Shown here: piece by piece, positions 1 to 64,000 of the stretch
Layout: every line of letters begins with the position of its first letter
How positions within the stretch are numbered: the stretch's first letter is position 1
Sequence record: PZ445443.1
Strand: one strand, 5' to 3'
Length of the DNA: 64,000 nt
DNA from: a phage
Translations under genes and position numbers: made by a program
The notes under the pieces: generated by a model
Told to the model about the DNA's origin: nothing
The model's input: only the letters and a program-made list of their open reading frames with translations
Databases searched by the model: none

Positions 1-486
1 GGAAGATACCTTGACGAAGTTGGTAATCAACTTGGTATTCTTAGGAATGGACTTTCAGATGCTGATTTTCGTGCCACACTAATTATTCAGCAGGCCGCAG
101 CATCAAGGGGCGGGACTCGCGAAGATGTCATCTCCACCTTGCGACAATTGTTCGGAAGAGACAATTTCGATACGTGGAAAGGAGACAACTTCAGGTTTGA
201 CATAAATATTAGAAAAACTTGCTTTGACATATTGCAGTCTATCGATCAGATCTTAGATATGCTACCATTACCTTGTCATTTGCGTCTTACAGAATCGCAA
301 GGGCAAGCTTTTGGTTTTGAAGGGGACTCTACAGCTCTTGGCTTCGGATCAGTGTGGGAAGAAAGCCAATTCGGAGTTGGTGGGCTGGCTACTTTGCTAT
401 ATGTTCCTGACGTAAGACCTGATTGGGACACCACAACCATTTATTGTGAAAGTATTACAGTAAACGCAACTAGACAGGAGGGTTAA
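1..486 (+). CDS. virion structural protein, 5'-truncated at window edge (tail/baseplate module)
   Basis: Frame is open from nt 1 and continuous with ORF 139..486; stop TAA 484-486 overlaps next ATG (TAATG); sits in tail gene block. Confidence 0.45.
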   Translation, partial: GRYLDEVGNQLGILRNGLSDADFRATLIIQQAAASRGGTREDVISTLRQLFGRDNFDTWKGDNFRFDINIRKTCFDILQSIDQILDMLPLPCHLRLTESQGQAFGFEGDSTALGFGSVWEESQFGVGGLATLLYVPDVRPDWDTTTIYCESITVNATRQEG

Positions 487-2558
487 TGGCAACAGCTGTT
501 TTTAAACCTTACCGTGATTACTCTACAATGGCTGCACAGTTTCATTACCGAACAGTTCAGGATACTGCCGTTCCTGGTAGGGATTATAATCATGTTGAGG
601 GCGATGTAACTATCCCAGTTGGGGCAACCAGTATTGAGATCCCAGTGGAAATTGTTGACAAATTACCCAACAGGTTGCCAAGAAGCTTCTTTATGGAGTT
701 TTCATCAAAATCTCAAGGAGTGATGATTGGAACACAAAGGGCGAAATGTACAATAGTTTCAGATGAGAATCTTGACAGGATATCTTGGGATACTGTTGAG
801 GAGAGAATGTTTCACCCAAGATATTGGGTTACAACCACTCAGCAGACTGAAAGTACCTGTATTGTTGCAGATAACAACTGTTGTATTAACCGTTTAGTGT
901 CAAGAACATATGGAGGTATGGCTGGGTGCATTTGGGAAACAGTTGACAAGTATGACCATTTCGGTATTGGGTTTGATGATCACTATGAGATGAGAAACAC
1001 CAAGCTTTGGTTCAGAATGTCAATAACCAACGCCAGCAACTTCTCCACTCCTGAAAAGATGATTATGACTGTAGACCTTGTTGATGGCACAATCATCTAT
1101 GTTCCTTTAGCTCAATATGCTGTCAGCATCTCAGAGGATAAAAATGTTGCAGAAATTCATATTGATTTTGAGGACTGCGTCGGGATGGACCAGAACAACA
1201 ACATGATGGGTGTTGATCCTCGGCAGGTGAGAAGGATTTTAATACCACTTATGCCTAAAGACTGGGTAAGTAATAGCACAGATCCAAGAACGGAAAATGT
1301 AGAGTGTGAGTTGCGCCTAGATCTGCTTCAGCCAGACACAGGCTGGAAAATGATGCAACTTAATAATATCCAGGTGAGAGAGCACGACGTTGGGATCTGC
1401 ACCGCATATGACGATATGTGGAACGTGTCCCCTTTAAGGGTGTTGAACAATATCAAGCGTCTGGGCTATACCGGAACCATAAACCATTATGTTGGTATGA
1501 GTCATTATTATGACTACACATGGTCAGGAACCCAATGGTCTATAAACAGAACAGGAGCGCTAAACGCTGCAGCTTATAAATGGCATGATGATTTTATGTA
1601 CAATGCCAAACGACATAACTTCGACGTTATGCAATCTGTAAGTTTTGAGCTTTTCAGCGATGCCTGCCCGTTGGAATGGACCCAAAGAGACTGGAACGAT
1701 AACTACGCTAAAACAGGGTATACACCTTGTAGCTACCTCCTGTCTCCAACCATTGAAGAGGGTATGAATTTCCTTACTGCAGTATTTAAGAATTTTGCAT
1801 CAGCCGCTATGAGAAACAACCTGCCAGTGATTATGCAGGTTGGTGAACCGTGGTGGTGGTACAATACCGATACTCGTAGACCTTGTATTTATGATTACCC
1901 TACAAAACAGGCGTTTTATGATGAGACAGGCGAGTATGCATTAGATATTGGGACTATTGACGATCCTAAAACTGGCGGTGTTTACGACAAGTATGTAGCA
2001 TTTTGTCGTGGTAAGCTTGGCGCTCGTATTGCGGCTATTTCAAAGGCAATAAAAGCACACGCTGCATCAGCTCAGATGACAGCTTTGCTGTTTTTCCCAA
2101 CCATCATGGAAACCGAGCTTACGCAAAAGCTGAACCTTGCTGACCAATATAAAAAGGAAGCAGGTGCTCTTGATTTCTTCTGCACCGAGTGCTACGATTG
2201 GGTGATGCAGGGAGGTATTGAAAAGGCAAAAGAGTCTGTAAACATACCTATCGTTAAGTTAGGTTGGCAACCGTCTGAAATACAATACCTTGCAGGGTTC
2301 GTTCCTAGTAAAGAGCTTGCTCCGGTATATGGCTACGACCCAACCAGGAATTACCAAGAATTTTTATGGAGATGTATCTGCGGAAACATGGCAACCATAG
2401 AGTATAGATACCCTGAGGTAAAACAGTATGTGTGGGCATACCCGCAAGTAATGTCTGACAGCATCACTGTTACAGCCAGAGATTCTACCGTGCTTCATAT
2501 GGGGCAGGTTGCTCTGAAAGGGTATGTAGAAGATGTTGTCCCTCCAGACTTCTCATAA
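486..2558 (+). CDS. tail/baseplate-associated structural protein (690 aa), function unknown
   Basis: 690-aa ORF; AGGAGG at 474-479; translationally coupled to upstream ORF; immediately upstream of fibre genes. Confidence 0.5.
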   Translation: MATAVFKPYRDYSTMAAQFHYRTVQDTAVPGRDYNHVEGDVTIPVGATSIEIPVEIVDKLPNRLPRSFFMEFSSKSQGVMIGTQRAKCTIVSDENLDRISWDTVEERMFHPRYWVTTTQQTESTCIVADNNCCINRLVSRTYGGMAGCIWETVDKYDHFGIGFDDHYEMRNTKLWFRMSITNASNFSTPEKMIMTVDLVDGTIIYVPLAQYAVSISEDKNVAEIHIDFEDCVGMDQNNNMMGVDPRQVRRILIPLMPKDWVSNSTDPRTENVECELRLDLLQPDTGWKMMQLNNIQVREHDVGICTAYDDMWNVSPLRVLNNIKRLGYTGTINHYVGMSHYYDYTWSGTQWSINRTGALNAAAYKWHDDFMYNAKRHNFDVMQSVSFELFSDACPLEWTQRDWNDNYAKTGYTPCSYLLSPTIEEGMNFLTAVFKNFASAAMRNNLPVIMQVGEPWWWYNTDTRRPCIYDYPTKQAFYDETGEYALDIGTIDDPKTGGVYDKYVAFCRGKLGARIAAISKAIKAHAASAQMTALLFFPTIMETELTQKLNLADQYKKEAGALDFFCTECYDWVMQGGIEKAKESVNIPIVKLGWQPSEIQYLAGFVPSKELAPVYGYDPTRNYQEFLWRCICGNMATIEYRYPEVKQYVWAYPQVMSDSITVTARDSTVLHMGQVALKGYVEDVVPPDFS

Positions 2559-2570
2559 TCAGGAGATAAA

Positions 2571-3611
2571 ATGTCAAAACCTAGTTTTCCATTAGAGATT
2601 TGGGCAGAGGAGGATCAGGTTCTGCCTAACACCCACAGACAGAACAGGCTACGCCCGATTGATGATTTGTGGAGAAAAGGTTGGGATCTTGGTCAAAAGC
2701 CATCCTGTGAAGAACTTAACTATATTTTCAATATGCTCGGAACTTGGGCAAAATACATTGCTGACGAGCAGATCCCCGCTCAAGAAGGCCGTTATCTGGT
2801 ACGTGATAATAACTTGAGCGATCTTTTGAACATCCCTGTTGCCCGTAGAAACCTTGGGATTATCACTAAGGAAGAGGCAGACGCCAGGTATGTAAAAGTT
2901 ACAGGTGATACAATGACAGGCCCCTTGGGGTTGCAACGTATCAACTTTAAAGCTGCCGAGACAGATAAGGCTTGGATAGAGACAACTATTGGCCCAGATA
3001 AGACAACTCTCGACTTTGGGTTAAGTGATAATACCGGGTCGTTTGATGATGGTGGTACATCTACAGTAGATGCGTTTCGTTGGAGATTCCAGCCAACTCA
3101 GCCGGATATTAATCCAGAGTTCACTTTGATGTACCTTAACGCGATCACGGCTAATCGTGCGCTGTTGAAAGTGGTAGGCAATGTTGAAGTTGTCGATAAC
3201 ATGAGGTGCAATAACCTTACTATCAGCAATACAGCAACATTCACCAACTGTAATGTGGCTAGTCAGTTGACGGCTGGGTCAGTATATGTTAATGGTGGTG
3301 CAAGTTGTGACAGTATGGTTGTAAGAAGCCAGCACTGTGTTGTCGGTAACAGAAATGTGGTGCGCTCCGTGAATGGAGTGACGGCTAACGGTAACGGTGA
3401 TGTAACGATCACTATCCCGCAGACAGGTGTGCAAGACATCAGAATCGGTGCAAGACTTGTGGACGGCGTTTCTGAATCTCCAATCCGCAACGGCTACGTT
3501 GTCACAGGCTGGCATTTCGGTGACAAAAAAGAGATGCGTGGTTCAACCTACTGGGCAGGACCTTTACAAAAACTTGTAAATGGTCAATGGATCACTGTTA
3601 ATTATGCATAG
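2571..3611 (+). CDS. tail fibre protein, paralog 1
   Basis: 346 aa; RBS AGGAGA; N-terminal ~200 aa and C-terminal QKLVNGQWITVNYA shared with ORF 4626..5669; followed by Tfa-like gene. Confidence 0.7.
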   Translation: MSKPSFPLEIWAEEDQVLPNTHRQNRLRPIDDLWRKGWDLGQKPSCEELNYIFNMLGTWAKYIADEQIPAQEGRYLVRDNNLSDLLNIPVARRNLGIITKEEADARYVKVTGDTMTGPLGLQRINFKAAETDKAWIETTIGPDKTTLDFGLSDNTGSFDDGGTSTVDAFRWRFQPTQPDINPEFTLMYLNAITANRALLKVVGNVEVVDNMRCNNLTISNTATFTNCNVASQLTAGSVYVNGGASCDSMVVRSQHCVVGNRNVVRSVNGVTANGNGDVTITIPQTGVQDIRIGARLVDGVSESPIRNGYVVTGWHFGDKKEMRGSTYWAGPLQKLVNGQWITVNYA

Positions 3612-3625
3612 ATCGGAGGACTAGC

Positions 3626-4210
3626 ATGAAAATACTTCAAGAGTTTAAACTTTACCAACCGGGATCTGGCGAATACCACTCCAACAAGGAAACCAAGGAG
3701 CTGACCCCTCAAGAGGTCGAGGATTACACCGCATACACTGGGTATTTTTTACGTAATGATGATGGTGATTGGTATGTGCAGTCACGAACATTACGACAAG
3801 AAAATCCAGGGTGTATCTTCCTACTTGTTGACGAGAAGGGAATTCTTAAGACATCTACAGAAGAACCTGATGCCTTATGGCCTGCTCCAGGTCTTCGTGT
3901 GGTTATCGCCAAAAAAGAAGAGGTACCAGAAAACATTATGCTTCACCACGACGCTTTGCGTTTAGTTGGTGATGGATTTGTCACAGACAATGAATTCTTT
4001 GTTCAACAGGCAGAGGGTGTCATAGAGACAGAACTTGCTTGGGCTACTGCTAGAATTGGTGCCTATCAAGACATGATTGACCTTGAATATGATCTTACTG
4101 ATGACCAGAAACGTAACATCAGAGATTTGAAAATGTACAGGGTAAAACTTCTTGAAATAGATACATCTAAAGCCCCTGACATTTTCTTCCCGGAGCGACC
4201 TACCCTCTAA
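3626..4210 (+). CDS. tail fibre assembly chaperone (Tfa/gpG-like)
   Basis: 194 aa; C-terminal LKMYRVKLLEIDTSKAPDIFFPERP fits the conserved Tfa C-terminal signature (YRV-L--ID-S-AP-I-FP--P) as recalled; sits directly 3' of a fibre gene. Confidence 0.7.
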   Translation: MKILQEFKLYQPGSGEYHSNKETKELTPQEVEDYTAYTGYFLRNDDGDWYVQSRTLRQENPGCIFLLVDEKGILKTSTEEPDALWPAPGLRVVIAKKEEVPENIMLHHDALRLVGDGFVTDNEFFVQQAEGVIETELAWATARIGAYQDMIDLEYDLTDDQKRNIRDLKMYRVKLLEIDTSKAPDIFFPERPTL

Positions 4211-4221
4211 GAGGAGGTGTT

Positions 4222-4536
4222 GTGGAGTTGGATTTGGCGGCATTGTACGGTATCTGCATGGGTACCGTTGTCCCGATCTGTGTATGGGCTTTCAACCAGT
4301 GGCACACCAAATGGAAAGGCATTTCCAAGAGGTTGGATGAGCTGGAGAAAGACCTCATCTTAGTGAAAAACAGTATGGTTACAAAAGATAGACTTGATTC
4401 CGTTATCGAGACTCGGTTAAGCAAGCTAGAGGCCGATATTAACGACCTTAAGCAGGATGTCAGGACAGATGTCTCCGGCATCCGAGCTGATGTACAAAAG
4501 ATTTTGCACATGCTCGTAGAGCATAGTAAAAGGTAA
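4222..4536 (+). CDS. small membrane-anchored coiled-coil protein (GTG start)
   Basis: 104 aa; GAGGAGG 4 nt upstream of GTG; N-terminal hydrophobic helix then charged heptad-like region. Confidence 0.4.
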   Translation: MELDLAALYGICMGTVVPICVWAFNQWHTKWKGISKRLDELEKDLILVKNSMVTKDRLDSVIETRLSKLEADINDLKQDVRTDVSGIRADVQKILHMLVEHSKR

Positions 4537-4545
4537 ACAAAGGTC

Positions 4546-4579
4546 AGAACGGAAAGGACTCCGTTCTTGCATTTTGTTC
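4546..4579 (+). terminator. rho-independent terminator
   Basis: Stem AGAACGGA/TCCGTTCT with 6-nt loop followed by TGCATTTTGTTC. Confidence 0.6.
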
Positions 4580-4625
4580 TCTAAAGTGTTAAAATAGTCC
4601 TAAGGAATTTTCTCAGGAGAACGTG

Positions 4626-5669
4626 ATGACTAAACCAGTTATCCCTCTTGATATTTGGGCCAATCAGGATGTTGTGCTTGAAAATACGGGAGAGTTGAAT
4701 AAATCTCAACCAAAAAAAGAAGAGAGATTGAAAGGTTGGGATATGACACAAAGAATGGCATGTGAAGTTGTTAACTTTGAACTTCACATGCTTTCTGCGT
4801 GGTTGAAGCATTTAACAGAAGATGTTGTCCCAGGATGGGATAATAGATTCTTAAGGGTCACTAATAATCTAGCAGACGTTCCAGACAAAGCTGCTGCACG
4901 TCAAGTTCTCAATGTATACTCACCTGAAGAAATGGACGATCTATATGTTGACAAGTCTGGAGACATAATGACTCAGACTCAAACTTTAGGTCTTCAAAGA
5001 ATCGAGTTTGCATCTGCGTCAACAGACAGTGCGGCAATATATACCACCATAACTCCAGACAAGACGACGATGGATTTCTGGATTATGGACAACATCGGTG
5101 GTGCTGACGGCACAGACCTTGATGATCCTTCTCACCAAATAGATGGGTTCCGTTGGAGATTTCAACCTTCTGGTGGGCAGCCTGTGTTTTCAGCTATGAA
5201 GCTCAATGCTATAACTGCCAACCGTGCAAGACTGGCTATCCAAGGAAATCTTGAATGCAACGATGCAAAAAGTTCCTCTGCAAATGCCAATGCGGTCACG
5301 ATACCAAGAGCCACTGTTAATGGACAACAATCCTGCGGAAGCGCTCAAATAGGTGGAAGAGTTGATTGTAACGATGAAACCGTCAGGGGCCAATATGCAA
5401 CAGTTGGTGGAAGAAACGTGGTCCGCAGGGTAAATGGTAACGGCGCAGACAGTAGCGGTAACCTTACTATCCCTATGCCTAGCAGAGGGGTTGATGATGT
5501 AAGGATAGCAAACCGTTTTAAAACCACCTACAGAGAGTCAAGAGTCTACCCTGGACATGTGATGTGCTCTGGTAACTACGCTTATAAACACCCTTATCAA
5601 GGTGATTACTGGACAGGTGCTATCCAAAAACTTGTAAATGGTCAATGGATCACTATATCTTATGCTTAA
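4626..5669 (+). CDS. tail fibre protein, paralog 2
   Basis: 347 aa from ATG 4626 (GTG 4623 also in frame); RBS AGGAGAA; conserved N-terminal domain and C-terminal AIQKLVNGQWITISYA shared with paralog 1, central region divergent. Confidence 0.7.
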   Translation: MTKPVIPLDIWANQDVVLENTGELNKSQPKKEERLKGWDMTQRMACEVVNFELHMLSAWLKHLTEDVVPGWDNRFLRVTNNLADVPDKAAARQVLNVYSPEEMDDLYVDKSGDIMTQTQTLGLQRIEFASASTDSAAIYTTITPDKTTMDFWIMDNIGGADGTDLDDPSHQIDGFRWRFQPSGGQPVFSAMKLNAITANRARLAIQGNLECNDAKSSSANANAVTIPRATVNGQQSCGSAQIGGRVDCNDETVRGQYATVGGRNVVRRVNGNGADSSGNLTIPMPSRGVDDVRIANRFKTTYRESRVYPGHVMCSGNYAYKHPYQGDYWTGAIQKLVNGQWITISYA

Positions 5670-5680
5670 AAAGAGGGTAA

Positions 5681-5947
5681 ATGAAACTAACTCAGTTTTT
5701 ATGGGGACTGGTTGCGGCATCTGATGACCCTACGAAAGTGTCCCAATCTAAGCTATGGTCGAACATAGGCATGGCGGTGATGACTGGGGTGTTTATTCAT
5801 ATGGGGTATAATGATACGCTTCCTGAATGGTATGCGTGGATATACGCGCCTTCAGTAGCTTGCCCCCAGCTTATTAGCAAATTCATCTCGCTCCGGTGGG
5901 GTTGCCAGCACCCTGACCACGTTAAAAACGAAGAGCAAAAAGCTTAA
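5681..5947 (+). CDS. hypothetical protein (88 aa) downstream of fibre paralog 2
   Basis: ORF track; RBS AGAGGG; hydrophobic central segment; no Tfa signature. Confidence 0.45.
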   Translation: MKLTQFLWGLVAASDDPTKVSQSKLWSNIGMAVMTGVFIHMGYNDTLPEWYAWIYAPSVACPQLISKFISLRWGCQHPDHVKNEEQKA

Positions 5948-5956
5948 GGAGAAATC

Positions 5957-7702
5957 ATGGCGCAAGACATGACAAGCTTTGAGCAGGCGGTAGATCAAGT
6001 AATTGTTGATTCTGAACGTTTGCACCTGATTGTCAACGGTAACGCTGTGGATGAAGTTGTCGTAGAGGATGGGACCACCATCCCTACGGTACGAAAAGCC
6101 ATGCTTGACACCCTTTATTTTAAAACGCCACCGATCCCTTGGGCGTATGGTGCATCCACAACAGTTTTTAACCAGCTGTACGAGTTTAAAGGGGACACAG
6201 GCCCTCAGTGGTGGTACGCTCCCGCAGCATCAAAATCTAACCCGGTTAGAATGCCAGCAGATCCTTCACAATCTCCAAACTGGAGATTATATACCGATTC
6301 TGCAGTAATGGCAAAATACTACGCAAAACTTAACAGTCCGAGGTTCGAAGGTGACCCGCGAGTACCTACGCCTCCAATGGACGACAAATCCGAGTCTATA
6401 GCAAACACAGAGTTTGTTGTTGACTATGTGGATAGCATATTTGAAGCCATGGAGGGAATGAAAGTTACTGTAGGGTCTTTGGTGGTAAAAGGTCTTACAG
6501 AACTTGCTAACACTATAGTTGGTGGCACACTCACCTTACATGGGCCTGTTAATGGAGCAGATTCTACTGCACGCTTCAGGAACCTAATCCTCACGGCAAA
6601 TACTTCTACACTTACTTTTGCGTGGAGTGATCCTAAGCATGCAGACTGGAGAAGCACAGAGCTGCAACCTCATGAAGTGTCCACCCACAGGGTTATAGCT
6701 GACACTATAACTTCTGGGAAACCAGTGGCTAATAATAACGATGTGCATTTTGATGGTCTAGGTAATAACTTTTTTGACTACGTGTACATTCGTGGTAATG
6801 CCATGAAGGCAGCAACCGAACCGACATTGCAGGTAGATGGAACCACCAGGGTTAAGAACCTTGAGGTGACAGGCACTGTTACAGGGATAACCTACTCTGT
6901 CGATGGCACCATGATTTACCCTAGCTATATTGAAAGCACTGGGGACGCATTAATAAATGGTGATTTAGAAGTTGGCGGATCTGTAGTTATTCGAGGTACA
7001 GCCTCTATCCAAAACATAGCTCTGAATACCCTAAGAGTCAATGAGCGTGCAACTTTTGAGGGGGAAGGGCTTACAGCCAACAAAGGTGTAATTACCGAGC
7101 TGACAACCACTACTTTAACTGCAACAACTGCAAACTCTGAAAACTGCAACGTTACCAGAAACTTGCAGGTAAATGGAGATGTTAGTTTAAACGCAGCAGG
7201 GACGGGCACCACCTACCTTCACAACCTTGAAATATCCGGCACAGTGACTGGGTGGCTGCCAGACTTCTCTAATGTCAACTTTGTTTGTAATGGCATTAAC
7301 TCCAGTGGCAAGATAACCACCTCTCAAGAAATTGAGGCGGGTAAAACCATTACTGCCCCTACTTTCCACGCAGGAAAGGTAGATTTTGATTTAGAGGAGG
7401 TTGACGCGTCCAGTGGGACATGGACACCTAACGGGCAGGCCAGTATGTATGTTGTCCACGCGAAAGGGGATTTTACAATAGGACAATGGCCTGGTACATC
7501 AGCGGAAGATAAACCTTATCCATTCACTGCGGTTATCTATGTCATTCAGGATGCTGTAGGTCACAACGTGACTTTGCACGATAAGTATGCTATCCTGTCG
7601 GCAACGCCTGTTATTAATAACAAGGCTAATAGTGTTACCTTGCTGCAATTAACATATTGTGGTGTTGGTGATATCGTAGACGTAGTAATTGCACAACGTT
7701 AA
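5957..7702 (+). CDS. tail fibre / tailspike-like protein (581 aa)
   Basis: RBS AAGGAG; Thr/Gly/Asn/Val-rich beta-type repeats typical of fibre shafts; within fibre block. Confidence 0.6.
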   Translation: MAQDMTSFEQAVDQVIVDSERLHLIVNGNAVDEVVVEDGTTIPTVRKAMLDTLYFKTPPIPWAYGASTTVFNQLYEFKGDTGPQWWYAPAASKSNPVRMPADPSQSPNWRLYTDSAVMAKYYAKLNSPRFEGDPRVPTPPMDDKSESIANTEFVVDYVDSIFEAMEGMKVTVGSLVVKGLTELANTIVGGTLTLHGPVNGADSTARFRNLILTANTSTLTFAWSDPKHADWRSTELQPHEVSTHRVIADTITSGKPVANNNDVHFDGLGNNFFDYVYIRGNAMKAATEPTLQVDGTTRVKNLEVTGTVTGITYSVDGTMIYPSYIESTGDALINGDLEVGGSVVIRGTASIQNIALNTLRVNERATFEGEGLTANKGVITELTTTTLTATTANSENCNVTRNLQVNGDVSLNAAGTGTTYLHNLEISGTVTGWLPDFSNVNFVCNGINSSGKITTSQEIEAGKTITAPTFHAGKVDFDLEEVDASSGTWTPNGQASMYVVHAKGDFTIGQWPGTSAEDKPYPFTAVIYVIQDAVGHNVTLHDKYAILSATPVINNKANSVTLLQLTYCGVGDIVDVVIAQR

Positions 7703-7713
7703 TATATATCTAA

Positions 7714-7739
7714 CCGCTCCTGACGGGGCGGTTTTCTTA
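7714..7739 (+). terminator. rho-independent terminator
   Basis: Stem CCGCTCC/GGGGCGG (one GU pair), loop TGAC, then TTTTCTTAT. Confidence 0.5.
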
Positions 7740-7752
7740 TCTGGAGAACACA

Positions 7753-10700
7753 ATGCTTCCAATCCCTTTGCTAAAACTTGGTCGTCATTTCCTCGATAAG
7801 AGGGGTGGAATTAAGGAACTTGCTGTTCTGTCATACCCAATAGACAACAGTGATGGTACAAGCAACACAGTATCCTATGTAAATAGCTTAGCTATACTTT
7901 TTGATGATGGTCAGCTTAATATTACTGGCTATAATAGGTTCGGAGAGTGTCGGACTGGAGATCTTGATACAATAAACTATCCTAATGAGGCAGCTTGGAA
8001 CGTAGACCATGTTTGGAGAGCTGACCGTGCATTTGTAATCCGCACATTCGATAATAAATTTTTCTATATTGGTTGCACAGCTGGTCTTATCGGATCGGAG
8101 GCAGCAGGTGGAAACGATGTTTGTGTCAGAGAGTGGACACCTTTGCCGGAACAGATCGTAACAGGGTTGCATTTGGACACCCATCCTGAGAGACTTGTTG
8201 AAGTAATGGGTGGCGTAAACAATACCGTGTGGGTAATTGCTGCACCAGAGGCTGATGGTATGCTTCACCTGTACGGCTCTGGCAATAATACTTACGGCTC
8301 TCTTCATGTTGACAAAAGTCAACACGCTACTCCAGTTAAGATCGGTGAAACATCTGAAAGTCCAGAGACAGGTCCTTGGAAAAATCCAAGAATTAATTGT
8401 GAAGTTCATGACAACTCGGTTATTTTTGGTGGTCCTAACGGATTCTGGATTGCAGGTTACGACTTTCTGAGAAATAACAGTAGAAACGACCTTGTTTGGC
8501 CTCCTGTGCAGATTACTCGTAACGATTTGAGGGGCATTCCTGCAGATGAGGAGTGGAAAGGGTTTATGTGTGGTCCTAACGGGGCAGTAATTGCTACACA
8601 GAGGATGCATAGACCCGATGACCAGCAGCTTGTTAACGTATTTTATGGTCAAAACATTTGGGGAGATGATACATGGCGGGAACTGAATATCACCTACACC
8701 CATGAGGTAATGATGGCTCGTGGGTACGGCACAAGTGGCATTTTCTTCAATAATGGCACTAAGCAGTATCGTGGGTTCTCTCGCAACTTATGTAATGATA
8801 TTGGTGCACAATCTGCAAACAATAGTCCTAGGGCCGATTTTATCCACTATCAAGCTCTTGCTACAGCTAAATATGTTGAGCAACGCCTGCCAGTCAGCTG
8901 GACAGAGAGTGTTTATTTCCAAGGCATCCACAGAGAAGGTTTCTTAGGTACCTTTACTGTTGTTAATGGTAAACTTTGGTGGTCAGGTATCCCAAGGGGA
9001 AGTTTTACAGGATCTAATAACCTCTTTGGCGGCAGACTTAACAGCCAAGGGTTCACAGAGATTCCGGAGAATTGGTATAAAAATGTCCCGGTAGACAGTT
9101 GGGGTGTTGAGGATATTTTCGACGTTAACGGTGTTAGCAGCGTTAGCAATATTTACATTGGTGACACGGTCAAGATGAAATTGAAGCCTCAGCCAGAGGG
9201 GGCTACGTTCATTATTGACAAGATTGAACTGGTAAATGCTGCAGGCACGGTTGTTACAGATGCAAATTACCAATTCTCCACCAACTGGAACCACGGAGGG
9301 GCCAATGAAGTTGTTGTCACCCAGTATAACAGAAATGTTAACAGACGTGGCCTGTACTCTGTAAAAATAACCTATCATGACAAGCATGGCACAGGCAGAA
9401 CCCATACGACAAGGACTTTGAACTGGAACACCATAGTTCCTGCGTACCCGTCTGATGGTAAATGGCATACTGTCGGTAGAAACAAACAGTTCCATGTTAA
9501 TGATACTGTATACTTTGGGCTGAATGGGACCCAGCCTGCAGTAGAAGGGGATACATCGTATATGGTCAGACTCCACAGAATGGATGCTGGATCAGTCACT
9601 TATGATGTGACCCAAGAGATCTACGATCAAAGACGCGCCACGTATGACAATATTGTGAAAACACAAGCCTTGTGGGAGTTCAATCCTAATGGCAAGGGTG
9701 GTAAAATGTTGCAGGTTAATGAGCAGAACGGAACGTCGTTGACTGTTCACGAACACCCAGACCCTTGGCCTGATCCTGGAAAACCTCACCCAGGAGCTCG
9801 TACACTGAAAATTGTCAGCCATGATGCAGGGTATTTCGGAATACGCTGGGAAGCTACAGTAAGATATGTCGACGGGACAACAAACAACATAGGGATTACA
9901 CTTGGCGGCACTAGTGAAGATAACTCGCTGAAAATTGCCTACACGCCCAGAGGTATCTCTATTGATAATATGGATGTTGTTCGCAATGGTTACGGCGATG
10001 TGAATGTCAAAGTTACTCTTGGCGAACATCTTGGTGGGGAAAGGATCATCATGTATGCCTTTGATCATGATCCACGCACCAATGGAACTTATGCAAATCA
10101 GGCATGGAGTTACCTGATAAATGCACCTGAGCCGAATACTAAAGAGTTCTACTATGGTATGAAGCGAGATGTGTGCAAGAAAACAGGAACACATGACTGG
10201 ATTGCTATCTGCGTTAAAGATGAGCGCACAGCTTGGGATGAGCCTGTTAACAGATGGTTCATAGGTATTCCTACCAGAAGTGATAAGTATGTCGCAGAAT
10301 ATATTGTATGCATGGGCGGTACCAACCTAAACATGTGTTGGAACGAAGATGTAAACAAATACTCTGATTATGACTATATGAGGGATTACTCTTGTAATTT
10401 GTGGTTTAACCAAACTACAGGTTACCCTCCAAGACAGGCGAGAGTAAACCCTGCAATCTTCACAGACACGCAGGTTTTCTTGACAAAACAGGCCAACGAG
10501 GTCCAGACCTTCAAGAACAAATACGACCCTAATAAGTGGTTCTATAACTGCTATGGGGCATTTTTCTGGGGACCTGGAGAATTACCTGGTGGTGGCTCTT
10601 GTTTTGAGGCTGCAACTTACGCCAGTGACAGATTTATGGGCCAGGTCAAGAAATACAAGATAATTCCAGGGCCTGAAACTTTAGGCAACGCTGTCGACCC

Positions 10701-13209
10701 CTATATCATCATGAGTGATCTAAGATCGAACATGGATGGAACATCCATATCTATGCAAGTTCCGGTAACAAACGGATACAAGCGTGTTGTGATGATCATT
10801 AAGTGCGATCTGATAGGTAAGCAAGTTCTTGCAGAGAACGGAACTTCCACCCACCTATTTGAGACTGCTCTGCACTATCAGTTTGCTGATTCACCTTTTG
10901 CAGGGGATAAGAGAATATCTGACACAGACGCTGTGCGATGCAAGAAATTTATGCTAGGTGGTGGGTGGTGGTGGTATGAATTTGACTTAACAGACAAATT
11001 CACCGACACGTCTAAAGTAGTGACGGGGCTTCGTCTAGACCTTGGCGAAAACATGCACAAAAGTGTTTGTGATGGCACCTACGGTGACCCAACAATCTAC
11101 TTAAAGTATGTCTCTTTTGAGCACCCAGAGGATGTTGTTTATGGTCCAAAACTGAGACTGTTTGGCAATTGGATTGCTAAAGACAGGGTAGGTATGGGCA
11201 AGAAGGTAAGAGGCTTCTTAATGGATGCAGGTACAGAGGACATGCTAGTCAATGCAGTGTGGCCTGAATTACCTGGGACTCAGTGGAACAACTCAGCCAA
11301 ATCTATAAACTGGTTCAATATCCACAGGGCTATGTGGACAACCAACTGTTACCTGTGGAAAGAGCTGAATGACGGCGCTTTCGGGTTCACAGGCGGCAGA
11401 AGAATGGCAATCATTTGCTGGACAACGTTGCAAAGATGTTATGACCATGACTACGAGATTGGAGGTAGGGCATGGAAAAATATTAGGGATAGAATCATAA
11501 CCAACTTTGCAGATCCTAACGGTGGTGGAGCGTATGGCTTCGACTGCAGCAGGCTCATCCATTTGAACGGATCCTCTGCCTACAAGAAAGAAGGTTACTC
11601 TGGGTCTATGATAGAATGGGGCCTGGTGAAAGATGCTCGCGTGCTGATGGGTCAACAACTTGCTGCTGCAATAGGTCCTAATGCAGTGCAATCTGTTAAA
11701 CCTGCGTGGTTTGATATCCCATTGTGGTCATCCGGTACACCAGGAACTGCTGCAATCAACCCTACCACGGGGGATCTGGAAATCTCTTGGGAGGACTTGA
11801 AGCAGGTTGGAGGCTGGGATAAAACAGGGTATCAGGTCCAGTGGTGGAGGGCTGACGGATCTTTAGCCGCTGATGAGTTTGTTAAGGACAATTTCTACAC
11901 TATGTCCTCTGCAAAAGCACAGGAATTGTTCGGTCAGGCAACTCCGTCAACGATCACCATGTCTATGTGCTGTAAAGACAACAGGACTGGAGCTTTGGGG
12001 CCAAGGGTTGCTAAAGTTTTCTCAGGTATTAAATGGAATCTACCTGTCCAAAGTATTTCATGGAAGCAAATAGGTGATAACAAGCTGCTGGTTACCCCTG
12101 CCTGTCAGTTCAACGCAACTCTTAACGTTGATCCTGCTGTTGCGGCAAACTCAGCTAAAGCTTCTGACTTCTCTGTGTCTAACACTGCTATGGCAGATGT
12201 TAGGAAGATTGACACGCTGAACGCCAGAATTACCTGTAAAAACACTTATGGCACATTCCAAATCATCAACAACTTCACAGATGCTGATTCTAAGGTAGTG
12301 AGGACAGCAAGCCAGACTCTGAGTTTAGGAACTCTGGCCTATGCGGCCCTGATCACCGAGCAGTCGGCAACACTCCAAGGAGGTGGTGTAGGCAAGTCCA
12401 TTGCAACACCTGTGTGGAAGCCAAATGAGTGGGTTGTGTTTGATTTGACTGTGGACTTCTCCAGCGATAATAACTGGACATGGGTAAGGAATTGTTTGTC
12501 ACAATTGATGGGAGGTCCAAGCTCCGTTAGTGATAGTCACGACTCTACTGACCCGAGTGTGTTCCAGGTAGGTAAAACTCACCCAGAGACTGGAGAAACG
12601 TTGCCTGACAGGAAGTATGCGTTGGTTTGCATCTCTTACGGGAAGGCAGATGTCACCTTCTCAGGGACACACACTTATAACGGAACCTACAATTTCTCAA
12701 GGAAGTATAGTCTCAAAGCAGGGAACATTATAGACGAGGTTGGTGCACTGTATAATCCTGGCAACGGCATAGGGATTGTGGGTGGTCAACTGCAGATGCA
12801 GGAACCTTCTATTACCCCTTCCAACGTATCTGGGATTAGAAAGACTTGGGAAAGTAGCAATACCAACATTGCAACAGTGGATGCTACCACAGGACTGGTA
12901 ACATTTAAAGCTACTGGGAATGTCACCATAAAGTTTGTAGTTACAGATGATGCAGGCCGCAAAACGTCCTCAACATCATTCACTGTCAAACAGATGGCAC
13001 CTCAGTGGTTTATTTGGGAAGGAAATCCTCTTGACGGGGCCTACCCTAGACCTGCAGGAACGTCTAATATGAGGGTCTTTACCGGTCCGGTAATGAACAA
13101 TCCGACCACAACCACCAACCCTACATTTTTGGTGCTTACATACCTGAAATTATTGGCCTACCAAGGAACCAGATACAACTGCTTTTCGGAGCAGGTGTTG
13201 ATGGTCTAG
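7753..13209 (+). CDS. large tail fibre / host-specificity protein (1818 aa) with C-terminal Ig-like (Big_2-type) segment; 3' end probably frameshifted
   Basis: 1818-aa ORF; Big_2-like stretch TWESSNTNIATVDATTGLVTFKATGNVTIKFVVTDDAGRKTSS; a -1 frame continues to 13379. Confidence 0.65.
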   Translation: MLPIPLLKLGRHFLDKRGGIKELAVLSYPIDNSDGTSNTVSYVNSLAILFDDGQLNITGYNRFGECRTGDLDTINYPNEAAWNVDHVWRADRAFVIRTFDNKFFYIGCTAGLIGSEAAGGNDVCVREWTPLPEQIVTGLHLDTHPERLVEVMGGVNNTVWVIAAPEADGMLHLYGSGNNTYGSLHVDKSQHATPVKIGETSESPETGPWKNPRINCEVHDNSVIFGGPNGFWIAGYDFLRNNSRNDLVWPPVQITRNDLRGIPADEEWKGFMCGPNGAVIATQRMHRPDDQQLVNVFYGQNIWGDDTWRELNITYTHEVMMARGYGTSGIFFNNGTKQYRGFSRNLCNDIGAQSANNSPRADFIHYQALATAKYVEQRLPVSWTESVYFQGIHREGFLGTFTVVNGKLWWSGIPRGSFTGSNNLFGGRLNSQGFTEIPENWYKNVPVDSWGVEDIFDVNGVSSVSNIYIGDTVKMKLKPQPEGATFIIDKIELVNAAGTVVTDANYQFSTNWNHGGANEVVVTQYNRNVNRRGLYSVKITYHDKHGTGRTHTTRTLNWNTIVPAYPSDGKWHTVGRNKQFHVNDTVYFGLNGTQPAVEGDTSYMVRLHRMDAGSVTYDVTQEIYDQRRATYDNIVKTQALWEFNPNGKGGKMLQVNEQNGTSLTVHEHPDPWPDPGKPHPGARTLKIVSHDAGYFGIRWEATVRYVDGTTNNIGITLGGTSEDNSLKIAYTPRGISIDNMDVVRNGYGDVNVKVTLGEHLGGERIIMYAFDHDPRTNGTYANQAWSYLINAPEPNTKEFYYGMKRDVCKKTGTHDWIAICVKDERTAWDEPVNRWFIGIPTRSDKYVAEYIVCMGGTNLNMCWNEDVNKYSDYDYMRDYSCNLWFNQTTGYPPRQARVNPAIFTDTQVFLTKQANEVQTFKNKYDPNKWFYNCYGAFFWGPGELPGGGSCFEAATYASDRFMGQVKKYKIIPGPETLGNAVDPYIIMSDLRSNMDGTSISMQVPVTNGYKRVVMIIKCDLIGKQVLAENGTSTHLFETALHYQFADSPFAGDKRISDTDAVRCKKFMLGGGWWWYEFDLTDKFTDTSKVVTGLRLDLGENMHKSVCDGTYGDPTIYLKYVSFEHPEDVVYGPKLRLFGNWIAKDRVGMGKKVRGFLMDAGTEDMLVNAVWPELPGTQWNNSAKSINWFNIHRAMWTTNCYLWKELNDGAFGFTGGRRMAIICWTTLQRCYDHDYEIGGRAWKNIRDRIITNFADPNGGGAYGFDCSRLIHLNGSSAYKKEGYSGSMIEWGLVKDARVLMGQQLAAAIGPNAVQSVKPAWFDIPLWSSGTPGTAAINPTTGDLEISWEDLKQVGGWDKTGYQVQWWRADGSLAADEFVKDNFYTMSSAKAQELFGQATPSTITMSMCCKDNRTGALGPRVAKVFSGIKWNLPVQSISWKQIGDNKLLVTPACQFNATLNVDPAVAANSAKASDFSVSNTAMADVRKIDTLNARITCKNTYGTFQIINNFTDADSKVVRTASQTLSLGTLAYAALITEQSATLQGGGVGKSIATPVWKPNEWVVFDLTVDFSSDNNWTWVRNCLSQLMGGPSSVSDSHDSTDPSVFQVGKTHPETGETLPDRKYALVCISYGKADVTFSGTHTYNGTYNFSRKYSLKAGNIIDEVGALYNPGNGIGIVGGQLQMQEPSITPSNVSGIRKTWESSNTNIATVDATTGLVTFKATGNVTIKFVVTDDAGRKTSSTSFTVKQMAPQWFIWEGNPLDGAYPRPAGTSNMRVFTGPVMNNPTTTTNPTFLVLTYLKLLAYQGTRYNCFSEQVLMV

Positions 13210-13379
13210 CCACTTTTGGGTACAGTGACAACATTGATGCAGCCAGAAGCTCGGGTTGGATTGGATTTAAGTTTCAGTGGAACCCTGGTGGTAGAACATT
13301 AGGTCTTGCAAGCATAGGTGTTATGCTACCTGGTAACCAGCAATACCATCTCGAAGCTTATACAAACTTCCCTAGTTAA
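13068..13379 (+). other. start-less open frame (-1 relative to 7753..13209), likely the true C-terminus of the large fibre protein
   Basis: 103 sense codons with no ATG/GTG/TTG start; TAA at 13377-13379 lies just before terminator; joins the main frame with a one-base change in the T5 run 13126-13130. Confidence 0.4.
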
Positions 13380-13388
13380 CAGGAGGAA

Positions 13389-13425
13389 AATAAAAAGGGG
13401 CCAAACGGCCCCTTTCTTTTTATAA
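13389..13425. terminator. bidirectional rho-independent terminator between convergent transcription units
   Basis: AAAAAGGGGCCaaacGGCCCCTTTCTTTTT: GC stem flanked by A-tract and T-tract; separates + tail genes from - strand genes. Confidence 0.7.
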
Positions 13426-13626
13426 TTAGTAATATTCCCAACACGACCCATCTTCAGACGGCTGGACACGCTTACCTTCATGATCGACATAGGTGTAACC
13501 ACAGCCTTCACAGATAACAGGTGCCGCATAACCTTCCTTCCACTGCTTCTCCGTGATCAATCCTTTCAGATCTCCGCAGTCACGACCAAACAACTCTTCA
13601 GAACAGTCTTTACAAAAATCAGCCAT
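13426..13626 (-). CDS. small zinc-ribbon protein (CxxC...CxxC)
   Basis: 66 aa; CKDC and CEGC cysteine pairs. Confidence 0.5.
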   Translation of the reverse strand: MADFCKDCSEELFGRDCGDLKGLITEKQWKEGYAAPVICEGCGYTYVDHEGKRVQPSEDGSCWEYY

Positions 13627-13692
13627 CTCTATCAGTCTCCATATTTAACCAATCTATATTACATATTGCCGAAGAAACAGTATTTCATTTCA

Positions 13693-13911
13693 TCACAGAT
13701 CTCCAACAACTTCCCAAATACCCCAGTGAGCATCTATATCCTTGATAAAGTATCTTTCTCCACGGTTTGTCCACACACCTACCCCAACTTTACCATCTAT
13801 CCCATTGTATACATCTGCCTCATACTCTTTGCCCGGTGTAAAGTGTACACCCATCATAAGGGCTGTTATTCCGTTAGGATTTTTAAATTTAACAAATTTT
13901 ACTTTGCTCAT
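13693..13911 (-). CDS. hypothetical small protein (72 aa)
   Basis: ORF track; GKEY...IKD pattern resembles the small paralog family seen elsewhere in the window. Confidence 0.5.
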   Translation of the reverse strand: MSKVKFVKFKNPNGITALMMGVHFTPGKEYEADVYNGIDGKVGVGVWTNRGERYFIKDIDAHWGIWEVVGDL

Positions 13912-13912
13912 A

Positions 13913-14242
13913 TTACTTAATCCTTGCAGTTACAGTAGCGCTATACCCCATATAGTTATGAGACATAAAGAATGTAAGCCCTTTAAGTTCAGGATTCTTT
14001 CTAAGAAATCGTTTCAATTTTCGAATGCAATTAACACCATGATCATAGTTTGAGAAATTAAATTTAATACCCTGCTCCATCATAGTGCACACTTCTTCAT
14101 GGGTATGCCATTGTCTATCGTGGTCACAAAACCAGTAACCAATACCTTCTTTTTCTTGGATATGCAACCCCCAAAATACTTTATGCATTGGATATTTTGG
14201 TTTTCTACCATGATAATGTAGTTTAATATTCACATGTGCCAT
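13913..14242 (-). CDS. hypothetical protein (109 aa)
   Basis: ORF track; tightly packed with neighbouring - strand genes; TTGACA-N18-TATTCT promoter-like sequence upstream on - strand. Confidence 0.5.
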   Translation of the reverse strand: MAHVNIKLHYHGRKPKYPMHKVFWGLHIQEKEGIGYWFCDHDRQWHTHEEVCTMMEQGIKFNFSNYDHGVNCIRKLKRFLRKNPELKGLTFFMSHNYMGYSATVTARIK

Positions 14243-14411
14243 TTTTTGTTACTCCGTTCTGTATCTGTGATAATGAGAATAGCAAACTGGGGTGTGTGCT
14301 GTCAACAACATTTTTTAAGCGTTTTGGGGAAGTTTTTTGAAAGGTGGGTGTAATCACAAGAGAGGGTGGAGTTATTGAAGGCACAGGCCTCGTTTGAGGC
14401 CTTAAATTCTA

Positions 14412-14792
14412 TTATGACACTTTGACATAGCGCTCTGACAGGGCTGGAAAGCCAAAAGCAGTACCTATACTACCGTACGCTACCCACCATTGAAGTTCAT
14501 CGTGACACCATTTTCCGATCAGGAAGGTGCTGGGGTAGCGGGTCAGTATTTTGGCATAAGCTTTAGGGTCTGCATCTTCTGGGATAATGATACTTGGAAC
14601 ATCTTTGTTATGACCACAGCAGCAGTTTAGAGTTTTCAATCCTGCCGCCCATAGACTCATGATAGGCTTAACCATGCACTTATCAAGGCACACACGTTTT
14701 TTGCCGTCACGGAGCTTTTTAGGCACATCAACGATAACATTTTGATGCTTGGCACCTTTCACTTTCCAATTATAGGATTTACACTTGCACAT
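14412..14792 (-). CDS. hypothetical Cys-rich protein (126 aa)
   Basis: ORF track; CCCGHN cysteine cluster; no confident family assignment. Confidence 0.45.
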   Translation of the reverse strand: MCKCKSYNWKVKGAKHQNVIVDVPKKLRDGKKRVCLDKCMVKPIMSLWAAGLKTLNCCCGHNKDVPSIIIPEDADPKAYAKILTRYPSTFLIGKWCHDELQWWVAYGSIGTAFGFPALSERYVKVS

Positions 14793-14819
14793 TTAATCAG
14801 TCTCCATCTAGAAAGCAAT

Positions 14820-14993
14820 ACTTTACTTAAAATCTTTGTCACCTATTACGATTGCACGAATCCACTCATTGTGATGTTCAATGGCGGCAAGGCGTAACAT
14901 AATGCAGTGATTGTCATTACTAAACACGGTGCGGTAAGCTTTAGCAGCACCATGATATAACTTCCACATCAGGTAATGATATCTTCGCCTCAT
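14820..14993 (-). CDS. hypothetical small protein (57 aa, below ORF-track cutoff)
   Basis: ATG with GGAG 9 nt upstream; fills gap between flanking - strand genes. Confidence 0.3.
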
Positions 14994-14998
14994 GGCTC

Positions 14999-15469
14999 TT
15001 ACTCCGGTTCAGGATCTGGGTAATCTTCAATAATAAAAGGCCATCCGTTCCGCTTAGCCTCAGACTTATACTCGATCTCCTTCATTGCAAACTCTAACTG
15101 ATTTTTAGCCGGAATACATGCCGGAGAATCATCAATCCAAATATCTGGGTAGATATCAAACTGCGCCAGATAGGCTGCCTTCTGAACACCTCCAGTATAA
15201 AACACACCAACATCAAGCTCCTTGCGCCAATACTCAATGTCTACATTGTCTTGAGTAATGAATCGGAAAGTCACAAGGTAGACTGTCCACCCCTCCTTCT
15301 TCAGATCCCTGATCAGGCGGGAGAAGATGAAAGGGCTCGCATTAAATGTTCCATCAAAGTCAATGGCAATGATGTGTGTGCCGTGGCGTGTCTCATATGG
15401 ATTGCTTGTGGTAAGATTGCTGTAGTTAAAAGGGACCTCTTCCCCGCAGTAGCTGTAGTCCATATTCAC
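14999..15469 (-). CDS. HAD-superfamily phosphatase (nucleotidase-like)
   Basis: 156 aa; IAIDFDGT matches HAD motif I (DxDGT). Confidence 0.6.
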   Translation of the reverse strand: MNMDYSYCGEEVPFNYSNLTTSNPYETRHGTHIIAIDFDGTFNASPFIFSRLIRDLKKEGWTVYLVTFRFITQDNVDIEYWRKELDVGVFYTGGVQKAAYLAQFDIYPDIWIDDSPACIPAKNQLEFAMKEIEYKSEAKRNGWPFIIEDYPDPEPE

Positions 15470-15741
15470 ACCTTCTCGTTGATAAATTTACGGGCGGTTT
15501 GGTGAGTTGTTTCTGCTGTCTTCAGAATGATATTAATTTTATCGTCAAGATCATTCATCTCAGCAGTTAATTCAGGAATCTCTCCGGCATGCATGGTGAA
15601 ATCATACATAGACATGCCCAGAATCTCATTGATTCGGCGGTTGCATTCTGCAGCACGCTGGTTCATTTTCCAAGCCAACACCAGAGCCTCTTGCGTAGCC
15701 TCCAGTGCAAAGTCTAATACGTCAGCTTCTTCTTTCGTCAT
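15466..15741 (-). CDS. hypothetical protein (91 aa)
   Basis: ORF track; overlaps downstream gene start by 4 nt. Confidence 0.45.
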   Translation of the reverse strand: MTKEEADVLDFALEATQEALVLAWKMNQRAAECNRRINEILGMSMYDFTMHAGEIPELTAEMNDLDDKINIILKTAETTHQTARKFINEKV

Positions 15742-15796
15742 CTCAGTCTCTCTTGTTGTATTGTTAGTAGGTGCATGAACACCTTATATCTCACTT

Positions 15797-16363
15797 TTAT
15801 TCAAACTGCAATAGCAAGTCCACCACCGCGCTAGGTCTGTCAACAAATTCCCCAGGTCCACATGCCCACAGAGGGTATCCGTCCACATACCGCCAAATCC
15901 AACCTGCAGTGTGGAGTTCGAGCAGGGCAGTACCGTCCTTACTGTCAACCACTCTTTCCCACAGTGTTGGGCAGCGAAGCTTGAGAATCGGATCACCTCC
16001 CTTATACCCGTCCATGTAGATACCCATTGCAAAGTTCAGCATCATCTTTTTGTGCACTGATCTCTTACTGAGGGTGCTCATCACTTCCTCTTTGTGAATG
16101 TTTGTAAGCTTCTCTTTGGCTACCCACAGATCGTTGCAACCATTGTTCAGCAGATCTTCCAGACACTTGATCCGGAGGTCGTGAATGTCTTTGTCGTGTA
16201 CCGTTGGCACAGGGTCGTAGCGGTATAGCACTGTTGATACAAGGTTGCTCGGGTGTGGGTCTGACAGCAACCCATAACCCCAATACTCTTCTGTATCTGA
16301 AAGGACAAGACACCCAATGTCTCTGTCAAGCTTTCCTGTGTTGTAAGCCACATTGACCGCCAT
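15797..16363 (-). CDS. hypothetical protein (188 aa)
   Basis: ORF track; no recognisable motif. Confidence 0.5.
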   Translation of the reverse strand: MAVNVAYNTGKLDRDIGCLVLSDTEEYWGYGLLSDPHPSNLVSTVLYRYDPVPTVHDKDIHDLRIKCLEDLLNNGCNDLWVAKEKLTNIHKEEVMSTLSKRSVHKKMMLNFAMGIYMDGYKGGDPILKLRCPTLWERVVDSKDGTALLELHTAGWIWRYVDGYPLWACGPGEFVDRPSAVVDLLLQFE

Positions 16364-16365
16364 GA

Positions 16366-16611
16366 CTATAGCTCCACTAGCAAAGTGCTTTCAAAGTGCC
16401 GTTCATGCAGACCGTTGTAAGGGACCACTTCCACAACACCATCACGGACATACGGGGCCATCATAGTGGTATAATCTCCAAACGGGTTGGTATTGTCACT
16501 AACCACAACCACCTTCTGCCCTTCCTTGGCAGAGTGCCAAATAGATCTACACTTCATCAGGTGTTCGAGAGCTCCAGGTAAAATTTTGTTACGTTCTTTA
16601 CGGGTCTTCAT
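16366..16611 (-). CDS. hypothetical small protein (81 aa), possible member of tandem paralog array
   Basis: ORF track; GQKVVVV segment resembles G-x-VV motif of downstream paralogs. Confidence 0.45.
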   Translation of the reverse strand: MKTRKERNKILPGALEHLMKCRSIWHSAKEGQKVVVVSDNTNPFGDYTTMMAPYVRDGVVEVVPYNGLHERHFESTLLVEL

Positions 16612-17057
16612 AACAGATATAGCTCCTTATGAAAGTGGTCTTTTAATTTCTCACTGAGAAACTTCTTGATACCTTCCTCTAAAGTGTTTTCGATGTAGTC
16701 CAGCTTAACTGCTTCGATGGACATATCATAGATTGCCAGCTCTAAGCTGTCAAGTCCCATCATAGCATGAACCATAAGATTTTCATCTTCAGATACATTC
16801 AGGGGACTTCCTATAACATCTGGAGGCAGAATAGTTTCCCAATTATTCTGGGTGGTAGTTCTCCCGCCATCTACTTTACGGCGCAGTTCGAATGTGTTCT
16901 TAGTGTAGAACACTTCATAAGAAACGATACGACTGTCACTCTCATAATAAACGAAGTTCAGGTAGGAGCCTAGCCGCAGTCGGCAAACTTCCACCCCAAA
17001 CCATTGTTTCTTATAAGAATTCAGGCTAATGCTGTCGCATTCACGTTTGCTCAACAC
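16608..17057 (-). CDS. hypothetical protein (149 aa)
   Basis: ORF track; start overlaps upstream stop. Confidence 0.5.
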   Translation of the reverse strand: MLSKRECDSISLNSYKKQWFGVEVCRLRLGSYLNFVYYESDSRIVSYEVFYTKNTFELRRKVDGGRTTTQNNWETILPPDVIGSPLNVSEDENLMVHAMMGLDSLELAIYDMSIEAVKLDYIENTLEEGIKKFLSEKLKDHFHKELYLL

Positions 17058-17073
17058 GGCTATCTCCTTTTTG

Positions 17074-17307
17074 TTAATCTTCGTAAATCAGGATTTCTGC
17101 TTTAGGTTTTCGTGCTTTCAGGTCCAGCTCTATCCAGTGCACCATAGCTGTTTCAAGAAAAACAGCTTGGATGCATCCGTCCTCAGCGTGCCCCACCAAC
17201 ATAACGAGATCTTCACCTTCGTCATCTGCATCACGAACATAAAGAATCTCTCCAGATTCGAAGTCTTTCACAACCTGATTGCTAGATAATTTTCGAATTT
17301 TTGCCAT
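17074..17307 (-). CDS. small paralog family protein (77 aa)
   Basis: ORF track; same length class and hydrophobic/acidic pattern as the three 87-aa paralogs. Confidence 0.5.
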   Translation of the reverse strand: MAKIRKLSSNQVVKDFESGEILYVRDADDEGEDLVMLVGHAEDGCIQAVFLETAMVHWIELDLKARKPKAEILIYED

Positions 17308-17308
17308 A

Positions 17309-17572
17309 TCAGAAACCCTCTAAAAAGCTCTTGTAGAAAACAATCTCAGTATCCACACCAGTCACAATCTTGTCGTTCCTGATTTCATCGGTAAGATAGG
17401 TGTCAAAACGCAGAACCTGTGTGGTGTTGTCACACATCCACTCAGCTGTGACCATTGCGAAAATCTTAGCATCTTCATTATCTGGTGTGAATGTTACCAC
17501 CTCACCGCACTTAAACTTTTCGATAGGCTGAGTGTTAGCTTTCGGTTCTGCGATAGTGATTTTTGTGGTCAT
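17309..17572 (-). CDS. small paralog family protein (87 aa)
   Basis: ORF track; CGEVV motif shared with neighbour; ATGA start/stop overlap. Confidence 0.55.
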   Translation of the reverse strand: MTTKITIAEPKANTQPIEKFKCGEVVTFTPDNEDAKIFAMVTAEWMCDNTTQVLRFDTYLTDEIRNDKIVTGVDTEIVFYKSFLEGF

Positions 17573-17835
17573 TATTCTCCTCCTTCTTTTGAATAGCTTG
17601 TCTCTCCAAGGATGGTAATTTTGGTGTCAAGCTCTGTAACTTTCATGTTTGGCGGCAGATCGTACAACTCATTATTTTCTAAATCGAACCCCCACACACA
17701 ATGTTCTCCTGTTTTGACAATCATAACTATGTTTTGAATACCGTCTCCGTCGCAACTTACCACGGTCCCACACGGAAAACTGTCTGCACGCTTTTTGTTC
17801 TTCACCTTAGAATTGAATACAATGCTAGTAGCCAT
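17572..17835 (-). CDS. small paralog family protein (87 aa)
   Basis: ORF track; MAT...KK...CGTVV...VK...FDL...LP...V-E-D...ILGE aligns with neighbour. Confidence 0.55.
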   Translation of the reverse strand: MATSIVFNSKVKNKKRADSFPCGTVVSCDGDGIQNIVMIVKTGEHCVWGFDLENNELYDLPPNMKVTELDTKITILGETSYSKEGGE

Positions 17836-18098
17836 TATTGTTCCTCCACCATAACTTCGCCAAGAATTTCTATGCAGGCATCCATTTCTGTAACAACCAA
17901 ACTGTGAGGTAGTTCTACAAACACCTTTCTGAACAGGTCAAATACCCCAACATATATGTTTGCAGGATGTGATTTTACAACAAGTGCTGTATTCACATCC
18001 CCAAGTTCATCAACAAACATCACCACAGCGCCTGGAGCTACTGAGGACAGATACTTCTTAGTTTTACGGTTTGATGCAAATTTTAACTCTGTTGCCAT
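17835..18098 (-). CDS. small paralog family protein (87 aa)
   Basis: ORF track; MAT...KK...GAVV...VK...FDL...LP...V-E-D...ILGE aligns with neighbour. Confidence 0.55.
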   Translation of the reverse strand: MATELKFASNRKTKKYLSSVAPGAVVMFVDELGDVNTALVVKSHPANIYVGVFDLFRKVFVELPHSLVVTEMDACIEILGEVMVEEQ

Positions 18099-18113
18099 AA
18101 ATAACCTCCTCTC

Positions 18114-19574
18114 TTACTTAGCGTACTCGATTAATTCCACAGTTTTCCCAAAGCTCGGGATATAATTTTTATTATACCCTTCAGTGAGGACCCATAGAGT
18201 ATCGTACTTTTTCCACTTGTTGTCAACAGCCTTTTGTTCAAAGTTATGCTCAAAGTATAGGTCGGTCAGGACGATGACATCTTTTGCATTCGGTATGTTG
18301 GCATCCAGATACTCGAACACGCAAGCAGCTGTTGTGCCCCATGTTGAGTGGACCTCATAGTTGATCATCTCGTCTATGTTGCCGCGAGTGTATACTTTAA
18401 CCTCTCCAACCTCAGTTGACCAACAGAACATTGTAACCTTAAACTCTTTATACAGATTGCACAATCCGGTGATTTCATTGAACATTTTCTTTAAAGTTCT
18501 CTGAGAGATCGAGCCAGAAACGTCTAAAGCCACCACAATATCTATAGTGTTTTCCGGATTACGACCAGGAACAATAACGTGCTGGTTCTTGTTTATAGCC
18601 CCAACTTTTCGCATTGTGCTGGTCAAAGACCCAGATCGGCGACCAGGTTTTCTGTAGGTCAGTTCGGCCTTTCTTTTAGACAACATGCGTTGCTTAATGA
18701 TGTCTATATAGTTGATTACAGGCTTACCTCTGTTCTTGACAAACTCACGCACCGCCTCAGGGCAACGGCCTCCGGACGCTTGCATTGCTGCCTCCAGCAT
18801 ATCGCCAGAGTCCTGCATGGCCTGATCTTTATCAGATTGGCTGATTACAGGTTGTGGCTGATCATACCCCATAGCCTTTCCAAGATTATCACTGGTGCCA
18901 CCATTCCCACTCATGTGATCATCGGTTTGTCGCTTATCACCTTGAGAGTTCTCACCTTTACCGCTCTTACTTTTACCGTTATTCTGATCTCTTTGCTTAT
19001 CAAGAACTGCATAAACGTTCTCAGCAATCCATCCATGAAACTTCATGTCGCAGTAGCAGCTGGCTAAGAAGCCAAAAGGCTTACCTTTCACGAACGTAGT
19101 GCTTTTCCCCTTCGGGAAGAAAACACAAGGAGGTTTGCTAAAGTCAACCACAAGGCCTGTGTTGATAACGTGATCACAAGCAATATTGAACAGTTCCGGC
19201 TCAAAGCTTTTACCACGGACCAGGTGATCACAGATAATATGCCCCACCTCATGTGACAGAAGGAAGGCCACCTCTTTCACAGATTTTGGGGAATAGAAAA
19301 CTTCAGCCATCTCAAACTGCTCGTCAGTTAGAGAAGCCTTAAGAATAGCCTTGCGTTCATCAGCCAATCCCATAATGAACTCAGGACTGTAATAGATGCG
19401 TTTATGGTCGGTTGCCATGGTGGAGCACCATGTGTGGTTTTCTACGAACTGCAACCCTGACAGTAGTGTGCCATAAAACGGCAGCTTTTCAAGGAGATAC
19501 ATACGTGCAGCCTGCAACATTCTCAGGGCATCATCTTTCTGTGAGGTAATGATTTCTGAACTTCTGCTATCCAT
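18114..19574 (-). CDS. VWA-domain protein with N-terminal metallopeptidase-like domain (HExxH)
   Basis: HEVGHIICDH zinc-binding motif; VVALDVSGSI MIDAS-type motif; ATG at 19574 with GGAG 5 nt upstream (ORF track starts at TTG 19595). Confidence 0.7.
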   Translation of the reverse strand: MDSRSSEIITSQKDDALRMLQAARMYLLEKLPFYGTLLSGLQFVENHTWCSTMATDHKRIYYSPEFIMGLADERKAILKASLTDEQFEMAEVFYSPKSVKEVAFLLSHEVGHIICDHLVRGKSFEPELFNIACDHVINTGLVVDFSKPPCVFFPKGKSTTFVKGKPFGFLASCYCDMKFHGWIAENVYAVLDKQRDQNNGKSKSGKGENSQGDKRQTDDHMSGNGGTSDNLGKAMGYDQPQPVISQSDKDQAMQDSGDMLEAAMQASGGRCPEAVREFVKNRGKPVINYIDIIKQRMLSKRKAELTYRKPGRRSGSLTSTMRKVGAINKNQHVIVPGRNPENTIDIVVALDVSGSISQRTLKKMFNEITGLCNLYKEFKVTMFCWSTEVGEVKVYTRGNIDEMINYEVHSTWGTTAACVFEYLDANIPNAKDVIVLTDLYFEHNFEQKAVDNKWKKYDTLWVLTEGYNKNYIPSFGKTVELIEYAK

Positions 19575-19584
19575 TAAAACTCCA

Positions 19585-19605
19585 GAAGGGGCCAATGGCC
19601 CCTGT
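19585..19605 (-). terminator. intergenic GC hairpin (terminator/attenuator or processing site)
   Basis: AGGGGCCAaTGGCCCCT palindrome between two - strand genes. Confidence 0.35.
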
Positions 19606-19607
19606 CA

Positions 19608-20648
19608 TTATTTAACGTGTTTGAAAATACCTGCCAACTCGGTCATTGTCATGCGGGTGGTCTTCATAAGATCTGTCATAGCTTTCTCCATAATTGGAGA
19701 TACTACCATAAAGTTTCCTTTAGTGAAACCTTTATTCCAGTCGGTCACCAACAGTGGTTTAAGTCCAGCTCCGAGACGTTCACCAGTTAAAGCACAGCAT
19801 TTGCGAATATACGAACTCTTAAATTGGCTGAACGACAGATCAACTTTCATACCTGCATCGTAGAACGTTTGACAATAGAAAGTGTAAGCCTTAGCAATCT
19901 CAACATCATCAGGCAGTGCAGGAACCTCTTCTGCAATCCCCTCTTCGACCTCCTGAGGCTCTTTTTCCTCTTCAGAGTTCTGTTCTTCAACTTCTTCTGT
20001 CACAGTCTCGTTCACGATGTCTGAAATGTGTTTGTTGGCTGCACGATCAGCCATGAAATTTTTAAAGTCCTGCATTGGTGACATATCTTCTTCCTCTTCG
20101 TCAAATAGTGCTAGTTTATCTTCTTCTGTCCCGTATTGCAAGATGAAATCTTCAAAAGTATAATCACCTTTCAATTTCTCCATACGCTCTTCGCTCAGGT
20201 GGAGCATCATCTGCTGGACAATTTTTCGATCAGTTTTGTCTTTAATCAGGATTGCAGTCTTTTTATCTACCAGACAGTCTTTCAGAGCATTGCACCTCAA
20301 CCCTACCACACAACAATTGTCAATTGCGTAAGGGCCTTCATCATCTATACGCTCCAAAGATGGGTAGAAAGGATTCCCCAGCCCGTTTTCATCTGTGTGC
20401 ATGTCAAAAGGTATAAGGGTATAGTCGCATACTCCATCTCCTAAAAGTTTTTTACCAAATAGGAGGTATTCTTCCCATGACAGGTCGAACTCTATATCTC
20501 GTTTCCGTGCGTTATTCTGTTTGCGTCTATATTTTTTGAGCAAGCGCTCTAACTCTTCTGGTGTATAATATTTTTCAAGATTCATGAGTCGTCTCTCGTG
20601 CTCTGTAAGTGAAGAAATCGTATCAATTGTCTCAACAGATGTCAACAT
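19608..20648 (-). CDS. hypothetical protein with acidic central region (346 aa)
   Basis: ORF track; ATG at 20648 (track uses TTG 20651); Glu-rich low-complexity segment. Confidence 0.5.
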   Translation of the reverse strand: MLTSVETIDTISSLTEHERRLMNLEKYYTPEELERLLKKYRRKQNNARKRDIEFDLSWEEYLLFGKKLLGDGVCDYTLIPFDMHTDENGLGNPFYPSLERIDDEGPYAIDNCCVVGLRCNALKDCLVDKKTAILIKDKTDRKIVQQMMLHLSEERMEKLKGDYTFEDFILQYGTEEDKLALFDEEEEDMSPMQDFKNFMADRAANKHISDIVNETVTEEVEEQNSEEEKEPQEVEEGIAEEVPALPDDVEIAKAYTFYCQTFYDAGMKVDLSFSQFKSSYIRKCCALTGERLGAGLKPLLVTDWNKGFTKGNFMVVSPIMEKAMTDLMKTTRMTMTELAGIFKHVK

Positions 20649-20658
20649 CAAAAACGTG

Positions 20659-20687
20659 TTGACTTTACTCTAACTCTACAATATAGT
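20659..20687 (+). promoter_or_regulatory. sigma70-type promoter for the + strand replication module
   Basis: TTGACT (20659-20664), 17-nt spacer, TATAGT (20682-20687); in divergent intergenic region 41 nt before ATG 20728. Confidence 0.6.
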
Positions 20688-20727
20688 GCACCCATTCGAA
20701 AGAAAACTAACATAGGAGCACTTACTT

Positions 20728-21627
20728 ATGGCAAATCTTAACAGTTTTAGTACGCGGTGGAAACAGGACATAACAACCAATCTTTCAGCTGGGGACATCC
20801 TTTCTGCAATTTACGAGGCTTTAGATGATAAAGCTACTTCAAAAGCGGTTTGTACCAACCCGCTAATTCCTGTAGTGATGAAGGTTATTGAGCGTAGATT
20901 GGTATCTGGGTCTGATAAGTGGACATATTTAGATAATGAAGGACACACCTATTCCAATGGGTACGTCGATATAAAAGTAGAATACGCGGTATCATACCGC
21001 CGGAGCGGTTCTGTAACTTTCAACTTCTCTGGAGGTTTTCGATCTCTGGCTACCTCACCTTTTGTTTCCTCAGAGGAGAAGTATGAGCTGCCATTTCTTT
21101 GGATGATGGCTAACGCGACAGGAAAAACCCCCGTTAGCATCCGAGTAAAATACAACTACAACGGATCTAGTAAGATCTATGCCGAAAGTGTCTCAGCAAG
21201 TTTTTATTTTGTGATGGGGGATGGAATCCTCAAACATATAAAGATGTGCGATATGCATGATGTTATAAATGAAGTGACTGATAAGAATGTTCTAGTGAAA
21301 GACCTCAACAATTTTTATACACCCGGAGACTATTACGTCAGCCGTCCACTGTGCATCTTTAATGCCGCACACCCTCTAGGTGAGTATTTGATCGCCAATA
21401 GCGATATTGCCAATAACCGCTTCGAGGTAGCAAGAGTTCAGAATGAGGTATTGACATCTTGCAAGAGCGGTGATAAGTTTACCGAAGAAGAGATGGGTGT
21501 TTTAGAAATGATGGGATATAAGTGCAGCCTTTGGGTAGATGAGGTGTTTAATGATTGCATCTGTGGACAGGATATTTACCCATTAAAGAAGTATACTGAT
21601 ACAAGTTTAATTTATGCGAGGGTTTGA
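20728..21627 (+). CDS. hypothetical protein (299 aa)
   Basis: ORF track; AGGAG RBS. Confidence 0.55.
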   Translation: MANLNSFSTRWKQDITTNLSAGDILSAIYEALDDKATSKAVCTNPLIPVVMKVIERRLVSGSDKWTYLDNEGHTYSNGYVDIKVEYAVSYRRSGSVTFNFSGGFRSLATSPFVSSEEKYELPFLWMMANATGKTPVSIRVKYNYNGSSKIYAESVSASFYFVMGDGILKHIKMCDMHDVINEVTDKNVLVKDLNNFYTPGDYYVSRPLCIFNAAHPLGEYLIANSDIANNRFEVARVQNEVLTSCKSGDKFTEEEMGVLEMMGYKCSLWVDEVFNDCICGQDIYPLKKYTDTSLIYARV

Positions 21628-21923
21628 CTATGATGAAGGCATGTGGTAATGTATATTACGTCGGTGAACATGTTCAGGCAGACAGTGTGTGGAAATCTAT
21701 TAAGTCCACCACTGACGATGCCTTTCTGAGTGGACTATGTTTCCCCAATCCGGGAGACATCCTCCCTCATCCTGGAGATTTTGTTGTCAACAAGATGGAC
21801 GGTTATACCGTGTGCCTGATGGTTGAAAAAATCTTTTTAGACACTAGACACAATCACCGTCTTGTGTTAAAATTTCAAGAATGTAAAATGACAATTGCCA
21901 AAGGAGACCTTACCGATGTCTAA
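21624..21923 (+). CDS. hypothetical protein (99 aa)
   Basis: ORF track; ATGA overlap with upstream gene. Confidence 0.5.
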   Translation: MTMMKACGNVYYVGEHVQADSVWKSIKSTTDDAFLSGLCFPNPGDILPHPGDFVVNKMDGYTVCLMVEKIFLDTRHNHRLVLKFQECKMTIAKGDLTDV

Positions 21924-22272
21924 AGTTACTTATCGTGCAGCTATTTACTGCAATGAACACCCAATCAACAATGATGGTCACTGCCTTTTTAAAGAAAATC
22001 AGTTGGGATGTATTGTCCTCCCTGATGAAGGGAAAGGTTATCTGATTGCATTGACAGGGTTTGAACCTGAAGCTCTGGAAGCCAATCTGGACTACCTGGT
22101 AGAAGAGGGTGCTGCAGACCTGGTTGCCAATGGCTTCTCCATAAGCCTTGACGAAGTGGAGCGCTTCATGGGCAATTACCGTGTAGTGCGTGAGTTTACT
22201 ATCGAGGTGGAAACTCCAGAGTGGGGTAGCCATGAAACTAATGCCGAAGAAAAAGAAGAGGAGGTAGAATAA
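21916..22272 (+). CDS. hypothetical acidic protein (118 aa)
   Basis: ATG 21916 with AAGGAG 9 nt upstream; acidic C-terminus. Confidence 0.45.
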   Translation: MSKVTYRAAIYCNEHPINNDGHCLFKENQLGCIVLPDEGKGYLIALTGFEPEALEANLDYLVEEGAADLVANGFSISLDEVERFMGNYRVVREFTIEVETPEWGSHETNAEEKEEEVE

Positions 22273-22529
22273 TGAAAGTGCAGATCTTGACTAATGCCGA
22301 GAAGATGTTTATTGAAGATACACCTTTTGAAGCTGGTGAGCTCCAGTTCATTTATTTTGTTGACTTAGATAAGGTGTTCCCTGCACTGAATCTTGGTCTG
22401 GATGAAGTTCCTCATAAGGTTTTGTGCCAAGTTGTTCGTGCATTAGCGGCAGATGGGGAGTTCCACACCCTTGAAGATGTCCAGACCTACGGGTATCTTG
22501 AACTACAACGAGAAGAAGAGGTGGACTGA
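22272..22529 (+). CDS. hypothetical protein (85 aa)
   Basis: ORF track; TAATG coupling. Confidence 0.5.
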   Translation: MKVQILTNAEKMFIEDTPFEAGELQFIYFVDLDKVFPALNLGLDEVPHKVLCQVVRALAADGEFHTLEDVQTYGYLELQREEEVD

Positions 22530-22531
22530 TA

Positions 22532-22912
22532 ATGGCCCGGTGGAAGACAACAGTTGACCTTCATGATCAGTGGTTAGGACGCATCACTGAAGACGGGAAG
22601 CTAGTGGAGTGGGACAATAAGCATGTTAGCGAGTTGGCAAGTATTGTGGCTGGCAAGTTACGCTCCAAGTTCCCTGAACAACTGGATCCTGATAGTTCAA
22701 AGTTCGATCCTGAGTTGGAGGATGTTGTATACTACTTCGACACCGTTGATGACTACGACGCGTGGTTTGCAGCACGGGAGCTTTACCCACAAGGCTCTGC
22801 TATGCGTCAGATGGAAGAAGATTATCCTCCGTGTGAGCAATTCAATAGTGCAATGACTTGCCTCTATGATTGGGCAGATAAGAACCTTGTCTGGATTCGG
22901 ACTGCATTTTAG
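22532..22912 (+). CDS. hypothetical protein (126 aa)
   Basis: ORF track. Confidence 0.5.
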   Translation: MARWKTTVDLHDQWLGRITEDGKLVEWDNKHVSELASIVAGKLRSKFPEQLDPDSSKFDPELEDVVYYFDTVDDYDAWFAARELYPQGSAMRQMEEDYPPCEQFNSAMTCLYDWADKNLVWIRTAF

Positions 22913-22956
22913 TGGGCAGGAATGGCGGCAAGGATGCTGCTTAAGGAGTAGTAGAG

Positions 22957-23226
22957 ATGTTATACCAGCAATATGAACTTCGTGCAGAAAAAGAGTTAAA
23001 TTTTGACAAAGATATTCACAGATATTATTATGGGAAAGTTAGAGGGCAAGCAAGAAAGTGTACTCCAACACTCTTTTATGCCAGCAGACGACTAGCGCCA
23101 GAAGAGGCAACAGCAGAAAGGGTTGCGTACAACTGGAGAGTCACGTATGATATTGACAGATCCGATGTGATATCTGTTTTGGAAAACTTTGAAAACACTT
23201 ACACACAAGTAGAGGACTTTTACTAA
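22957..23226 (+). CDS. hypothetical protein (89 aa)
   Basis: ORF track; RBS AAGGAG. Confidence 0.5.
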   Translation: MLYQQYELRAEKELNFDKDIHRYYYGKVRGQARKCTPTLFYASRRLAPEEATAERVAYNWRVTYDIDRSDVISVLENFENTYTQVEDFY

Positions 23227-24410
23227 TGTCAAGAAACGTATTCGAAAGTGGTCAAATCACTGTCCGTGAGTTGCCAGCTATTATTCAGTTTGCCCAACGT
23301 CATAGCCGATCTGTCCTAATTTTGGGACCAATGGGTGTGGGTAAAAGCCAGGTGATGAAGCAGATCGCTGATAATATGTTCGGTGAGCGAGATGACAACC
23401 TTGTTGACGTGCGACTGTCAGATAAAGATCCTGCCGACTTATCTGGGCTACCTATCCCTGTAGAGGCGGATGGAACTACACGTACAGTGTTTGCAATTCC
23501 AGAATTTTGGCCTGCGGATCCTGACTGGAGCGGAATTATCTTTCTGGATGAGCTCACTCATGCAGATAACTACCTGCAAAAGGTTGCAATGCAAATTATG
23601 CTTGACCACAAGTGCGGTACCTATGCATTCCCTAAGGGTTCTGTTTTTGTGGCTGCTGGTAACCGTTCTACAGATGGTGCGGTTCTTTCGGCGCTCGAAG
23701 CCCCTCTGGCTAACCGTTTTATCATTGTAGAGGTTACAAGCAATGCAGAGGTGTTTATTGAGGACTACGCATTCCTTAATGGGGTGCACTCCTCTGTAAT
23801 TGGATATCTGAAAAGAGTTCCATCAGCTATCGATAATTATGAGGCCATGGCTGAGATTAATTGTCCATCTTTTGCCACACCGCGATCTTGGGTTGCTGCA
23901 TCTGATATCTTGCACGATTTTGACAGCGGTATTATTTCTGACGCTATGGCCCGTGTTCTTCTGCAAGGTGCTATTGGTCACACTGCAGCGGTAGAGATCT
24001 GGACATACCACACCAAGAAACGCAATTTACCTGAAATCGGTCGGATTATGGCAGGTGGTTGCAAAGAATACGTAGGTCCTAAGCAGCCAGACATTTTGTG
24101 GATTCTTGGATCTGAAGGTTGTATCGCTATTCGTAATATGATGGAAAATGCAAGTATCTCAGACGAAGATCTTGTCAGCTGCGTGGCAAACTTCCTCGAT
24201 TTCCTTTGGGAAAACTTCAAGGACGAGAACCGAGATTTTGTATTCTCAGTCTTTATGGCGATGATGAAACCTAATGCCTTAGGAAATGCCTTGCTTATCG
24301 GCAAAGGGCGTGACAAGATTGTTGCTCAGCTGATCAAAGCATACCCAAACCTGATGAAGATTGTAAAAGAGTTTGGTGAAGAGTTTAGCGCCATTTTGGC
24401 TAAAGCTTAA
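23226..24410 (+). CDS. AAA+ ATPase (MoxR/CobS-like)
   Basis: Walker A GPMGVGKS; Walker B-like IIFLDELTHAD; size and organisation typical of MoxR-type ATPases that pair with VWA proteins. Confidence 0.7.
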   Translation: MSRNVFESGQITVRELPAIIQFAQRHSRSVLILGPMGVGKSQVMKQIADNMFGERDDNLVDVRLSDKDPADLSGLPIPVEADGTTRTVFAIPEFWPADPDWSGIIFLDELTHADNYLQKVAMQIMLDHKCGTYAFPKGSVFVAAGNRSTDGAVLSALEAPLANRFIIVEVTSNAEVFIEDYAFLNGVHSSVIGYLKRVPSAIDNYEAMAEINCPSFATPRSWVAASDILHDFDSGIISDAMARVLLQGAIGHTAAVEIWTYHTKKRNLPEIGRIMAGGCKEYVGPKQPDILWILGSEGCIAIRNMMENASISDEDLVSCVANFLDFLWENFKDENRDFVFSVFMAMMKPNALGNALLIGKGRDKIVAQLIKAYPNLMKIVKEFGEEFSAILAKA

Positions 24411-24419
24411 GGGGGTTGT

Positions 24420-24800
24420 ATGGCTAAAGTAGGTAAGCGGGGAAACTACCTGGTGGTATTGACCGAGGAGCCGGAGAAGGAGTACGAATGCAGCTCCACT
24501 TGCGTGATCGATATCCGAGAAAAAGATGTAGATGAAATCTGGTTTAAAATATTGGACGCTTGCGACAGCAGTGATTATTTCTTCATCTATGTCAACGATA
24601 AGGCTGGGTTCTTCCATGACGACGGAGAGTTGCCGTATGAAATCTATGAACTTGTAGAGGCTTGCCATCGTGGAGATGCGGAGTTGTTTGGCTTACGGCT
24701 GAAAAGCGGTAAATTCTTCTATCAAGATGAGTGCATGAATCTTCATAACTTTGTAGAGGGAACTTGCAACGATGGAGAGATTTTGGCACACTACGATTAA
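24420..24800 (+). CDS. hypothetical protein (126 aa)
   Basis: ORF track; RBS AAGGGGG. Confidence 0.5.
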   Translation: MAKVGKRGNYLVVLTEEPEKEYECSSTCVIDIREKDVDEIWFKILDACDSSDYFFIYVNDKAGFFHDDGELPYEIYELVEACHRGDAELFGLRLKSGKFFYQDECMNLHNFVEGTCNDGEILAHYD

Positions 24801-24812
24801 TTTCTAAGACCT

Positions 24813-24841
24813 CCCCCGCTTCGGCGGGGATTTTCTATTTG
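24813..24841 (+). terminator. rho-independent terminator
   Basis: CCCCCGC-TTCG-GCGGGGG stem-loop followed by ATTTTCTATTT. Confidence 0.65.
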
Positions 24842-24849
24842 GAGTTATT

Positions 24850-25350
24850 GTGAAAATTAAGATCTTTGCTATTATTTTGAGCGCATTTTTATCGCTGCCT
24901 GTTGTTGCAGCACCAAAACAAAAAGTATACCATACTTGCAAGCCATCAGATACTAAGGAAAACATTCTAGCATGCAATATCTACAGGGAAGCTAGAGGGG
25001 ATGGCACGATGGGTATGCTGGCATCTGGGTTTGCCACCCTAAACAGGAAATCTCACCCCAAATACCCAGACACCATAAGAAAGATTGTCTACCAACCTAA
25101 CCAGTTTTCGTGGACAAACCACGGCAAAACTTTTAAGGTGACAGAAAAAGATTCATGGGATCACGCTAAAAGTCTTGCAAAGATGCTTCTAAAGGTCTAT
25201 AATAACAACCATGTTGCATACATGGCTATGGATATAACAGGTGGAGCAACACACTACCATACAACCAAAGTACGACCGAAATGGGCAAAAAAGATGCAGA
25301 GGACAGCTCAATTCGGGAGCCATATCTACTACAAGGAGCGCAATAAATGA
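24850..25350 (+). CDS. secreted cell-wall hydrolase, SleB/CwlJ-like (GTG start)
   Basis: N-terminal signal peptide MKIKIFAIILSAFLSLPVVAAP; NIYREARGDG...LNR...QPNQFSW matches SleB-type hydrolase pattern; GGAG 6 nt upstream of GTG. Confidence 0.65.
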   Translation: MKIKIFAIILSAFLSLPVVAAPKQKVYHTCKPSDTKENILACNIYREARGDGTMGMLASGFATLNRKSHPKYPDTIRKIVYQPNQFSWTNHGKTFKVTEKDSWDHAKSLAKMLLKVYNNNHVAYMAMDITGGATHYHTTKVRPKWAKKMQRTAQFGSHIYYKERNK

Positions 25351-27329
25351 TTGTAAACAGTAATGAAACTAAAGCAGTGCTAACCGGAAATATGGAGGTC
25401 ACCAGGGGCTCAATTTCTCTGAACAAAGAGACTTTTGGGCTAATCATTAAAGGGATTTACGAAGATAAGGTGCTGGCAAGCTGCCGTGAACCAATCTTCA
25501 ACGCTGTAGACTCCCATGTTGAGTCTGGACGGGGTGATGTACCGATCATCATTCACTCTCCTACAGACCTTGAACCATACTTCTTTGTGCAGGACGTTGG
25601 ATTGGGCATGTCAGAAGAGATGGTCCGCAACACGTTCATGAACCTTGGAGAGTCAACCAAGCGCAACAGTAACGCTCTGGTAGGTAATAAAGGTGTTGGT
25701 TCAAAGGCTCCGTTCAGCATGGTGGACACTTTCGATGTTATCAGTGTGCACAATGGTGTTGAAAGCACATATCTATTGTTCTTGGATCAGGGTATCCCAA
25801 ACGTTACCAAGATCCGCGAGCGGAAGACTGAAGAGCACAACGGGGTAAAAGTTCAGTTTCATGTTAAGAAAGAGCATGTCCTGAAATATCGCACTGCTAT
25901 TGCATCGTGCTTACGCTATGCGAAGTTTCCGTTCACCGTCACCGATCCCATGACCAGTAAGATGTTAGAAGGTGACAAGGTTGAGGCACAGTATCATTAC
26001 GAGAAGGATGGCTGGAAAATGACCATCCTGAAAGGTTATACCAGTTCTGATGAGAGCCGTGTTGTGATGGGTCACCAACCTTACCGCTCTAAGTTCCTGG
26101 AGACATTGACCGATTACCCTGCAATCTGCGTGGAAATTCCTATCGGGGATTGCAATATTAACCCTGGGCGTGAATGGACCATTGAGGGCCATGACGACGG
26201 TGGATTCCAGGATCGCCTGGAGGCCTTTGTTAAAGAAGGTATACGTCTTCGCGGGGCAGAAGTTGTTGCAGAACTGGAGACGGCAAAAACCTCAGCAGAA
26301 GCACGTGAAATGATGAAGAATAGTGGGGTGTTCGGACACATCTTCGGCAAAAACTTTATGTGGAACCGTTGGGAAGAAACAGGGCTTGGCGACTTAGGCG
26401 ATTGTGAAATTTTCGCTGGCGGCTTAAATAAAGGCCGCATAGGCTATGCTCGTTACGGAAAGTCGGAGTTCTTACGAGGTGTATACCTTGTATTTAACGA
26501 CGGAGACGGCAAATATAACCGAAATAAGTGTAACTACTTAAGCGAGATCACCGGACGCAACGTTTTCTATTGCCGTAACACGGATCTGGTGGAAGAGTTT
26601 AAAGAAGCGGCACACCACCCGTTCTTTGCAGATACGGTCAAATTGTTATCAGAGCTCCCTCGCCGACCTGCGAAGAAAGGTGAAACAAAAACTCATTACG
26701 AGCCAGGTTATTGGGTTAAAAAGCTTGAGAAGGATGGTTACTTCCGTCGTGAACGTATTACTAAGGCAGAGTTCAAGAAGATTAAGCACTGCATTCCTTA
26801 TGAGGGTGATATCCAACGTGGAAGTTGTTGGCTGGGACAGCTGAGTAACATCTACCAGCAAAATTATGACCGTGTGCGTGCGGCACTCCAGATTCCTGAA
26901 GGGGAAGACCTGTACCTGGTATCAGAATCCCGTCTGCTTTGGACTAATCCTGATTGCCAGTATGTTACAGAGAAAAATGTGGAACATTTGTTGAAAGAGG
27001 ACGCCTGGAAATTCTTACTGACTCGCGCAGCAAATGAAACTTCATATGACAGCCTGTATAGACAATTAGGGAAAATTATCCCCATGCAGGATTTTGGAAA
27101 TTATCGGCCACATTTCCACAAGTGGGAAGGTAACACCGCGTGGAAGCACAGTGAGCTAAATCATCGTGCCAAAATCTTAATCGCCAACCGGGTTAAGTGC
27201 GGGAAGGCCTATATTGCAAGATTGGAAAAGAAATATCCACTTTTGAAGCATGTGGGCTTGAAATATTGGGACACTCCTGCTATGATTGAATACCGTGAAC
27301 TGATCGATACAAAGAATAACATCAAATAA
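25347..27329 (+). CDS. rIIA: rIIA-like protein (GHKL-type ATPase fold)
   Basis: 660 aa; N-terminal NAVDSH...QDVGLGMS...GNKGVGSKAPF resembles T4 rIIA as recalled; adjacent to rIIB-like gene. Confidence 0.65.
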   Translation: MIVNSNETKAVLTGNMEVTRGSISLNKETFGLIIKGIYEDKVLASCREPIFNAVDSHVESGRGDVPIIIHSPTDLEPYFFVQDVGLGMSEEMVRNTFMNLGESTKRNSNALVGNKGVGSKAPFSMVDTFDVISVHNGVESTYLLFLDQGIPNVTKIRERKTEEHNGVKVQFHVKKEHVLKYRTAIASCLRYAKFPFTVTDPMTSKMLEGDKVEAQYHYEKDGWKMTILKGYTSSDESRVVMGHQPYRSKFLETLTDYPAICVEIPIGDCNINPGREWTIEGHDDGGFQDRLEAFVKEGIRLRGAEVVAELETAKTSAEAREMMKNSGVFGHIFGKNFMWNRWEETGLGDLGDCEIFAGGLNKGRIGYARYGKSEFLRGVYLVFNDGDGKYNRNKCNYLSEITGRNVFYCRNTDLVEEFKEAAHHPFFADTVKLLSELPRRPAKKGETKTHYEPGYWVKKLEKDGYFRRERITKAEFKKIKHCIPYEGDIQRGSCWLGQLSNIYQQNYDRVRAALQIPEGEDLYLVSESRLLWTNPDCQYVTEKNVEHLLKEDAWKFLLTRAANETSYDSLYRQLGKIIPMQDFGNYRPHFHKWEGNTAWKHSELNHRAKILIANRVKCGKAYIARLEKKYPLLKHVGLKYWDTPAMIEYRELIDTKNNIK

Positions 27330-27339
27330 GGAGACCAAG

Positions 27340-28545
27340 ATGATTTTCATCTACGAACATTTCAAAACTCGTAAAGAAGCACGTGACCGCCGTGCAGAAC
27401 TTGAGAAGAAGGGTTTCACATGTGCCATTGAGAAAGGCGACACAACCTGGACACTGGCAGTTGGTGCCCCAGAGTTGTTCGATCCTGACCGTGACAGCGT
27501 CTGCTACACCCGTGAGGATTTTGAAACCCGTGAAGAGGCCCGTTTATTTAGATATGGGCTGGAAGATAACGGTAAGTACGCCATGATCTTAGACTTAGGC
27601 GAAGGTTCCGTTAAACGTTGGGGCGTGGTATACCCACTGTGTGTTGTTCACGGTGTGGGGTTTACTGGGGTAGCAATCAAGTCAGAAGAACCTTTAGTAG
27701 AAGTCAAAGATCCGGTGCTGGAAGTGGTGAGCAGTGTGTCTCAGCAACAGACTCGAAGCATCGAGCCTTTGGTAGTTATTTGCGGGGAACTCCTCCAGAT
27801 CACCTGCAACGAAGGAATTTTTGAAATTCGCCGCAGCGAAAGTGAGGAAGTTTACCAGAAAGTCTTCGACCATATCTCTGTTCAGGAATATGATGAGGCA
27901 ATTGGTGAAATCCTTGTCTGGCTGGAACGCAAGAATGAGTTCACCACACTTGCAGACAACCTGATCATGAAAGATGGTAAGCTCTACTACTACGGTGTAG
28001 AGATGCGATCCACCATTGCAAAGAAAATTGAGAAAGATTATGCAGACGGAACGCTGGATGACCGCTATGTGAAATTCCTCGTTCGCCTGCTACGCAATCC
28101 TTCTGCAAAATCTGTAAACATGCTCTACGATTTTATGCAGGCCAATGATATTCAGATTGCAGAAGATGGTCGAATCATTTGCTACAAAGGGGTTCAGTTT
28201 AACGGCAGCAAGTGGGTGGATTGGCACAGTGGTAAAGTCCCACAATACCAAGGTGCTTTTGTATCCATGCCTCGTAACTTTGTAGAGGATGATCCTGAAG
28301 CTGCGTGCTCCTATGGCTTACACTGCGCCAGCAAAGAGTATGCAAAGAGCTACGGCACTGTAATGACTGTCATGGTTGACCCTGCAGATGTAGTTAGTGT
28401 GCCATATCAACACAATAGCGCTAAGTGCCGTGCATGCCGCTATGAGATTGTGGTAGCTCCGGAAGCACGCAAAGATGGAGACCCTATTGAATATGTAGTT
28501 GATCGTGACGGTAACACTATCGACATTCTTTACGAGGAGGCGTAA
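27340..28545 (+). CDS. rIIB: rIIB-like protein
   Basis: 401 aa; FLVRLLRNPSAKSVNMLYDFMQANDIQIAEDG and GLHCASKEYAKSYG...VDPADVVSVP...NSAKCRACRYEIV resemble conserved rIIB blocks as recalled; follows rIIA. Confidence 0.6.
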   Translation: MIFIYEHFKTRKEARDRRAELEKKGFTCAIEKGDTTWTLAVGAPELFDPDRDSVCYTREDFETREEARLFRYGLEDNGKYAMILDLGEGSVKRWGVVYPLCVVHGVGFTGVAIKSEEPLVEVKDPVLEVVSSVSQQQTRSIEPLVVICGELLQITCNEGIFEIRRSESEEVYQKVFDHISVQEYDEAIGEILVWLERKNEFTTLADNLIMKDGKLYYYGVEMRSTIAKKIEKDYADGTLDDRYVKFLVRLLRNPSAKSVNMLYDFMQANDIQIAEDGRIICYKGVQFNGSKWVDWHSGKVPQYQGAFVSMPRNFVEDDPEAACSYGLHCASKEYAKSYGTVMTVMVDPADVVSVPYQHNSAKCRACRYEIVVAPEARKDGDPIEYVVDRDGNTIDILYEEA

Positions 28546-29915
28546 TGGAAAAAGGGCAGTATGATGTAGGCACAGATGCTGCCCTCGTTGCAATCATGAG
28601 CGGTGAGAATGTCTTCGTTTCAGGACCTGCAGGTTGTGGGAAGACGTATCTCATCAACATGATCCAGTCAATGTATGGAGACTCTTGCATAACGGTTGCC
28701 CCGACAGGGGTAGCCGCTTTAAACGTTAATGGAGCAACAGCACACCGAACCTTCGATCTTGCAGCAGGTGTGAGCATGGAGTCAGACTGGACCGCAATAA
28801 GGGCAAAAACAGCAAAGCCTTTGAAAAGCAAGGCATTTACCATCCTAATTATCGATGAAATCTCTATGATCCGTGCTGATAAGTTTATAGAGATGGATAG
28901 GAAACTTCGCTTCCTTCGAAAAAATGACAAACCTTTCGGAGGCATACAGGTCATATTGTTTGGCGACTTTTACCAGGCACCTCCTGTTGTCTCTTCTATG
29001 GAGAAGGAAGCCTACTTCAACTTCTACCATACGGACCTGTGTTGCTATACCGAATCTTGGAAAGAGCTTGACCTCCACAACATAGCCCTAGTAGATCAGT
29101 TCCGACAGGAGTCTATTCGATTTGCCACAATGCTCAACTGTGTTCGTGAAGGTCGCCGCATAAAAGAGGTTGTAGCAGAACTTAATGCTCGCTGTTACAA
29201 AGGTGGTGTACCAACAGATGCTCTCACAATTTGCGCCACCAACAAACAAGCAGAGGAAGTGAACAGAAGGTTCTATGATGCCATCAACGCCCCAGAGAAG
29301 GTATACACTGGGGAAATGAAGGGTAAGTTTCCCTCCACCCTGCCAGTTGAGCAGGAGATGAAGTTGAAAATTGGCATGAAAGTTATGATAACCGCCAACG
29401 ATGTTGACCCGACGCACAAAGTACCTTATTATGTTAACGGAACACGTGCCACAATTGTTAAATTTAAGAACAAGGCGGTGGTGGTAGAGCTTGAAGATGG
29501 AACACAGGTTGACATAGAGCAGAGGTTGTGGGAGAATAACGAGTATAAGCCCTCTCAGAGATACAACATTGCAGAAAGGAAGATGGAGAAGTTTATAGAG
29601 AGGGTGGTGATTGGGTCATACAAGCAACTTCCTCTAAAATCTGGGTACGCCGTAACATCTCATAAAAGTCAAGGACTTACGCTAGATTGTTACAACCTAG
29701 ACCTTGGAAAGAACGGAGCTTTCTCTCCTGGGATGACGTATGTTGCTTTGAGTCGAGTTAAGACAATACAAGGAATAAACTTGTTGCGTCCACTAAGAGA
29801 AGTTGACATTATTGTTGACCCGCGAGTCGTAGAGTTTTACAATACAACATTCCCTGACTTAGACAAAATTGTCAGGAAAGATTTTGAAACCAGAGCTGAA
29901 GAGGGGGACGTATGA
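28545..29915 (+). CDS. Pif1/RecD-family DNA helicase
   Basis: Walker A GPAGCGKTY; IIDEISM; FGGIQVILFGDFYQAPPV matches the Pif1 signature. Confidence 0.75.
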   Translation: MEKGQYDVGTDAALVAIMSGENVFVSGPAGCGKTYLINMIQSMYGDSCITVAPTGVAALNVNGATAHRTFDLAAGVSMESDWTAIRAKTAKPLKSKAFTILIIDEISMIRADKFIEMDRKLRFLRKNDKPFGGIQVILFGDFYQAPPVVSSMEKEAYFNFYHTDLCCYTESWKELDLHNIALVDQFRQESIRFATMLNCVREGRRIKEVVAELNARCYKGGVPTDALTICATNKQAEEVNRRFYDAINAPEKVYTGEMKGKFPSTLPVEQEMKLKIGMKVMITANDVDPTHKVPYYVNGTRATIVKFKNKAVVVELEDGTQVDIEQRLWENNEYKPSQRYNIAERKMEKFIERVVIGSYKQLPLKSGYAVTSHKSQGLTLDCYNLDLGKNGAFSPGMTYVALSRVKTIQGINLLRPLREVDIIVDPRVVEFYNTTFPDLDKIVRKDFETRAEEGDV

Positions 29916-30253
29916 GTTTGTGGAGAAATATAGTTAACTACGTGTGTGGCAATCCAACTCCTGAAGAGAAGGATGTTGTGATTCACGATTTTACTAAAAG
30001 ATCTCGTGAAAAAGATCTACTGCTAACAAAGGTGACTGATAAAGATCCTGCAGTAGGGGACTGGGCAGGTTTTGCGTTCACATCGGACAAATACACCTTT
30101 AACAAAGGTGACTATCTTGTTGTGGATTTTAACGAGGACATCGAGGGTGCTGAACCTTACTATCAGACCCTTATTGTTGCAGGGTGTGTTGATCTCTCTG
30201 CAGGCATGCACAGTTTGATTCTTTTTGAGCTTGACTCTGAAGACCTTCAGTAG
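29912..30253 (+). CDS. hypothetical protein (113 aa)
   Basis: ORF track; ATGA coupling to helicase gene. Confidence 0.5.
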   Translation: MSLWRNIVNYVCGNPTPEEKDVVIHDFTKRSREKDLLLTKVTDKDPAVGDWAGFAFTSDKYTFNKGDYLVVDFNEDIEGAEPYYQTLIVAGCVDLSAGMHSLILFELDSEDLQ

Positions 30254-30270
30254 TAAGATGTGAGTCTAAA

Positions 30271-30288
30271 GGGGAGGCACTCCTCCCC
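30271..30288 (+). promoter_or_regulatory. intergenic GC stem-loop (no U-tract)
   Basis: GGGGAGG-cact-CCTCCCC between two + strand genes. Confidence 0.3.
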
Positions 30289-30315
30289 ACAAAAAACTAG
30301 GGAGAGCACCAAACG

Positions 30316-31641
30316 ATGAGCAAAACCAAATTAGAACTAACCTGGATAGGTAAAAACGAGCGCAAAAAGTTAGAGCCGCACATTTTGTTAGAAGATTCTA
30401 GCAAGTCTTACCACAGCCAGAAAGTGACCGAAAACGATATTTTTGATAATAAACTGATTTTTGGAGATAACTTATTAGCATTGAAGGCGCTAGAGCAAGA
30501 GTATGCAGGCAAAGTGAAGTGTGTTTACATAGACCCACCATTCAATACTGGAAGGGCTTTTGAGCACTACGATGATAGCCTAGAGCATTCCATTTGGCTG
30601 GGCTTAATGAGGGATAGGTTAGAAATAATTCGTAATCTTCTAAGTGATGATGGGGTAATATTCGTTCACTTAGATGATTGCGAAATGGCGTATTTAAAAG
30701 TTTTGATGGACGAGATTTTTGGTCGTGCAAATCAGTTAAATACCATATCGATGACCACAAATTCCCCTTCGGGATTTAAGGCAACAGGAGCCACAGTTTT
30801 CTCCACAGCAAACTTTTTGCTTGTATATGCAAAAGATCGCACCCAGAAACCGCTTAACAAAATCTATATACCTAAAGGGTATGATACAGGATATAACAAA
30901 TACCTATTAAACCCGGATGACCATTATAAAAATTGGACGTGGTGCGGTATTGCCGATGCGTTTGCAAAGGCCAATGGCTATAAAGATGCAAAAGAAGCCA
31001 AGAAAAAACTTCCTGACACATTCGATGATGAATTAGCACAATTCGCAATTGATAATGCAGAACGTGTATTTCAATCTGTTGCAATTGGTGGTGGTGCTAA
31101 AATAAAGAGAAAAGAAACTATCGAGAAGTCAAAGAAAGATAGGGATAAGGTCTATGTACATCCAAATGAGGATATTGAAGGATTTTATATCGCAAATGGT
31201 AGGCAAATGGTCTTTTACTCCAATAGGCTTTTGGAAATTGACGGGAAAATGCAACCTGCGGAACTAATAACTGATGTTTGGACAGACATTAGTTGGAATG
31301 GAATAGCAAATGAAGGCGGCGTTAGTTTCAAAAATGGGAAAAAACCAGAAGCGCTTTTGAAGCGGATTTTCGAAATGTGTACGCGAGAAGGTGATTTGGT
31401 ATTGGATTCATTTGGTGGTTCGGGAACTACTGCTGCTGTAGCTCACAAGATGAAAAGACGTTGGATCTCAATCGAGCTAGGTGATCATTGTCATACCCAT
31501 ATTATTCCGCGCTTGGAAAAAGTGATCGATGGTGAAGATCAAGGTGGTATTTCTGAGTCTGTAAACTGGCAAGGTGGTGGTGGTTTCCGTTATTACAAAC
31601 TTACCCCGACCTTAATTGCGAAAGATAAGTCTGATCAATAA
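30316..31641 (+). CDS. DNA methyltransferase (N6-adenine or N4-cytosine, beta-class)
   Basis: Motif IV VYIDPPFN precedes motif I LDSFGGSGTT. Confidence 0.8.
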   Translation: MSKTKLELTWIGKNERKKLEPHILLEDSSKSYHSQKVTENDIFDNKLIFGDNLLALKALEQEYAGKVKCVYIDPPFNTGRAFEHYDDSLEHSIWLGLMRDRLEIIRNLLSDDGVIFVHLDDCEMAYLKVLMDEIFGRANQLNTISMTTNSPSGFKATGATVFSTANFLLVYAKDRTQKPLNKIYIPKGYDTGYNKYLLNPDDHYKNWTWCGIADAFAKANGYKDAKEAKKKLPDTFDDELAQFAIDNAERVFQSVAIGGGAKIKRKETIEKSKKDRDKVYVHPNEDIEGFYIANGRQMVFYSNRLLEIDGKMQPAELITDVWTDISWNGIANEGGVSFKNGKKPEALLKRIFEMCTREGDLVLDSFGGSGTTAAVAHKMKRRWISIELGDHCHTHIIPRLEKVIDGEDQGGISESVNWQGGGGFRYYKLTPTLIAKDKSDQ

Positions 31642-31654
31642 AGAGTACAATCAA

Positions 31655-31960
31655 ATGATGAAACGTTATAAACCATACACTTTTGAAATCGATTTCGAAC
31701 TTGACGATATGTTCACTGTGGAAGCTCAGGCAGTTGTCCAGTTGCCAGACCCAGAGTGCCGTGATTCTGATGTTGACTATTATGGATTTAGACAGATCAC
31801 TGATGTGCATGTTTACCACAACGGCGAAGAGATTGACTTCCACCAACTGCCAAACGCTGTGCGCCACTCAATTTACAAACGTGCAGCCCGTGAACTAGAG
31901 TCCTATCTGGATGCAGCTACAACAGCGGCTGCATTTGCTGAAGAAGTAGGAGGTTTCTGA
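31655..31960 (+). CDS. hypothetical protein (101 aa)
   Basis: In-frame ATG downstream of methyltransferase stop; ORF-track start 31616 would overlap the methyltransferase gene. Confidence 0.4.
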   Translation: MMKRYKPYTFEIDFELDDMFTVEAQAVVQLPDPECRDSDVDYYGFRQITDVHVYHNGEEIDFHQLPNAVRHSIYKRAARELESYLDAATTAAAFAEEVGGF

Positions 31961-32355
31961 TGATTACAGGTGTGAAGGTTATCCAATACCACTTAACCAA
32001 ATTGGAAGATGCTGAAAAAGAGCTTGCAGAAGTTCTGAACAGCGGGTATACTTTTCTATCATGCGCCTGCTCAGACACCTACGTTGTGTGGACACTTATC
32101 CGGAAGGAAGATCCTGCAGGGATCTTGGTGCCAAATCCTAAGATTATTAGTGAGGTGGATGACTACTCTCAGGACGGCCTGCCAGAAGGTTGGGAAGTAT
32201 GGGAAGGTGGTGAAAACCCTGCACCAGGTAAGTGGGTAAAATACAAACTACGTAGCGGTGCACAGTACGCTGACTACTCTGATGACCTAGACTGGAGTCA
32301 TTCTTCACCAGGATCATCTGCAAGTTCATATGATATCGTAGCTTTTCAGGAATAA
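31960..32355 (+). CDS. hypothetical protein (131 aa)
   Basis: ORF track; TGATG coupling. Confidence 0.5.
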   Translation: MITGVKVIQYHLTKLEDAEKELAEVLNSGYTFLSCACSDTYVVWTLIRKEDPAGILVPNPKIISEVDDYSQDGLPEGWEVWEGGENPAPGKWVKYKLRSGAQYADYSDDLDWSHSSPGSSASSYDIVAFQE

Positions 32356-32367
32356 GGAGAAGAAGGT

Positions 32368-32850
32368 ATGTCAGATTTTATGTGGAAAGTAGGTTACGCA
32401 ACCCCTGAAATGTGTGAGGCTTGCTTTGTTAAAATAGGCCGCGAGGATATCGACAAAGTGATCCTTAAGTTTCGTGATGTGGCTGTGATCGGCAACCGAG
32501 TGCTTAAGCACTTAAAGAATCTGAAGCTCACCAAAAAGAAGTTCTTCGGACTTTTCGAAGAGAAGGTTGATGCTTGGACTCATTGCATTCAGGAAGCCAA
32601 ATCTCACTACAGTGCCATCGTTACTCCAGAACGGGTAGCAAAGATGGAAGGATTCATCAACAGCACAGAATTTGAGTGCCTAAAGGCTGCCCTTGATAGC
32701 TATCCAAAGTGCCTCAAACACCTTGACAAGTATGCAGAAAAGGATGGTGAAATGTATCTCACCCTGGACGCATATTATGAGATGCAAGAAATTTTAAATT
32801 TAGATTTGACATTGGTATCCACCGAGTATACAATAGGTATCCGGGTTTAA
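32368..32850 (+). CDS. hypothetical protein (160 aa)
   Basis: ORF track; RBS AAGGAG. Confidence 0.5.
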   Translation: MSDFMWKVGYATPEMCEACFVKIGREDIDKVILKFRDVAVIGNRVLKHLKNLKLTKKKFFGLFEEKVDAWTHCIQEAKSHYSAIVTPERVAKMEGFINSTEFECLKAALDSYPKCLKHLDKYAEKDGEMYLTLDAYYEMQEILNLDLTLVSTEYTIGIRV

Positions 32851-32856
32851 CACTAG

Positions 32857-32884
32857 GCCCTGCCCGAAAGGGTGGGGCTTTTTG
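32857..32884 (+). terminator. rho-independent terminator (copy 1 of a repeated hairpin)
   Basis: GCCCTGCCC-GAAA-GGGTGGGGC followed by TTTTT; same hairpin recurs at 43631. Confidence 0.65.
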
Positions 32885-32901
32885 CATTAGGAGACAGCAA
32901 A

Positions 32902-33666
32902 TTGAAATTTATCTACAAAGAACACTACCACAAAGGTGTTGTGTGGAGTCTATTTGACGGGTCTGGTGGTGCAGTCATTGACTGGGCAAAAGCTGGGTAC
33001 CTGTGCCTGTGCTTTAATGCAGAAGGTGCTGATCACGGCAGTTATGCAGAGGTTATAACCGATCATCCCAACATTCACTATGTGGATTATTGGATTGACC
33101 CATGGTTCCCTCAGGAAACTTTTTGCATGTACCCAGCTCCAGACTTTATTCTTGCATTTCCTCCGTGCACGCATTTAGCGGTATCAGGTGCTGCACATTT
33201 TAAGAAAAAGCTGGCTAAGGACCCCATGATCCAAATTAATGCTGTAAAGGATGCTCGGGTTGCGGAAGAGCTGGGAGAGATTTACGATTGCCCGTGGCAT
33301 GTAGAGAATCCTGTGGGTGTTATGTCCACACTGTGGCGTAAACCTGATTACCGTTTTCATCCTTCTGACTATGGTGGGTATTTACCGGAGGATGATGTAA
33401 ACCCTTGGTTTCCTGAATTTATAGCTCCACGTGATGCCTATCCAAAAATAACTTGCGGCTGGATAGGTAATGGATTTATAATCCCGCCCACAAAACCTGT
33501 CCCGCAAATAGTTGACGCGGTTAGCGGGTATTCCATGCAACACGCCAAGCTGGGTGGAAAGAGTGCAAGAACGAAGATGATTCGAAGCCTCACACCACGT
33601 GGCTGGGCAAAAGCCGTATTCCTGGCAAACGAGCCTGTAGTAAGGAGCAGAATTAATGGGAAGTAA
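32902..33666 (+). CDS. DNA (cytosine-5) methyltransferase-like protein, short form (TTG start)
   Basis: LFDGSGG (motif I-like), FPPCTHLAVSG (PC motif IV-like), HVENPVG (ENV motif VI-like); AGGAGA 7 nt before TTG 32902; track GTG 32872 lies inside terminator hairpin. Confidence 0.5.
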   Translation: MKFIYKEHYHKGVVWSLFDGSGGAVIDWAKAGYLCLCFNAEGADHGSYAEVITDHPNIHYVDYWIDPWFPQETFCMYPAPDFILAFPPCTHLAVSGAAHFKKKLAKDPMIQINAVKDARVAEELGEIYDCPWHVENPVGVMSTLWRKPDYRFHPSDYGGYLPEDDVNPWFPEFIAPRDAYPKITCGWIGNGFIIPPTKPVPQIVDAVSGYSMQHAKLGGKSARTKMIRSLTPRGWAKAVFLANEPVVRSRINGK

Positions 33667-35734
33667 ATTTATGGCATCTGCATACAACCGTTTCGGTGAG
33701 CCAAACCCGAAAGCAACTAAGTATAAAAGTGGGGGAAGTGTGAAACGAGACTATCGTGATGAAAAAGAAGTTGAAACTGTAGAGACTGTTTTAGAAAATA
33801 CTAAAATTGTCCCTGTCCCACAACAAAATATCGGTCTGATGGCTGCACAATATTTTGGTGTGCGATCAGCATTGTCACAAGAAGACGGTGTGACAGTCAC
33901 TGCAACATATTTCCCATATTACGACCGCTACGGAAATCTGTCCGGTTTCAAAAAGCGTGACTGGACGATTCCTAAAGAGCAAAGGGGCCATTTCTCAGTT
34001 GTTGGCATAGTAAAGGCTAACTCTCAGATGTTTGGGCAAAAGCTGTGTGCATCTTCCAACAACCGTAAGCAAATTAACGTTTGTGAGGGGGAAGGTGATG
34101 TTATTGCAGCATGGCAGGCTGCATATCAGATACAAGTAAAAGGGATTCTCACCAACGCTAAAGCCCCGGCAAAGGTGAAGCAGTGGGCTAAAGAGGTCCA
34201 GGACGGGATCGACGCAGTTATCAACGGTGGTGATCTGGCAGGAAAACCCTGCCTGCCTTTTGTTGGAATTAACTGTGGATGTGCAAACGCAGTAGATACT
34301 TTTGCAAACAATGAGAAGTTTATCCGTAGCTATGGAACAGTTGTGCTGGCAATGGATAACGATGCAGCTAACGAGGTAGAGAAGCAAAAACACGTCATTA
34401 AAGGTGTTGAGGCCACGCACAATATCGCAGCATTTTTGATGGCCGATAACGTTTACCACGTAGAATACCCTGGTGAAGTAAACGACCCTGACGGTGTAAA
34501 AGATATCCGAGACATGCTGAAGGCTAAAAAGCTGGAAGATATTGTCAACATGTTCCGGCACCCTGTTAAATATGTGCCTGATGCTGTGTCGGATTTAGAA
34601 GACTTCTCTATCGAGTCTTTGCGGAAAAAGACTTCCAACGGGGTAGATATCAGCGCAGAGTTCCCAAAACTGCAAAAAATGCTAAAAGGCTTGCACAAAG
34701 GGACACTCGTAATGCTTACAGGTCCGTCAGGTGGCGGTAAAACAACCGTAGCTAAAAAACTGGAACACTGTATTGCAAGATACCTAATGGACCCGACATG
34801 TCCGAAGGCCGATGACTACGAAGAGGATGATCGTCTATGCATGATCCATCTTGAGGAGGACCCAGAGGAAGCAATTAACTCCTTGTATGCAAACCAGTTA
34901 GGGTTTGATGTTAAAGAGTTTGTTGAAGATCCTAGCCAGTTTTTAACTGATCAAGAACACGCAGAGATTCACCAATCATGGGCAAAAGCTGGAAAAATCA
35001 AAGTGTTCAAACATTTCGGATCTATTCCGGTGGACGAGTTGATTACTAAGCTTAAGCAAATGGTTTGCCTGTACCATTGTCGTTATATTGTACTGGATCA
35101 CCTGTCCATGGTAATTTCAGGGCTTAATGTTAAGGATGAGCGAAAAGAACTGGACATGGCTATGACCCAACTGGCTGCGTTTTGTAAGCAGTTTAACGTG
35201 TTTATCTTGGTGATCGCTCACCTCAAACGTACAGAGATTGTGCCTCCTAAGGACAAGGATGGTAACCCGTTACCTTTCTGGTATCCTGTGCGAAAAGAGA
35301 ATTTGCGAGGATCGGCGGGGCTTGAACAGTTGAGTTGGGTAGTCATAGGTGTCGAGGCCGAAGAAATGGTGGATCGTTCTCGTGGACGTGTCCGTCTGGT
35401 AGGTCTTAAAAACCGTCCAGCAAAAGCTCTAGGTATTGCTGACACTTTGGTTATGGACCCGCACACAGGTAAGTTCCATGATGCCAGTAATTGGTACTGG
35501 GACAAAGAAATGCAAATGTTTACAGATGGAGAAGGTGGGGAGGTTGTTTGGAGACCTCAGGCTATGTTTGAGGATCAGGAGCATGCAGTTGTAGAAACAC
35601 CTATGGGCAAGGTTGTGGCTGATAAGGTTGTAACTCCTACTGTTAAGCCTGTTGACACGCAGGAAGAACTCCAGTACGATGATCCGTCCTCTGACCATGT
35701 TCCTGGTTTTGAGGATGATGAAACACCTTTTTAA
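33656..35734 (+). CDS. primase-helicase (Toprim primase fused to DnaB/gp4-like helicase)
   Basis: Toprim-like CEGEGD and AMDNDAAN; Walker A GPSGGGKTT; RBS AAGGAG. Confidence 0.8.
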   Translation: MGSKFMASAYNRFGEPNPKATKYKSGGSVKRDYRDEKEVETVETVLENTKIVPVPQQNIGLMAAQYFGVRSALSQEDGVTVTATYFPYYDRYGNLSGFKKRDWTIPKEQRGHFSVVGIVKANSQMFGQKLCASSNNRKQINVCEGEGDVIAAWQAAYQIQVKGILTNAKAPAKVKQWAKEVQDGIDAVINGGDLAGKPCLPFVGINCGCANAVDTFANNEKFIRSYGTVVLAMDNDAANEVEKQKHVIKGVEATHNIAAFLMADNVYHVEYPGEVNDPDGVKDIRDMLKAKKLEDIVNMFRHPVKYVPDAVSDLEDFSIESLRKKTSNGVDISAEFPKLQKMLKGLHKGTLVMLTGPSGGGKTTVAKKLEHCIARYLMDPTCPKADDYEEDDRLCMIHLEEDPEEAINSLYANQLGFDVKEFVEDPSQFLTDQEHAEIHQSWAKAGKIKVFKHFGSIPVDELITKLKQMVCLYHCRYIVLDHLSMVISGLNVKDERKELDMAMTQLAAFCKQFNVFILVIAHLKRTEIVPPKDKDGNPLPFWYPVRKENLRGSAGLEQLSWVVIGVEAEEMVDRSRGRVRLVGLKNRPAKALGIADTLVMDPHTGKFHDASNWYWDKEMQMFTDGEGGEVVWRPQAMFEDQEHAVVETPMGKVVADKVVTPTVKPVDTQEELQYDDPSSDHVPGFEDDETPF

Positions 35735-35792
35735 TGTTTAACAAAGAGTGGGAGGGGTAGTACAACCGCCTCCCCTTTAAGGAGAACTGTAT

Positions 35793-38570
35793 ATGAGCAT
35801 GTGGTCTTTCGATTTTGAGTCATCCGGTTTGCTGGAAGACCCAGATCTTTATTATCACTGCGGCCTGTTTAAAGAGCTGAATAAGAACCGTTTTATGCTG
35901 TTCCTTCCTCTAAATGACCGCACACACTACTCCGAGGAGGATATAGAGAAGGCTAAGAACTTTATTCTGGCAAAGAAAACTCTTTATAAAGATTTTGAAG
36001 TTCGCATAGCAGATTTTTCGGAGTTAGAAGGTTGGCTTACAGGCAATTCCGACTGGTCACCAACAGCTTTGAACTGCCATAACTGCTACAGTTATGACTT
36101 TATGCTGATGGAAAGATTATCCGGTATTCATTTTGATATGTTCCGTGATCCTAAATGCATGGGGACTATCAACGACCACCAGGTCAACCTGTTTGATACG
36201 TTGGCGATGAGCCGAATCTTATGGCCTGATCGCCCTTTACCAAAAGGTTGTCCGGACTCTGTATTCAACCCGGTTACTAAGAAAATGCAGCCTGTCGGTC
36301 CTCACGGCCTTATGGCATGGGGCTACGCCCTTGGTAACCAGAAAGTTCAAATTGATGACTGGCGCGATCTTCCGTTGTGGAAGTATGTGGATCGTGTATT
36401 CGAGGACGTTATCATCCAGGAGCTGCTCTGGAAAGAGCTGGTAGCGGAATCAAAAGGTGTATTCTACGGCAAATCTGACATGCAGAACTTTATGTACGAT
36501 CCTGCCAAAGAGAAGCCGAAAGGGTTCAAGAAGATCACCTGGAAGAACGCATTACGCCGAGGCATGCTGCAGCACTTCCTGATGGAGCTGCAGGCCCGTC
36601 AGGGTGTGTATTTTGACATAGATGGGGCTATTGCTTTACGTGACCGTTGCGATGCGTGGATGAAAGAAATCGCTGATCGTGTTGAACCGCAACTACCTTT
36701 AAAAGAGCTGTCAATGTCTCAGCGGCCCAAGTTCCCTGAAAAGCCGTTTAACCAAGATGGGACAATCTCCAATAATGGTTGGAAATGGTTAAAAGATAAG
36801 CTTGGCTATCCTGTAGATATGAGCGCTTTAGAGTTCAAAGCCCCGCCTAAGCGAGCATTTACCTCTACAGGAGATGTCAGTAAGATGGGGATAAAATGGT
36901 GTGAAGAGATGGGCTGCAAAGACCCCGATAAGATGGCTGATTTCTTGAGAGGCTATATTAAGGGCACCTCCACACCACAACCTTTACCTAAAGAGCTAAT
37001 GGATCAGGCAATAAGTGATCTACAGCAGAAGCGAATGCCGGACTGCAAGATACCTATGAAAATCAGCAACCAGGACGACATTAAGCGATACCTGATCAGT
37101 GCTGGTTGGCTTCCGACAATGTGGAGAACTAAGGATGTAACTAAAGACAGCAAGAAGAAAGCTCTACCTGATGCAGATGTTGATGCACGAGTATATGCAT
37201 ATATGGACGAGCTTTTAGAGTCAGAGTATTGTGACCTGATTATCAACTTCTGGAACAAAACTGATGCTAAGTTCCAGACAACCGTGCACAAGTTCCGAAG
37301 CTTTCCTAACTCCGAAAGGATTAAAAAGGAAGTATTCGGGAAAATACGTAGAAAAGCTAGGGCACTTATTACTTCTCCGCAACTGAAAGATACGTTTGGA
37401 CACCTATGCCCTAATCTTGAAAAATTGAACGGAGAGATGGCTAAAGATATCGTCTTGTGGTTATCATTGCGAAACCGCAGATCGGTACTTGATCCAATCA
37501 AGGAGGATAAGGTTGATACTGGTCTTCTTAATCACCCACGTTTGAAGATTGACCATAAGCTTCCTGCTAAAAGTTCTGGGTTAACAAACACTTCCCGACA
37601 GAAACACAGTATTTGTGCAAACATGCCTAAACCATCTCCTAAAGTGGTTATGGGTAAAGAGATGCGTAGTCTGTGGGGTGTTCCTCCAGGATACTTTGAG
37701 ATCGGTATTGACGGGTCCAACTTAGAGCAGCTTATCGGGGCTTGGGGTGCCTTTGAGTTCGACAACGGCCTGTATTACGATGTTGTAAGTAACGGGGACG
37801 CACACCAAAACAATGCTGAGGCATATACAAAAGTAGCAGGTAGAGAGGTGTCTCGTAACGACGGTAAACCTATCACGTATGGGGTTATGTATGGGGCACA
37901 AAAAGATAAAGTTGCAGATATGCTGGACATCTCTCCAGAGTTGGGACAAAGGGTAATCGATGCACTCTGGGATGCCAACCCTGGTCTTAAGGGGCGTAAA
38001 GAAGATCTGGAGAAATTCTGGGAAGCAACGGGTAAGAAGTTTATCTACTCTTTTGATGGTCATGCTATCTGGACCCGATCTAAACACTCTTTACTTAATG
38101 CATACCAACAAAATGGCGGCGCATCGTTGTGTGACTTAGTTGGGATACTCATGCACCATCAAATGGTGAAGCGTGGGTGGTACGATGAAGGTGTTCGTCG
38201 TATTATCTATTACCATGACGAATATCAGCTTCAAGTCCCTGACACACCGAAGTATAAGACTGTGTACACCTTCGACACAATCGAAGAACTGGAAGCATTT
38301 AAGGCAGAGCAGGAGGCCAAACTTCATGTGTTCGACGGTCATAAGTACAAAAAGGCACGCAAGGATGAGGACGGAAACGAAGTGGTTGACAGAGACGGAA
38401 ACACGGTGTACGATCCTATCCTGAACGATGACGGAAAGCTTGAACTTATCTGGAGCCCTGTGGGTGAAATGGTGGTGCATTGCTTCTGGCAAGCTTCTAA
38501 AATGATGGGCGTCCCGTTCCAGATCACAGGTGAATACCTGTGTGGTCGTAATTGGGGTGATTGTCACTAA
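35793..38570 (+). CDS. DNA polymerase, family A, with 3'-5' exonuclease domain
   Basis: 925 aa; Exo I-like FDFES; motif B-like KPITYGVMYG; motif C-like YHDEYQ; RBS AAGGAGA. Confidence 0.85.
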   Translation: MSMWSFDFESSGLLEDPDLYYHCGLFKELNKNRFMLFLPLNDRTHYSEEDIEKAKNFILAKKTLYKDFEVRIADFSELEGWLTGNSDWSPTALNCHNCYSYDFMLMERLSGIHFDMFRDPKCMGTINDHQVNLFDTLAMSRILWPDRPLPKGCPDSVFNPVTKKMQPVGPHGLMAWGYALGNQKVQIDDWRDLPLWKYVDRVFEDVIIQELLWKELVAESKGVFYGKSDMQNFMYDPAKEKPKGFKKITWKNALRRGMLQHFLMELQARQGVYFDIDGAIALRDRCDAWMKEIADRVEPQLPLKELSMSQRPKFPEKPFNQDGTISNNGWKWLKDKLGYPVDMSALEFKAPPKRAFTSTGDVSKMGIKWCEEMGCKDPDKMADFLRGYIKGTSTPQPLPKELMDQAISDLQQKRMPDCKIPMKISNQDDIKRYLISAGWLPTMWRTKDVTKDSKKKALPDADVDARVYAYMDELLESEYCDLIINFWNKTDAKFQTTVHKFRSFPNSERIKKEVFGKIRRKARALITSPQLKDTFGHLCPNLEKLNGEMAKDIVLWLSLRNRRSVLDPIKEDKVDTGLLNHPRLKIDHKLPAKSSGLTNTSRQKHSICANMPKPSPKVVMGKEMRSLWGVPPGYFEIGIDGSNLEQLIGAWGAFEFDNGLYYDVVSNGDAHQNNAEAYTKVAGREVSRNDGKPITYGVMYGAQKDKVADMLDISPELGQRVIDALWDANPGLKGRKEDLEKFWEATGKKFIYSFDGHAIWTRSKHSLLNAYQQNGGASLCDLVGILMHHQMVKRGWYDEGVRRIIYYHDEYQLQVPDTPKYKTVYTFDTIEELEAFKAEQEAKLHVFDGHKYKKARKDEDGNEVVDRDGNTVYDPILNDDGKLELIWSPVGEMVVHCFWQASKMMGVPFQITGEYLCGRNWGDCH

Positions 38571-38586
38571 TGTAAACTATCAACAC

Positions 38587-38904
38587 ATGGAAGTGTTGTT
38601 GAGCAAAGAGGAGACTTTTATGGTAGTAGAACCAACAAAAACATTTACATCCATGACTATCCCTGTTATTATGCAGGTGGAGTGTGTTCAGGTATCTCAA
38701 GTGTGGCCAGGCACTAAAATCCCAACAGGGCCTGATTTCTTTCAGGTTGGGAAAGTGTACAATGTCTGGAAGGCACCAGATTGTCACCCTTTCATTAAAG
38801 ATGACCGTGGAATGCTGTGGTATCTTGGAAATGATTTGACACTGCACCTTGGGAATGCTATTATTGCAGTATTCAGACTTAACAAGAAGGAGACTGATCA
38901 ATGA
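38587..38904 (+). CDS. small paralog family protein (105 aa)
   Basis: FFQVGKVYNV...IKDDRGMLWYL aligns with the two downstream paralogs; start uncertain (GTG 38530 also possible). Confidence 0.45.
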   Translation: MEVLLSKEETFMVVEPTKTFTSMTIPVIMQVECVQVSQVWPGTKIPTGPDFFQVGKVYNVWKAPDCHPFIKDDRGMLWYLGNDLTLHLGNAIIAVFRLNKKETDQ

Positions 38905-39128
38905 CGACTTTGGTTAAAGCTACCTTTGTAGAAGAAAAGATGACAGACCTGTCATTCTTTAAAGAAGGAAAGACCTACGAGGTTTATTACGATAAAGCTC
39001 GTGCAAACAAGATGATTAAAGACGAGGAAGGGATTGCCTGGTTTATCTCCCATCTGGCAAACGGTGAGTATCATATCTACGGAACCACCCTGCTTGCCAA
39101 GTTTGTAGCTGTTGAAGAGGACCTATGA
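38901..39128 (+). CDS. small paralog family protein (75 aa)
   Basis: FFKEGKTYEV...IKDEEGIAWFI; RBS AAGGAG; ATGA coupling. Confidence 0.55.
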   Translation: MTTLVKATFVEEKMTDLSFFKEGKTYEVYYDKARANKMIKDEEGIAWFISHLANGEYHIYGTTLLAKFVAVEEDL

Positions 39129-39319
39129 AAGTAAAGTATCTGGCTGAGGGCATGAGTAGGTATTTCACCCTTGGTGAAGAATATTGGCCCTTTACAAGCA
39201 ACGGCGATGTCTACGTGAAAGATAATTTCGGCACGCCGTGGTTTCTGCACTCTAATGGGCTGGGATACTCCATTTACTGCGGTGCAGTGAACAACACAAC
39301 TCTTGCAGAGTTCGTTTAG
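39125..39319 (+). CDS. small paralog family protein (64 aa)
   Basis: YFTLGEEYWPF...VKDNFGTPWFL; ATGA coupling. Confidence 0.55.
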   Translation: MKVKYLAEGMSRYFTLGEEYWPFTSNGDVYVKDNFGTPWFLHSNGLGYSIYCGAVNNTTLAEFV

Positions 39320-39329
39320 AGGAGGTAGG

Positions 39330-39701
39330 ATGTTAGTAAAAGGTACCCACACAGTCAAACAACGTATTGAAGTTGAGATTGATGATTGTGAGCTGAAGCA
39401 TATTTTACGGTCATGCTCCAACGTTTTGCTCCTTAGTATTCTTCAGGAGCGAGCGGAGAACGAGTTCTTAAATGCATTGGCAGGCCGTCCCGGTGACTTC
39501 TGTGTGCGTAAGCGTGGTGACAACAAGTCATGGTTGTGGGAAATCGATGCCGACTGGGATTACCACAAAAATGAGGGTATAGATGAGCCTATTCGTGAAC
39601 TGACTGACAAAGAGATTCAGATGTACAATGAAGTTTGTCATTGGGCAACACGCCAACAAATTTACCTAGACCCTGTGTGGCTGATTGAAAATAGCCATTG
39701 A
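39330..39701 (+). CDS. hypothetical protein (123 aa)
   Basis: ATG 39330 with GAGGAGG upstream. Confidence 0.5.
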   Translation: MLVKGTHTVKQRIEVEIDDCELKHILRSCSNVLLLSILQERAENEFLNALAGRPGDFCVRKRGDNKSWLWEIDADWDYHKNEGIDEPIRELTDKEIQMYNEVCHWATRQQIYLDPVWLIENSH

Positions 39702-39777
39702 CAAGAAGTAAGATTAGATATAAGATGCTTCGCACAAACAGAGTGTTGATTTTTAAATAACTAAGGAGACTGCTAAG

Positions 39778-40032
39778 ATGAAAATTACTTTGAAGTCAGA
39801 ATGCGTTGCAAATGACCGAGCTTTTAAAGATTGCACAGTCGGTGCAATTTATGAAGCAGAGTTTTGTGAGAACCCTCTGGTAAAAGCCCTCCTGGAAGAA
39901 GGGGCCCCTTTATCACAAGAAGAGATCGATGAGCTGGAAAACTCAGCACAGTGCCTTACCTTTAAAGATGATGAAGGAGACTCTGTATGGTGCACTGTTA
40001 ATGAAGTAGTTTTTGTAAAACCTGAACATTAA
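39778..40032 (+). CDS. small paralog family protein (84 aa)
   Basis: FKDCTVGAIYEAE...FKDDEGDSVWCTV; RBS AAGGAGA. Confidence 0.55.
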   Translation: MKITLKSECVANDRAFKDCTVGAIYEAEFCENPLVKALLEEGAPLSQEEIDELENSAQCLTFKDDEGDSVWCTVNEVVFVKPEH

Positions 40033-40035
40033 TAC

Positions 40036-40064
40036 TTGACAACAGTGATGGGGCCTAATATAAT
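40036..40064 (+). promoter_or_regulatory. sigma70-type promoter with -10 flanked by GGGCC/GGCCC inverted repeat
   Basis: TTGACA (40036-40041), 17-nt spacer, TATAAT (40059-40064); inverted repeat GGGCC...GGCCC brackets the -10. Confidence 0.5.
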
Positions 40065-40095
40065 GGCCCTATCAAAACGAAAGGGGACCACAGCA

Positions 40096-40356
40096 ATGAC
40101 CAAACAATACCAACGAATTAAAGCCAAGGTTAAGCCAGACTATCTGGAGAAAGACTTTGCTTTTCGGGACTGCACAGCCGACAAAGTTTACACAGGGGCT
40201 GTCCTGTTGAACGATAAACTTGAAGTAGATGTGCTGGGTAAAGAGGCCGTTATCGAGGATGACAACGGTGACTGTGTTTTCTGCACCACACGGGAGCTAG
40301 AAGTCTTAGAATACTTCGGTGAAATCTTCAACTCTTTAGACGACGAGGAAGCGTGA
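40096..40356 (+). CDS. small paralog family protein (86 aa)
   Basis: FRDCTADKVYTGA...EDDNGDCVFCTT parallels ORF 39778..40032; ATG 40096 downstream of promoter (track start 40036 lies in promoter). Confidence 0.5.
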   Translation: MTKQYQRIKAKVKPDYLEKDFAFRDCTADKVYTGAVLLNDKLEVDVLGKEAVIEDDNGDCVFCTTRELEVLEYFGEIFNSLDDEEA

Positions 40357-40745
40357 TGAAAAATATTTGGGATATTGATATCTTTGAAGCCTCTAAGCTT
40401 GACGGTGCTGATGGAGTTATTATGGTGTCTGATGGCAAGGCAACACTAACTTCCGGAGATATCATCTATGCCTTGGACGAGCTGGCGCTTCTGAAATCTA
40501 CCGGTAACACTTTAGAGGAGCGTCTTCAAGGCTTCGCCTTCAAAGAAGGCACAAATACAGCCATGATGTGCACCACACGGACAGTTCAGGTGGGTAACGG
40601 TGTCTATATGATCATTGCTGTGTGTCCTAAATTCAGCAACGTCAACAAAGATGATGCTGACGCTGTCAACGATGTGGTTGTTCTCTTCGTGGGTGACGCT
40701 ATGGCAGACCTGATGAATGCAGGAGAAGCGGCAAATGAAGACTGA
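40353..40745 (+). CDS. hypothetical protein (130 aa)
   Basis: ORF track; ATGA coupling. Confidence 0.5.
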   Translation: MMKNIWDIDIFEASKLDGADGVIMVSDGKATLTSGDIIYALDELALLKSTGNTLEERLQGFAFKEGTNTAMMCTTRTVQVGNGVYMIIAVCPKFSNVNKDDADAVNDVVVLFVGDAMADLMNAGEAANED

Positions 40746-41037
40746 AAACATTACCCCAGCAGGGTTCTTAAAAGTATACCGTGAACTGCTATATACTACA
40801 GAGGACAGTGTTCTAGAGTATCCAGAATATCTTTTGCTGTATAAGTATCTACAGGAAGCTGGTGAAAATCTGCCAGTTAGTGCAGAAGGCGGTCCGAACT
40901 GGGTATACAGCGCATGGAGAAAGGTTGACATTCTCCCAGATCCAGGTAAAGATATGGTAGTTTGGCAGCTTATCAACAACATCGGGATTCCAATCTTTGA
41001 TGAAGCTGTTAAAATCTATTTTGAACTTGACGATTAA
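40735..41037 (+). CDS. hypothetical protein (100 aa)
   Basis: ATG 40735 with AGGAGAA upstream, overlapping upstream stop. Confidence 0.45.
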   Translation: MKTENITPAGFLKVYRELLYTTEDSVLEYPEYLLLYKYLQEAGENLPVSAEGGPNWVYSAWRKVDILPDPGKDMVVWQLINNIGIPIFDEAVKIYFELDD

Positions 41038-41054
41038 TATCAGGAGACCTTAAG

Positions 41055-41300
41055 ATGACTGAAGTAGTTGCTCGCGCAGGACAGAAAGTACGTTGTGTTG
41101 AAGTAGGTTTTGGTGGCAAAGGGTGTCAAAACTTGACTCAAGGTAAGGAATACGCTGTTATTTCTGGTGGTGGCGACGAAAGTATTGTGTTCGAGGGCCA
41201 CATCCTGGATGCTGAAAACTTTGAAATCTTTGACGACGATGGGGATCCAATCACCTGCCTGCTGGACGGGAATTGGGGAACTTTCGAAGTGATTGGCTAA
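41055..41300 (+). CDS. small paralog family protein (81 aa)
   Basis: GKEYAV...FDDDGDPITCLL; RBS AGGAGA. Confidence 0.55.
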   Translation: MTEVVARAGQKVRCVEVGFGGKGCQNLTQGKEYAVISGGGDESIVFEGHILDAENFEIFDDDGDPITCLLDGNWGTFEVIG

Positions 41301-41383
41301 CAAATACCTATTGTAATTTGCAGAAGGGGATGCTAAAATAGTGTCTCCTTCTATGTTGTTCAAATAAAATCGGAGATTCCATA

Positions 41384-41749
41384 ATGGAACAAATGAACGA
41401 TCAAGCGTCGGTTGCGATGAACGAGCAAGAACAACCTCAAGAATTTTTCTTAGGGTTAAGTAAAGATCAAGTGTCTCTTCTACTAGTGCTTTCTTCTTTC
41501 ATGGGAAGACTTCAGGAGCTCACACAACAACCAGAGGCTGAACAATTATTTCAAGCTCTGCGTGAAGAAGAAAAATATCGTCGTTTGGACTATGCCTTAG
41601 GTTGGGTAGCTCAACAACGAGATATGCTGATGGCCCTCTCTGGGACCACAAGTTTTGCAATGGGGCTGTTGGCTCAAGTTCAGGACAAATTAATTCAAGC
41701 AGGGTTTGCACACACGGCAAACACTAACGAAGAACAAGGAGACAAATAA
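41384..41749 (+). CDS. hypothetical protein (121 aa)
   Basis: ORF track; RBS GGAGA. Confidence 0.5.
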   Translation: MEQMNDQASVAMNEQEQPQEFFLGLSKDQVSLLLVLSSFMGRLQELTQQPEAEQLFQALREEEKYRRLDYALGWVAQQRDMLMALSGTTSFAMGLLAQVQDKLIQAGFAHTANTNEEQGDK

Positions 41750-43020
41750 TGAGCGTTATTCAACAATTCGCTAACCCGATGAATCCGCGTGAAACTGTTT
41801 TACTGGCTCACGGCATGATTAAACGTGTCAGCATCAAGCCTATCAAAGGTGCTGATCCTACAACAGGTATTAAAACCACTGTGTGGCAAGGTAAGAAAAT
41901 TGAATCCAGCCACACCATCTCTTTACTGATTTCTGAACTGGATTCCTCTGATAACCTGCTTCAAGGTGGTGAAGAAGTCTGGATCAGTATGGGTGATAAA
42001 CTGCTTAAACCGGGTCATCAAGACTCTGTCTCTGTTAAAATTGATGACAAGTGGGAAACCGTAACACCGGGATGGATCGTAAATATCCCTTTGAAGGCAA
42101 ACGAGCATAACGGTAAGACCTATTACAAAGGCTCACTGGCTAAGATGGTCAAGCTGGGTGCAGGAGAGGCTCCAGCAGCGACTCAGCAGCAAAAACAGCA
42201 ACAAGGTGCACAATCACAAGGCCAGAAGCAGAAACCTCAGCAGAATGCCAATCAGGACGTTTTACGCATCTATGGTGATGTGACTCAGATTGTTGGCAAC
42301 GTGGTTACTGTTAATGACCACAAGATTGGCGAAGGTGCTATGGTTGTCACTGATGAGCAGCTTAAAGACCTGGTGGTAGGTGGTCGTGTTGCAGCCATTG
42401 TTGACAAAGACACCGGAAACATTATCAGTGGTTTCAAAGCCTATCCACCTAAGGCAGAGAACGGCACCCAAGGCTCTGGTGGCAAGCGTAAATCCTCTTA
42501 CGACCCTATTGGTGTGGAGACGGGACATAGCATCAATGCGTTGCAAATCATCCTAGATCGCGGGTTTAAGGTGGACGACCCACTAAGCGTGGCTAAAACA
42601 CTGCACGTAGTCACCATTGAGCTTAAGAAAGAGTATGCTCAAGCCACCAACCGAACTGAAGATGAAGTAGGTGCCAGTGTCGGTAATGCGGTGTTGAACG
42701 CTTGTCGCCGTATTGACAAGAAAACGAAAGTTGATGATTTTGCAGCGGCAATTACTGCAGAAGCAAAAGATGTCTTGACTAATCTGGCTGAGCCGTTGTA
42801 CGATTGGATCAAGAACGGTGCTGGGTCCACTGACCATCAAGAACCTCAAGCTGCCAAACAGGAAGCTGCTTCACAGCAAAATACTGTAGACGCTCCTCCT
42901 GTAAATGACGAGGAAGATGACCCGATGGGTCAGAATCCGGCGCAGTATGACTTCTGTGATGACATACCTTTCGCTCCGGTAGGTTTGCAATATGGCAAAA
43001 GTAGAATCCACGCATTGTAA
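41749..43020 (+). CDS. putative ssDNA-binding/replication protein with SSB-like acidic DDIPF motif near C-terminus
   Basis: 423 aa; Gln-rich linker; ...DFCDDIPF resembles the E. coli SSB C-terminal tip but is followed by 15 more residues; in replication module. Confidence 0.4.
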
Positions 43021-43615
43021 GAGGTGCATCAAGTGCGGAGAGGTGAAAGACCTCTCCGAGTTCTACAAACACCAAAAGATGTCTGACGGTCATCTTAATA
43101 AGTGCAAAGAGTGTTGCAAGAAGGCCAGTAGGGAGGCTGACCAATTTTCCTACGACTCTTCAGAAAAAGGTGTAATACGCGTGCTGTACAAGGCTCAAAA
43201 GTGCAACAGCAAGCAAAGAGGTCACCCGCCTCCGACTTACACCAAAAAAGAGTTTAAGGAGTGGCTATACCTAAACGGTTACAAAGAGTTGTATGATCAA
43301 TGGGTAGCCAGCGGATACGACAAAAGGAAAAAGCCTTCTTGTGACAGGATAGATGATTTCAAAGGGTACTCTTTTGATAATATCCGTTTAACGACTTGGG
43401 GAGAAAATAAAGACAAGCAGACAGAGGATATTCTGTTGCATAGAAGCACCAGCGGTAGACGGTGTAAAAATGTAAGGAGGCTGGACATGAATGGCAACGT
43501 TCTTAAAGAATGGGTGTCCCACAACTCTTGTAGAAGAGAAACCGGAATATGTGTTGATTACTACATTCATGAAAAAATTCCAGCCCCAGATGGATACCTC
43601 TATGAATACTTTTAG
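42992..43615 (+). CDS. HNH-like (homing-type) endonuclease
   Basis: N-terminal Cys/His cluster CKRCIKCGE...KH...[10 protein letters not shown]; basic C-terminal region; overlaps 3' end of upstream gene. Confidence 0.45.
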
Positions 43616-43630
43616 CACCTAACTAACATA

Positions 43631-43659
43631 GCCCTGCCCGAAAGGGTGGGGCATTTTTG
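43631..43659 (+). terminator. rho-independent terminator (copy 2 of repeated hairpin)
   Basis: GCCCTGCCC-GAAA-GGGTGGGGC then ATTTTTGT; matches hairpin at 32857. Confidence 0.65.
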
Positions 43660-43677
43660 TATAAGGAGATCTGAAAA

Positions 43678-44094
43678 ATGACATTAGAAGATATCATTGT
43701 TAAGCCTGAGAACTATGACCAATACAACCTGTCAACTCAATCTGTAGACCTTGGATGCGCCACGGTCAGTGCGTGGCTGGTTAACGGAAAAGAGCTGGAT
43801 AAATGCTTAGAAGCTCACATGTCTATTAACAAGTTTCTGGATGAAAATACTCACTGGCTTGATGGTGCAGGCGTATATGCTTCATGGTTGGAGAGTATGG
43901 GATTCGACTACCAATCTGAAGAGGGGTGGTGGAGCTATTTAGCTATCTGTCCAGAGACGCTACAATGCTTCATGAAATATTCTGAAGATTTGGAGTACCG
44001 GGCGGTGGTTGATAGTGCTATTGCCCGTTATAGCCGTAAACCTTTTTCCCACGACATTAAAACTGTGGAAGAATTTGTTGAAGTTTTCTGTTGA
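43678..44094 (+). CDS. hypothetical protein (138 aa)
   Basis: ORF track; RBS AAGGAGA. Confidence 0.5.
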   Translation: MTLEDIIVKPENYDQYNLSTQSVDLGCATVSAWLVNGKELDKCLEAHMSINKFLDENTHWLDGAGVYASWLESMGFDYQSEEGWWSYLAICPETLQCFMKYSEDLEYRAVVDSAIARYSRKPFSHDIKTVEEFVEVFC

Positions 44095-44190
44095 CATAGA
44101 TTGAAAGGTGTGCAATTATAACTTCATAGAACGGGAGGACGTGATGAACGAAGAAAACTGGGATGTATAACTAACAGGAGGCCACTGCCC

Positions 44191-44388
44191 ATGATTTATC
44201 GAATCCGTGTAAGAGAAGATGCACCAGGCTGTTACTTTGACTGGCGTGGGTGGTGGTTTCTCCACCCAATGGATGGACTCACAGATAGAATGCTGGATGC
44301 TGCCCTTTACACAGATACCGACATAGAATATAATCTCTATCTGAAGGACGGTATAGATAACGGCCTGTTTGAAGCAATTCCTGCGTAA
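44191..44388 (+). CDS. hypothetical protein (65 aa)
   Basis: ORF track; RBS AGGAGG. Confidence 0.45.
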   Translation: MIYRIRVREDAPGCYFDWRGWWFLHPMDGLTDRMLDAALYTDTDIEYNLYLKDGIDNGLFEAIPA

Positions 44389-44456
44389 GAGACTGTGATA
44401 GCTATGTTTTATGATCTTCCTGTAGCGCCACCACCTGTTGAACCCGGAGAACTAAG

Positions 44457-44882
44457 ATGATCTATGAAATGCCAAAACTGATTCGTGACGATGCCCAAAA
44501 CGCTCACACCATTATTATGGGCAAACGCATGGATATTATTTGTCATAAAGATTTCTGGGAAGGAAGTTACTTCACAGAGTATTTTGGTAAACTGGACAAT
44601 GGTCTGCTGATCCAGTTCTACACCGATGCGGAAAACAACATTACCTGGGAGTTCGAAACTGAAGATGTCCATAAACTTTTCACCTTCCTCGGTATTAAGG
44701 TTAAGGCCAAGTTTGAAGAAGGTGAGTGCGACGATTGTGGATTTTATGAGGTAACAGATTTCTACCTTCCTAGCGGTAAGAACCTTTACTATGAAAGCCA
44801 CTTCGGTAACTCCAATATGCCACAGTGCTGGACTGAGTTTTTTGAAATTGCGGAAGAGGAGCTGGCTTACCGTGATTATTGA
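44457..44882 (+). CDS. hypothetical protein (141 aa)
   Basis: ORF track; RBS GGAGAA. Confidence 0.5.
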   Translation: MIYEMPKLIRDDAQNAHTIIMGKRMDIICHKDFWEGSYFTEYFGKLDNGLLIQFYTDAENNITWEFETEDVHKLFTFLGIKVKAKFEEGECDDCGFYEVTDFYLPSGKNLYYESHFGNSNMPQCWTEFFEIAEEELAYRDY

Positions 44883-45330
44883 TACTGTGGAGGGAGATTT
44901 AATCTCCCTTTTTAAGATCGGTGCTGGTCACCTGATCCACGGTTGTAACTGCTTCCACACAATGGGCAAGGGTATAGCAAAACAGATTGCCCGTGAGTTT
45001 CCTCAAGCACTGTCAGCCGACAAAGAGACTAGATACGGTTGCCTAAGTAAACTGGGTGCGTTCTCCCGATGGGAGCACTTATCTCCGATAGGTATTGTCT
45101 ACGGAATCAATCTATATACCCAGTTCTACCCAGGACCTAATGCTGAGTATTTCTCAATCCTGAAAGGCTTTGAGCTAGTCAATGAAGTATTCAGCGGATC
45201 GACTTTACCATTCTACATCCCTAAGATCGGGTGCGGCATAGGCGGTTTGAAGTGGGAACACGTAGAGGACGTTATCAACCTTGCCACTTTCGACATAGAT
45301 ATTGTCGTGGTGGAGTACAAAAAGTGTTGA
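44872..45330 (+). CDS. macro-domain protein (ADP-ribose binding/processing)
   Basis: HGCNCFHTMGKGIA and IPKIGCGIGGL resemble macro-domain glycine-rich motifs; GTG 44872 with GAGGAG upstream (track start 44791 overlaps upstream gene). Confidence 0.55.
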   Translation: MIIDTVEGDLISLFKIGAGHLIHGCNCFHTMGKGIAKQIAREFPQALSADKETRYGCLSKLGAFSRWEHLSPIGIVYGINLYTQFYPGPNAEYFSILKGFELVNEVFSGSTLPFYIPKIGCGIGGLKWEHVEDVINLATFDIDIVVVEYKKC

Positions 45331-45384
45331 CGACCATCTTCTGAGGTGATATAGTTTCCACGACAACTAAGAGAGGAGAGCACT

Positions 45385-45555
45385 GTGGAGACTAAAATCT
45401 TAATTCTTGCTGTGGTAGATACAACCGAAGGAGCTATATTCGAATCTGCAGGAGGGTATTTCTACCTACCATACGGAAAAAGAACTTCCGAGCCAAGTAA
45501 AGATTCAATCCTCAAAGTGTTCCCGTGTGCTTTCTGGCTGGAGATTTTGGTATAA
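45385..45555 (+). CDS. hypothetical small protein (56 aa, below ORF-track cutoff)
   Basis: GTG with strong AGAGAGGAGAG upstream; fills a 250-nt gap. Confidence 0.3.
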   Translation: METKILILAVVDTTEGAIFESAGGYFYLPYGKRTSEPSKDSILKVFPCAFWLEILV

Positions 45556-45581
45556 GATTGCAGAGGATTTGGGAGAGAATT

Positions 45582-45776
45582 ATGAGAAACAAGAAAGAAC
45601 TTTACTCTGGTGAGTGGATCAACGATCAACAGGTGGGAGAGGTAACCTGCTTCCGATGTTTTACCAGGTACAATCTTAAAACTGCACCAAAAAGTGTTCC
45701 AAAGACTGACGGTTACTACATAAAAGAACCTCATTGCCCAAAATGTAAATGCCGATTGTACTGGAGCAATCTGTAA
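45582..45776 (+). CDS. small zinc-ribbon protein (64 aa)
   Basis: CFRC...CPKCKC cysteine pairs; ATG 45582 with GGGAGAG upstream. Confidence 0.45.
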   Translation: MRNKKELYSGEWINDQQVGEVTCFRCFTRYNLKTAPKSVPKTDGYYIKEPHCPKCKCRLYWSNL

Positions 45777-45780
45777 GAGG

Positions 45781-45808
45781 TTGACATCTGAAAACTGCAG
45801 TGTATAAT
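45781..45808 (+). promoter_or_regulatory. sigma70-type promoter
   Basis: TTGACA (45781-45786), 16-nt spacer, TATAAT (45803-45808). Confidence 0.6.
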
Positions 45809-45839
45809 ATACGCATAAACTAACAGAGGGCGATGTATT

Positions 45840-46031
45840 ATGGTAATTTTTAACCGGGATGGTATCATAGTTAGACAGCACCCGTTCCTTGAATACTATC
45901 AAATTGAGCAATGGTGCTACGGGGATTGCAGTCACTCCTATGGGCAAAGTTGGGGATATCGTACAGTTTTTGAATCCACAGACCTTGACAAAGTAAAACA
46001 GAAAGTTTTAGAACTTCTTAACAACAAGTGA
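45840..46031 (+). CDS. hypothetical protein (63 aa)
   Basis: ORF track; 30 nt downstream of promoter. Confidence 0.5.
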   Translation: MVIFNRDGIIVRQHPFLEYYQIEQWCYGDCSHSYGQSWGYRTVFESTDLDKVKQKVLELLNNK

Positions 46032-46041
46032 GTATCGTGCC

Positions 46042-46374
46042 ATGGTAACATTGGAAAGACGTAAAGCTATTGCCGCCACACTGGCAGACATCTTTTGGGA
46101 TTGTAATTTAAAATCTACCCGAAATTGTGGTGCATCTGTAGATGTATTATTCCCACGGCCTACTATTGTTGCAATGGGCAACCTGCTCGATGTGGTATAT
46201 GGAGCATGGGACAAGGAAGGTGGATTCTATATCTGGCAACCTGACTACGGGACTTGGAAAGAGGTTAGTGGTTCTTCGGACTTCACTCCTGCAGTGGCTA
46301 AAATGGATGGCTGGAAAATCTATGTCGGTAACGACATGGAACTGAAAGGCGAAATTGTTTACTGGTTACCTTAA
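46042..46374 (+). CDS. hypothetical protein (110 aa)
   Basis: ORF track. Confidence 0.5.
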   Translation: MVTLERRKAIAATLADIFWDCNLKSTRNCGASVDVLFPRPTIVAMGNLLDVVYGAWDKEGGFYIWQPDYGTWKEVSGSSDFTPAVAKMDGWKIYVGNDMELKGEIVYWLP

Positions 46375-46395
46375 GAAAGTCCAGGAGATAAAGTT

Positions 46396-46641
46396 ATGAA
46401 CAAAGGGTGGACATTTGTAGACGGCGTTAAAAACATGCCTCTAGGAAAGTATATTGTAGCCATGGCAGATGAGAATGGCAAGGTGGATTTCGGAGTTTGC
46501 GAGGTTGTTCTTGCAGGATCTGGTGACTATGCTCACAAAACTGGGATAATTAACGGTCATTTCTACTTTGATTACAACCCTGTTGTGGCGTATATGGCTA
46601 TGCCAGAGTTAGAGCTCCCAAAGGAGGGTGCAGATGTTTAA
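46396..46641 (+). CDS. hypothetical small protein (81 aa)
   Basis: ORF track; RBS AGGAGA. Confidence 0.5.
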   Translation: MNKGWTFVDGVKNMPLGKYIVAMADENGKVDFGVCEVVLAGSGDYAHKTGIINGHFYFDYNPVVAYMAMPELELPKEGADV

Positions 46642-46831
46642 GCTTAAATCTGCATGGAACATCGCTGTAGGGGACGAGATCCGCATCCCAGGTGGAAAGA
46701 CCATTATGAAGATATCACGTATCGAGTATGAAGGTGATCGTGTATTTCATATCTTTGCAGAAGATGGTCGAGAAATTTATATACAGGCAGGCTCTCACAT
46801 CTATATCCGTAAGAAAGGGGACGACAAATGA
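46634..46831 (+). CDS. hypothetical small protein (65 aa)
   Basis: ATG 46634 with AAGGAGGG 5 nt upstream. Confidence 0.5.
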   Translation: MFKLKSAWNIAVGDEIRIPGGKTIMKISRIEYEGDRVFHIFAEDGREIYIQAGSHIYIRKKGDDK

Positions 46832-47160
46832 CAGAGATCATCGTTTCAACTGCAGGGTATGTATTCCTGACAATCATTGCGCTGGCTATTCTGGTGGCGG
46901 TGTATGGATTTGTTATCCTGCCTATTCTTGAGACATTTAGTTTGTGTCGGTGTTGGAGAAAAGCTTACGGACCACAACCGTGGAAAGACTGGTTCCATTT
47001 GGTGCGTATAGCGTTCTCTTATGCCTATGACCACTCCAGCAGTGCATGCGTAACCGGGTACCATGCCTACAACTGGAACTGGGAAGGTGTGGGAAGGTGG
47101 ACTGTTACAAAAACTATACCCTTGCGTTTATATAAAGGAAAGAACAAACTGGGCACCTGA
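46828..47160 (+). CDS. predicted membrane protein (110 aa)
   Basis: ORF track; hydrophobic segment VFLTIIALAILVAVYGFVILPIL; ATGA coupling. Confidence 0.5.
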   Translation: MTEIIVSTAGYVFLTIIALAILVAVYGFVILPILETFSLCRCWRKAYGPQPWKDWFHLVRIAFSYAYDHSSSACVTGYHAYNWNWEGVGRWTVTKTIPLRLYKGKNKLGT

Positions 47161-47164
47161 TATT

Positions 47165-47700
47165 TTTAAATTGCCAAGTTGCCAGAAATCAGGAGAATTT
47201 CTAAAATGGATTTTCTCCTGATATTTTGAACACATAGATATTTTAAAATTCTTAGAAAATCAGAAAATGGATCGAAAACTAAAATGGATTTTTTCAACAC
47301 AGGCGCGGAAAATTGTGCCAATCTATCTAGCCGTTTGCACCATATTCGAGATCACCGTTCCAGATTTCCTACACATACACACCTCTCCACCATACCTTTC
47401 TCCACTCACTCTTAGTGATTTATGACGGAAAACCCATCACTATCTTGAAGTTGCGGTGCAGTTTTCCAAGTACTCGATCTGTTTTTCGTTTCAAAGATTG
47501 AATTTTCTGAAAATTTTTCTCGATAAATTTCTCAGTACTCGATCTGTTTTTCGTTTTCTGAATCGGATTTTCTGGAAATCGTTCCGGCTCTCGACCTGAA
47601 ATTTTTGGGGACGAAATCGATTTTTCGTTTTCAGAAATGGATTTTTAAAATTTCTATATAGGAATATTTTAGTGGATACTATTTTATAGGAAATTGTTAC
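47165..47700. repeat. AT-rich non-coding region with inverted and direct repeats (origin-like)
   Basis: Inverted repeat TCAGGAGAA/TTCTCCTGA (47189-47221); 23-bp direct repeat AGTACTCGATCTGTTTTTCGTTT at 47469 and 47534; recurring AAAATGGAT and TTTCGTTTTC motifs; no ORF. Confidence 0.45.
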
Positions 47701-47759
47701 GGAGGGTAATTAGCGTGCTAATTAAATTTATTAAATGTGAGGAGTTCTCATTTAGAATT

Positions 47760-48110
47760 TTGAATGATAATCATTCTCGTTTGCAGAATAACGGGCAGGC
47801 CCGGTGATTGTCTCCCGGCCCCTGTTGCCCCGGCTTGTTATTATAGTATCACACAGGACAAAGAAAGCAAGGATTTTTTGCATAAATTTTTAAATGATAA
47901 TGATAACCGTTCTCATTTTATGCAGCGCCCATCCCCGGTGGTTGTCTCCCCCGTCACCGGTGCCTGCCGTCCTTTCGATAGGTATATTGTGCTACCTGGC
48001 GGGGCCGCTGTCAACACCTTTCAAAAAAAAAATTATAACCAGGTGCGCCCACTGCCAGTACCTGGCGGGGCCAACCTGGCAGGTCCGCGCTATAAAGTGA
48101 ACAGATGAAG
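47760..48110. repeat. two related GC-rich structured elements in an AT-rich intergenic region
   Basis: Both units share AATGATAAT...TTCTC-TTT-GCAG...CCGGTG-TTGTCTCCC; further TGGCGGGGCC repeats at ~47998 and ~48062; track ORF 47764..48108 is Pro/Gly-rich and coincides with the repeats. Confidence 0.35.
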
Positions 48111-48302
48111 AAGAGGTACATAAATGAAAGGTAATATGATCCCCTGGAAAATGTAGCTATTAATGACGCTGAGGCTATCGCCCTGGTTGAAAAGGCTATG
48201 GCGGGAGCGTTGGAACATAAAGAAGAGTACGAAAAAATGATGGTTAACCTGGCAGGGGCGGCGGCTGGAGAATTCTGCCCAAAAAATAATTTTAACTAAT
48301 GG

Positions 48303-48331
48303 TTGACAGCTCGGACAGTTCTTGTTATTCT
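48303..48331 (+). promoter_or_regulatory. sigma70-like promoter (weak -10)
   Basis: TTGACA (48303-48308), 17-nt spacer, TATTCT. Confidence 0.35.
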
Positions 48332-48383
48332 TATCCTCGCAAGGTGAACAACACCACACTAATTAACAGAGAGGATAAAAATC

Positions 48384-48581
48384 ATGAACGCCTACGGAAT
48401 CAAAGTACGTCGCAGCACTCGCCAGGTGGTCACCGATCAAATGGTTTGCCGGGTGGATGTAACCATCAACAACGGGCAAGGCCTTTATAAATTTCGTCGC
48501 GGTCATAGCTATACCCTGCAACAGCTTAACCGTTGCTCCCTGACAAAAGGTCAGATCAACCACTGGTTTAATAAAAAATAA
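48384..48581 (+). CDS. early small protein (65 aa)
   Basis: ORF track; RBS GAGGA. Confidence 0.5.
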   Translation: MNAYGIKVRRSTRQVVTDQMVCRVDVTINNGQGLYKFRRGHSYTLQQLNRCSLTKGQINHWFNKK

Positions 48582-48584
48582 ATA

Positions 48585-48613
48585 TTGACATGTGGTCTGA
48601 CACAAAATATACT
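48585..48613 (+). promoter_or_regulatory. sigma70-type promoter
   Basis: TTGACA (48585-48590), 17-nt spacer, TATACT (48608-48613). Confidence 0.6.
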
Positions 48614-48645
48614 GAAATCACAAAAGACACTAAGAGGATAAAATC

Positions 48646-49044
48646 ATGAAAACCACAACCTTTAATTTTGATAATGCCGACTTCTCTTTTTCTGATGTTA
48701 AAAGCTGCCGCCGTGATCGCGGATTCTACAAGGCCTATAATCTGGTGGGCCTGGACGATGACAATAATTTGCACGAAGTAGCTGAGATCCGGTATTATGC
48801 CGCCGCCAGCGGTAACACTCATTACTGTGTATTTTGGATTCACGACAACAAGAACAATAAGTACGGTTATACTGGCGGCAAGGCGAGCGGTCACGGTTAT
48901 GATAAAGCCAACGCTGCACTTGAAAGCGCATTAAGTGCCATGGGAATCACTGCCGACGGCTGGATCTATGAAGAAGAGTTTTTGGCGGCACTTGCTAACC
49001 ACTTGGGCTATAAAAAGCACATTGTAACATGCGCCCACGAATAA
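48646..49044 (+). CDS. early protein (132 aa)
   Basis: ORF track; RBS AAGAGGA. Confidence 0.55.
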   Translation: MKTTTFNFDNADFSFSDVKSCRRDRGFYKAYNLVGLDDDNNLHEVAEIRYYAAASGNTHYCVFWIHDNKNNKYGYTGGKASGHGYDKANAALESALSAMGITADGWIYEEEFLAALANHLGYKKHIVTCAHE

Positions 49045-49058
49045 AAAAAAAAAAATTA

Positions 49059-49086
49059 TTGACACGCTGCAAAATTCAAGTAAACT
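49059..49086 (+). promoter_or_regulatory. sigma70-type promoter
   Basis: TTGACA (49059-49064), 16-nt spacer, TAAACT (49081-49086); preceded by A-tract. Confidence 0.55.
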
Positions 49087-49096
49087 AGGCACAAAA

Positions 49097-49114
49097 GGCG
49101 GGAAACATCCCGCC
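49097..49114 (+). promoter_or_regulatory. conserved 5' leader hairpin (GGCGGG-loop-CCCGCC)
   Basis: GGCGGGaaacatCCCGCC ~11 nt after the -10 and before the SD; related copies at 49770, 51619, 55721. Confidence 0.45.
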
Positions 49115-49131
49115 AACACAGAGGAAAAGCT

Positions 49132-49527
49132 ATGAATAAGAACGTACGCCGCATCATGAACGAACTGGCAAACGATGAAAAAATTATTGACATGCATTTG
49201 GTCAACATTTGCCGCCGTTGTGTAACATATAACAACCGCGCCGCAAAAGCGCGTGAGATGAACGCAAAAGGCACCTTAAAGCCCTTTCAGGTGGTTGTAA
49301 AATCTATAACTAATGCAGCAGGCCAGGCGCATGATCACAACAACGAGAGCACTAATATTGATCCGTCTTACGTAATGAAACGGATCCGGACTTGCAAGAA
49401 TAAAGAGCAGGTGTATAACGTCATAGATTGGCTTGATTCCATGGGCGACGTGGTTTATAATAGGTTTTCTGCAGCTATCGAGATCCAGCTTGACAGGTTG
49501 GACGGGAAAGTACTAAAAACTTATTAA
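49132..49527 (+). CDS. early protein (131 aa)
   Basis: ORF track; RBS AGAGGAAAAG. Confidence 0.55.
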   Translation: MNKNVRRIMNELANDEKIIDMHLVNICRRCVTYNNRAAKAREMNAKGTLKPFQVVVKSITNAAGQAHDHNNESTNIDPSYVMKRIRTCKNKEQVYNVIDWLDSMGDVVYNRFSAAIEIQLDRLDGKVLKTY

Positions 49528-49530
49528 GCT

Positions 49531-49575
49531 TATTTTTAGATGGCCTTGACTCCAGGGCCATCAATAAAGTAAACT
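49531..49575 (+). promoter_or_regulatory. repeated 45-bp hairpin/promoter element, copy 1
   Basis: TATTTTTAGATGGCCTTGACTCCAGGGCCATCAATAAAGTAAACT; inverted repeat GATGGCC/GGCCATC encloses TTGACT; TAAACT 18 nt downstream as candidate -10. Confidence 0.5.
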
Positions 49576-49608
49576 AACCACAGTTAAGCGGAAAAGGGGG
49601 GCTTGAAG

Positions 49609-49728
49609 ATGAGTACTACACGCCAACACACAAAGGTAACTATTATCGTTTGCATCATTGGTTACATCCTGGCGCAAATGTTGATGGGTAGCGCCAATGA
49701 TTTCGCAAAATTTTTCTTAAACTTTTAA
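49609..49728 (+). CDS. small hydrophobic protein (39 aa, below ORF-track cutoff)
   Basis: ATG 49609 with AAAAGGGGGG upstream; MSTTRQHTKVTIIVCIIGYILAQMLMGSANDFAKFFLNF; downstream of element copy 1. Confidence 0.4.
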   Translation: MSTTRQHTKVTIIVCIIGYILAQMLMGSANDFAKFFLNF

Positions 49729-49756
49729 TTGACAAGCTAACTTAAATCAGTATAAT
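49729..49756 (+). promoter_or_regulatory. sigma70 consensus promoter
   Basis: TTGACA (49729-49734), 16-nt spacer, TATAAT (49751-49756). Confidence 0.65.
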
Positions 49757-49809
49757 ACTAAGCACATAAACGGGAAAACTTCCCAGAACACACAAAAGGA
49801 GAAAACATT

Positions 49810-50160
49810 ATGAATACTTCCATCACTATGACCACCGAAGAAAAAGCCCTGCAGATCGCCGCTCTGAAAAAACAGATTGCAGAACTGGAAGACAAGATCG
49901 ACAATTTTGAAATCGACGAAGACAAATACGATGATAAATATGATGAATGGTTGGACGAGATCCACGGCGAAATTATGATCGGTTGTATCTCTTTCCTCCC
50001 TTCACGTATCCTTAGGGAGCTGGATCCTATCGCTTACCGTTGCGGCTTTAGCGATTATATTGATAGCCTAGATATTGAAGATGACGAAGAATACCAGGAA
50101 TTGCAGACAGAGCTTGAAGAAGCAAAAGAAGAGCTTGCAGAACTGGAAGAAAACGAGTAA
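49810..50160 (+). CDS. early acidic coiled-coil protein (116 aa)
   Basis: ORF track; RBS AAAGGAGAA; Glu/Asp-rich heptad-like sequence. Confidence 0.55.
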   Translation: MNTSITMTTEEKALQIAALKKQIAELEDKIDNFEIDEDKYDDKYDEWLDEIHGEIMIGCISFLPSRILRELDPIAYRCGFSDYIDSLDIEDDEEYQELQTELEEAKEELAELEENE

Positions 50161-50163
50161 ATT

Positions 50164-50208
50164 TATTTTTAGATGGCCTTGACTCCAGGGCCATCAATAA
50201 AGTAAACT
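50164..50208 (+). promoter_or_regulatory. repeated 45-bp hairpin/promoter element, copy 2
   Basis: Near-identical to copy 1; TTGACT 50179-50184, TAAACT 50203-50208; starts right after upstream stop codon. Confidence 0.5.
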
Positions 50209-50249
50209 TTACACTGTTAACACTGAACTAATACAGAGGAGTTAAAACC

Positions 50250-50495
50250 ATGGCAGCACTAATCACCAAATATTATGCCCCTACCAACACCAAAAGCGCC
50301 CGTATCATGGTAAAAGGCTTCGGACGTAAAAAGGTTTACACCTGGGATTATTCCCTAGACATGGAAGACAACTACACCAACGCAATGACCGATTTTATTA
50401 ATGAACTAAATAAGCAGATCTTGACAAGTTATAAAGTGACAGATATTGCTTATATAGGTGAAGGCGGGATCTGTTTTGTGGGCATTGTGAAATAG
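50250..50495 (+). CDS. early small protein (81 aa)
   Basis: ORF track; RBS AGAGGAG. Confidence 0.55.
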   Translation: MAALITKYYAPTNTKSARIMVKGFGRKKVYTWDYSLDMEDNYTNAMTDFINELNKQILTSYKVTDIAYIGEGGICFVGIVK

Positions 50496-50496
50496 T

Positions 50497-50540
50497 TATT
50501 TTTTCGGTGGTCCTGGCTGCAGGGCCATCTATAAAGATAA
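50497..50540 (+). promoter_or_regulatory. degenerate copy of the hairpin/promoter element
   Basis: TTTTCGGTGGTCCTGGCTGCAGGGCCATCTATAAAG: keeps the GGGCCATC arm and A/T-rich 3' part but lacks TTGACT. Confidence 0.3.
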
Positions 50541-50569
50541 TTTATTAACACCATGAAAGGAGAAAGTAC

Positions 50570-50923
50570 ATGATCAGCGGGGCTAGTTTTATTATTGGCG
50601 CTATTGCTACGGCTTTAATTGTAAACAAGATCCAGGATAAAAAGGAAAGAGGAAGTACCGCCCTTGCAGAATATCCATTTTGGACATTTAACGATAACGA
50701 AGATTATATTATAAAGTATAAAAATAAAGAGGGTGACCAAGTAACACCGCGACCGATCCCAGCTTACAAGATGCAGGAAACACTATACCGCCTGGAGGCG
50801 GGGGGCGCAAAAATTGTAGACTTTTGGGGATACGACCACACAGATCAGGAAGTTATAAAGCGCCGTATCCGGGCTATTCAGGCCAATATTGAAGTTAGCA
50901 AGGGGGGAATATATGAAAATTAA
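50570..50923 (+). CDS. early membrane-anchored protein (117 aa)
   Basis: ORF track; RBS AAAGGAGAAAG; N-terminal hydrophobic helix ISGASFIIGAIATALIV. Confidence 0.5.
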   Translation: MISGASFIIGAIATALIVNKIQDKKERGSTALAEYPFWTFNDNEDYIIKYKNKEGDQVTPRPIPAYKMQETLYRLEAGGAKIVDFWGYDHTDQEVIKRRIRAIQANIEVSKGGIYEN

Positions 50924-51110
50924 TTTCGAGAAAATTGTAAAGCGCCCTCATGATTCCGAAGAGCTGCCAGAACGCCGCCAGCGTAACAATAAACTGAATA
51001 AGCCAAAAAGGTTTGGGAAGATCTGGCGTAATCATTATGATCGTAAATTGCCCGGCCTACTTTTGGAGCGTGAACGACAGGCAGAACGATACCGCCATAA
51101 AGACAAATAA
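50913..51110 (+). CDS. early basic small protein (65 aa)
   Basis: ATG 50913 with AAGGGGGG upstream; Arg/Lys-rich. Confidence 0.45.
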   Translation: MKINFEKIVKRPHDSEELPERRQRNNKLNKPKRFGKIWRNHYDRKLPGLLLERERQAERYRHKDK

Positions 51111-51116
51111 CAACCA

Positions 51117-51146
51117 ACGCCCAGCCATTGTGCGGGGCTTTTTATT
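51117..51146 (+). terminator. putative terminator (short stem + T-tract)
   Basis: GCCC...GGGC short stem followed by TTTTTATTTC. Confidence 0.35.
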
Positions 51147-51268
51147 TCTATCCTACGAATAGCGCCCCTGGTTGGCCCTGTAAGCGCCAAAAAGGCCCCC
51201 ACCTATGCAATCGCCCCCTTTAACCTGAAAACATCGCCCAGGGCCGTTTCATGGCGTTAAAAATATCA

Positions 51269-51296
51269 TTGACATCGTCAACAGGTTAGCTATACT
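51269..51296 (+). promoter_or_regulatory. sigma70-type promoter
   Basis: TTGACA (51269-51274), 16-nt spacer, TATACT (51291-51296). Confidence 0.6.
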
Positions 51297-51328
51297 AACC
51301 ACATCAAAGAGAGAAAGGAGTAAACGCC

Positions 51329-51601
51329 ATGCGTAAATTAAAAAATTTTGATAAAGTTGATGTTATCCTGAATAATTTTTACTACTGCAACAACAAGGCT
51401 ATTTGGTGGCGTGATAGTTCCACCGATAAAGTCAGGGCGCGCTTTCTTCAGGGGCACTGGCAAGGCCGCCCGGTGATTAAAATCATGGGGCAATTGGTAG
51501 CGTTTAAAAATTGCCGCCGTGTTGATGACGTTGAGGAGATTTTAAACATTTTGCGCCACAATAATTTAAAAAAAATAGTGTTGACAAGTAAGCCTCAATA
51601 A
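51329..51601 (+). CDS. early protein (90 aa)
   Basis: ORF track; RBS AAAGGAG. Confidence 0.5.
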   Translation: MRKLKNFDKVDVILNNFYYCNNKAIWWRDSSTDKVRARFLQGHWQGRPVIKIMGQLVAFKNCRRVDDVEEILNILRHNNLKKIVLTSKPQ

Positions 51602-51609
51602 GTATACTT
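51581..51609 (+). promoter_or_regulatory. sigma70-type promoter (overlaps 3' end of upstream gene)
   Basis: TTGACA (51581-51586), 17-nt spacer, TATACT (51604-51609); followed by leader hairpin GGCGGGaaaactTCCCGCC (51619-51637). Confidence 0.6.
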
Positions 51610-51665
51610 AAACACACAGGCGGGAAAACTTCCCGCCACTAACAAAGAAAATAGGAGAAAATATC

Positions 51666-52289
51666 ATGACCACCGTTAACATTACCGCAGGTTACAATTT
51701 ATCTTTCGACGTGCTGACCGACGAACAAAAAGAAAAAGCCGTTGAAATGGTCCGCGAAAGAGAAGAACACAGCGGGGATAACTTTTTTGCAGAAAGTGTA
51801 ATTGAATACTATAAAGAATATGTTTTTCCAGAGTATGGCCTTGAAGATACCGAAGTACATTGGTCAGGCTTTTGGTGCCAGGGTGACGGCGCGTCAATCA
51901 GTGCTGAAAACGTGGATTTAGAAAAATTTTTGCGTAAAGTAAAGGCCCTGACCAAGTTCCGATCAATTCGTCACTTGTTCGGCACAATGCACGATGGCGA
52001 GTTATCAGCCAGTGTTGAACGCGACAAGTACAGCCATTACAGCCATGAAAACACTGTAAGCGGGTACATTGATACCACTTGGCTAGATCTGACCGCCAAA
52101 CAAGAAAACAAAGTTGAAGAGCTGGAAGAGCTGATCACCGAGACGGTACGGGAGCTATCCCGCAAGGTTTACGTAGACCTGGAGGAGGCCTATCTTGAAC
52201 AGTTTACTACCGAAAACCTGATCGGCCTTATTGAAGCCAATGATTGGCGGTTTGATGTGGATGAATATGGGGAGATGAGTTTTTCATAA
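51666..52289 (+). CDS. early protein (207 aa)
   Basis: ORF track; RBS AGGAGAA. Confidence 0.55.
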   Translation: MTTVNITAGYNLSFDVLTDEQKEKAVEMVREREEHSGDNFFAESVIEYYKEYVFPEYGLEDTEVHWSGFWCQGDGASISAENVDLEKFLRKVKALTKFRSIRHLFGTMHDGELSASVERDKYSHYSHENTVSGYIDTTWLDLTAKQENKVEELEELITETVRELSRKVYVDLEEAYLEQFTTENLIGLIEANDWRFDVDEYGEMSFS

Positions 52290-52297
52290 ATAAAGTG

Positions 52298-52325
52298 TTG
52301 CAATAATCTAAAAACCTGCTATATT
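52298..52325 (+). promoter_or_regulatory. sigma70-like promoter
   Basis: TTGCAA (52298-52303), 16-nt spacer, TATATT (52320-52325). Confidence 0.45.
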
Positions 52326-52378
52326 AAAACTCAAGGGGCGAGATGACTTGCCCCACACAAAACAAAGAGGATAACATC

Positions 52379-52759
52379 ATGAAAAACACCACCAAGGCCA
52401 TTGACACCGTTATGTTTAACCTGGTTACATTCCGTGAAGATATGAAAGATCTTCCACGTGAAACAGTGTGCGACCATATCGAAAACTATCGCAAACTTAT
52501 TAAAGAATTGCCATTGAAACGAGATCAGTACGCGGCTAACGCCATGCTTAACGCCATGATCAAAAAGATGATTCAGTGTGATTTAACTCTGGCCTATGAT
52601 TATGCAGGTGGTCGTTTTGCAGTATACAATCAGCCCGTGCCTGGTATGAGCACCACCGAAGAATTGCACGCGCTCAATCTAAAACAAGATGTGTGGGATA
52701 GTATGCCCCGCGTGGTGGTATGGGTAGAAAGCGGAAAGATTTACGGCGATAATTTTTAA
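52379..52759 (+). CDS. early protein (126 aa)
   Basis: ATG 52379 with AAGAGGA upstream (track start 52343 lacks RBS). Confidence 0.5.
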   Translation: MKNTTKAIDTVMFNLVTFREDMKDLPRETVCDHIENYRKLIKELPLKRDQYAANAMLNAMIKKMIQCDLTLAYDYAGGRFAVYNQPVPGMSTTEELHALNLKQDVWDSMPRVVVWVESGKIYGDNF

Positions 52760-52770
52760 TCAGGTAACAG

Positions 52771-52798
52771 GCGGCGGCATATTTGCCGCCTTATTGTT
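52771..52798 (+). terminator. rho-independent terminator
   Basis: GGCGGC-atattt-GCCGCC followed by TTATTGTT. Confidence 0.55.
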
Positions 52799-52826
52799 AA
52801 TCAGAACTGTAAAAGAGGTACATAGA

Positions 52827-53198
52827 ATGGAATTTATCATTTTGGCTATATTAGTTGCCTTGTTTAACGCCTGGATCGCTGGCAAGATGGGTAGATCCGC
52901 CTTTTTATGGTTTATTATATCTATCTTCCTGGGAGTGGTTGCAACTATTGTATTGGTTATCCTTGCAATTGTTGACAAGGGGAATAATAGAAAGGGTAAA
53001 GTATTTTCAGACCTGTACGACGCTCAAACGTTTGTCAACGCCTATTATAGTGATCTTCCAGTCTCCCTACGTTGCAGCCTTGCACAACAGGTTTTCGATG
53101 AAGCTAAAACCAGAGATCACGCCCATGAGATTTGTTTAACTGAGGCGGATCGCCTATTTGAGAGGAATAGAAAATATGTGGACCAGCCGTTTAAATAA
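52827..53198 (+). CDS. early membrane protein (123 aa, two predicted TM helices)
   Basis: ATG 52827 with AAGAGG upstream; MEFIILAILVALFNAWIAG...FLWFIISIFLGVVATIVLVILAIV. Confidence 0.5.
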   Translation: MEFIILAILVALFNAWIAGKMGRSAFLWFIISIFLGVVATIVLVILAIVDKGNNRKGKVFSDLYDAQTFVNAYYSDLPVSLRCSLAQQVFDEAKTRDHAHEICLTEADRLFERNRKYVDQPFK

Positions 53199-53397
53199 TG
53201 CCACGTTAATTAACCCCTTTAGTGAAGATTTGAAGCCAGCCGCCTGGCGTGATGGATTCAATAACGAAAGCTTTATTTTCAGGCCTGATCTTAAGGAATT
53301 TTATAACAATGGATCGAACAACGACAGAGATAATTTTTCTTGTAATGTGCGTGGTGATAATACTCCTGGGGGCCATTGCAAACCACGTCACTGCTAA
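53176..53397 (+). CDS. hypothetical small protein (73 aa); frame choice uncertain
   Basis: ATG 53176 with GAGAGGAA upstream; competes with overlapping ORF 53249..53434 in another frame. Confidence 0.3.
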   Translation: MWTSRLNNATLINPFSEDLKPAAWRDGFNNESFIFRPDLKEFYNNGSNNDRDNFSCNVRGDNTPGGHCKPRHC

Positions 53398-53417
53398 CAG
53401 GAGGGAAGGGGGAGACG

Positions 53418-53537
53418 ATGACACCCAAGGATAAGCCCCGCACCGATAAGGCGCGCCGTGTTATGGTATGGCTTGAGATCATCGCCCTTGAAATATTGTT
53501 AGGCGTAGGGATGTATTTTATCGCTGTAAGTAACTGA
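53418..53537 (+). CDS. small hydrophobic protein (39 aa, below ORF-track cutoff)
   Basis: ATG 53418 with GGAGGGAAGGGGGAG upstream; MTPKDKPRTDKARRVMVWLEIIALEILLGVGMYFIAVSN; followed by terminator. Confidence 0.4.
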   Translation: MTPKDKPRTDKARRVMVWLEIIALEILLGVGMYFIAVSN

Positions 53538-53541
53538 TAAC

Positions 53542-53581
53542 GGCCCCCGATCCCTGGGGGCCTAACTTTTTAATTTTTTTT
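53542..53581 (+). terminator. rho-independent terminator
   Basis: GGCCCCC-gatccct-GGGGGCC followed by TAACTTTTTAATTTTTTTT. Confidence 0.6.
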
Positions 53582-53679
53582 CTCCCTGGGTGTTGCAATC
53601 CGATCCAGAATATGGATAATAACAATCAACGGGGAGACACTCCCCACCGCACAGACAAAGTTCCAAAAGGAGAAACAAA

Positions 53680-53880
53680 ATGAGCAATAATATCCGCGTT
53701 ATTAACTTCAAAAAAGAAGAAAAAATTGCTGTACTGGTTGATGGTCAAGAAATCTTCAAGGGCGATTATGAAGATCATCAAACGGCGATTAGTATCACTC
53801 GCGTGATTGGTTACCATAATTTCTACCCCCAAGGCGCTGAGGCAGCAGTTAAACGAATCAAAGAGATTGTAGGCCTGTAA
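53680..53880 (+). CDS. early small protein (66 aa)
   Basis: ORF track; RBS AAAAGGAGAAA. Confidence 0.55.
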   Translation: MSNNIRVINFKKEEKIAVLVDGQEIFKGDYEDHQTAISITRVIGYHNFYPQGAEAAVKRIKEIVGL

Positions 53881-53884
53881 AATT

Positions 53885-53929
53885 TATTTTTAGATGGCCT
53901 TGACTCCAGGGCCATCAATAAAGTAAATT
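53885..53929 (+). promoter_or_regulatory. repeated 45-bp hairpin/promoter element, copy 3
   Basis: TATTTTTAGATGGCCTTGACTCCAGGGCCATCAATAAAGTAAATT; TTGACT 53900-53905, TAAATT 53924-53929; starts right after upstream stop. Confidence 0.5.
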
Positions 53930-53964
53930 TAAACCCTGTTAAAATACCACGCAGTTAACAAGGA

Positions 53965-54273
53965 GTGATAGACATGTTTATCCAGGCTAATAATCTTTAT
54001 TTCTTTGATGGTCAGATCGTAGATGGTGTGGAAGTGGAGATCACCGGGTGCCCTGGCGGTCAGGCTATGACTTTCCGGAATAATGCCTTTGATGATTCTC
54101 ATATCGTTATGAAAATGGAAGTTACGAAGCTGGACGACAAGAAAGCACTCATTGACTATTCTGTGAAAGATCATCCAGACTACCACATGATCTATGGTGA
54201 TTTGTGCATTGTTGACCGTGACAAGGTAGGCGGCATTGTGATCGCTATTGTGAACGATGTTTTCTCAAACTAA
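53965..54273 (+). CDS. early protein (102 aa)
   Basis: ORF track; RBS AAGGAG. Confidence 0.55.
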   Translation: MIDMFIQANNLYFFDGQIVDGVEVEITGCPGGQAMTFRNNAFDDSHIVMKMEVTKLDDKKALIDYSVKDHPDYHMIYGDLCIVDRDKVGGIVIAIVNDVFSN

Positions 54274-54290
54274 TTTCAGCAGGTGATTTT

Positions 54291-54641
54291 ATGAAAGTCA
54301 AACTATATTACCTTAATGAGCTTAACCCCCTTGCCCAGGTCCGCGCCCTGGCTAATACCTTGATTTGTGAGAAATCTGTATATTGTGTTGAGCTTAACGC
54401 CATGCGTGAACGTCTCAAAGGTGGTTACTTTGACATCCATGCTGCAATCAACGGCCTGAATATGGAATTTATACGCCTACGTAACAGCCGCCGGAATCTG
54501 GCAAGAATGGAACAAGATCCGGCCCACCTTCGTAAACTGGTTATTGAAAATCATCTGATGTTCAATGCCGAGGGTGATTATTACCATTTTAACCGCAAAC
54601 GTTGGTACCGTGGCGGCAATACAGACAAGGATGCAAAATAA
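54291..54641 (+). CDS. early protein (116 aa)
   Basis: ORF track; weak RBS. Confidence 0.5.
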   Translation: MKVKLYYLNELNPLAQVRALANTLICEKSVYCVELNAMRERLKGGYFDIHAAINGLNMEFIRLRNSRRNLARMEQDPAHLRKLVIENHLMFNAEGDYYHFNRKRWYRGGNTDKDAK

Positions 54642-54677
54642 GGCCCCTAGCAGGGCCTGCAGCGATATAATCACATA

Positions 54678-54711
54678 AAGGCCATGCAACCGCATGGCCT
54701 TTATTATTTTG
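54678..54711 (+). terminator. rho-independent terminator
   Basis: GGCCATGC-aacc-GCATGGCC followed by TTTATTATTTT; a second hairpin AGGCCC...GGGCCT lies just upstream. Confidence 0.6.
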
Positions 54712-54758
54712 GCGTTACAACGGCATACGGAGCGCTTAAAAATTTTTTAAATAAGTAC

Positions 54759-54787
54759 TTGCATCATGTCCGACAATATGGATAATA
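54759..54787 (+). promoter_or_regulatory. sigma70-like promoter
   Basis: TTGCAT, 17-nt spacer, ATAATA. Confidence 0.4.
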
Positions 54788-54845
54788 AGAGTTGTCGAAG
54801 GGGCTATGCCTCCAATCATTAACCGGATAGATAGGAGTTAAAATC

Positions 54846-55130
54846 ATGGCTATTGTTACCGCTGGTGATGTAGTAGAAATGGAAGCAAAATACTTAAAAA
54901 CTGGTATGCATATCCTACGCAACGATCTTGAACTGGTCCTGACAATGGTTGACTATAACCCAGGGCAAGATTATCCAAGTGTTGACTACTTTTTTGAGTA
55001 TGTCGATGAAGAGCTAAAAGAGGATGAGGCCTACTGCGGAGAATTCTGCAACTACTTTTGCCCTGACGAGGTTGTAAAAGTTATCTACCAACCTGGCGTA
55101 CCTTTCCCGCTACACGCTATCAATAAATAA
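54846..55130 (+). CDS. early protein (94 aa)
   Basis: ORF track; RBS TAGGAG. Confidence 0.55.
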   Translation: MAIVTAGDVVEMEAKYLKTGMHILRNDLELVLTMVDYNPGQDYPSVDYFFEYVDEELKEDEAYCGEFCNYFCPDEVVKVIYQPGVPFPLHAINK

Positions 55131-55185
55131 ACCTGGCGGGGCCGAAAAGGCCCCCAATTATGAAAATAAAGAGAGGCAAATCATC

Positions 55186-55419
55186 ATGATGGAACAAATT
55201 AAACGCGCCGAGGCTATTAATGGCAACGTGATCTATTTTGTCAGCAAAAACGAAAAAGGCGTACCCTATGCGGCGGTAATAGTACAGCCTGACGGCGATT
55301 ATTGGTGCACTGTGTACGGCGCTTATTCTTTTGGGCGTCCAGTGCATGATAAAATTTTGAAAGTAGCGAACCCTACCGGGAAAAATATCACAGCAGAAAA
55401 ATTTTTTGAAAATAGTTGA
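55186..55419 (+). CDS. early small protein (77 aa)
   Basis: ORF track; RBS AGAGAGG. Confidence 0.5.
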   Translation: MMEQIKRAEAINGNVIYFVSKNEKGVPYAAVIVQPDGDYWCTVYGAYSFGRPVHDKILKVANPTGKNITAEKFFENS

Positions 55420-55443
55420 CACGACCATATAAGACTGTAGTAT
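55416..55443 (+). promoter_or_regulatory. sigma70-like promoter
   Basis: TTGACA (55416-55421), 16-nt spacer, TAGTAT. Confidence 0.5.
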
Positions 55444-55496
55444 ATAAATCAAAGGGGGGCAACAAGCCCCACCAACCACAAAGAGGATAAAAAATC

Positions 55497-55676
55497 ATGG
55501 CTATTATTGCAAAGACTGAGATCGTAGGCTTAGATTCTATTCTTCTCGCATATGAGGAAGCTATAGAAATGTATGTGGTTTCCTATGGTGAATATATCCG
55601 TGAATATAAATCTATTGATCTAGCTTTTGAATGTTATATTCGCCAGGTCAATAAAGCATATGATGATTATCGTTAA
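55497..55676 (+). CDS. early small protein (59 aa, below ORF-track cutoff)
   Basis: ATG 55497 with AAGAGGA upstream; promoter and GC hairpin in leader. Confidence 0.45.
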   Translation: MAIIAKTEIVGLDSILLAYEEAIEMYVVSYGEYIREYKSIDLAFECYIRQVNKAYDDYR

Positions 55677-55682
55677 AATAGT

Positions 55683-55710
55683 TTGACAACAGTCAACAAT
55701 CTGGTAAAGT
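55683..55710 (+). promoter_or_regulatory. sigma70-like promoter
   Basis: TTGACA (55683-55688), 16-nt spacer, TAAAGT; followed by leader hairpin GCGGGAatactTCCCGC (55721-55740). Confidence 0.45.
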
Positions 55711-55758
55711 GTACTACATAGCGCGGGAATACTTCCCGCCATTAATGAGGATAATTTA

Positions 55759-55896
55759 ATGAAAACTTTCAACGCAACAGTCTCGACAATTGGTTATATT
55801 ATTACAGTACAAGCCGTGGATCTGGTAGCAGCAGCAAACAAGATTAAAAAGATGATTCCGCCAGGCAGTGAATTTTCCGTTTGGAAAGTAAAATAA
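55759..55896 (+). CDS. early small protein (45 aa, below ORF-track cutoff)
   Basis: ATG 55759 with GAGGA upstream; MKTFNATVSTIGYIITVQAVDLVAAANKIKKMIPPGSEFSVWKVK. Confidence 0.4.
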   Translation: MKTFNATVSTIGYIITVQAVDLVAAANKIKKMIPPGSEFSVWKVK

Positions 55897-55899
55897 ATC

Positions 55900-55927
55900 T
55901 TGACAATAGTTTATTACTTGATAGACT
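55900..55927 (+). promoter_or_regulatory. sigma70-like promoter
   Basis: TTGACA (55900-55905), 16-nt spacer, TAGACT. Confidence 0.5.
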
Positions 55928-56094
55928 GTATTTCGTAGGGCGGGGCAATAAGGCAACGCCCATTAATGATGGTAGAATCATGTTAGATAAAATTTTCACG
56001 GTTGTAGTAGTTGGCCTGGCATTATAGGTTGGAGTGGTTGCAACTATGGCTAACATGATCCTATCTTCCCATGGTATCGGTTAAGGTGAATCAA

Positions 56095-56310
56095 ATGATC
56101 ACGAATAAGACAGGTAAAACGGAATTCTTGCGCGGCTTGCAGATCGGCAAGCCAGAGATCTGGTATTGCACTAAAACACCACGTGACGAAATGAAAGACT
56201 TCACCGCCACGCTGCAACGGGTAAAGATATCCATCACGCAGAAAAAGGCCTTGATAGTGGTGGAAGGTGAGATCCCTCAAACCGTTGTTATAGTTGAGCG
56301 TACAGCATAG
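56095..56310 (+). CDS. early small protein (71 aa)
   Basis: ATG 56095 with AAGGTG upstream (track start 56071 lacks RBS). Confidence 0.45.
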   Translation: MITNKTGKTEFLRGLQIGKPEIWYCTKTPRDEMKDFTATLQRVKISITQKKALIVVEGEIPQTVVIVERTA

Positions 56311-56401
56311 TTTAATTTATAGCGATACCTGAAAATTAACCAATAAATCATAAACAGGCGGTTACCGCCGCCTTAAACGTAGCAGAAAGAGGCTAGACAC
56401 A

Positions 56402-56686
56402 ATGAAAAAGATGATCGCAGTAGTTGCCCTGGTTGTTGGACTTAATGCACCTGTAATGGCTAAAGAGCTGGCAAAAGAGGTTAATCTAACGGATATCCAT
56501 GCCGTCAATCAAATCGGGGTTACTTATCGCTTATGCCTTGCCGCTAAAACTTTTAATGACGGTACAACAGAGTACTACGGATTCGAAGGTATCCGGTGCG
56601 GTGAGCTTGCTCGCGACCTTAAGGAAGATCCAGACCTGGAAGATCTGCCCATCACCGTAAACGGTAAAGCTTACGTAAACCGTTAA
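56402..56686 (+). CDS. early secreted/periplasmic protein (94 aa) with cleavable signal peptide
   Basis: MKKMIAVVALVVGLNAPVMA-KE signal peptide without lipobox Cys; RBS AAGAGG. Confidence 0.6.
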   Translation: MKKMIAVVALVVGLNAPVMAKELAKEVNLTDIHAVNQIGVTYRLCLAAKTFNDGTTEYYGFEGIRCGELARDLKEDPDLEDLPITVNGKAYVNR

Positions 56687-56688
56687 CC

Positions 56689-56823
56689 ATGAGAAAGATA
56701 ATCATCACCTTGGGGATTGTGGCGGGATCGCTGGCGCTCTTTCCCCTTATGGTTAGGTATGTGCTGATCAGTATTGTCCTGGTAGTCAGTGATCTATTGG
56801 AAACGGTTGGCACCTTGTTTTAA
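56689..56823 (+). CDS. small hydrophobic protein (44 aa, below ORF-track cutoff)
   Basis: ATG 56689 2 nt after upstream stop (coupling); MRKIIITLGIVAGSLALFPLMVRYVLISIVLVVSDLLETVGTLF. Confidence 0.35.
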   Translation: MRKIIITLGIVAGSLALFPLMVRYVLISIVLVVSDLLETVGTLF

Positions 56824-56835
56824 AGAGCGGTAAAA

Positions 56836-57027
56836 ATGAATATCGAACAAGTTAGAAAAGTATTAGCGGTACTGCGTTATCATAATCATAGAAAGGTCAT
56901 AGACGATCCTGATTATGTTGATTCAAGCCTGGAAGGGGATACACTACAAGCTATAAGTAACATGCAAGAATTGCTAAAGCGCATGACAGAGAAAAACCGA
57001 CCGGACTACATAGGCGAAAAAATATAA
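56836..57027 (+). CDS. early small protein (63 aa)
   Basis: ORF track. Confidence 0.5.
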   Translation: MNIEQVRKVLAVLRYHNHRKVIDDPDYVDSSLEGDTLQAISNMQELLKRMTEKNRPDYIGEKI

Positions 57028-57043
57028 TATTTATAAACTACAA

Positions 57044-57080
57044 AACAGGGCTTGCAATGGTCCTGTTTTTTGTTATACTT
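57044..57080 (+). terminator. putative terminator
   Basis: ACAGG...CCTGT stem followed by TTTTTTGTT. Confidence 0.45.
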
Positions 57081-57155
57081 GTTTCACGGCAGGCACCTGG
57101 CGACGGGTGGAGACAATCACCGGGCCTGCCTGTCATATAAGAACTATAAAAACCG

Positions 57156-57184
57156 TTGACATCTGCCATGGGGTGGGGTAACAT
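57156..57184 (+). promoter_or_regulatory. sigma70-like promoter
   Basis: TTGACA (57156-57161), 17-nt spacer, TAACAT. Confidence 0.5.
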
Positions 57185-57238
57185 TTATCTTGAAGGGGCA
57201 AAAGTGCCCACACAACAACCAGGAGAGAGGAAAACACT

Positions 57239-57511
57239 ATGTCAAGCTGGATTAATCAAGAAGTCGAATCACGTTTTAATGCTATTTGGGATCTCATCGA
57301 AAAAGAGGACGGAACATCAAGCCCCTACCTCAACAATTTGGAATTCCATTTTGTGGAAGCGATGAACGCAGAACATGATCACGAAGGTGGCGCGGATGAG
57401 TTCGCTAAAGGTTATGGCTTTAACAATGCCAACGAAATGATCGAGGCGGTAGTACTCCAGGCTGAGGAAGATTATCAATTAAAAACGCTTGAATTCTGCC
57501 GCCATAAGTAA
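57239..57511 (+). CDS. early protein (90 aa)
   Basis: ORF track; RBS GGAGAGAGG. Confidence 0.55.
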   Translation: MSSWINQEVESRFNAIWDLIEKEDGTSSPYLNNLEFHFVEAMNAEHDHEGGADEFAKGYGFNNANEMIEAVVLQAEEDYQLKTLEFCRHK

Positions 57512-57571
57512 TAAGATAATGACACGGGCCAAAAGGCCCACTAATCAGAACCGCACAAAGAGGTAAACATC

Positions 57572-57835
57572 ATGAAACGTCTTGACCAGCTCAAACTAGT
57601 TCAATATATGGCTTATCGTGTTCTTGAAGTCCAGAAAGGTAGCAAAAAAGAGGTTTGCGAGAAAGCTTATAAGATCTTTACCCGCAAAAAAGATGACTGG
57701 ATGCTACGCCAGACCAAAAAAGCCGATATACTGGGGTACCTGGAAGAAGAGATCCGCCTTGAAGAACAAGAAGAGATCCGCCGTAGTGAGGCAGATTATC
57801 AGGCAGCTTGGGAAAACTGGATGAGCAACAAATAA
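57572..57835 (+). CDS. early basic protein (87 aa)
   Basis: ORF track; RBS AAGAGG. Confidence 0.5.
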   Translation: MKRLDQLKLVQYMAYRVLEVQKGSKKEVCEKAYKIFTRKKDDWMLRQTKKADILGYLEEEIRLEEQEEIRRSEADYQAAWENWMSNK

Positions 57836-57902
57836 TACAACAAGTTACATGGTCAGGGGGGCAATAAAGCCCCTTGATCGCATGAAAATTATGCTATCTC
57901 TG

Positions 57903-57931
57903 GTTGACAGGGATCGGCAGTTTTGCTATAT
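57903..57931 (+). promoter_or_regulatory. sigma70-type promoter
   Basis: TTGACA (57903-57908), 17-nt spacer, TATATT (57926-57931). Confidence 0.55.
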
Positions 57932-57981
57932 TCTTTTTTAAAGGGAAGTTGTAAGAAAATTAACTAAGAGGTAAAAACACC

Positions 57982-58401
57982 ATGAATATTAAATCTGATA
58001 ATCCGGCATATAGCTTTGATAACGCTTTTTGTCACGGTCCGGCGGCGAAAGGTTTTGAAATTGATGGTAAACTAGTTATTGTCAATGTTGACGGGGAAGA
58101 GGTTGCAGTGTATCCGGTGGCAGACGTTAAAAGCCGTTTACAATGCCGCATCGATGTTACCGCATATCAGCTTGATCCGGTCCGCGTAGTCTCCCTGGTC
58201 CTGGAGGAAGAAATCAAAGCAATGCACCACAGCAATAAGTTTATCGGTGACGCGCAAGATAATATGAAGGTATGCCGCTATAAAGTTAATGAAGTGCTTA
58301 AAGAATATGGATTTAAGGATCTGATGATCAAACGTGATGAAAAATTTCGTTATCGTAACGACCTGGCAAATCGAATCTATGAAATATACGAATCATTATA
58401 A
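57982..58401 (+). CDS. early protein (139 aa)
   Basis: ORF track; RBS AAGAGG. Confidence 0.55.
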   Translation: MNIKSDNPAYSFDNAFCHGPAAKGFEIDGKLVIVNVDGEEVAVYPVADVKSRLQCRIDVTAYQLDPVRVVSLVLEEEIKAMHHSNKFIGDAQDNMKVCRYKVNEVLKEYGFKDLMIKRDEKFRYRNDLANRIYEIYESL

Positions 58402-58420
58402 TTTTTTAACTGAATTATCA

Positions 58421-58445
58421 AGGGGCTTAGGCCCCTTTCTTTTTG
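58421..58445 (+). terminator. rho-independent terminator closing the early cluster
   Basis: AGGGGC-ttag-GCCCCT followed by TTCTTTTT. Confidence 0.65.
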
Positions 58446-59039
58446 TCTGCTCTTCCCCTACCATAAACGGCCATACATGGCAAGTGGAATAATTGACGAG
58501 CCATCAATCCCACACACTGTACAAATATACATGTAAAATAACTATTGCATAACTTTTCATTGTGTGGTAGCAGGGCCATTTTTACACGTTTTTCCTTCCA
58601 AAATTGCACGTAATGCAGCATTTGCACAAAATTTAACCTGATGCATATCTTCAATAGCTTGTCAACAACTAAAAATCTTTATAAGTCATACACTTACATA
58701 ACTACAAAAGCGTTTTCTACGTGAAAAATCGAGTATAACTATAGCCGCCAGACCTCAGAATTTACGTACGCTCGACATTCTATAGCCTGCTAAGCATTTA
58801 TTCCAACCATAGAATAACGGAATAGTCAATACCTGCATAAAATAATTATTCGTGTAAACTGCATAACATAAATCGGCCCAGGTGTCAACATTTTTCGTAA
58901 ACAGTCCGAAATTATCACTATGAGTTATCATAAACAGGGAAATCTTTAGTCGTCTAATGTTTACTGTACATTACTATACTGACTGGAATCATTAGATGAC
59001 TAAGAGAAAGATAAGAAATAATTAACAATACAATTATTT

Positions 59040-59345
59040 TATCTGTAACAATAAGGCAACTATGCAAACGAATGGCATGGCGCGACGGAGTCGCGACATA
59101 ATATAAAAGCAGTAACCATCACCCCCGTGATAGTTTGTCTGCAAACTATTAATCAGATCATAGTTGCCTTGTATTTAGTTAATCATGACATAACAAGCAA
59201 GGCAACTATAGATCTGCTAATAGTTGCCCTGCTTTTATATTATGTCATAGAAACACCCGAAGGGGTGACCAAAGGTCACCTGGCATGGCCAGTGAAAGAT
59301 TATTAACTTGCTAATAGTTATCATGCAAACGAATGGCATGGCTGA
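59040..59345. repeat. palindrome-rich segment bounded by a 20-bp direct repeat
   Basis: ATGCAAACGAATGGCATGGC at 59062-59081 and 59323-59342; palindromes CGCGACggaGTCGCG, GATAGTTTGtctgCAAACTATT, GGCAACTAT...ATAGTTGCC, GGTGACCaaaGGTCACC; long-range inverted repeat GACATAATATAAAAGCAG / CTGCTTTTATATTATGTC. Confidence 0.45.
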
Positions 59346-59350
59346 TTATC

Positions 59351-59490
59351 GGTGTGTAAACAGTCAATCATGTAAATGGTTAGCATGTGAACAATCAGGA
59401 ATGTAAACAATCCAGTGTGTAAACTAATAGGTGTGTAAAAGTGTCATGTTGTGTCAGTTAGGTCACATTATGTCATATTGTGTCAGACAA
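59351..59490. repeat. iteron-like array of TGTAAAC / TGTCA(G/T) short repeats
   Basis: GTGTGTAAACAG, CATGTAAATGG, CATGTGAACAA, AATGTAAACAA, GTGTGTAAACTA, GTGTGTAAAAG at ~16-bp spacing, then TGTCAT/TGTCAG repeats. Confidence 0.45.
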
Positions 59491-60012
59491 GTTTTTCTCC
59501 TCTTTGTCAAGTGCTGCATGAAAAATTTACAATCTGGTATGGTAGCATTTTTGCGGCCCTGTTTACATTCAGGGGTGTATGTATAATCCTTGTTGTGTGG
59601 GCGTTTAGACGTCTGGACGGTCAGAAGTCTGCAGGTTAATATCTAATCTATTGGCTGCTAACTATATCCCACACAAATAGTAAGAAATATGATTGTTATA
59701 TGCGTAAACTGTAACTCATGTTATCAATCCCTGTATGTATCGCCAGTGGTGCGCATAATGGGTATTATGTTAAATTGCCCGTAATGATAAAGGTTCTCAC
59801 AATGATAGGTATTCTCATTCACCCCCACAAAATAGATTGCAAATGTTGTGCCACTGTGTGAACGGCCTAGCCTATTAATTTGCCTCACTGCCTCGATATT
59901 TGAGAATTGTTATAAGAATGAGAAGTATTCCCATTTCGTCCGCCTGGCAGCACTCCTGTAGGTCAGGTCAAAATCGTGGTAGAACTGGACCTGTTCAGAT
60001 ATTTCTGGCTGA

Positions 60013-61202
60013 CTCTTCAGGTCTGTGTGGGAAAAGCCAACCTCTCCGGCGGGGCAGGGGATAGGTCAATTAAAAAATTTACGTGGTGTATGAAGCGCTC
60101 TTCAGGTAAGGCAGGTATTATGGGATGAAACCCTCTTCAGGCAATGATATTTGTGGGTGTGATATTTGCTGGAAAGCCAGATATGACGGGACTCCCGGCG
60201 GGGCAGGGGTGGTACAGACAGGGAAAATATGAAGGATGTGGTTGGGTAGATTGATCAGACAGGTAGAGTATGGAATATGTTACAAGTATGTTAAATATGG
60301 AGGTTGAATATCTGTAGGATTTGTGTGTAAAATCAAAGACTTAAGTGGTGTTGTGGTATTTTCTATAAATAATTCAAGTTTAATAGGTGATATTTGTCTC
60401 TATCCGCTTTGTGTGGTAAACAGATTCAGATGAGATTGGTTTACAAGTGTATACATAATATACAAATTAAAGATACAAGAAACCCCCCTCCCCCTTCGGC
60501 TACCATTCACCTTTTCCTCTGACTGGTACTTAAACACTTATTCAGACTCTTCAGGTTATCACCTATATATCATATGGCAGTGACTGGTGTCCTCCGGCCC
60601 CTCTTTCGTCACCCGTCCGCTTCGCCATGCTAATGCCATAGCCAATGGTTCGGTTGTTCACCCTGTTCACTCAGGTGTATCTCCATACCCCTTCAAACCG
60701 AAGAGAACAGAAAACCCGAATTACTCGGTAAAAGAAAAGAGAAGAACTTAATTTTATCAGGATAGGCAAGAATGTCAAGGCATGACTGCTCACTAAACAA
60801 GCAAACAGTCATGTGTGGGAGGTAAGTGATTGTGGTGGTAGGAAATTTAGTTGAAAGATGTGTTATAGGTGCTTCCAGCACTTTAGCCGGGCAGCTAATT
60901 GTGTGTCAGTCCAGCGGTTCATCCTCTACTTCACTGAAATCAATGTTCATGGTCTCCTCCCAACCATCGATCTCAGCACAAGAGTGGAGTTCTTTAGGGT
61001 TTACTCCCAAAGCCTCAGCAACAGAGTCTATATTTAACACCTCTGGCAGGTATGATTCATCAAATTCAAGGTAAATCAGGCCACGAGTGTTGTCAGCCCC
61101 ACCAAATATTTCTATCTTCATGAAATCTCCTCTGGAAATGAGAGTGTGAACAGGGTTTTATGCGTTCCAATACGCTGGAATTATACACGTTTGCCTCTTC
61201 AG
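60013..61202. repeat. dispersed CTCTTCAGG 9-mers (5 copies) and two copies of CTC(C)CGGCGGGGCAGGGG
   Basis: CTCTTCAGG at 60013, 60098, 60133, 60547, 61194; CCGGCGGGGCAGGGG at 60046-60060 and 60195-60209. Confidence 0.4.
60906..61121 (-). CDS. hypothetical acidic small protein (71 aa)
   Basis: ORF track; ATG 61121 with GAGGAG 6 nt upstream. Confidence 0.5.
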   Translation of the reverse strand: MKIEIFGGADNTRGLIYLEFDESYLPEVLNIDSVAEALGVNPKELHSCAEIDGWEETMNIDFSEVEDEPLD

Positions 61203-61242
61203 GCCATGCTTTAGCATGAGGAACCTGTGTGGGCTCGGTGCT

Positions 61243-61656
61243 TCATAGTCTACCACCTCTGAACTCTTCGTGCTCAGGCATAATAGAGAACCAGATATCT
61301 ACGATGTCTCCCCACGTTAGGTCATCAGCCTCAGGATCTACCTGGAGCGAAGATGGAGAATCTTCAGAATCGAAGTTTTCCTCTTTCACTGGCTCAGCCA
61401 AGGGACATATAGCCACTCCTTTGGATGTCTCTTCAGATGCATGTGTGTTTATCATGTTCCACCCGTGAGTATTCCGGCAACAGCCACTATGGACGTAATG
61501 ATCATCAGAATCACCACCAAAACCTCTGACAATGTTTTCATTGTGTATCCCATATTCTCCAAACGATGTGTGGATACTATCACTGGAGCGACAATGTGTC
61601 AACAGAAACGCCGCGAGGGTTTGGTTAAAATCCGAGCGTATGGTGATTTGGGTCAA
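61243..61656 (-). CDS. hypothetical protein (137 aa); start uncertain
   Basis: ORF track; TTG start without clear RBS; competing + strand ORFs are Ser-rich and less plausible. Confidence 0.35.
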   Translation of the reverse strand: MTQITIRSDFNQTLAAFLLTHCRSSDSIHTSFGEYGIHNENIVRGFGGDSDDHYVHSGCCRNTHGWNMINTHASEETSKGVAICPLAEPVKEENFDSEDSPSSLQVDPEADDLTWGDIVDIWFSIMPEHEEFRGGRL

Positions 61657-61759
61657 AACGGACGTGCGTTCTCGCTACGCTCGAAATATAGAGTTGTTTG
61701 CAGGAAGCTCTTAAACGCTCTGTAATGAGATTAACTACCCAAGGTATGCAATCGTGCAC

Positions 61760-61790
61760 CAGATAAAGAAAAGGACGCCACAGAGCGTCC
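61760..61790 (-). terminator. rho-independent terminator (- strand)
   Basis: GGACGC-cacaga-GCGTCC with T-rich run on - strand. Confidence 0.5.
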
Positions 61791-61815
61791 TAGGTGTCTT
61801 AAATTTGATATTTTG

Positions 61816-62115
61816 CTATACCCACGAGGGCTTATCAAGATTGGAGTAGCTGAAAGGTGTCAAAAGGTGACTGTCAAAATCTCTCAAACTATCCAAATCT
61901 TTTTCCTCGTCCTGACACCATCTGTGCCTACATTTATTGTTGTAGTGCATGGAATGCATAGCGTTCTGCAACTTAACAGGCACAAGTGATTCAGGAGTAG
62001 ATAGTATTGTAGGGTATGCCAGAACCACCTCAAACAGTGGAAACACATCGAAACTAAAGTCTACCTCTGCAGAGGTTGATGGCATATAGGAGTATTTAGC
62101 CGCCTTTGTAGACAT
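61816..62115 (-). CDS. hypothetical protein (99 aa)
   Basis: ATG 62115 with GAGGTGG upstream (track start GTG 62127). Confidence 0.45.
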   Translation of the reverse strand: MSTKAAKYSYMPSTSAEVDFSFDVFPLFEVVLAYPTILSTPESLVPVKLQNAMHSMHYNNKCRHRWCQDEEKDLDSLRDFDSHLLTPFSYSNLDKPSWV

Positions 62116-62123
62116 AATCCACC

Positions 62124-62450
62124 TCACACAGGTTTGATAATACCTTCACCGAATAACTCTTCATATCTAATCTTATCCGGATCCCACTCCTGGATAATTT
62201 CGAAGACAATATCCAACCCAGGAATAATCACTTCTCCAGTGTCAAGTTTGGCAAGAACAAAACCAGAAGGCTGAATGGTTTCCCAGTTGCGACGATTGGA
62301 ATAGAAGACCTCGAAAATATCACCGACCTTGATCTGTTGATCAAGATGTTCAAGATTCTCTTTCATATAGACGCAGCGGATTTTTCGTGCAGGCCATAGA
62401 CCACCTGCATCACGTTCATTTAGCTCTTTCACAGTGATTGGCATTCTCAT
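62124..62450 (-). CDS. hypothetical protein (108 aa)
   Basis: ATG 62450; track start 62501 would put a perfect GC hairpin in codons 2-8. Confidence 0.45.
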   Translation of the reverse strand: MRMPITVKELNERDAGGLWPARKIRCVYMKENLEHLDQQIKVGDIFEVFYSNRRNWETIQPSGFVLAKLDTGEVIIPGLDIVFEIIQEWDPDKIRYEELFGEGIIKPV

Positions 62451-62475
62451 AGCTGGTTCCTTTTGCAAATAGTGA

Positions 62476-62500
62476 AAGAGGGGCCGTAGCCCCTCTGCCA
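62476..62500 (-). terminator. GC hairpin, putative terminator/attenuator (- strand)
   Basis: AGAGGGGC-cgta-GCCCCTCT just downstream of - strand gene 62503..62808. Confidence 0.4.
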
Positions 62501-62502
62501 TA

Positions 62503-62808
62503 TTATTCTACAGAGCGTTTGAACAGAATGTCTGCCTCAGACATGTGCTCAACCTCTTCTTCAATCTTAGCGCGACGTTTTTCAGCTTCGTAGCGGATAT
62601 CAAACTCTGTAGCCACCAAAGATTTGATGAATTTAGGAGAATACAGATGATCCTGCTTCTCAACAAGAATGATATCCTTGATGGCATCTTTCAAATCTTT
62701 AATCTGAAGCTGGAGTTCCACCAGTTCTTCAATTGTTTTGCGAAGGCGATCACGTTCTGCAGTGTCAGAAGGAAGAGAGGTGAACAGTTCAACTTTAGAT
62801 TTAGCCAT
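62503..62808 (-). CDS. hypothetical coiled-coil protein (101 aa)
   Basis: ORF track; ATG 62808 with AAGGAG upstream; charged heptad-like sequence. Confidence 0.55.
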   Translation of the reverse strand: MAKSKVELFTSLPSDTAERDRLRKTIEELVELQLQIKDLKDAIKDIILVEKQDHLYSPKFIKSLVATEFDIRYEAEKRRAKIEEEVEHMSEADILFKRSVE

Positions 62809-62836
62809 AGTAAGAGTCTCCTTATGTTGTTTTAAA

Positions 62837-63088
62837 TTAACGTTCTACAAAAATACCGTTCAGTTCAATAACCAGGAATTTCTGGTCTTCACTATCGTCT
62901 CGTGCCAACACCTCACAGACGTATCGGTCATCCCCATCATCATCGCAGTCAAATACAAGACTGAGGACTTTATCATGATAAACCTTCGCCACTATCGCCT
63001 CGTAAGTATTGCCGATTGTGAATCCAAGATAATCTCCAATGCATTTGACAACAACATGATCGCCAGCATTCAAGTCAATCTTCGTCAT
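62837..63088 (-). CDS. small paralog family protein (83 aa)
   Basis: ATG 63088 with AAGGGG upstream; GNTYEAIV...FDCDDDGDDRYVCEV matches the G-x-x-Y ... DDDGD ... C pattern of the + strand paralogs. Confidence 0.5.
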   Translation of the reverse strand: MTKIDLNAGDHVVVKCIGDYLGFTIGNTYEAIVAKVYHDKVLSLVFDCDDDGDDRYVCEVLARDDSEDQKFLVIELNGIFVER

Positions 63089-63243
63089 TACTGCGCCCCT
63101 TGGGTAATAATACTGTATGTAAAACTTTAACCAGAGATGTGAATAACGCCCCAAAACACACCGATAGCGCTAAAACAGACAAGGCCATCATTAAAGCTTC
63201 AGTAAAATCAGTCACCCCTCACCTCTTGTTAGTCACTATACTG

Positions 63244-63507
63244 TCATTTATCCTTGCCGTCAAGAACTTTTTTAAATCTTTCAGGGATATCGCCTGTTCT
63301 TAGATAGCTCATGACCTCACAAGGTTCCCACTTAAATTTCTTACAAAGCAGGGCGGCTGAGATTGTTTCATTGCGAAAAGAAAGGATATTAATATCCCAT
63401 TCTGAGAACCCCAACTTCCGAAGGGTAGCTACAGAAATCCTCACCGCAACCCAGCAGCAAAAACATGCAACAAACGCCACTGCTATAACCCACATCAGGA
63501 TGTTCAT
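63244..63507 (-). CDS. small membrane protein (87 aa)
   Basis: ATG 63507 with GAGGTG upstream; N-terminal hydrophobic helix WVIAVAFVACFCCWVAV. Confidence 0.5.
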   Translation of the reverse strand: MNILMWVIAVAFVACFCCWVAVRISVATLRKLGFSEWDINILSFRNETISAALLCKKFKWEPCEVMSYLRTGDIPERFKKVLDGKDK

Positions 63508-63596
63508 ACAAGCACCTCACTGAAATACAAGACACAGTGTTAAGGTTACTGACCAGCAAATAATTAACAGTGCCGTTGCAACCTTGGCAAGATTTA

Positions 63597-63884
63597 TCAT
63601 AGTGCCTCTAAGATTTCATATCCTTCGGGTCGGAATACAAGCCACTCCGTGGCTCCGTTTGGTCGATACGCTTTATACAGAACAACCTGATCTCGGCACA
63701 TGCACATAGCTACATAGTTTTCATCCACACCTGCAGCCTGCATTGCAGCTTCTTCTCCGGCAACTGCTTTGCTTACAACCTCCTTGGTAGGCAGGTGTGC
63801 GATCAGCTCGTCACCATCATTAATTCCAAAATGACTGAGTTCTCCATTGGTATCTTTAATCTTAATCTTAACCAGATCTTTCAT
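63597..63884 (-). CDS. hypothetical protein (95 aa)
   Basis: ATG 63884 with GGAGGA upstream. Confidence 0.5.
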   Translation of the reverse strand: MKDLVKIKIKDTNGELSHFGINDGDELIAHLPTKEVVSKAVAGEEAAMQAAGVDENYVAMCMCRDQVVLYKAYRPNGATEWLVFRPEGYEILEAL

Positions 63885-64000
63885 TAGTCTTCCTCCAGGT
63901 TCAAAGGCCCTAAGATTTCATATGCCAGATTAGAAGTTACCAGAGGGTCTTCTGCATCTTTAGTATTGTACCACCCGTGAATAACCAGAGTCCCACTTTG
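63884..64000 (-). CDS. hypothetical protein, 5'-truncated at window edge; C-terminus resembles ORF 63597..63884
   Basis: Open - strand frame ending TAA at 63884-63886 (TAATG overlap with next gene); C-terminal ...LAYEILGPL parallels ...EGYEILEAL. Confidence 0.4.
   Translation of the reverse strand, partial: QSGTLVIHGWYNTKDAEDPLVTSNLAYEILGPLNLEED

What the first reader, a model, noticed from the sequence alone, without database searches (positions are those of the whole stretch)
2571..5669. Duplicated tail-fibre cassette with conserved termini and divergent receptor-binding middle
Fibre genes 2571-3611 and 4626-5669 share a conserved N-terminal ~200 aa and an almost identical C-terminal 14-16 aa (QKLVNGQWIT(V/I)xYA), but differ in the central and distal region. 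Only the first is followed by a Tfa-type chaperone. Together with the 581-aa and 1818-aa fibre-like proteins, the phage seems to carry several receptor-binding proteins.
Basis: partly seen in the sequence, partly recalled or inferred. Interest (0 to 1): 0.4.

Follow-up and report, generated by a model that had tools for sequence, protein, structure and literature searches.

The report
Known rV5-type short tail fibre paralogs
The window comes from an rV5-like coliphage, and the two similar genes are its two already-described short tail fibre paralogs with one shared-looking assembly chaperone; this is an ordinary, published feature, with a few small new details about how the copies evolve.

Summary
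The window is a Vequintavirus (rV5-like myovirus), 99.9% identical to phage MaxTheCat/Bas57. Genes 2571-3611 and 4626-5669 are rV5 gp33 and gp30. They are true paralogs: 43% identity over the full length, E 2e-94. Gene 3626-4210 is the only Tfa-type chaperone (rV5 gp32).

The pair is already published. Kropinski 2013 reported 42.3% identity and suggested "two chemotypes of LPS". [quoted passage not shown]

Identity is patchy and the N-terminal 120 aa are not specially conserved (35-43%). The C-terminal motif is a family-wide signature.

- The duplication is confined to Vequintavirus and two metagenomic lineages. Fibre 2 sits where other genera carry a 157-aa four-TM gene.
- Fibre 2 follows a hairpin and the predicted late promoter P030.
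- Fibre 2 alone lacks the near-invariant N-terminal PIDDLW motif.
- Synonymous sites are saturated except in 10 terminal codons (30 nt identical). Those codons co-vary between the paralogs across lineages, which indicates gene conversion.

Whether one Tfa serves both fibres, and where fibre 2 docks on the baseplate, remain untested. Interest is low.

The parts
486..2558 (+). 690-aa lateral fibre protein (rV5 gp34 homologue) with N4 gp65-like domains. Upstream context; last gene before fibre 1.
   Evidence: Pfam TIM-barrel_NCTSP 4e-80, NCTSP_N and Calx-beta. MaxTheCat annotates a lateral tail fibre with glycosidase and deacetylase domains. The literature assigns NGR polysaccharide binding to this family.
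2571..3611 (+). Short tail fibre paralog 1 (346 aa; rV5 gp33). This is the canonical copy. Its N-terminal baseplate joint keeps the PIDDLW motif and its C-terminal tip is Mu gpS-like.
   Evidence: phrog_4465 1.8e-171. Residues 1-108 match the phiTE short tail fibre in PDB 9CUY, E 1.4e-19; residues 286-343 match Mu gpS 5YVQ residues 440-501. Foldseek to 5YVQ gives 8e-7. It is 52/51/48% identical to the single-copy orthologues of Av-05, PVP-SE1 and 4MG. dN/dS 0.017-0.023.
3567..3596 (+). 30-nt tract (codons 333-342, QKLVNGQWIT) identical to 5625-5654 in fibre 2.
   Evidence: Ten consecutive identical codons, while third positions elsewhere are 35% identical; binomial P 8e-5, run-permutation p 0.0025. 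Synonymous variants co-occur in both paralogs in other lineages.
3626..4210 (+). Tail fibre assembly chaperone (194 aa; rV5 gp32), lambda Tfa / Mu gpU class. It is the only one in the window, and relatives show one per genome.
   Evidence: Pfam Caudo_TAP on residues 122-192, 45.6 bits against a 22.1 cut-off. phrog_136 1.3e-35. It is the only hit of a Tfa HMM among 484 window ORFs. tblastn finds one place per sampled Vequintavirus genome.
4222..4536 (+). 104-aa ORF (rV5 gp31), function unknown. The PVP-SE1 homologue is annotated as a membrane protein with one TM domain. It is conserved directly after the Tfa in single-copy genera too.
   Evidence: phrog_5345 1.5e-48, unknown function. Synteny in Av-05, PVP-SE1, KpS11, 4MG and metagenomic loci. 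No PDB relative.
4546..4567 (+). Terminator-like hairpin in the 89-nt gap before fibre 2.
   Evidence: Consensus scan: 8-9 bp stem, 4 G-C pairs, followed by a T-rich tail. A prediction only.
4574..4610 (+). Predicted late promoter P030 of rV5 (core TGTTAAAATA at 4587-4596), directly upstream of fibre 2.
   Evidence: The sequence is identical to P030 in rV5 Table S4. The motif TGKTAAAATA occurs 3 times in the window against 0.42 expected. Not experimentally verified.
4626..5669 (+). Short tail fibre paralog 2 (347 aa; rV5 gp30). This is the faster-evolving copy. It lacks the PIDDLW motif and has a diverged tip (GHVMCSGNYAYKHPYQG where the family has GHVxTGWxFGDKKExRG).
   Evidence: phrog_4465 2.1e-166. 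Residues 1-83 match the phiTE short tail fibre, E 1.1e-9, but there is no sequence hit to Mu gpS. Foldseek to 5YVQ gives 1e-6 on a low-confidence model. It is 38-43% identical to single-copy Vequintavirinae orthologues. dN/dS 0.052-0.063. Motif loss shown.
5625..5654 (+). 30-nt tract (codons 334-343) identical to 3567-3596 in fibre 1.
5681..5947 (+). 88-aa membrane protein (rV5 gp29), conserved before the 581-aa fibre gene in the Vequintavirinae genera examined.
   Evidence: phrog_1322 2.7e-32, 'membrane protein'. Synteny.
5957..7702 (+). 581-aa fibre protein (rV5 gp28), homologue of the phiTE baseplate-attached 'putative tail fiber protein'.
   Evidence: PDB 9cuy_g, E 8.7e-77, residues 8-325. 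phrog_4549. Orthologues carry Pfam Phage_phiTE_241_N and _C.
7753..13209 (+). 1818-aa Ig-like lateral fibre protein (rV5 gp27 homologue). Here it is cut short by a 1-nt deletion in a T run at about 13126, relative to the 1875-aa MaxTheCat protein.
   Evidence: Pfam Big_2 and phrog_15684. Frameshift shown by alignment to MaxTheCat.

Best explanation
These are the two paralogous short tail fibre (STF) genes of a Vequintavirus (rV5 gp33 and gp30), together with their single Tfa chaperone (gp32). Both proteins belong to the trimeric fibre class of Mu gpS and the phiTE STF.

Inferred from relatives: an N-terminal joint of about 100 aa anchors the fibre to the baseplate wedge, and the C-terminal tip binds the LPS core for irreversible adsorption.

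Shown here:
- The second copy arose by duplication in the Vequintavirus lineage. It sits in the slot where sister genera have a 157-aa four-TM gene.
- It follows a terminator-like hairpin and the predicted late promoter P030.
- It evolves about three times faster at non-synonymous sites, while both copies remain under strong purifying selection.
- The paralog types are defined by their N-terminal and shaft regions. Fibre 2 alone lost the family's near-invariant PIDDLW motif.
- The extreme C-terminal tail is kept the same in both copies. This happens by short-tract gene conversion in four Vequintavirus lineages, and through near-identity of the whole tip (75-100% at the protein level) in a fifth, metagenomic lineage.

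Inferred mechanism:
- The two fibres occupy different docking positions on the baseplate and present two different tips, giving two LPS-core specificities.
- Both depend on the one Tfa. By analogy with Mu, its variable N-domain binds the fibre's C-terminal tip, which would explain why the tails evolve in concert.

The confidence of 0.9 applies to the identification (paralogous Vequintavirus short tail fibres plus one Tfa). The inferred mechanism (distinct docking, shared chaperone) I put at about 0.5.
For: - Identity: 99.9% DNA identity to MaxTheCat, with matching CDS coordinates and annotation. rV5 gene map.
- Paralogy: E 2e-94.
- Prior descriptions: Kropinski 2013 and Maffei 2021.
- Family placement: phiTE STF N-terminus (9CUY) and Mu gpS (5YVQ) by sequence and fold. 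In phiTE, STF residues 3-92 form a joint on wedge protein 1. In phi92 the homologue gp147 is a downward-pointing fibre on wedge protein gp145, proposed to mediate irreversible adsorption.
- Receptor: LL12 and the BASEL Vequintavirinae need waaC/waaF/waaG, that is, the first outer-core glucose.
- Lineage-specific duplication: two places per genome in every sampled Vequintavirus record of about 116, and one place in Avunavirus, Seunavirus, Mydovirus, Henunavirus and Justusliebigvirus. The slot of the 157-aa PF26221 gene is occupied by fibre 2. A neighbour-joining tree groups fibre 1 and fibre 2 as sisters (64% bootstrap), with fibre 2 on the longer branch.
- Own promoter.
- Purifying selection: dN/dS 0.02 (fibre 1) and 0.05-0.06 (fibre 2).
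- Type-specific N-termini: fibre-2-type residues 1-75 are 77% and 52% conserved across lineages, against 36-39% between paralogs. PIDDLW is lost only in fibre-2-type sequences among 31 homologues.
- Concerted tail. In lineage L012 both tails became ...WAAPLQKLVNGQWITVQTL while its Tfa is only 47% identical to this one.
- Tfa modularity and tip binding in Mu.
- One Tfa per genome.
Against: - No experiment assigns a receptor, a baseplate position or a chaperone requirement to either paralog.
- Virion incorporation of gp30, gp32 and gp33 is asserted in the rV5 text, but those proteins do not appear in the parts of the deposited MS table (Table S5) that I read. The table's summary counts 19 identified proteins. 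I saw 18 of them in parts 1, 3 and 4 and did not read part 2.
- The C-terminal motif is family-wide, so its protein-level conservation could reflect tip folding alone.
- AlphaFold monomer models are low confidence (pLDDT 62-63), so the tip comparison is weak, especially for fibre 2, which has no sequence-level hit to Mu gpS.
- The Tfa itself has no sequence hit to Mu gpU in the PDB.
- Sister grouping of the paralogs has only 64% bootstrap support.
Confidence: 0.9

Rival explanations
1. The shared C-terminal tail has nothing to do with the chaperone. It is the last beta-strand of the trimeric tip fold and is conserved for structural reasons in every member of the family. The DNA-level identity is incidental gene conversion seeded by that conserved stretch. 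Fibre 2 folds on its own or with host chaperones.
For: - The motif (I/L)QK(L/Y)(V/I)NGxW is present in nearly all 31 homologues, in Mu gpS and in the phiTE short tail fibre.
- In lineage L012 the tract is saturated at synonymous sites yet 100% identical at the protein level, which shows protein-level selection.
- Fibre 2 is separated from the Tfa gene by a hairpin and its own predicted promoter.
Against: - The residues around the core motif also change in parallel in both paralogs of a lineage (VNYA/ISYA against VQTL/VQTL; GPL/GAI against AAPL/AAPL), alongside a strongly diverged Tfa.
- In the Mu complex the Tfa binds the fibre's C-terminal tip.
- No other chaperone candidate is specific to fibre 2. 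The 104-aa and 88-aa genes are also present in single-copy genera.
Confidence: 0.3
2. The pair is a modular host-range cassette. Conserved 5' and 3' ends serve as recombination anchors, so the receptor-binding middle can be swapped between copies or between phages.
For: - There is a 30-nt identical tract at the 3' ends, with evidence of gene conversion.
- The tip of fibre 1 (aa 287-344) is 58.6% identical to fibres of unrelated 52-kb phages such as JEP7, SE13 and yarpen, so tips do move horizontally on long time scales.
- In lineage L012 the two paralogs share a nearly identical tip, consistent with replacement of one copy's tip by the other's.
Against: - There is no DNA-level conservation at the 5' ends (third-position identity 30-35%).
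- The middle regions show no shuffling among about 116 Vequintavirus genomes. Fibre 1 is at least 95% identical in 115 records and fibre 2 in 115. Maffei 2021 reports 'no considerable allelic variation'.
- Conversion tracts lie at the distal end, not in the middle.
- There are no flanking inverted repeats, and no recombinase is annotated in the corresponding region of MaxTheCat.
Confidence: 0.08
3. One copy, most likely fibre 2, is a redundant or decaying duplicate that contributes nothing to the virion.
For: - Fibre 2 evolves faster and has lost the PIDDLW baseplate-joint motif and the canonical tip motif.
- gp30 does not appear in the parts of the deposited rV5 MS table that I read.
Against: - The ORF is intact in more than 100 genomes and in two deeply diverged lineages.
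- dN/dS is 0.05-0.06.
- The fibre-2-type N-terminus is conserved across lineages.
- It has its own predicted late promoter.
- The rV5 text lists gp30 among the detected proteins.
Confidence: 0.04

Closest known systems
[quoted passage not shown]
   Same: These are the same genes. The best hits are 99-100% identical at the protein level, in the same order and spacing. The 42-43% identity between paralogs was already reported, as was the homology to the phi92-like locus and to Mu GpS/GpU.
   Different: Nothing substantive differs. This window's copy of the downstream 1875-aa fibre gene carries a 1-nt frameshift.
Phage Mu tail fibre gpS with chaperone gpU (TfaMu), PDB 5YVQ
   Same: - The C-terminal tip of fibre 1 aligns to gpS residues 440-501, including the terminal QKxxNGxW motif. 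Both models have 5YVQ as their top Foldseek hit.
- The chaperone gene lies immediately downstream and has a variable N-domain and a conserved C-domain.
- The receptor is LPS core.
   Different: - Mu has one expressed fibre at a time and switches its C-terminal part together with the chaperone by Gin-mediated inversion (my own knowledge). Here two complete fibre genes lie in the same orientation, are presumably both expressed, and have one chaperone and no invertase.
- The N-terminal domain here is of the phiTE type.
- The Tfa has no sequence-level hit to gpU in the PDB.
Single short tail fibre of phiTE (gp236, PDB 9CUY) and of phi92 (gp147, 'fiber III')
   Same: - The N-terminal approximately 100 aa are homologous, E 1.4e-19 for fibre 1 and 1.1e-9 for fibre 2.
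- The locus has the same syntenic order: STF, Tfa, a ~104-aa gene, and then the 581-aa-type fibre gene downstream.
- The fibre is anchored on the baseplate wedge and points downward.
   Different: - Those phages have one copy (six trimers), so docking is unambiguous.
- The phiTE short tail fibre is 554 aa with a coiled coil and Ig-like distal domains, and is proposed to bind flagella.
T4 gp12 short tail fibre
   Same: It plays the same functional role as an LPS-core-binding fibre for irreversible adsorption. HHpred similarity was reported for both rV5 proteins.
   Different: T4 has a single gene, uses a different chaperone (gp57A, my own knowledge), and its fibres are folded under the baseplate. 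Homology was not tested here.

Membership tests
Vequintavirinae / Mu-gpS-type short tail fibre (PHROG 4465) | Full-length match to the family profile | tested here: met
   phrog_4465: fibre 1 1.8e-171 and fibre 2 2.1e-166, each covering profile positions 1-342 of 342.
Vequintavirinae / Mu-gpS-type short tail fibre (PHROG 4465) | N-terminal baseplate-joint domain homologous to the phiTE short tail fibre (residues 3-92 resolved on wedge protein 1) | tested here: met
   phmmer against 9cuy_c: fibre 1 1.4e-19 (residues 1-108) and fibre 2 1.1e-9 (residues 1-83). Caveat: fibre 2 lacks the near-invariant PIDDLW motif, and its model matches 9CUY only weakly (E 0.31).
Vequintavirinae / Mu-gpS-type short tail fibre (PHROG 4465) | C-terminal tip domain homologous to Mu gpS (5YVQ), ending in the QKxxNGxW motif | tested here: inconclusive
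   Fibre 1 meets it: phmmer 1.7e-6, residues 286-343 against gpS 440-501. Fibre 2 has no sequence hit and only a Foldseek hit (1e-6) from a model with pLDDT 61.5. The terminal motif is present in both.
Vequintavirinae / Mu-gpS-type short tail fibre (PHROG 4465) | Homotrimer attached to the baseplate wedge and present in the virion | not testable with these tools
   Only monomer prediction is available. The rV5 text lists gp30 and gp33 as detected, but they do not appear in the parts of the deposited MS table that I read.
Vequintavirinae / Mu-gpS-type short tail fibre (PHROG 4465) | Binds the LPS core as terminal receptor | not testable with these tools
   The literature shows that LL12 and the BASEL Vequintavirinae require waaC/waaF/waaG, but the requirement has not been assigned to either paralog.
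Tail fibre assembly protein (Pfam PF02413 Caudo_TAP; lambda Tfa / Mu gpU class) | Pfam match above the gathering threshold in the conserved C-terminal domain | tested here: met
   45.6 bits against a 22.1 cut-off, residues 122-192. phrog_136 1.3e-35.
Tail fibre assembly protein (Pfam PF02413 Caudo_TAP; lambda Tfa / Mu gpU class) | Gene immediately downstream of its client fibre, with a variable N-domain and a conserved C-domain | tested here: met
   It starts 14 nt after the fibre 1 stop codon. The N-domain is less conserved than the C-domain in most comparisons (72 vs 86% for L014, 42 vs 53% for L012, 28 vs 37% for Av-05); KpS11 and PaulScherrer are exceptions. This holds for fibre 1 only; fibre 2 has no adjacent Tfa.
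Tail fibre assembly protein (Pfam PF02413 Caudo_TAP; lambda Tfa / Mu gpU class) | Physically binds the fibre tip and is required for trimer folding | not testable with these tools
   No multimer modelling or experiment is available. There is no PDB sequence relative.
Invertible or switchable tail-fibre cassettes (Mu G segment, P1 C segment) | Alternative fibre 3' segments in opposite orientation, flanked by inverted repeats, with an adjacent Gin/Cin-type invertase | tested here: not met
   Both are complete genes on the same strand. The only inverted repeats are 14-18 nt and 78-93% complementary. No recombinase is annotated within 12 kb on either side in MaxTheCat.

The most novel reading that the evidence does not exclude
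Vequintaviruses mount two sets of short tail fibres at two different baseplate positions. The fibre-2 type would have re-engineered its N-terminal joint after losing the PIDDLW motif. Both sets would be folded by a single dual-client Tfa, and recurrent gene conversion of the last 10-60 codons would keep the two fibre tails compatible with that one chaperone. This would be a compact way to add a second LPS-core specificity without adding a second chaperone.
Probability: 0.35. Interest if true: 0.4.

Novelty: already known. Interest (0 to 1): 0.2.

Why it matters
rV5-like phages are broad-host-range coliphages and common candidates for therapy and biocontrol. Their many fibres are thought to explain that range. 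Knowing which of the two short tail fibres reads which LPS core type, and whether one chaperone serves both, would help in engineering host range. The existence of the paralog pair and its chaperone has been in the literature since 2013 and 2021, so the finding itself adds nothing new. The incremental points here give concrete hypotheses for a structural or genetic study: the slot replacement, the separate predicted promoter, the loss of PIDDLW in fibre 2, and the concerted evolution of the 3' tail.

Tried and rejected
- AlphaFold2 monomer models of both fibres from a 31-sequence alignment gave pLDDT 62.8 and 61.5 and pTM about 0.3.
- phmmer of the Tfa against the PDB found no Mu gpU or other chaperone hit.
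- I looked for direct proteomic proof that both paralogs are in virions. The rV5 text says so. The parts of Table S5 that I read (1, 3 and 4) show 18 of the 19 counted loci, and none of them is gp30, gp32 or gp33; I did not read part 2. The E. coli O177 'proteomics' paper is in silico only. The PVP-SE1 paper is not held.
- I tested whether the 157-aa four-TM protein that fibre 2 replaces is a resolved baseplate component. It has no PDB match.
- I searched for a second Tfa or a third fibre paralog in the window with local HMMs and found none.
- I considered an inversion or cassette switch and rejected it.
- I considered nucleotide-level function of the 30-nt tract. I rejected it because lineage L012 has a saturated tract (30% third-position identity) with identical protein sequence, and because the tract co-varies between lineages rather than staying fixed.
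- No cryo-EM study of a Vequintavirus sensu stricto is in the held literature.

Full report
**What the window is.** Bases 2400-6000 are 99.9% identical to Escherichia phage MaxTheCat (Bas57). They are 95-99% identical to about 100 other Vequintavirus (rV5-like) genomes. The ORF between them, bas57_0035, is annotated 'tail fiber chaperone'. In rV5 numbering the order is:
- gp34: 690 aa, N4 gp65-like
- gp33: fibre 1
- gp32: Tfa
- gp31: 104 aa
- gp30: fibre 2
- gp29: 88 aa, membrane
- gp28: 581 aa
- gp27: large Ig-like protein

**Checking the observation.** The two proteins align end to end, with 153/356 identical residues and E 2e-94. The local alignment score is 707, against 37 +/- 6 for shuffled sequence, so the paralogy is real. 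The C-terminal near-identity is real. Only fibre 1 is followed by a Tfa (Pfam Caudo_TAP above threshold). A Tfa HMM finds no other ORF in the window, and tblastn finds one Tfa place in each sampled Vequintavirus genome.

The 'conserved N-terminal 200 aa, divergent middle' description does not hold. Identity by fibre-1 residue is 43% (1-60), 35% (61-120), 55% (121-200), 26% (201-250), 48% (251-300), 30% (301-330) and 75% (331-346).

**It is already published.** Kropinski et al. 2013 (PMC3606486) describe gp30 (347 aa) and gp33 as 42.3% identical and similar to T4 gp12. [quoted passage not shown] Maffei et al. [quoted passage not shown] They also state that the paralogs show no considerable allelic variation between genomes. 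LL12 and the BASEL Vequintavirinae depend on waaC/waaF/waaG, which places the terminal receptor at the first outer-core glucose.

**Family placement.**
- The N-terminal approximately 100 aa of both proteins match the short tail fibre of phiTE in the baseplate structure 9CUY, with E 1.4e-19 and 1.1e-9. In that structure residues 3-92 form a globular joint on wedge protein 1.
- In phi92 the homologue gp147 ('fiber III') hangs from wedge protein gp145 as six trimers. It is proposed to mediate irreversible adsorption.
- Fibre 1 residues 286-343 align to Mu gpS 440-501 in the gpS-Tfa complex 5YVQ.
- Both AlphaFold models are low confidence (pLDDT 62.8 and 61.5), but 5YVQ is their top Foldseek hit at about 1e-6.
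- In Mu, the Tfa's variable N-domain binds the fibre tip and stays bound, while the conserved C-domain is thought to drive trimerisation. The Tfa here shows the same split in most comparisons, with a poorly conserved N-domain and a better conserved C-domain carrying the Pfam match.

**What the comparison with relatives adds.**

1. *The duplication is lineage-specific.* tblastn finds two places per genome in every sampled Vequintavirus record. It finds one place in Avunavirus, Seunavirus, Mydovirus, Henunavirus and Justusliebigvirus. Single-copy loci from the Vequintavirinae genera Avunavirus, Seunavirus and Mydovirus, and three metagenomic contigs, read STF, Tfa, 104 aa, 157 aa (four TM, Pfam Phage_phiTE_239), about 88 aa, then the 581-aa-type fibre. 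In Vequintavirus, fibre 2 occupies the slot of the 157-aa gene.

2. *Fibre 2 looks separately transcribed.* It is preceded by an 89-nt gap holding a terminator-like hairpin. The gap also contains the exact sequence of rV5's predicted late promoter P030. Fibre 1 follows the upstream gene after 12 nt.

3. *Fibre 1 is the conservative copy.* It is 47-52% identical to orthologues in other Vequintavirinae genera, against 38-43% for fibre 2. A neighbour-joining tree still pairs the paralogs (64% bootstrap), with fibre 2 on the longer branch. Within the genus, dN/dS is 0.017-0.023 for fibre 1 and 0.052-0.063 for fibre 2. Both are therefore functional, and fibre 2 evolves about three times faster.

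4. *Fibre 2 has a changed N-terminus.* Among 31 diverse homologues, only fibre-2-type sequences lack the RPI(D/N)DLWxKG(W/Y)D motif of the N-terminal joint. The fibre-2-type N-terminus is itself conserved across lineages (77% and 52%), against 36-39% between paralogs. This argues for a distinct docking mode rather than decay.

5. *The tips differ.* Fibre 2's tip replaces the family's GHVxTGWxFGDKKExRG with GHVMCSGNYAYKHPYQG. This is consistent with a different ligand.

**The C-terminal tail.** At the protein level, (I/L)QKLVNGxW is a family signature. At the DNA level there is more to it.
- Third-codon positions are saturated between the paralogs (35% identical), except in the last 17 codons (76%). 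Ten consecutive codons are identical, with binomial P 8e-5 and run-permutation p 0.0025.
- Across lineages the synonymous states change together in both copies. AAT becomes AAC in EcoIv14a_Aya and FV3. CTT, GTA and CAA become CTG, GTC and CAG in the Logan contig L014, whose genes are otherwise saturated at synonymous sites relative to this window. This is the signature of short-tract gene conversion.
- In a deeper metagenomic lineage (L012: fibre 1 73%, Tfa 47% and fibre 2 48% identical to the window) the two paralogs share the whole tip. Residues 286-325 are 75% identical and residues 326-346 are 100% identical. Both tails end in a new sequence, VQTL, while the tract itself is saturated at synonymous sites.
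- The tails are therefore kept alike by conversion and by protein-level selection, and they changed together with a much-diverged Tfa. That fits, but does not prove, one Tfa serving both fibres.

**What remains unknown.** No experiment assigns a receptor, a baseplate site or a chaperone dependence to either paralog. The rV5 paper's statement that gp30, gp32 and gp33 were detected in virions is not borne out by the parts of its deposited MS table that I read. I saw 18 of the 19 counted loci, none of them these three, and did not read part 2. No Vequintavirus sensu stricto baseplate structure is in the held literature.

**Verdict.** This is a real, correctly located and already well-described feature. 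Its domain model is not. Novelty: already known. Interest: low.

Noticed in passing
window 13100-13209 (ORF 7753-13209): The '1818-aa fibre-like protein' is a frameshifted version of the 1875-aa protein of MaxTheCat. One T is missing from a T run at about 13126, which gives about 28 aberrant C-terminal residues and an early stop. This may be a homopolymer sequencing error or a genuine truncation.
   Followed up: partly
window 4222-4536 and 5681-5947; L003 6949-7422, L004 6997-7470: A conserved set of small genes lies inside the tail-fibre cluster of the Vequintavirinae genera examined: 104 aa, 157 aa and about 88 aa. PVP-SE1 annotates all three as membrane proteins with 1, 4 and 1 TM domains; the 157-aa one is Pfam Phage_phiTE_239. 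Vequintavirus lacks the 157-aa member, and fibre 2 sits in its place. Their function is unknown. A lysis or holin-like role is possible, as with T4 gene t after gene 38 (my own knowledge), but was not tested.
   Followed up: partly
rV5 paper PMC3606486, text versus Additional file 5: [quoted passage not shown] The deposited DTASelect table counts 19 loci. The 18 seen in parts 1, 3 and 4 include 27, 34, 37 and 41 but none of those six. Part 2, which should hold the remaining locus, was not read.
   Followed up: partly
GenBank MG0656xx records: Sixteen to 21 records named 'Campylobacter phage', with host listed as C. jejuni, are 99% identical to rV5-like coliphages across this locus. They are probably mislabelled or contaminant isolates.
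   Followed up: no
fibre 1 aa 287-344 (window 3429-3602): The distal tip of fibre 1, but not of fibre 2, is 57-59% identical to the tail-fibre C-termini of unrelated 47-53-kb phages (JEP7, SD350, SPHG1, SE13, yarpen). This points to old horizontal sharing of the tip module.
   Followed up: no
window 3626-3760 (Tfa N-terminus): The Tfa proteins of the two-fibre lineages carry a 17-22-aa insertion near the N-terminus (GSGEYHSNKETKELTPQEVEDY). Most single-copy genera lack it, but one single-copy metagenomic lineage (L018) has a partial one, so the link to serving two clients is uncertain.
   Followed up: partly
L012 (ENA ERZ15185469 NODE_327) and L014/L015 (Logan ERR6997038, SRR27327045): Two lineages from metagenome or sequencing-run assemblies keep the same two-fibre, one-Tfa layout: one with fibre 1 at 73% and one at 87% identity to this window. 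L012 has no close isolate in the phage collection; the best hit to its fibre 1 is 75%.
   Followed up: partly
window 32427-32436 and 53937-53946: There are two further exact copies of the late-promoter-like core TGTTAAAATA on the + strand. Their context was not examined.
   Followed up: no

What the first reader, a model, noticed from the sequence alone, without database searches (positions are those of the whole stretch)
13068..13379. Apparent frameshift at the 3' end of the 1818-aa tail fibre gene
The main frame ends at 13209 with a hydrophobic, low-plausibility tail (...LVLTYLKLLAYQGTRYNCFSEQVLMV). A start-less -1 frame stays open from 13068 to TAA 13377-13379, reads like a structured C-terminal domain (...GWIGFKFQWNPGGRTLGLASIGVMLPGNQQYHLEAYTNFPS) and ends 10 nt before the bidirectional terminator. 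One extra T in the T5 run 13126-13130 would fuse the frames. This is a sequencing indel, a genuine truncating mutation, or slippage that modulates the fibre C-terminus and hence host range. No canonical X-XXY-YYZ slippery heptamer was seen.
Basis: seen in the sequence. Interest (0 to 1): 0.55.

Follow-up and report, generated by a model that had tools for sequence, protein, structure and literature searches.

The report
One-base deletion truncating phage fibre gene
A single missing T in a run of six Ts cuts the last 83 amino acids off a very large, dispensable tail-fibre-like gene of an rV5-like E. coli phage; it is an ordinary isolate-specific mutation or a base-calling error, not a programmed frameshift.

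Summary
ORF 7753-13209 (1818 aa) ends in 26 out-of-frame codons. The -1 frame is open from 13068 to 13379. One extra T in the T5 run at 13126-13130 fuses the two frames.

The window is a Vequintavirus (rV5-like coliphage). The gene is the orthologue of rV5 gp27 and BASEL bas54_0041, "lateral tail fiber protein with intimin domain", 1875-1878 aa. All 37 phage records carrying this 3' allele have one more base at the site. Six were read directly and show T6. All 113 records encoding the C-terminal module read through in one frame. The rV5-type allele has TAC TTT GGT there, so it has no T run.

Substitutions downstream fall on third positions of the -1 frame (dN/dS 0-0.03), so that frame is the true coding frame. 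There is no slippery heptamer and no stimulatory RNA structure.

The nearest relative, Mangalyan, differs by 66 substitutions over 27.4 kb, and this is the only indel. The lost block resembles one SprB-type Ig-like repeat.

The orthologue tolerates transposon insertions on E. coli K-12. It is independently broken in at least seven other deposited genomes.

Verdict: a non-programmed T6-to-T5 lesion. I put a genuine loss-of-function mutation at about 0.5 and a consensus error at about 0.43. Interest is low.

The parts
7753..13209 (+). The CDS as it stands: 1818 aa. It is a truncated orthologue of rV5 gp27, bas52_0040 and bas54_0041 ('lateral tail fiber protein with intimin domain' or 'Ig-like domain-containing protein'). 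Intact orthologues are 1875-1878 aa.
   Evidence: phrog_15684 (1878 positions) matches the intact relative end to end. The gene differs from Mangalyan's intact gene by 2 substitutions plus the T deletion.
12781..12951 (+). The last Pfam-detectable Ig-like domain (Big_2, residues 1677-1733). It lies upstream of the lesion and is retained in the truncated product.
   Evidence: PF02368, E = 2.6e-08; weak intimin matches over the same residues.
13126..13130 (+). The lesion: a T5 run where relatives have T6 (codons TTT TTT = Phe1792-Phe1793).
   Evidence: this is the only difference from RudolfGeigy and APECc02 over 751 nt; it is the only indel against Mangalyan over 27,400 nt; all 37 matching records span one extra base. 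T6 was read directly in six relatives.
13131..13209 (+). Out-of-frame tail of the truncated product: 26 missense codons (LVLTYLKLLAYQGTRYNCFSEQVLMV; the Leu codon starts at 13129) followed by TAG.
   Evidence: in this frame the substitutions against relatives fall on codon position 1, so it is not a selected reading frame.
13131..13379 (+). Ancestral C-terminus in the -1 frame: 82 codons plus TAA. It is one SprB-repeat-like Ig/PKD-type unit, the distal terminal domain that the truncated product lacks.
   Evidence: in frame in 113 of 113 records, with two alleles at 61-66% identity to each other; dN/dS 0-0.03; the block aligns to single units of SprB/PKD repeat proteins; there is no usable restart codon, only ATG 13323, which gives 18 aa.
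13392..13417 (.). Bidirectional intrinsic terminator that closes the fibre operon and the convergent leftward genes.
   Evidence: The same element is annotated as Rho-independent terminators on both strands in rV5.

Best explanation
The window carries a very recent, isolate-specific loss of one T from a T6 tract (TTT TTT, Phe-Phe) near the 3' end of the Vequintavirus gp27-type Ig-like fibre gene. Replication slippage on the short homopolymer is the likely cause (inferred). The ribosome then reads 26 missense codons and stops at 13207-13209. The product is 1818 aa instead of 1875 aa and lacks the entire terminal 82-83-aa Ig-like (SprB-repeat-like) domain.

By position at the free end of a string of Ig-like domains, that domain is probably the distal, ligand-contacting tip (inferred). 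The phage would survive because this fibre is dispensable on laboratory E. coli, which these phages infect through ECA and the LPS core using other fibres. The expected phenotype is loss or alteration of whatever host-specific adhesion this fibre provides, with no effect on plating on K-12. The gene is the last in its operon, so no polar effect is expected.

I am about 95% confident that the event is not programmed. I put the probability that it is a real mutation, rather than a consensus-calling error, at about 0.5.
For: - The lesion is derived and unique. It is T5 here and T6 in six relatives read directly. All 37 records matching the 80-nt query around the site span one extra base.
- All 113 records encoding the C-terminal module give a single in-frame tblastn piece.
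- The -1 frame is the selected frame: third-position bias and dN/dS 0-0.03.
- The event is very recent. The gene differs from Mangalyan's intact gene by only 2 substitutions, and the downstream 249 nt are identical to RudolfGeigy, APECc02 and Mangalyan.
- The assembly looks clean. Against Mangalyan there are 66 substitutions over 27,400 nt and this is the only indel, although that stretch holds 87 homopolymers of 5 nt or more and 13 of 6 nt or more. No other large gene is broken.
- The gene can be lost. bas54_0041 is the MaxBurger orthologue, and it tolerated disruptive transposon insertions on E. coli K-12 (bioRxiv 10.1101/2025.11.20.689424).
- The gene is lost repeatedly, by lesions that homopolymer miscalls cannot explain: TAT to TAG at codon 617 in both ECP26 and magaca, CAA to TAA at codon 1439 in phita32, a 2-bp deletion in ime, and a roughly 2.9-kb deletion in APECc02. 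YP-6 has a +1 T in a T run and V18 is split into four CDS.
Against: - No reads are available, and a one-base homopolymer indel is also the commonest consensus error of several sequencing platforms.
- The absence of any decay downstream fits an artefact as well as it fits a very recent mutation.
- The role of the terminal domain as a receptor-binding tip is inferred from position and weak repeat similarity only. Pfam finds nothing in the block, and the structure model was unusable (pLDDT 46).
- The assignment of the protein as a tail fibre rests on annotation, gene order and weak N-terminal similarity (PMC7229145). Cryo-EM of two BASEL Vequintavirinae resolved density for only three proximal fibres, although nine are annotated (PMC12143355).
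Confidence: 0.5

Rival explanations
1. Sequencing or assembly artefact. The phage really has T6 and an intact 1875-aa gene, and the consensus dropped one T in the homopolymer.
For: The lesion is a one-base length change in a homopolymer. It is the sole difference from RudolfGeigy and APECc02 over 751 nt. The region downstream of the T run is identical to those intact relatives and to Mangalyan, with no secondary decay. None of 37 relatives shares it. Other deposited genomes show homopolymer-type breaks in the same gene that may also be errors, such as YP-6.
Against: No other indel occurs across 27.4 kb that holds 87 homopolymers of 5 nt or more, measured against a relative 99.76% identical. 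No other large gene in the window is broken. An error-prone platform would normally leave several such errors, and Illumina consensus errors at T6 are rare (general knowledge). The single indel sits in a gene shown to be dispensable and found independently inactivated in several other isolates, which is where a real mutation would be tolerated.
Confidence: 0.43
2. Regulated recoding or a phase-variable switch. Ribosomal -1 slippage on A-UUU-UUG, transcriptional slippage, or reversible T5/T6 tract-length changes would produce a mixture of truncated and full-length fibre that modulates host range.
For: The site is U-rich. A tRNA-Leu slip from UUG to UUU would enter the correct frame and give a full-length protein with a single F1793L change (read from the sequence). 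Homopolymer tracts can expand and contract. Tail-fibre C-termini are known targets of diversification in other phages (general knowledge).
Against: The two-frame arrangement is not conserved: 113 of 113 relatives are in one frame. Tract length is invariant among the 37 records with this allele. The T run is absent from the rV5-type allele found in 76 records, sampled in rV5 and Pr121LW (TAC TTT GGT). There is no X-XXY-YYZ heptamer. There is no significant downstream structure (z = -0.56; 56 of 200 shuffles fold as well). There is no Shine-Dalgarno-like stimulator upstream. T5 is far shorter than the tracts of about 8-9 nt or more needed for efficient RNA-polymerase slippage or hypermutable phase variation (general knowledge).
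Confidence: 0.04

Closest known systems
Lambda PaPa stf frameshift (laboratory lambda lacks side tail fibres because of a one-base deletion relative to Ur-lambda; Hendrix & Duda 1992, cited from memory)
   Same: Both are a single-base deletion in a non-essential side or lateral fibre gene. Each splits or truncates the ORF while the downstream frame still encodes the intact ancestral C-terminus. Each phage remains viable on laboratory E. coli. Each lesion was found by comparison with wild relatives.
   Different: Here the lesion lies only 83 codons from the end, so most of the protein (1792 of 1875 residues) would still be made. The phenotype and read support are unknown. The phage is a large virulent myovirus with several alternative fibres.
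Other disrupted alleles of the same Vequintavirus gene (ECP26, magaca, phita32, ime, YP-6, APECc02, V18)
   Same: It is the same gene, independently inactivated in deposited genomes. YP-6 also has a one-base change in a T run.
   Different: Those lesions lie elsewhere in the gene (codons 405-1439, or a large deletion) and are mostly nonsense or multi-base changes. None affects the T6 tract at the terminal domain.
T7 gene 10A/10B and lambda G/GT programmed -1 frameshifts (cited from memory)
   Same: A -1 frame overlaps the 3' end of a structural gene, and a shift on a U-rich site would give a C-terminally extended product.
   Different: Those sites and the two-frame layout are conserved among relatives, and both products are made. 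Here the layout is unique to this sequence, relatives have a single ORF, and there is no canonical slippery site or stimulator.
Hypermutable poly-G tracts in Campylobacter phage (Fletchervirus) receptor-binding genes (Sorensen et al. 2021, cited from memory)
   Same: Homopolymer length change in a receptor-binding gene switches the reading frame.
   Different: Those tracts are long (about 9-13 G), vary within and between stocks, and are conserved as tracts. Here the T6 is short, invariant in 37 relatives, and absent from the other allele.

Membership tests
Vequintavirus gp27-type Ig-like lateral fibre protein (phrog_15684; rV5 gp27, bas54_0041) | Full-length sequence homology to the 1875-1878-aa family | tested here: met
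   Residues 1-1792 are collinear with intact orthologues. The gene is 99.96% identical in nucleotides to Mangalyan's. The family is 90-100% identical in amino acids across about 121 records. The phrog_15684 profile is covered end to end by the intact relative.
Vequintavirus gp27-type Ig-like lateral fibre protein (phrog_15684; rV5 gp27, bas54_0041) | Last gene of the tail-fibre locus, followed by a bidirectional terminator and convergent small genes | tested here: met
   The gene order is the same as in RudolfGeigy, Mangalyan and rV5. The terminator is at 13392-13417.
Vequintavirus gp27-type Ig-like lateral fibre protein (phrog_15684; rV5 gp27, bas54_0041) | Intact conserved C-terminal block (FGAYIPEIIGLPR...EAY..F) in frame | tested here: not met
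   In the window the block is displaced into the -1 frame by the T6-to-T5 change. The window therefore holds a truncated allele of the family.
Programmed -1 ribosomal frameshift | The two-frame overlap is conserved in homologues | tested here: not met
   113 of 113 records encode the C-terminus in a single frame. All 37 records with this allele carry the extra base.
Programmed -1 ribosomal frameshift | Slippery heptamer X-XXY-YYZ in the zero frame | tested here: not met
   The zero-frame reading is ACA TTT TTG GTG. A-TTT-TTG is not X-XXY-YYZ.
Programmed -1 ribosomal frameshift | A stimulatory downstream RNA structure or an upstream Shine-Dalgarno-like element | tested here: not met
   The fold of 13120-13220 has MFE -23.6 kcal/mol against a shuffle mean of -21.8, z = -0.56. 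The upstream sequence CCACCAACCCTACA has no Shine-Dalgarno-like motif.
Programmed -1 ribosomal frameshift | Both the short and the extended proteins are produced | not testable with these tools
   This needs virion proteomics or a western blot.
Hypermutable homopolymer contingency locus (phase-variable receptor-binding gene) | A long tract whose length varies among related isolates or within stocks | tested here: not met
   The tract is 6 nt. There is no length variation in 37 relatives. The tract is absent from the rV5-type allele. Variation within a stock is not testable here.
Loss-of-function frameshift in a dispensable fibre gene (lambda PaPa stf type) | A single-base indel relative to intact wild relatives, with the downstream frame still intact | tested here: met
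Loss-of-function frameshift in a dispensable fibre gene (lambda PaPa stf type) | The gene is dispensable on the propagation host | tested here: inconclusive
   This is shown for the orthologue bas54_0041 on E. coli K-12 in a preprint. It is also implied by at least seven other disrupted alleles. The isolate and its host are unknown here.
Loss-of-function frameshift in a dispensable fibre gene (lambda PaPa stf type) | The lesion is present in the phage DNA, that is, supported by reads | not testable with these tools
   No reads are available. The exact 1818-aa product is not on record in the gene-position index.
Homopolymer sequencing error | Further homopolymer indels scattered through the same assembly | tested here: not met
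   No other indel over 27,400 nt against Mangalyan. No split large genes elsewhere in the window. For 27.4-64 kb the relatives are too divergent (94-97%) to judge single-base indels in intergenic DNA.

The most novel reading that the evidence does not exclude
The T6 tract at the boundary of the terminal Ig-like domain acts as a low-frequency reversible switch, or a leaky -1 slip site on A-UUU-UUG. Phage stocks would then carry a mix of fibres with and without the distal domain, as a bet-hedging device for host range. The recurrent independent knock-outs of this gene, including the identical TAT-to-TAG change at codon 617 in two different backgrounds, would then reflect selection to shed this fibre on certain hosts rather than neutral decay.
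Probability: 0.04. Interest if true: 0.5.

Novelty: already known. Interest (0 to 1): 0.12.

Why it matters
This matters mainly for annotation and for use of the phage. The gene should be annotated as a frameshifted or truncated allele of the 1875-aa fibre, not as a normal 1818-aa protein plus 170 nt of apparent spacer. The site should be checked against reads.

If the lesion is real, this isolate lacks the distal domain of one of its several fibres. It may therefore have a narrower or altered host range than near-identical relatives such as Mangalyan. That is relevant if the phage is used in cocktails or in host-range studies.

The wider pattern is modestly useful. This largest fibre gene is broken in roughly one in eight of the genomes sampled here, and it is dispensable on K-12. 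Laboratory propagation may therefore commonly erode it, so published host ranges of rV5-like phages may depend on its status.

Tried and rejected
- **Programmed frameshift.** Rejected on comparative grounds, on motif grounds, and on structure grounds.
- **Independent expression of the C-terminal domain from an internal start.** Rejected. The only start codon in the -1 frame is ATG 13323, which gives 18 aa.
- **Identifying the source record.** The exact 1818-aa product is not on record. No phage record is 100% identical across the site.
- **Looking for T5 or T6 variants in large collections.** Pattern scans of viral, metagenome and genome contigs returned nothing, so they say nothing about natural T5 variants.
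- **Structure of the lost domain.** A model of the only database homologue (P0001, a 126-aa fragment, with window pieces as alignment rows) had pLDDT 46 and was not used. No fold search was run.
- **Domain assignment.** Pfam at E up to 10 found nothing in the terminal block. PDB sequence search found only weak intimin and S-layer Ig hits, in the upstream Big_2 domain.
- **Word-indexed protein search.** The search for homologous proteins returned only one fragment.
- **Assembly quality in 27.4-64 kb.** Comparison with Mangalyan there is only 89-99% identical, with many indels in short-ORF and intergenic DNA. It could not be used to judge assembly error rate. An ORF-level tblastn check found no split genes on the coding strand.
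Full report
**Observation.**
- ORF 7753-13209 on the + strand encodes 1818 aa and ends ...NPTFLVLTYLKLLAYQGTRYNCFSEQVLMV*.
- The frame one base behind it is open from 13068 (after TAA 13065-13067) to TAA 13377-13379.
- A T5 run lies at 13126-13130.
- Adding one T gives a continuous 1875-aa ORF.
- A bidirectional intrinsic terminator lies at 13392-13417, 12-14 nt after that TAA.

**What the locus is.**
The window is a Vequintavirus, an rV5-like E. coli myovirus. Megablast of 12700-13450 finds 113 phage records.
- In RudolfGeigy (Bas52) the orthologue is bas52_0040, "lateral tail fiber protein with intimin domain", 1875 aa.
- In Mangalyan it is an "Ig-like domain containing protein" of 1875 aa.
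- In rV5 it is gp27, 1878 aa, followed by annotated Rho-independent terminators on both strands.
- In MaxBurger (Bas54) it is bas54_0041.
- phrog_15684, a profile of 1878 positions, is matched end to end by the intact relative.
- Pfam sees only one Big_2 domain, at residues 1677-1733. PDB sequence search gives weak intimin hits at the same place.
- The protein is 90-100% identical across about 121 records.
- Maffei et al. 2021 (PMC8594841) describe rV5 gp27 as the last large lateral tail fibre gene. They name it one of three large fibre genes showing allelic variation.

**The lesion.**
- RudolfGeigy and APECc02 differ from window 12700-13450 by one base only: T6 in place of T5.
- Mangalyan is the nearest relative. 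It aligns to window 1-27400 at 99.76%, with 66 mismatches and exactly one gap, which is this T.
- Within the gene itself there are only two substitutions against Mangalyan.
- All 37 phage records that match an 80-nt query centred on the site span one extra base. T6 was read directly in RudolfGeigy, APECc02, Mangalyan, MaxBurger, EI-SP-GF and Aya.
- tblastn with the restored C-terminal 136 aa gives a single in-frame piece covering at least 99% of the query in 113 of 113 records. Of these, 37 carry this allele and 76 carry an rV5-type allele at 61-66% identity.
- The rV5-type allele reads GTG TAC TTT GGT at the site, so it has no T tract at all.

**Which frame is real.**
Downstream of the T run, substitutions against relatives fall overwhelmingly on the third position of the -1 frame.
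- EI-SP-GF: 8 of 10.
- Aya: 10 of 11.
- rV5: 51 of 78.
- Pr121LW: 52 of 81.

dN/dS is 0.03 against EI-SP-GF and 0 against Aya. In the frame of the 1818-aa ORF the same substitutions fall on codon position 1. The 26-residue tail is therefore out-of-frame missense, and the -1 frame is the ancestral C-terminus under purifying selection.

**Is it programmed?** No.
- The two-frame layout is unique to this sequence.
- The zero-frame reading ACA TTT TTG is not an X-XXY-YYZ heptamer.
- The 100 nt downstream fold no better than shuffles: z = -0.56, and 56 of 200 shuffles fold as well.
- There is no Shine-Dalgarno-like element upstream.
- T5 is too short for efficient transcriptional slippage (general knowledge).
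- The tract shows no length variation among 37 relatives and is absent from the other allele, so it is not a contingency tract.
- A trace of -1 slippage by tRNA-Leu from UUG to UUU would give a full-length F1793L protein. It cannot be excluded, but nothing supports it.
- The -1 frame has no restart codon except ATG 13323 (18 aa), so the domain cannot be made separately.

**What is lost.**
The shift falls at Phe1792/Phe1793, directly before the conserved terminal block FGAYIPEIIGLPRNQIQLLFGAGVDGLATFGYSDNIDAARSSGWIGFKFQWNPGGRTLGLASIGVMLPGNQQYHLEAYTNFPS.
- An exhaustive phmmer search of 1.84 billion representatives with this block found 15 proteins, best E = 2.5e-18. All matched in several stretches.
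- The five examined are repeat proteins built of Pfam SprB, PKD and Ig_7 units.
- The block aligns over about 50 residues with single repeat units at about 31% identity: FG-SD-I...SGG-G-Y-YQWSNG against FGYSDNI...SSGWIGFKFQWNPGG.
- Pfam itself gives no hit for the block, and the only structure model obtainable was unusable (pLDDT 46).

The assignment as one small SprB/PKD-like Ig-type beta-sandwich at the distal end is therefore a reasonable inference, not a demonstrated fold. By analogy with intimin and invasin, where a run of Big domains presents a terminal binding domain (general knowledge), the terminal domain is probably the ligand-contacting tip. This step is inferred.

**Mutation or artefact?** This cannot be settled without reads.

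For a real mutation:
- The assembly is otherwise clean. There is no other indel in 27.4 kb that holds 87 homopolymers of 5 nt or more and 13 of 6 nt or more.
- No other large gene is broken.
- The orthologue bas54_0041 tolerated disruptive transposon insertions. [quoted passage not shown]
- The same gene is independently disrupted in other deposited genomes, by lesions that homopolymer miscalls cannot explain:
  - TAT to TAG at codon 617 in ECP26, and the same change in magaca on a different flanking haplotype.
  - CAA to TAA at codon 1439 in phita32.
  - A 2-bp deletion in ime.
  - A roughly 2.9-kb internal deletion in APECc02.
  - A +1 T in YP-6, and a four-way split in V18.

For an artefact:
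- The lesion is exactly the type that base-callers produce.
- It is the sole difference from two relatives over 751 nt.
- There is no downstream decay.

A rough likelihood comparison gives near-even odds. It sets the empirical rate of disruption of this gene, about 7 of about 55 sampled genomes, against the chance that a lone residual homopolymer error lands in this gene. I put a genuine mutation at about 0.5, an artefact at about 0.43, and any regulated mechanism at about 0.04.

**Comparison with known cases.**
- The closest known case is the one-base deletion in stf that deprives laboratory lambda (PaPa) of side tail fibres (from memory). That is a non-essential fibre gene broken by a single-base deletion, with the ancestral C-terminus still readable in another frame.
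- The lesion does not meet the defining features of programmed -1 frameshifts such as lambda G/GT or T7 10A/10B.
- It does not meet those of hypermutable homopolymer switches such as the poly-G tracts of Campylobacter phages.

**Verdict.**
The finding is real in the sequence and correctly read, but ordinary. It is a non-programmed one-base loss in a T6 tract that truncates a dispensable fibre gene. Its value is for annotation and for interpreting this isolate's host range. Interest is low (0.12).

Noticed in passing
Orthologous gene in L013 (ECP26, MK883717) and L014 (magaca, MN850612), codon 617. The window equivalent is 9601-9603, which is TAT.: Two phages from different countries carry the same TAT-to-TAG nonsense change at codon 617 of this gene. 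They sit on different flanking haplotypes (CACC TAG GATGTT against CACT TAG GATGTG) and have different 3' alleles. This is either parallel mutation or a small recombined patch. It is unexplained.
   Followed up: partly
Orthologues in L011 (ime), L012 (YP-6), L015 (phita32), L002 (APECc02) and L016 (V18): The same large fibre gene is broken in at least seven of about 55 sampled complete Vequintavirus genomes. The lesions are nonsense codons, a 2-bp deletion, a T-run insertion, and a roughly 2.9-kb internal deletion. This suggests recurrent erosion of a dispensable gene during propagation.
   Followed up: partly
Phage collection records MG0656xx: Fifteen to seventeen records named 'Campylobacter phage' with host Campylobacter jejuni are Vequintavirus genomes 96-99% identical to E. 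coli phages. They are unannotated, and the host label looks doubtful.
   Followed up: no
Window 35793-38570 against L004 (Mangalyan DNA polymerase region): The window's DNA polymerase ORF is 925 aa. The corresponding stop-to-stop ORF in Mangalyan is 1136 aa and aligns as residues 1-675 plus 1000-1135. Mangalyan therefore carries an in-frame insertion of about 325 aa, plus a neighbouring HNH homing endonuclease, both absent from the window.
   Followed up: no
Window 1-27400 against 27401-64000: There is a sharp mosaic boundary. The first 27.4 kb is 99.76% identical to Mangalyan. The remainder is only 89-99% identical to it and is closest to other phages such as PMBT16 and slur16. This indicates recent recombination among Vequintaviruses.
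   Followed up: no
Window 58458 (C4 here, C5 in Mangalyan): A one-base homopolymer difference lies inside a small ORF that Mangalyan annotates as hypothetical (CPT_Mangalyan_174). The ORF matches the window in two frames. The region is only about 94% identical and the ORF is doubtful, so this says little about assembly errors.
   Followed up: partly

What the first reader, a model, noticed from the sequence alone, without database searches (positions are those of the whole stretch)
16366..18098. Tandem array of four to five small paralogous genes on the - strand
Three consecutive 87-aa ORFs (17309-17572, 17572-17835, 17835-18098) share MAT...KK...G-x-VV...VK...FDL...LP...V-E-D...ILGE and are joined by ATGA start/stop overlaps. 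The 77-aa ORF 17074-17307 and probably the 81-aa ORF 16366-16611 fit the same pattern. In-genome tandem duplication with divergence of a tiny protein is typical of rapidly evolving host-interaction or anti-defence genes.
Basis: seen in the sequence. Interest (0 to 1): 0.55.

Follow-up and report, generated by a model that had tools for sequence, protein, structure and literature searches.

The report
Tandem small beta-barrel phage genes
An rV5-like E. coli phage carries four adjacent genes for small, related beta-barrel proteins that a close relative can lose without harm on a lab host; the first two are swapped for a single divergent gene in most relatives, which marks them as accessory host-interaction candidates of unknown function.

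Summary
The ORFs are real and sit in the early-region operon of a Vequintavirus (rV5-like) phage, 100% identical to phage Mangalyan. The array has four members, not five.

- **A (17835-18098) and B (17572-17835):** clear paralogs (38% identity, z=20.6).
- **C (17309-17572):** a distant paralog (hhalign score 34.6 against a shuffle maximum of 19.8).
- **D (17074-17307):** a probable fourth member (profile E=3e-4, next window ORF 0.86; same predicted strand order).
- **F (16366-16611):** no detectable relationship; it belongs to a different, broader family.

The junctions are TAATG (1-nt overlap), not ATGA.

AlphaFold gives an all-beta model for A (pLDDT 84.5). Its best solved-structure matches are SH3-like/Tudor/KOW barrels. 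No characterised homolog exists.

"Rapidly evolving" holds only for the first slot. Of 117 phage genomes, 43 carry A+B and 74 carry one gene, X (about 40% identical to either), with gene-precise boundaries in 93-94% identical flanks. C and D are among the most conserved genes of the operon (dN/dS 0.02-0.04).

Published transposon data for Bas54 call X, C, D, E and F non-essential.

The likeliest role is dispensable early binder proteins for host takeover or counter-defence. That role is inferred, not shown.

The parts
17835..18098 (-). Gene A, 87 aa. First member of the variable slot; phrog_10698. Present in 43 of 117 related phage records.
17572..17835 (-). Gene B, 87 aa. Paralog of A (38% identity), same PHROG. 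Always co-occurs with A.
   Evidence: Census: 43 records at 80% identity or more. TAATG junction with A, and the Shine-Dalgarno GGAGG lies inside A's last codons.
17309..17572 (-). Gene C, 87 aa (rV5 gp015, bas54_0053). Distant paralog of A/B, highly conserved.
   Evidence: hhalign probability 86.7%, score 34.6 vs shuffle max 19.8. hmmsearch E=1.2e-5. 117 records, all at 93% identity or more. dN/dS 0.024 vs L005. Non-essential in Bas54.
17074..17307 (-). Gene D, 77 aa (rV5 gp016, bas54_0052). Probable fourth, most divergent member; highly conserved.
   Evidence: hmmsearch E=0.0082, improving to 3e-4 with C in the profile. hhalign profile-profile E=7.8e-4. AlphaFold pLDDT 69.5 with the same seven-strand order as A. 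BFVD rank 4 is the X-type protein of phage Pr121LW, E=0.078. dN/dS 0.035.
16608..17057 (-). Gene E, 149 aa (rV5 gp017, bas54_0051). Unrelated gene that separates D from F; not part of the family.
   Evidence: phrog_6790, labelled 'tail protein'. Not among the family-profile matches. Non-essential in Bas54; log2FC -2.28, adjusted p 0.195 in CFE311.
16366..16611 (-). Gene F, 81 aa (rV5 gp018, bas54_0050). Proposed fifth member; not supported as a paralog.
   Evidence: phrog_4868. Not among hmmsearch matches up to E=10. 67/200 hhalign shuffles reach its score. F-family profile vs array profile probability 0.6%. It has its own distant relatives in Certrevirus and Stephanstirmvirinae phages, which the array members lack.
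18114..19595 (-). Upstream gene of the same operon: DUF2201 metallopeptidase plus VWA-like domain (rV5 gp012/013, bas54_0055).
   Evidence: Pfam PF13203 E=1.2e-27 and PF09967 E=3.6e-11. In Bas54 it is conditionally important in E. coli CFE311 (log2FC -2.20, adjusted p 0.009).
13392..20645 (-). Inferred operon that contains the array. It runs from a sigma-70-like site (20645-20617) upstream of the Srd-like gene to a bidirectional terminator (13417-13392).
   Evidence: Consensus scan. The rV5 record annotates promoter P11 before gp011, P20 before gp020 and terminators after gp026. Genes are tightly packed or overlapping. Negative GC skew over 12-20 kb.

Best explanation
Genes A, B, C and D are four old tandem duplicates of one small single-domain protein. 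They are all-beta, with a predicted SH3-like/Tudor-like barrel preceded by an N-terminal hairpin.

**Expression (inferred).** They appear to be co-transcribed in the divergent early-region operon of an rV5-like phage, right after an Srd-like anti-sigma gene and a DUF2201 metallopeptidase/VWA gene. Translation looks coupled through TAATG and TGAtATG junctions. The Shine-Dalgarno sequence of each downstream gene is written into the acidic tail codons of the gene before it.

**Function (inferred).** With no catalytic motifs, they most likely act as stoichiometric binders of host, or possibly phage, macromolecules early in infection. That would make them accessory host-takeover or counter-defence factors that are dispensable on a permissive lab host.

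**Two evolutionary regimes (shown).**
- The first slot is a discrete, recombination-shuffled cassette holding either A+B or one gene X.
- C and D are under strong purifying selection.

I read this as a variable target for the first slot and a conserved target for C and D.

**Shown:** paralogy, predicted fold class, operon context, the dimorphism, purifying selection, and dispensability in Bas54.
**Inferred:** early expression, binder function, and the host-interaction or anti-defence role.
For: **Paralogy:**

**Coding and selection (window vs L005).**
- dN/dS is 0.22 for A, 0.024 for C and 0.035 for D.
- dS for C and D is about 0.62, so synonymous sites are free and the constraint is on the protein.
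- Strong Shine-Dalgarno sites and 1-nt overlaps are present.
- No Rfam RNA family matches the region.

**Fold.**
- D, predicted independently from its own shallow alignment, gives the same seven-strand order.
- BFVD matches are all uncharacterised small phage proteins.

**Narrow family.**
- Only three real clusters at 50% identity were found among 1.84 billion representatives.
- 30 clusters at 90% identity were found, all of them from phage-like contigs or E. coli assemblies.

**Dimorphism.**
- 43 records carry A+B and 74 carry X; no mixed types appear in the counts.
- Against rV5 the flanks are 94% and 93% identical, the interior 51%. Identity breaks after the first 12 nt and resumes at the TAATG of C.
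- Both haplotypes occur within one species-level cluster: isim and MaxTheCat carry A+B, AlexBoehm carries X.

**Mobility:** a fourth lineage, Y, sits at a different locus in a divergent relative.

**Dispensability:** bas54_0054 (X), 0053 (C) and 0052 (D) are called Non-essential, with 17/17, 13/15 and 12/12 TA sites hit (Bas54 = MaxBurger).

**Neighbourhood:** in Bas54 the MoxR ATPase of the opposite arm is needed against the predicted system DS-28, and the adjacent metallopeptidase is depleted in CFE311.
Against: - No experiment shows binding, toxicity or anti-defence activity for any member.
- In the one conditional screen readable here (Bas54 on CFE311), X (+0.46) and C (+0.33) are neutral, and D (-1.32, p=0.13) is not significant.
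- The BASEL raw-data rows I could read looked alike for phages of both haplotypes: no plaques on Fun/Z, and EOP near 1 on Old and Tin. My assignment of rows to phages is not certain.
- D's membership rests on weak scores and a model of only moderate confidence (pLDDT 69.5).
- Early timing comes from the promoter annotation of the rV5 record and a consensus scan, not from transcript data.
- The low divergence of C and D in L005 may partly reflect recent recombination. Their dS (0.62) is lower than in the flanking genes, where it is saturated.
Confidence: 0.5

Rival explanations
1. The small barrels are accessory subunits, adaptors or substrates of the phage's MoxR ATPase and DUF2201 metallopeptidase/VWA module. 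In the related phage Bas54 that module counters the predicted defence system DS-28. On this view the variable first slot would tune target recognition.
For: - The array starts 15 nt after the metallopeptidase stop, in the same operon.
- The same order, peptidase then family member(s) then C then D, is seen in rV5, phita32, Pr121LW, Bas54 and the divergent contigs L005-L007.
- In CFE311 the MoxR ATPase (-7.23) and the metallopeptidase (-2.20, adjusted p 0.009) are depleted. E (-2.28, p 0.028) and D (-1.32) trend the same way.
Against: - X and C insertions are neutral in that same host.
- The Y-lineage member is not next to a peptidase; it follows an NT5C-like gene and precedes a gp024-like gene.
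- The effects on D and E do not survive multiple-testing correction.
- No interaction has been modelled or measured.
Confidence: 0.12
2. They are Tudor-like mimics that bind host RNA polymerase or another nucleic-acid machine, much as the Tudor-like domains of UvrD, Mfd and CarD or the KOW domain of NusG do. They would act together with the Srd-like anti-sigma gene to redirect host transcription early in infection.
For: - The first gene of the operon is annotated as Srd-like or anti-sigma factor in rV5 and Bas54.
Against: - Ribosomal L2 and eukaryotic Tudor/PWWP domains score as well or better, so the match is to the fold, not to a function.
- There is no significant sequence similarity to any solved protein (best E=0.16).
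- The genes are dispensable on K-12.
Confidence: 0.12
3. The array is functionless genomic filler: neutral or decaying duplicates kept only by linkage.
For: All members are non-essential in Bas54, no characterised homolog exists, and some truncated 52-61 aa family members occur in metagenomic contigs.
Against: - dN/dS is 0.02-0.22 with substantial dS.
- Intact ORFs with preserved lengths and Shine-Dalgarno sites are found across 117 genomes.
- The A-family model is confidently folded.
Confidence: 0.05

Closest known systems
PHROG families phrog_10698 (A, B, X), phrog_12861 (C) and phrog_12046 (D), all 'unknown function'
   Same: The window proteins match these profiles end to end, with E-values from 1e-41 to 1e-62.
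   Different: PHROGs keeps them as three unrelated families. Here a deeper family profile links C (hhalign probability 86.7%) and, more weakly, D to the A/B/X/Y family. None has an assigned function.
SH3-like small beta-barrel domains (Tudor, KOW, C-terminal domain of ribosomal protein L2, UvrD/PcrA C-terminal Tudor, CarD RNA-polymerase-interacting domain)
   Different: There is no sequence similarity. The phage proteins are stand-alone and about 85 aa, with two extra N-terminal strands and a disordered acidic tail. No ligand-binding feature such as an aromatic cage or an RNA-polymerase-contact surface was tested.
Uncharacterised small phage proteins of about 70-90 aa in BFVD (e.g. Serratia phage Hera A0A7T3N9D3, Vibrio phage Thalassa A0A2H5BHC0, Escherichia phage LAMP A0A2I6PD60, N4 Gp21 A0MZB1)
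   Same: Similar predicted fold and size (Foldseek E 2.6e-4 to 2e-2, TM 0.55-0.65). Several also appear in D's hit list.
   Different: Identity is 9-22%, there is no evidence of common descent, and all are uncharacterised, so they add no functional information.
Variable accessory-gene cassettes in phage early regions (anti-CRISPR/anti-defence loci, allelic internal-protein genes of T-even phages); recalled from my own knowledge, with HIDEN-SEQ giving T-even examples
   Same: Small early genes, dispensable in the lab, replaced as discrete units between otherwise near-identical genomes, and located near genes with demonstrated anti-defence roles.
   Different: No anti-defence activity is shown for any member. 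Two of the four paralogs (C and D) are conserved rather than variable. There is no marker gene such as an Aca regulator.

Membership tests
A/B/X/Y small-barrel family (phrog_10698) | Full-length, significant match to the family profile | tested here: met
   A scores E=6.2e-42 and B scores E=4.8e-41 over 87/87 profile positions. The A-B pairwise score has z=20.6.
Extended array superfamily (A/B/X/Y plus C plus D) | C: colinear profile match above a shuffle null | tested here: met
   hhalign probability 86.7%, 73 columns, score 34.6 vs 200 shuffles with max 19.8. hmmsearch E=1.2e-5 among 375 window ORFs.
Extended array superfamily (A/B/X/Y plus C plus D) | D: profile match above the null, and the same predicted topology | tested here: inconclusive
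   - hmmsearch E=0.0082, improving to 3e-4; the next window ORF scores 0.42-0.86.
- hhalign probability is only 4-25%.
- The AlphaFold model has pLDDT 69.5 with the same seven-strand order as A.
- Foldseek rank 4 is the X-type protein, but at E=0.078 and TM 0.39.
- Overall this favours membership without proving it.
Extended array superfamily (A/B/X/Y plus C plus D) | F: any profile signal | tested here: not met
   F is not among hmmsearch matches up to E=10. 67/200 hhalign shuffles reach its score. F-family profile vs array profile gives probability 0.6%.
SH3-like / Tudor small beta-barrel fold | Five-stranded, strongly bent antiparallel barrel that superposes on known members | tested here: met
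Tudor domains as methyl-lysine/arginine readers, or Tudor-like RNA-polymerase-interacting domains | Aromatic cage, or a conserved surface that contacts the RNA polymerase beta lobe | not tested
Phage anti-defence proteins | The gene is needed for, or sufficient to restore, phage growth on a host that carries a specific defence system | not testable with these tools
   Published Tn-seq for Bas54 gives only indirect data. X and C are neutral, and D is not significant, on E. coli CFE311. All are non-essential on K-12.

The most novel reading that the evidence does not exclude
The first slot of the array (A+B versus X, with Y elsewhere) could be a balanced allelic cassette of SH3-like binder proteins, shuffled by recombination. 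Each allele would neutralise, or avoid triggering, a different host immune system. That would make this a new structural family of phage anti-defence or defence-escape proteins. The invariant paralogs C and D would bind a conserved host factor.
Probability: 0.22. Interest if true: 0.6.

Novelty: new member of a known kind. Interest (0 to 1): 0.36.

Why it matters
rV5-like phages are among the most often isolated E. coli phages and are used in therapy and biocontrol work, yet their early genes are almost entirely unannotated.

This result does three things:
- It links three "unknown function" PHROG families as likely relatives in one small-barrel superfamily.
- It shows a clean two-allele cassette (A+B or X) that recombination moves within species-level clusters.
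- It places that cassette beside a MoxR/metallopeptidase pair that recent transposon data tie to defence evasion.

That gives a short, concrete list of genes for swap and deletion experiments on natural hosts. If they prove to be anti-defence or takeover factors, they would add a compact beta-barrel scaffold to a repertoire better known for helical and DNA-mimic proteins. If not, they remain ordinary phage accessory ORFans.

Tried and rejected
- **F as a fifth paralog.** Rejected at the sequence level.
- **X as a deletion-fusion of A's N-terminus with B's C-terminus.** The DNA aligner's gap placement suggested this. Rejected: the N-terminal half is 42% identical to A and 39% to B, and the C-terminal half 38% and 40%.
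- **Recent duplication.** Rejected: no DNA-level repeats, and the A/A' and B/B' pairs show that the duplication predates the split from the L005 lineage.
- **Long hits in the representative search.** Four proteins of 533-2151 aa matched through 6-22 short stretches each. They are repetitive proteins that I treated as spurious.
- **Known families.** Pfam, NCBIfam and PDB sequence searches gave nothing above threshold.
- **RNA elements.** Rfam gave nothing in 14-21 kb.
- **Other family members in the window.** None were found, nor in Certrevirus or Stephanstirmvirinae loci that carry F homologs.
- **Haplotype vs BASEL defence phenotypes.** The raw rows I could read looked the same for both haplotypes (Fun/Z sensitive, Old and Tin insensitive). 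The table is hard to parse, so I did not pursue it.
- **Literature.** Searches found no paper on these genes.
Full report
**Source and setting**

The window is a Vequintavirus (rV5-like) myovirus. Positions 16300-19600 are 100% identical to Escherichia phage Mangalyan and 98-99.9% identical to dozens of other E. coli phages.

The finding lies on the - strand in a run of tightly packed genes. I label them as follows:

| Gene | Coordinates | Equivalent |
|---|---|---|
| Srd-like "anti-sigma" gene | 19608-20651 | rV5 gp011 |
| DUF2201 metallopeptidase + VWA | 18114-19595 | rV5 gp012/013 |
| A | 17835-18098 | - |
| B | 17572-17835 | - |
| C | 17309-17572 | rV5 gp015 |
| D | 17074-17307 | rV5 gp016 |
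| E | 16608-17057 | rV5 gp017 |
| F | 16366-16611 | rV5 gp018 |
| G | 15797-16363 | rV5 gp019 |

The peptidase domains are PF13203 (E=1.2e-27) and PF09967 (E=3.6e-11). The rV5 record annotates a sigma-70 promoter (P11) before gp011, another (P20) before gp020, and terminators after gp026. In the window, a consensus scan finds a TG-extended 10/12 site at 20645-20617 and a strong bidirectional terminator at 13392-13417. GC skew is negative over 12-20 kb. Co-transcription as an early operon is therefore inferred, not measured.

The ORFs exist as described.

- **A and B** are certain paralogs. The Smith-Waterman score is 98 against shuffles of 23.2 ± 3.6 (z=20.6, 0/300). Identity is 38%, and both match phrog_10698.
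- **Other pairs** are marginal pairwise: B-C z=4.5, C-D 3.6, B-D 3.3, D-F 2.7 and A-F 2.4. PHROGs files C, D and F in separate families.

I therefore built a 24-sequence family alignment (A4) from database relatives and tested each candidate against it.

- **C:**
  - hhalign gives probability 86.7% over 73 colinear columns.
  - The score is 34.6, against 200 shuffles of C with mean 10.7, sd 2.3 and max 19.8.
- **D:**
  - The single-sequence hhalign score is 17.7, reached by 1 of 200 shuffles.
  - Profile against profile gives E=7.8e-4, probability 25%.
- **F:** the score is 10.4, reached by 67 of 200 shuffles. The F-family profile scores probability 0.6%.

An independent check scanned all 375 window ORFs of at least 45 aa with the family HMM. 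The results were A 1.5e-39, B 2.4e-38, C 1.2e-5 and D 0.0082, then noise from 0.42. After adding C to the profile, D improves to 3e-4 with the next ORF at 0.86, and F never appears. The third and fourth best hits in 64 kb are exactly the two adjacent genes.

My conclusion is a four-gene array, A-B-C-D, in which D is probable rather than proven. F is not a detectable member.

The junctions are not ATGA. A/B and B/C are TAATG (1-nt overlap) and C/D is TGAtATG; only E/F is ATGA. The Shine-Dalgarno of each downstream gene (GGAGG or AAGGAGG) lies in the last codons of the gene before it. Part of the shared acidic "EE" tails therefore reflects ribosome-binding-site constraint. Those tails have lower model confidence: the last block of the A model has mean pLDDT 66. 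There are no DNA-level repeats and no Rfam match.

**Are these real genes?**

I compared the window with L005, a divergent relative from a metagenomic assembly that has the same gene order.

| Gene | Protein identity |
|---|---|
| Srd-like | 0.60 |
| peptidase | 0.81 |
| A | 0.55 |
| B | 0.64 |
| C | 0.98 |
| D | 0.95 |
| E | 0.61 |
| F | 0.68 |
| G | 0.55 |
| H | 0.37 |

- C has dS 0.62 and dN/dS 0.024.
- D has dS 0.64 and dN/dS 0.035.
- A has dN/dS 0.22.

Synonymous sites do vary, so the constraint acts on the proteins. The dS of C and D is lower than in the flanks, where it is saturated. Part of their similarity may therefore reflect more recent recombination.

**Distribution**

- The A/B profile found only three genuine 50%-identity clusters among 1.84 billion representative proteins: A, a B-like protein and an X/Y-like protein. 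The four other hits are long repetitive proteins matched by many short stretches, which I treat as spurious.
- The 5.8-billion-protein index returned 30 clusters. They fall into the lineages A/A', B/B', X (rV5 gp014) and Y. Between the three deep clades (A/A', B/B', X/Y) identity is 29-40%; within clades it is 55-78%.
- C has only relatives of at least 93% identity in the phage collection. D has relatives of 87-99% identity in the large protein index.
- F has distant relatives in Certrevirus and Stephanstirmvirinae phages.

**The variable slot**

In the phage collection, 117 records carry the family. Of these, 43 have A (at least 90% identity) and 43 have B (at least 80%), while 74 have only X (at least 95%). 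The counts fit two haplotypes with no mixed types.

In an alignment of the window with rV5:
- identity is 94% upstream;
- the first 12 nt of the first gene (ATGGCAACAGAG) are identical;
- the interior is 51% identical and carries a 269-column length difference;
- from the TAATG start of C onward, identity returns to 93%.

Both haplotypes occur within one species-level cluster. Phages isim and MaxTheCat carry A+B, while AlexBoehm, grouped with isim in BASEL, carries X. Likewise Murica carries A+B, and Pr121LW, classified as Vequintavirus murica, carries X. So the slot is exchanged by recombination as a discrete unit.

X is not an A/B fusion.

Lineage Y sits elsewhere in a divergent relative. 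It follows an NT5C-like gene and precedes a homolog of window ORF 14412-14792. The block lies between homologs of window 41749-42972 and 44872-45324.

**Structure**

- **A:** AlphaFold2 with alignment A4 gives pLDDT 84.5 and pTM 0.69, with seven strands and no helices.
  - This assigns the fold class (SH3-like small beta-barrel) and nothing more specific.
- **D:** predicted from its own shallow alignment, it gives pLDDT 69.5 with strands in the same order, shifted by about 4 residues.
  - Its BFVD search returns its own ortholog first and the X-type protein of Pr121LW at rank 4 (E=0.078, TM 0.39).
  - Several hits are shared with A's list.
- All BFVD neighbours are uncharacterised.

**Experimental data from the literature**

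The HIDEN-SEQ preprint (10.1101/2025.11.20.689424) mapped transposon insertions in Bas54. Bas54 is phage MaxBurger, an X-haplotype Vequintavirus: bas54_0054=X, 0053=C, 0052=D, 0051=E, 0050=F and 0055=peptidase.

On E. coli K-12 all of these are called Non-essential. TA sites hit were X 17/17, C 13/15, D 12/12, E 30/33 and F 16/16.

Results for the clinical isolate CFE311 relative to K-12:

| Gene | log2FC | Significance |
|---|---|---|
| X | +0.46 | not significant |
| C | +0.33 | not significant |
| D | -1.32 | p=0.13 |
| E | -2.28 | p=0.028, adjusted p 0.195 |
| peptidase | -2.20 | adjusted p 0.009 |
| MoxR ATPase (bas54_0063) | -7.23 | adjusted p 0 |

The authors report that bas54_0063 and bas54_0140 are required to overcome the predicted system DS-28. 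The array is therefore dispensable in the lab and lies next to a module with a defence-evasion phenotype. No member of the array itself has a demonstrated phenotype.

**Mechanism**

*Shown:*
- four related small all-beta proteins under purifying selection;
- tight coupling signals at the gene junctions;
- dispensability in Bas54;
- a two-allele first slot.

*Inferred:*
- early expression;
- action as non-enzymatic binders of host or phage macromolecules;
- a variable target for A/B/X and a conserved target for C/D.

I put about 0.5 on the general reading [quoted passage not shown]. The more specific rivals score lower:
- adaptors of the MoxR/peptidase module, 0.12;
- Tudor-like RNA polymerase or nucleic-acid-machine binders, 0.12;
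- functionless filler, 0.05.

**Novelty and verdict**

The genes are already annotated as hypothetical proteins in more than a hundred genomes. Variable early accessory cassettes are a known kind of phage feature.

What is new here:
- the likely link between three PHROG families;
- the fold assignment;
- the sharp A+B/X dimorphism contrasted with near-invariant C and D;
- the exclusion of F.

Interest is moderate (0.36). This is a well-defined candidate set for experiment, not a surprise.

Noticed in passing
window 18114-19595 (-) and the opposite arm of the divergent early region: The DUF2201 metallopeptidase/VWA gene just upstream of the array has a published conditional phenotype in the related phage Bas54: log2FC -2.20, adjusted p 0.009 on E. 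coli CFE311. The MoxR ATPase of the opposite arm scores -7.23 and is reported as needed against the predicted system DS-28. PHROGs and RefSeq label the peptidase family 'HNH endonuclease', which conflicts with its Pfam domains. In the rV5 reference the gene is split into gp012 and gp013.
   Followed up: partly
window 16608-17057 (-), gene E: E is labelled 'tail protein' by phrog_6790 and RefSeq. However, it sits in the early-region operon and is non-essential in Bas54 (30/33 TA sites hit), so the label looks doubtful. It shows a non-significant depletion in CFE311 (log2FC -2.28, p 0.028, adjusted p 0.195).
   Followed up: partly
L008 2897-3157; L009 5001-5252; window 14412-14792 (-): A fourth lineage of the family (Y, 83-86 aa) lies at a different locus in a divergent relative. 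It sits directly before a homolog (59% identity) of the Cys-rich window ORF 14412-14792 (rV5 gp024), and the pair lies between homologs of window 41749-42972 and 44872-45324. The two genes may have moved together.
   Followed up: partly
phage collection records MG0656xx ('Campylobacter phage ...'): About 16 records named Campylobacter phages, with host Campylobacter jejuni, are 93-100% identical to E. coli rV5-like phages across this locus. This suggests mis-assigned hosts or contaminating phages in those lysates.
   Followed up: no
HIDEN-SEQ preprint, Extended Data Table 8, sheets S6 and S7: In the stored text, the rows I saw for bas54_0046-0063 carry identical numbers in the sheet that precedes S7 (listed as S6, K-12 vs CFE303) and in S7 (K-12 vs CFE311). 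Both sheets report 27 significant genes. One sheet may be a duplicate, so only the CFE311 comparison could be used.
   Followed up: no
window 19587-19603: A perfect 7-bp GC-rich hairpin (AGGGGCC AAT GGCCCCT) sits between the Srd-like gene and the metallopeptidase. The Murica record annotates a terminator there on the gene strand. It could attenuate transcription into the peptidase and the array.
   Followed up: no
window 16366-16611 (-), gene F: Unlike A-D, F (phrog_4868) has distant relatives (30-41% identity) in other genera: Certrevirus CR8 and phiTE, and Stephanstirmvirinae Klebsiella phages. There too it sits in runs of small hypothetical genes. It is older and more widespread than the array.
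   Followed up: partly
L005-L007 (Logan assemblies SRR22580009, DRR842906, SRR23924973): These contigs represent a divergent Vequintavirus-like lineage with the same gene order. Most proteins of the locus are 37-81% identical to the window, but C and D are 98% and 95% identical. That is either a recombination patch or an unusually strong constraint.
   Followed up: partly
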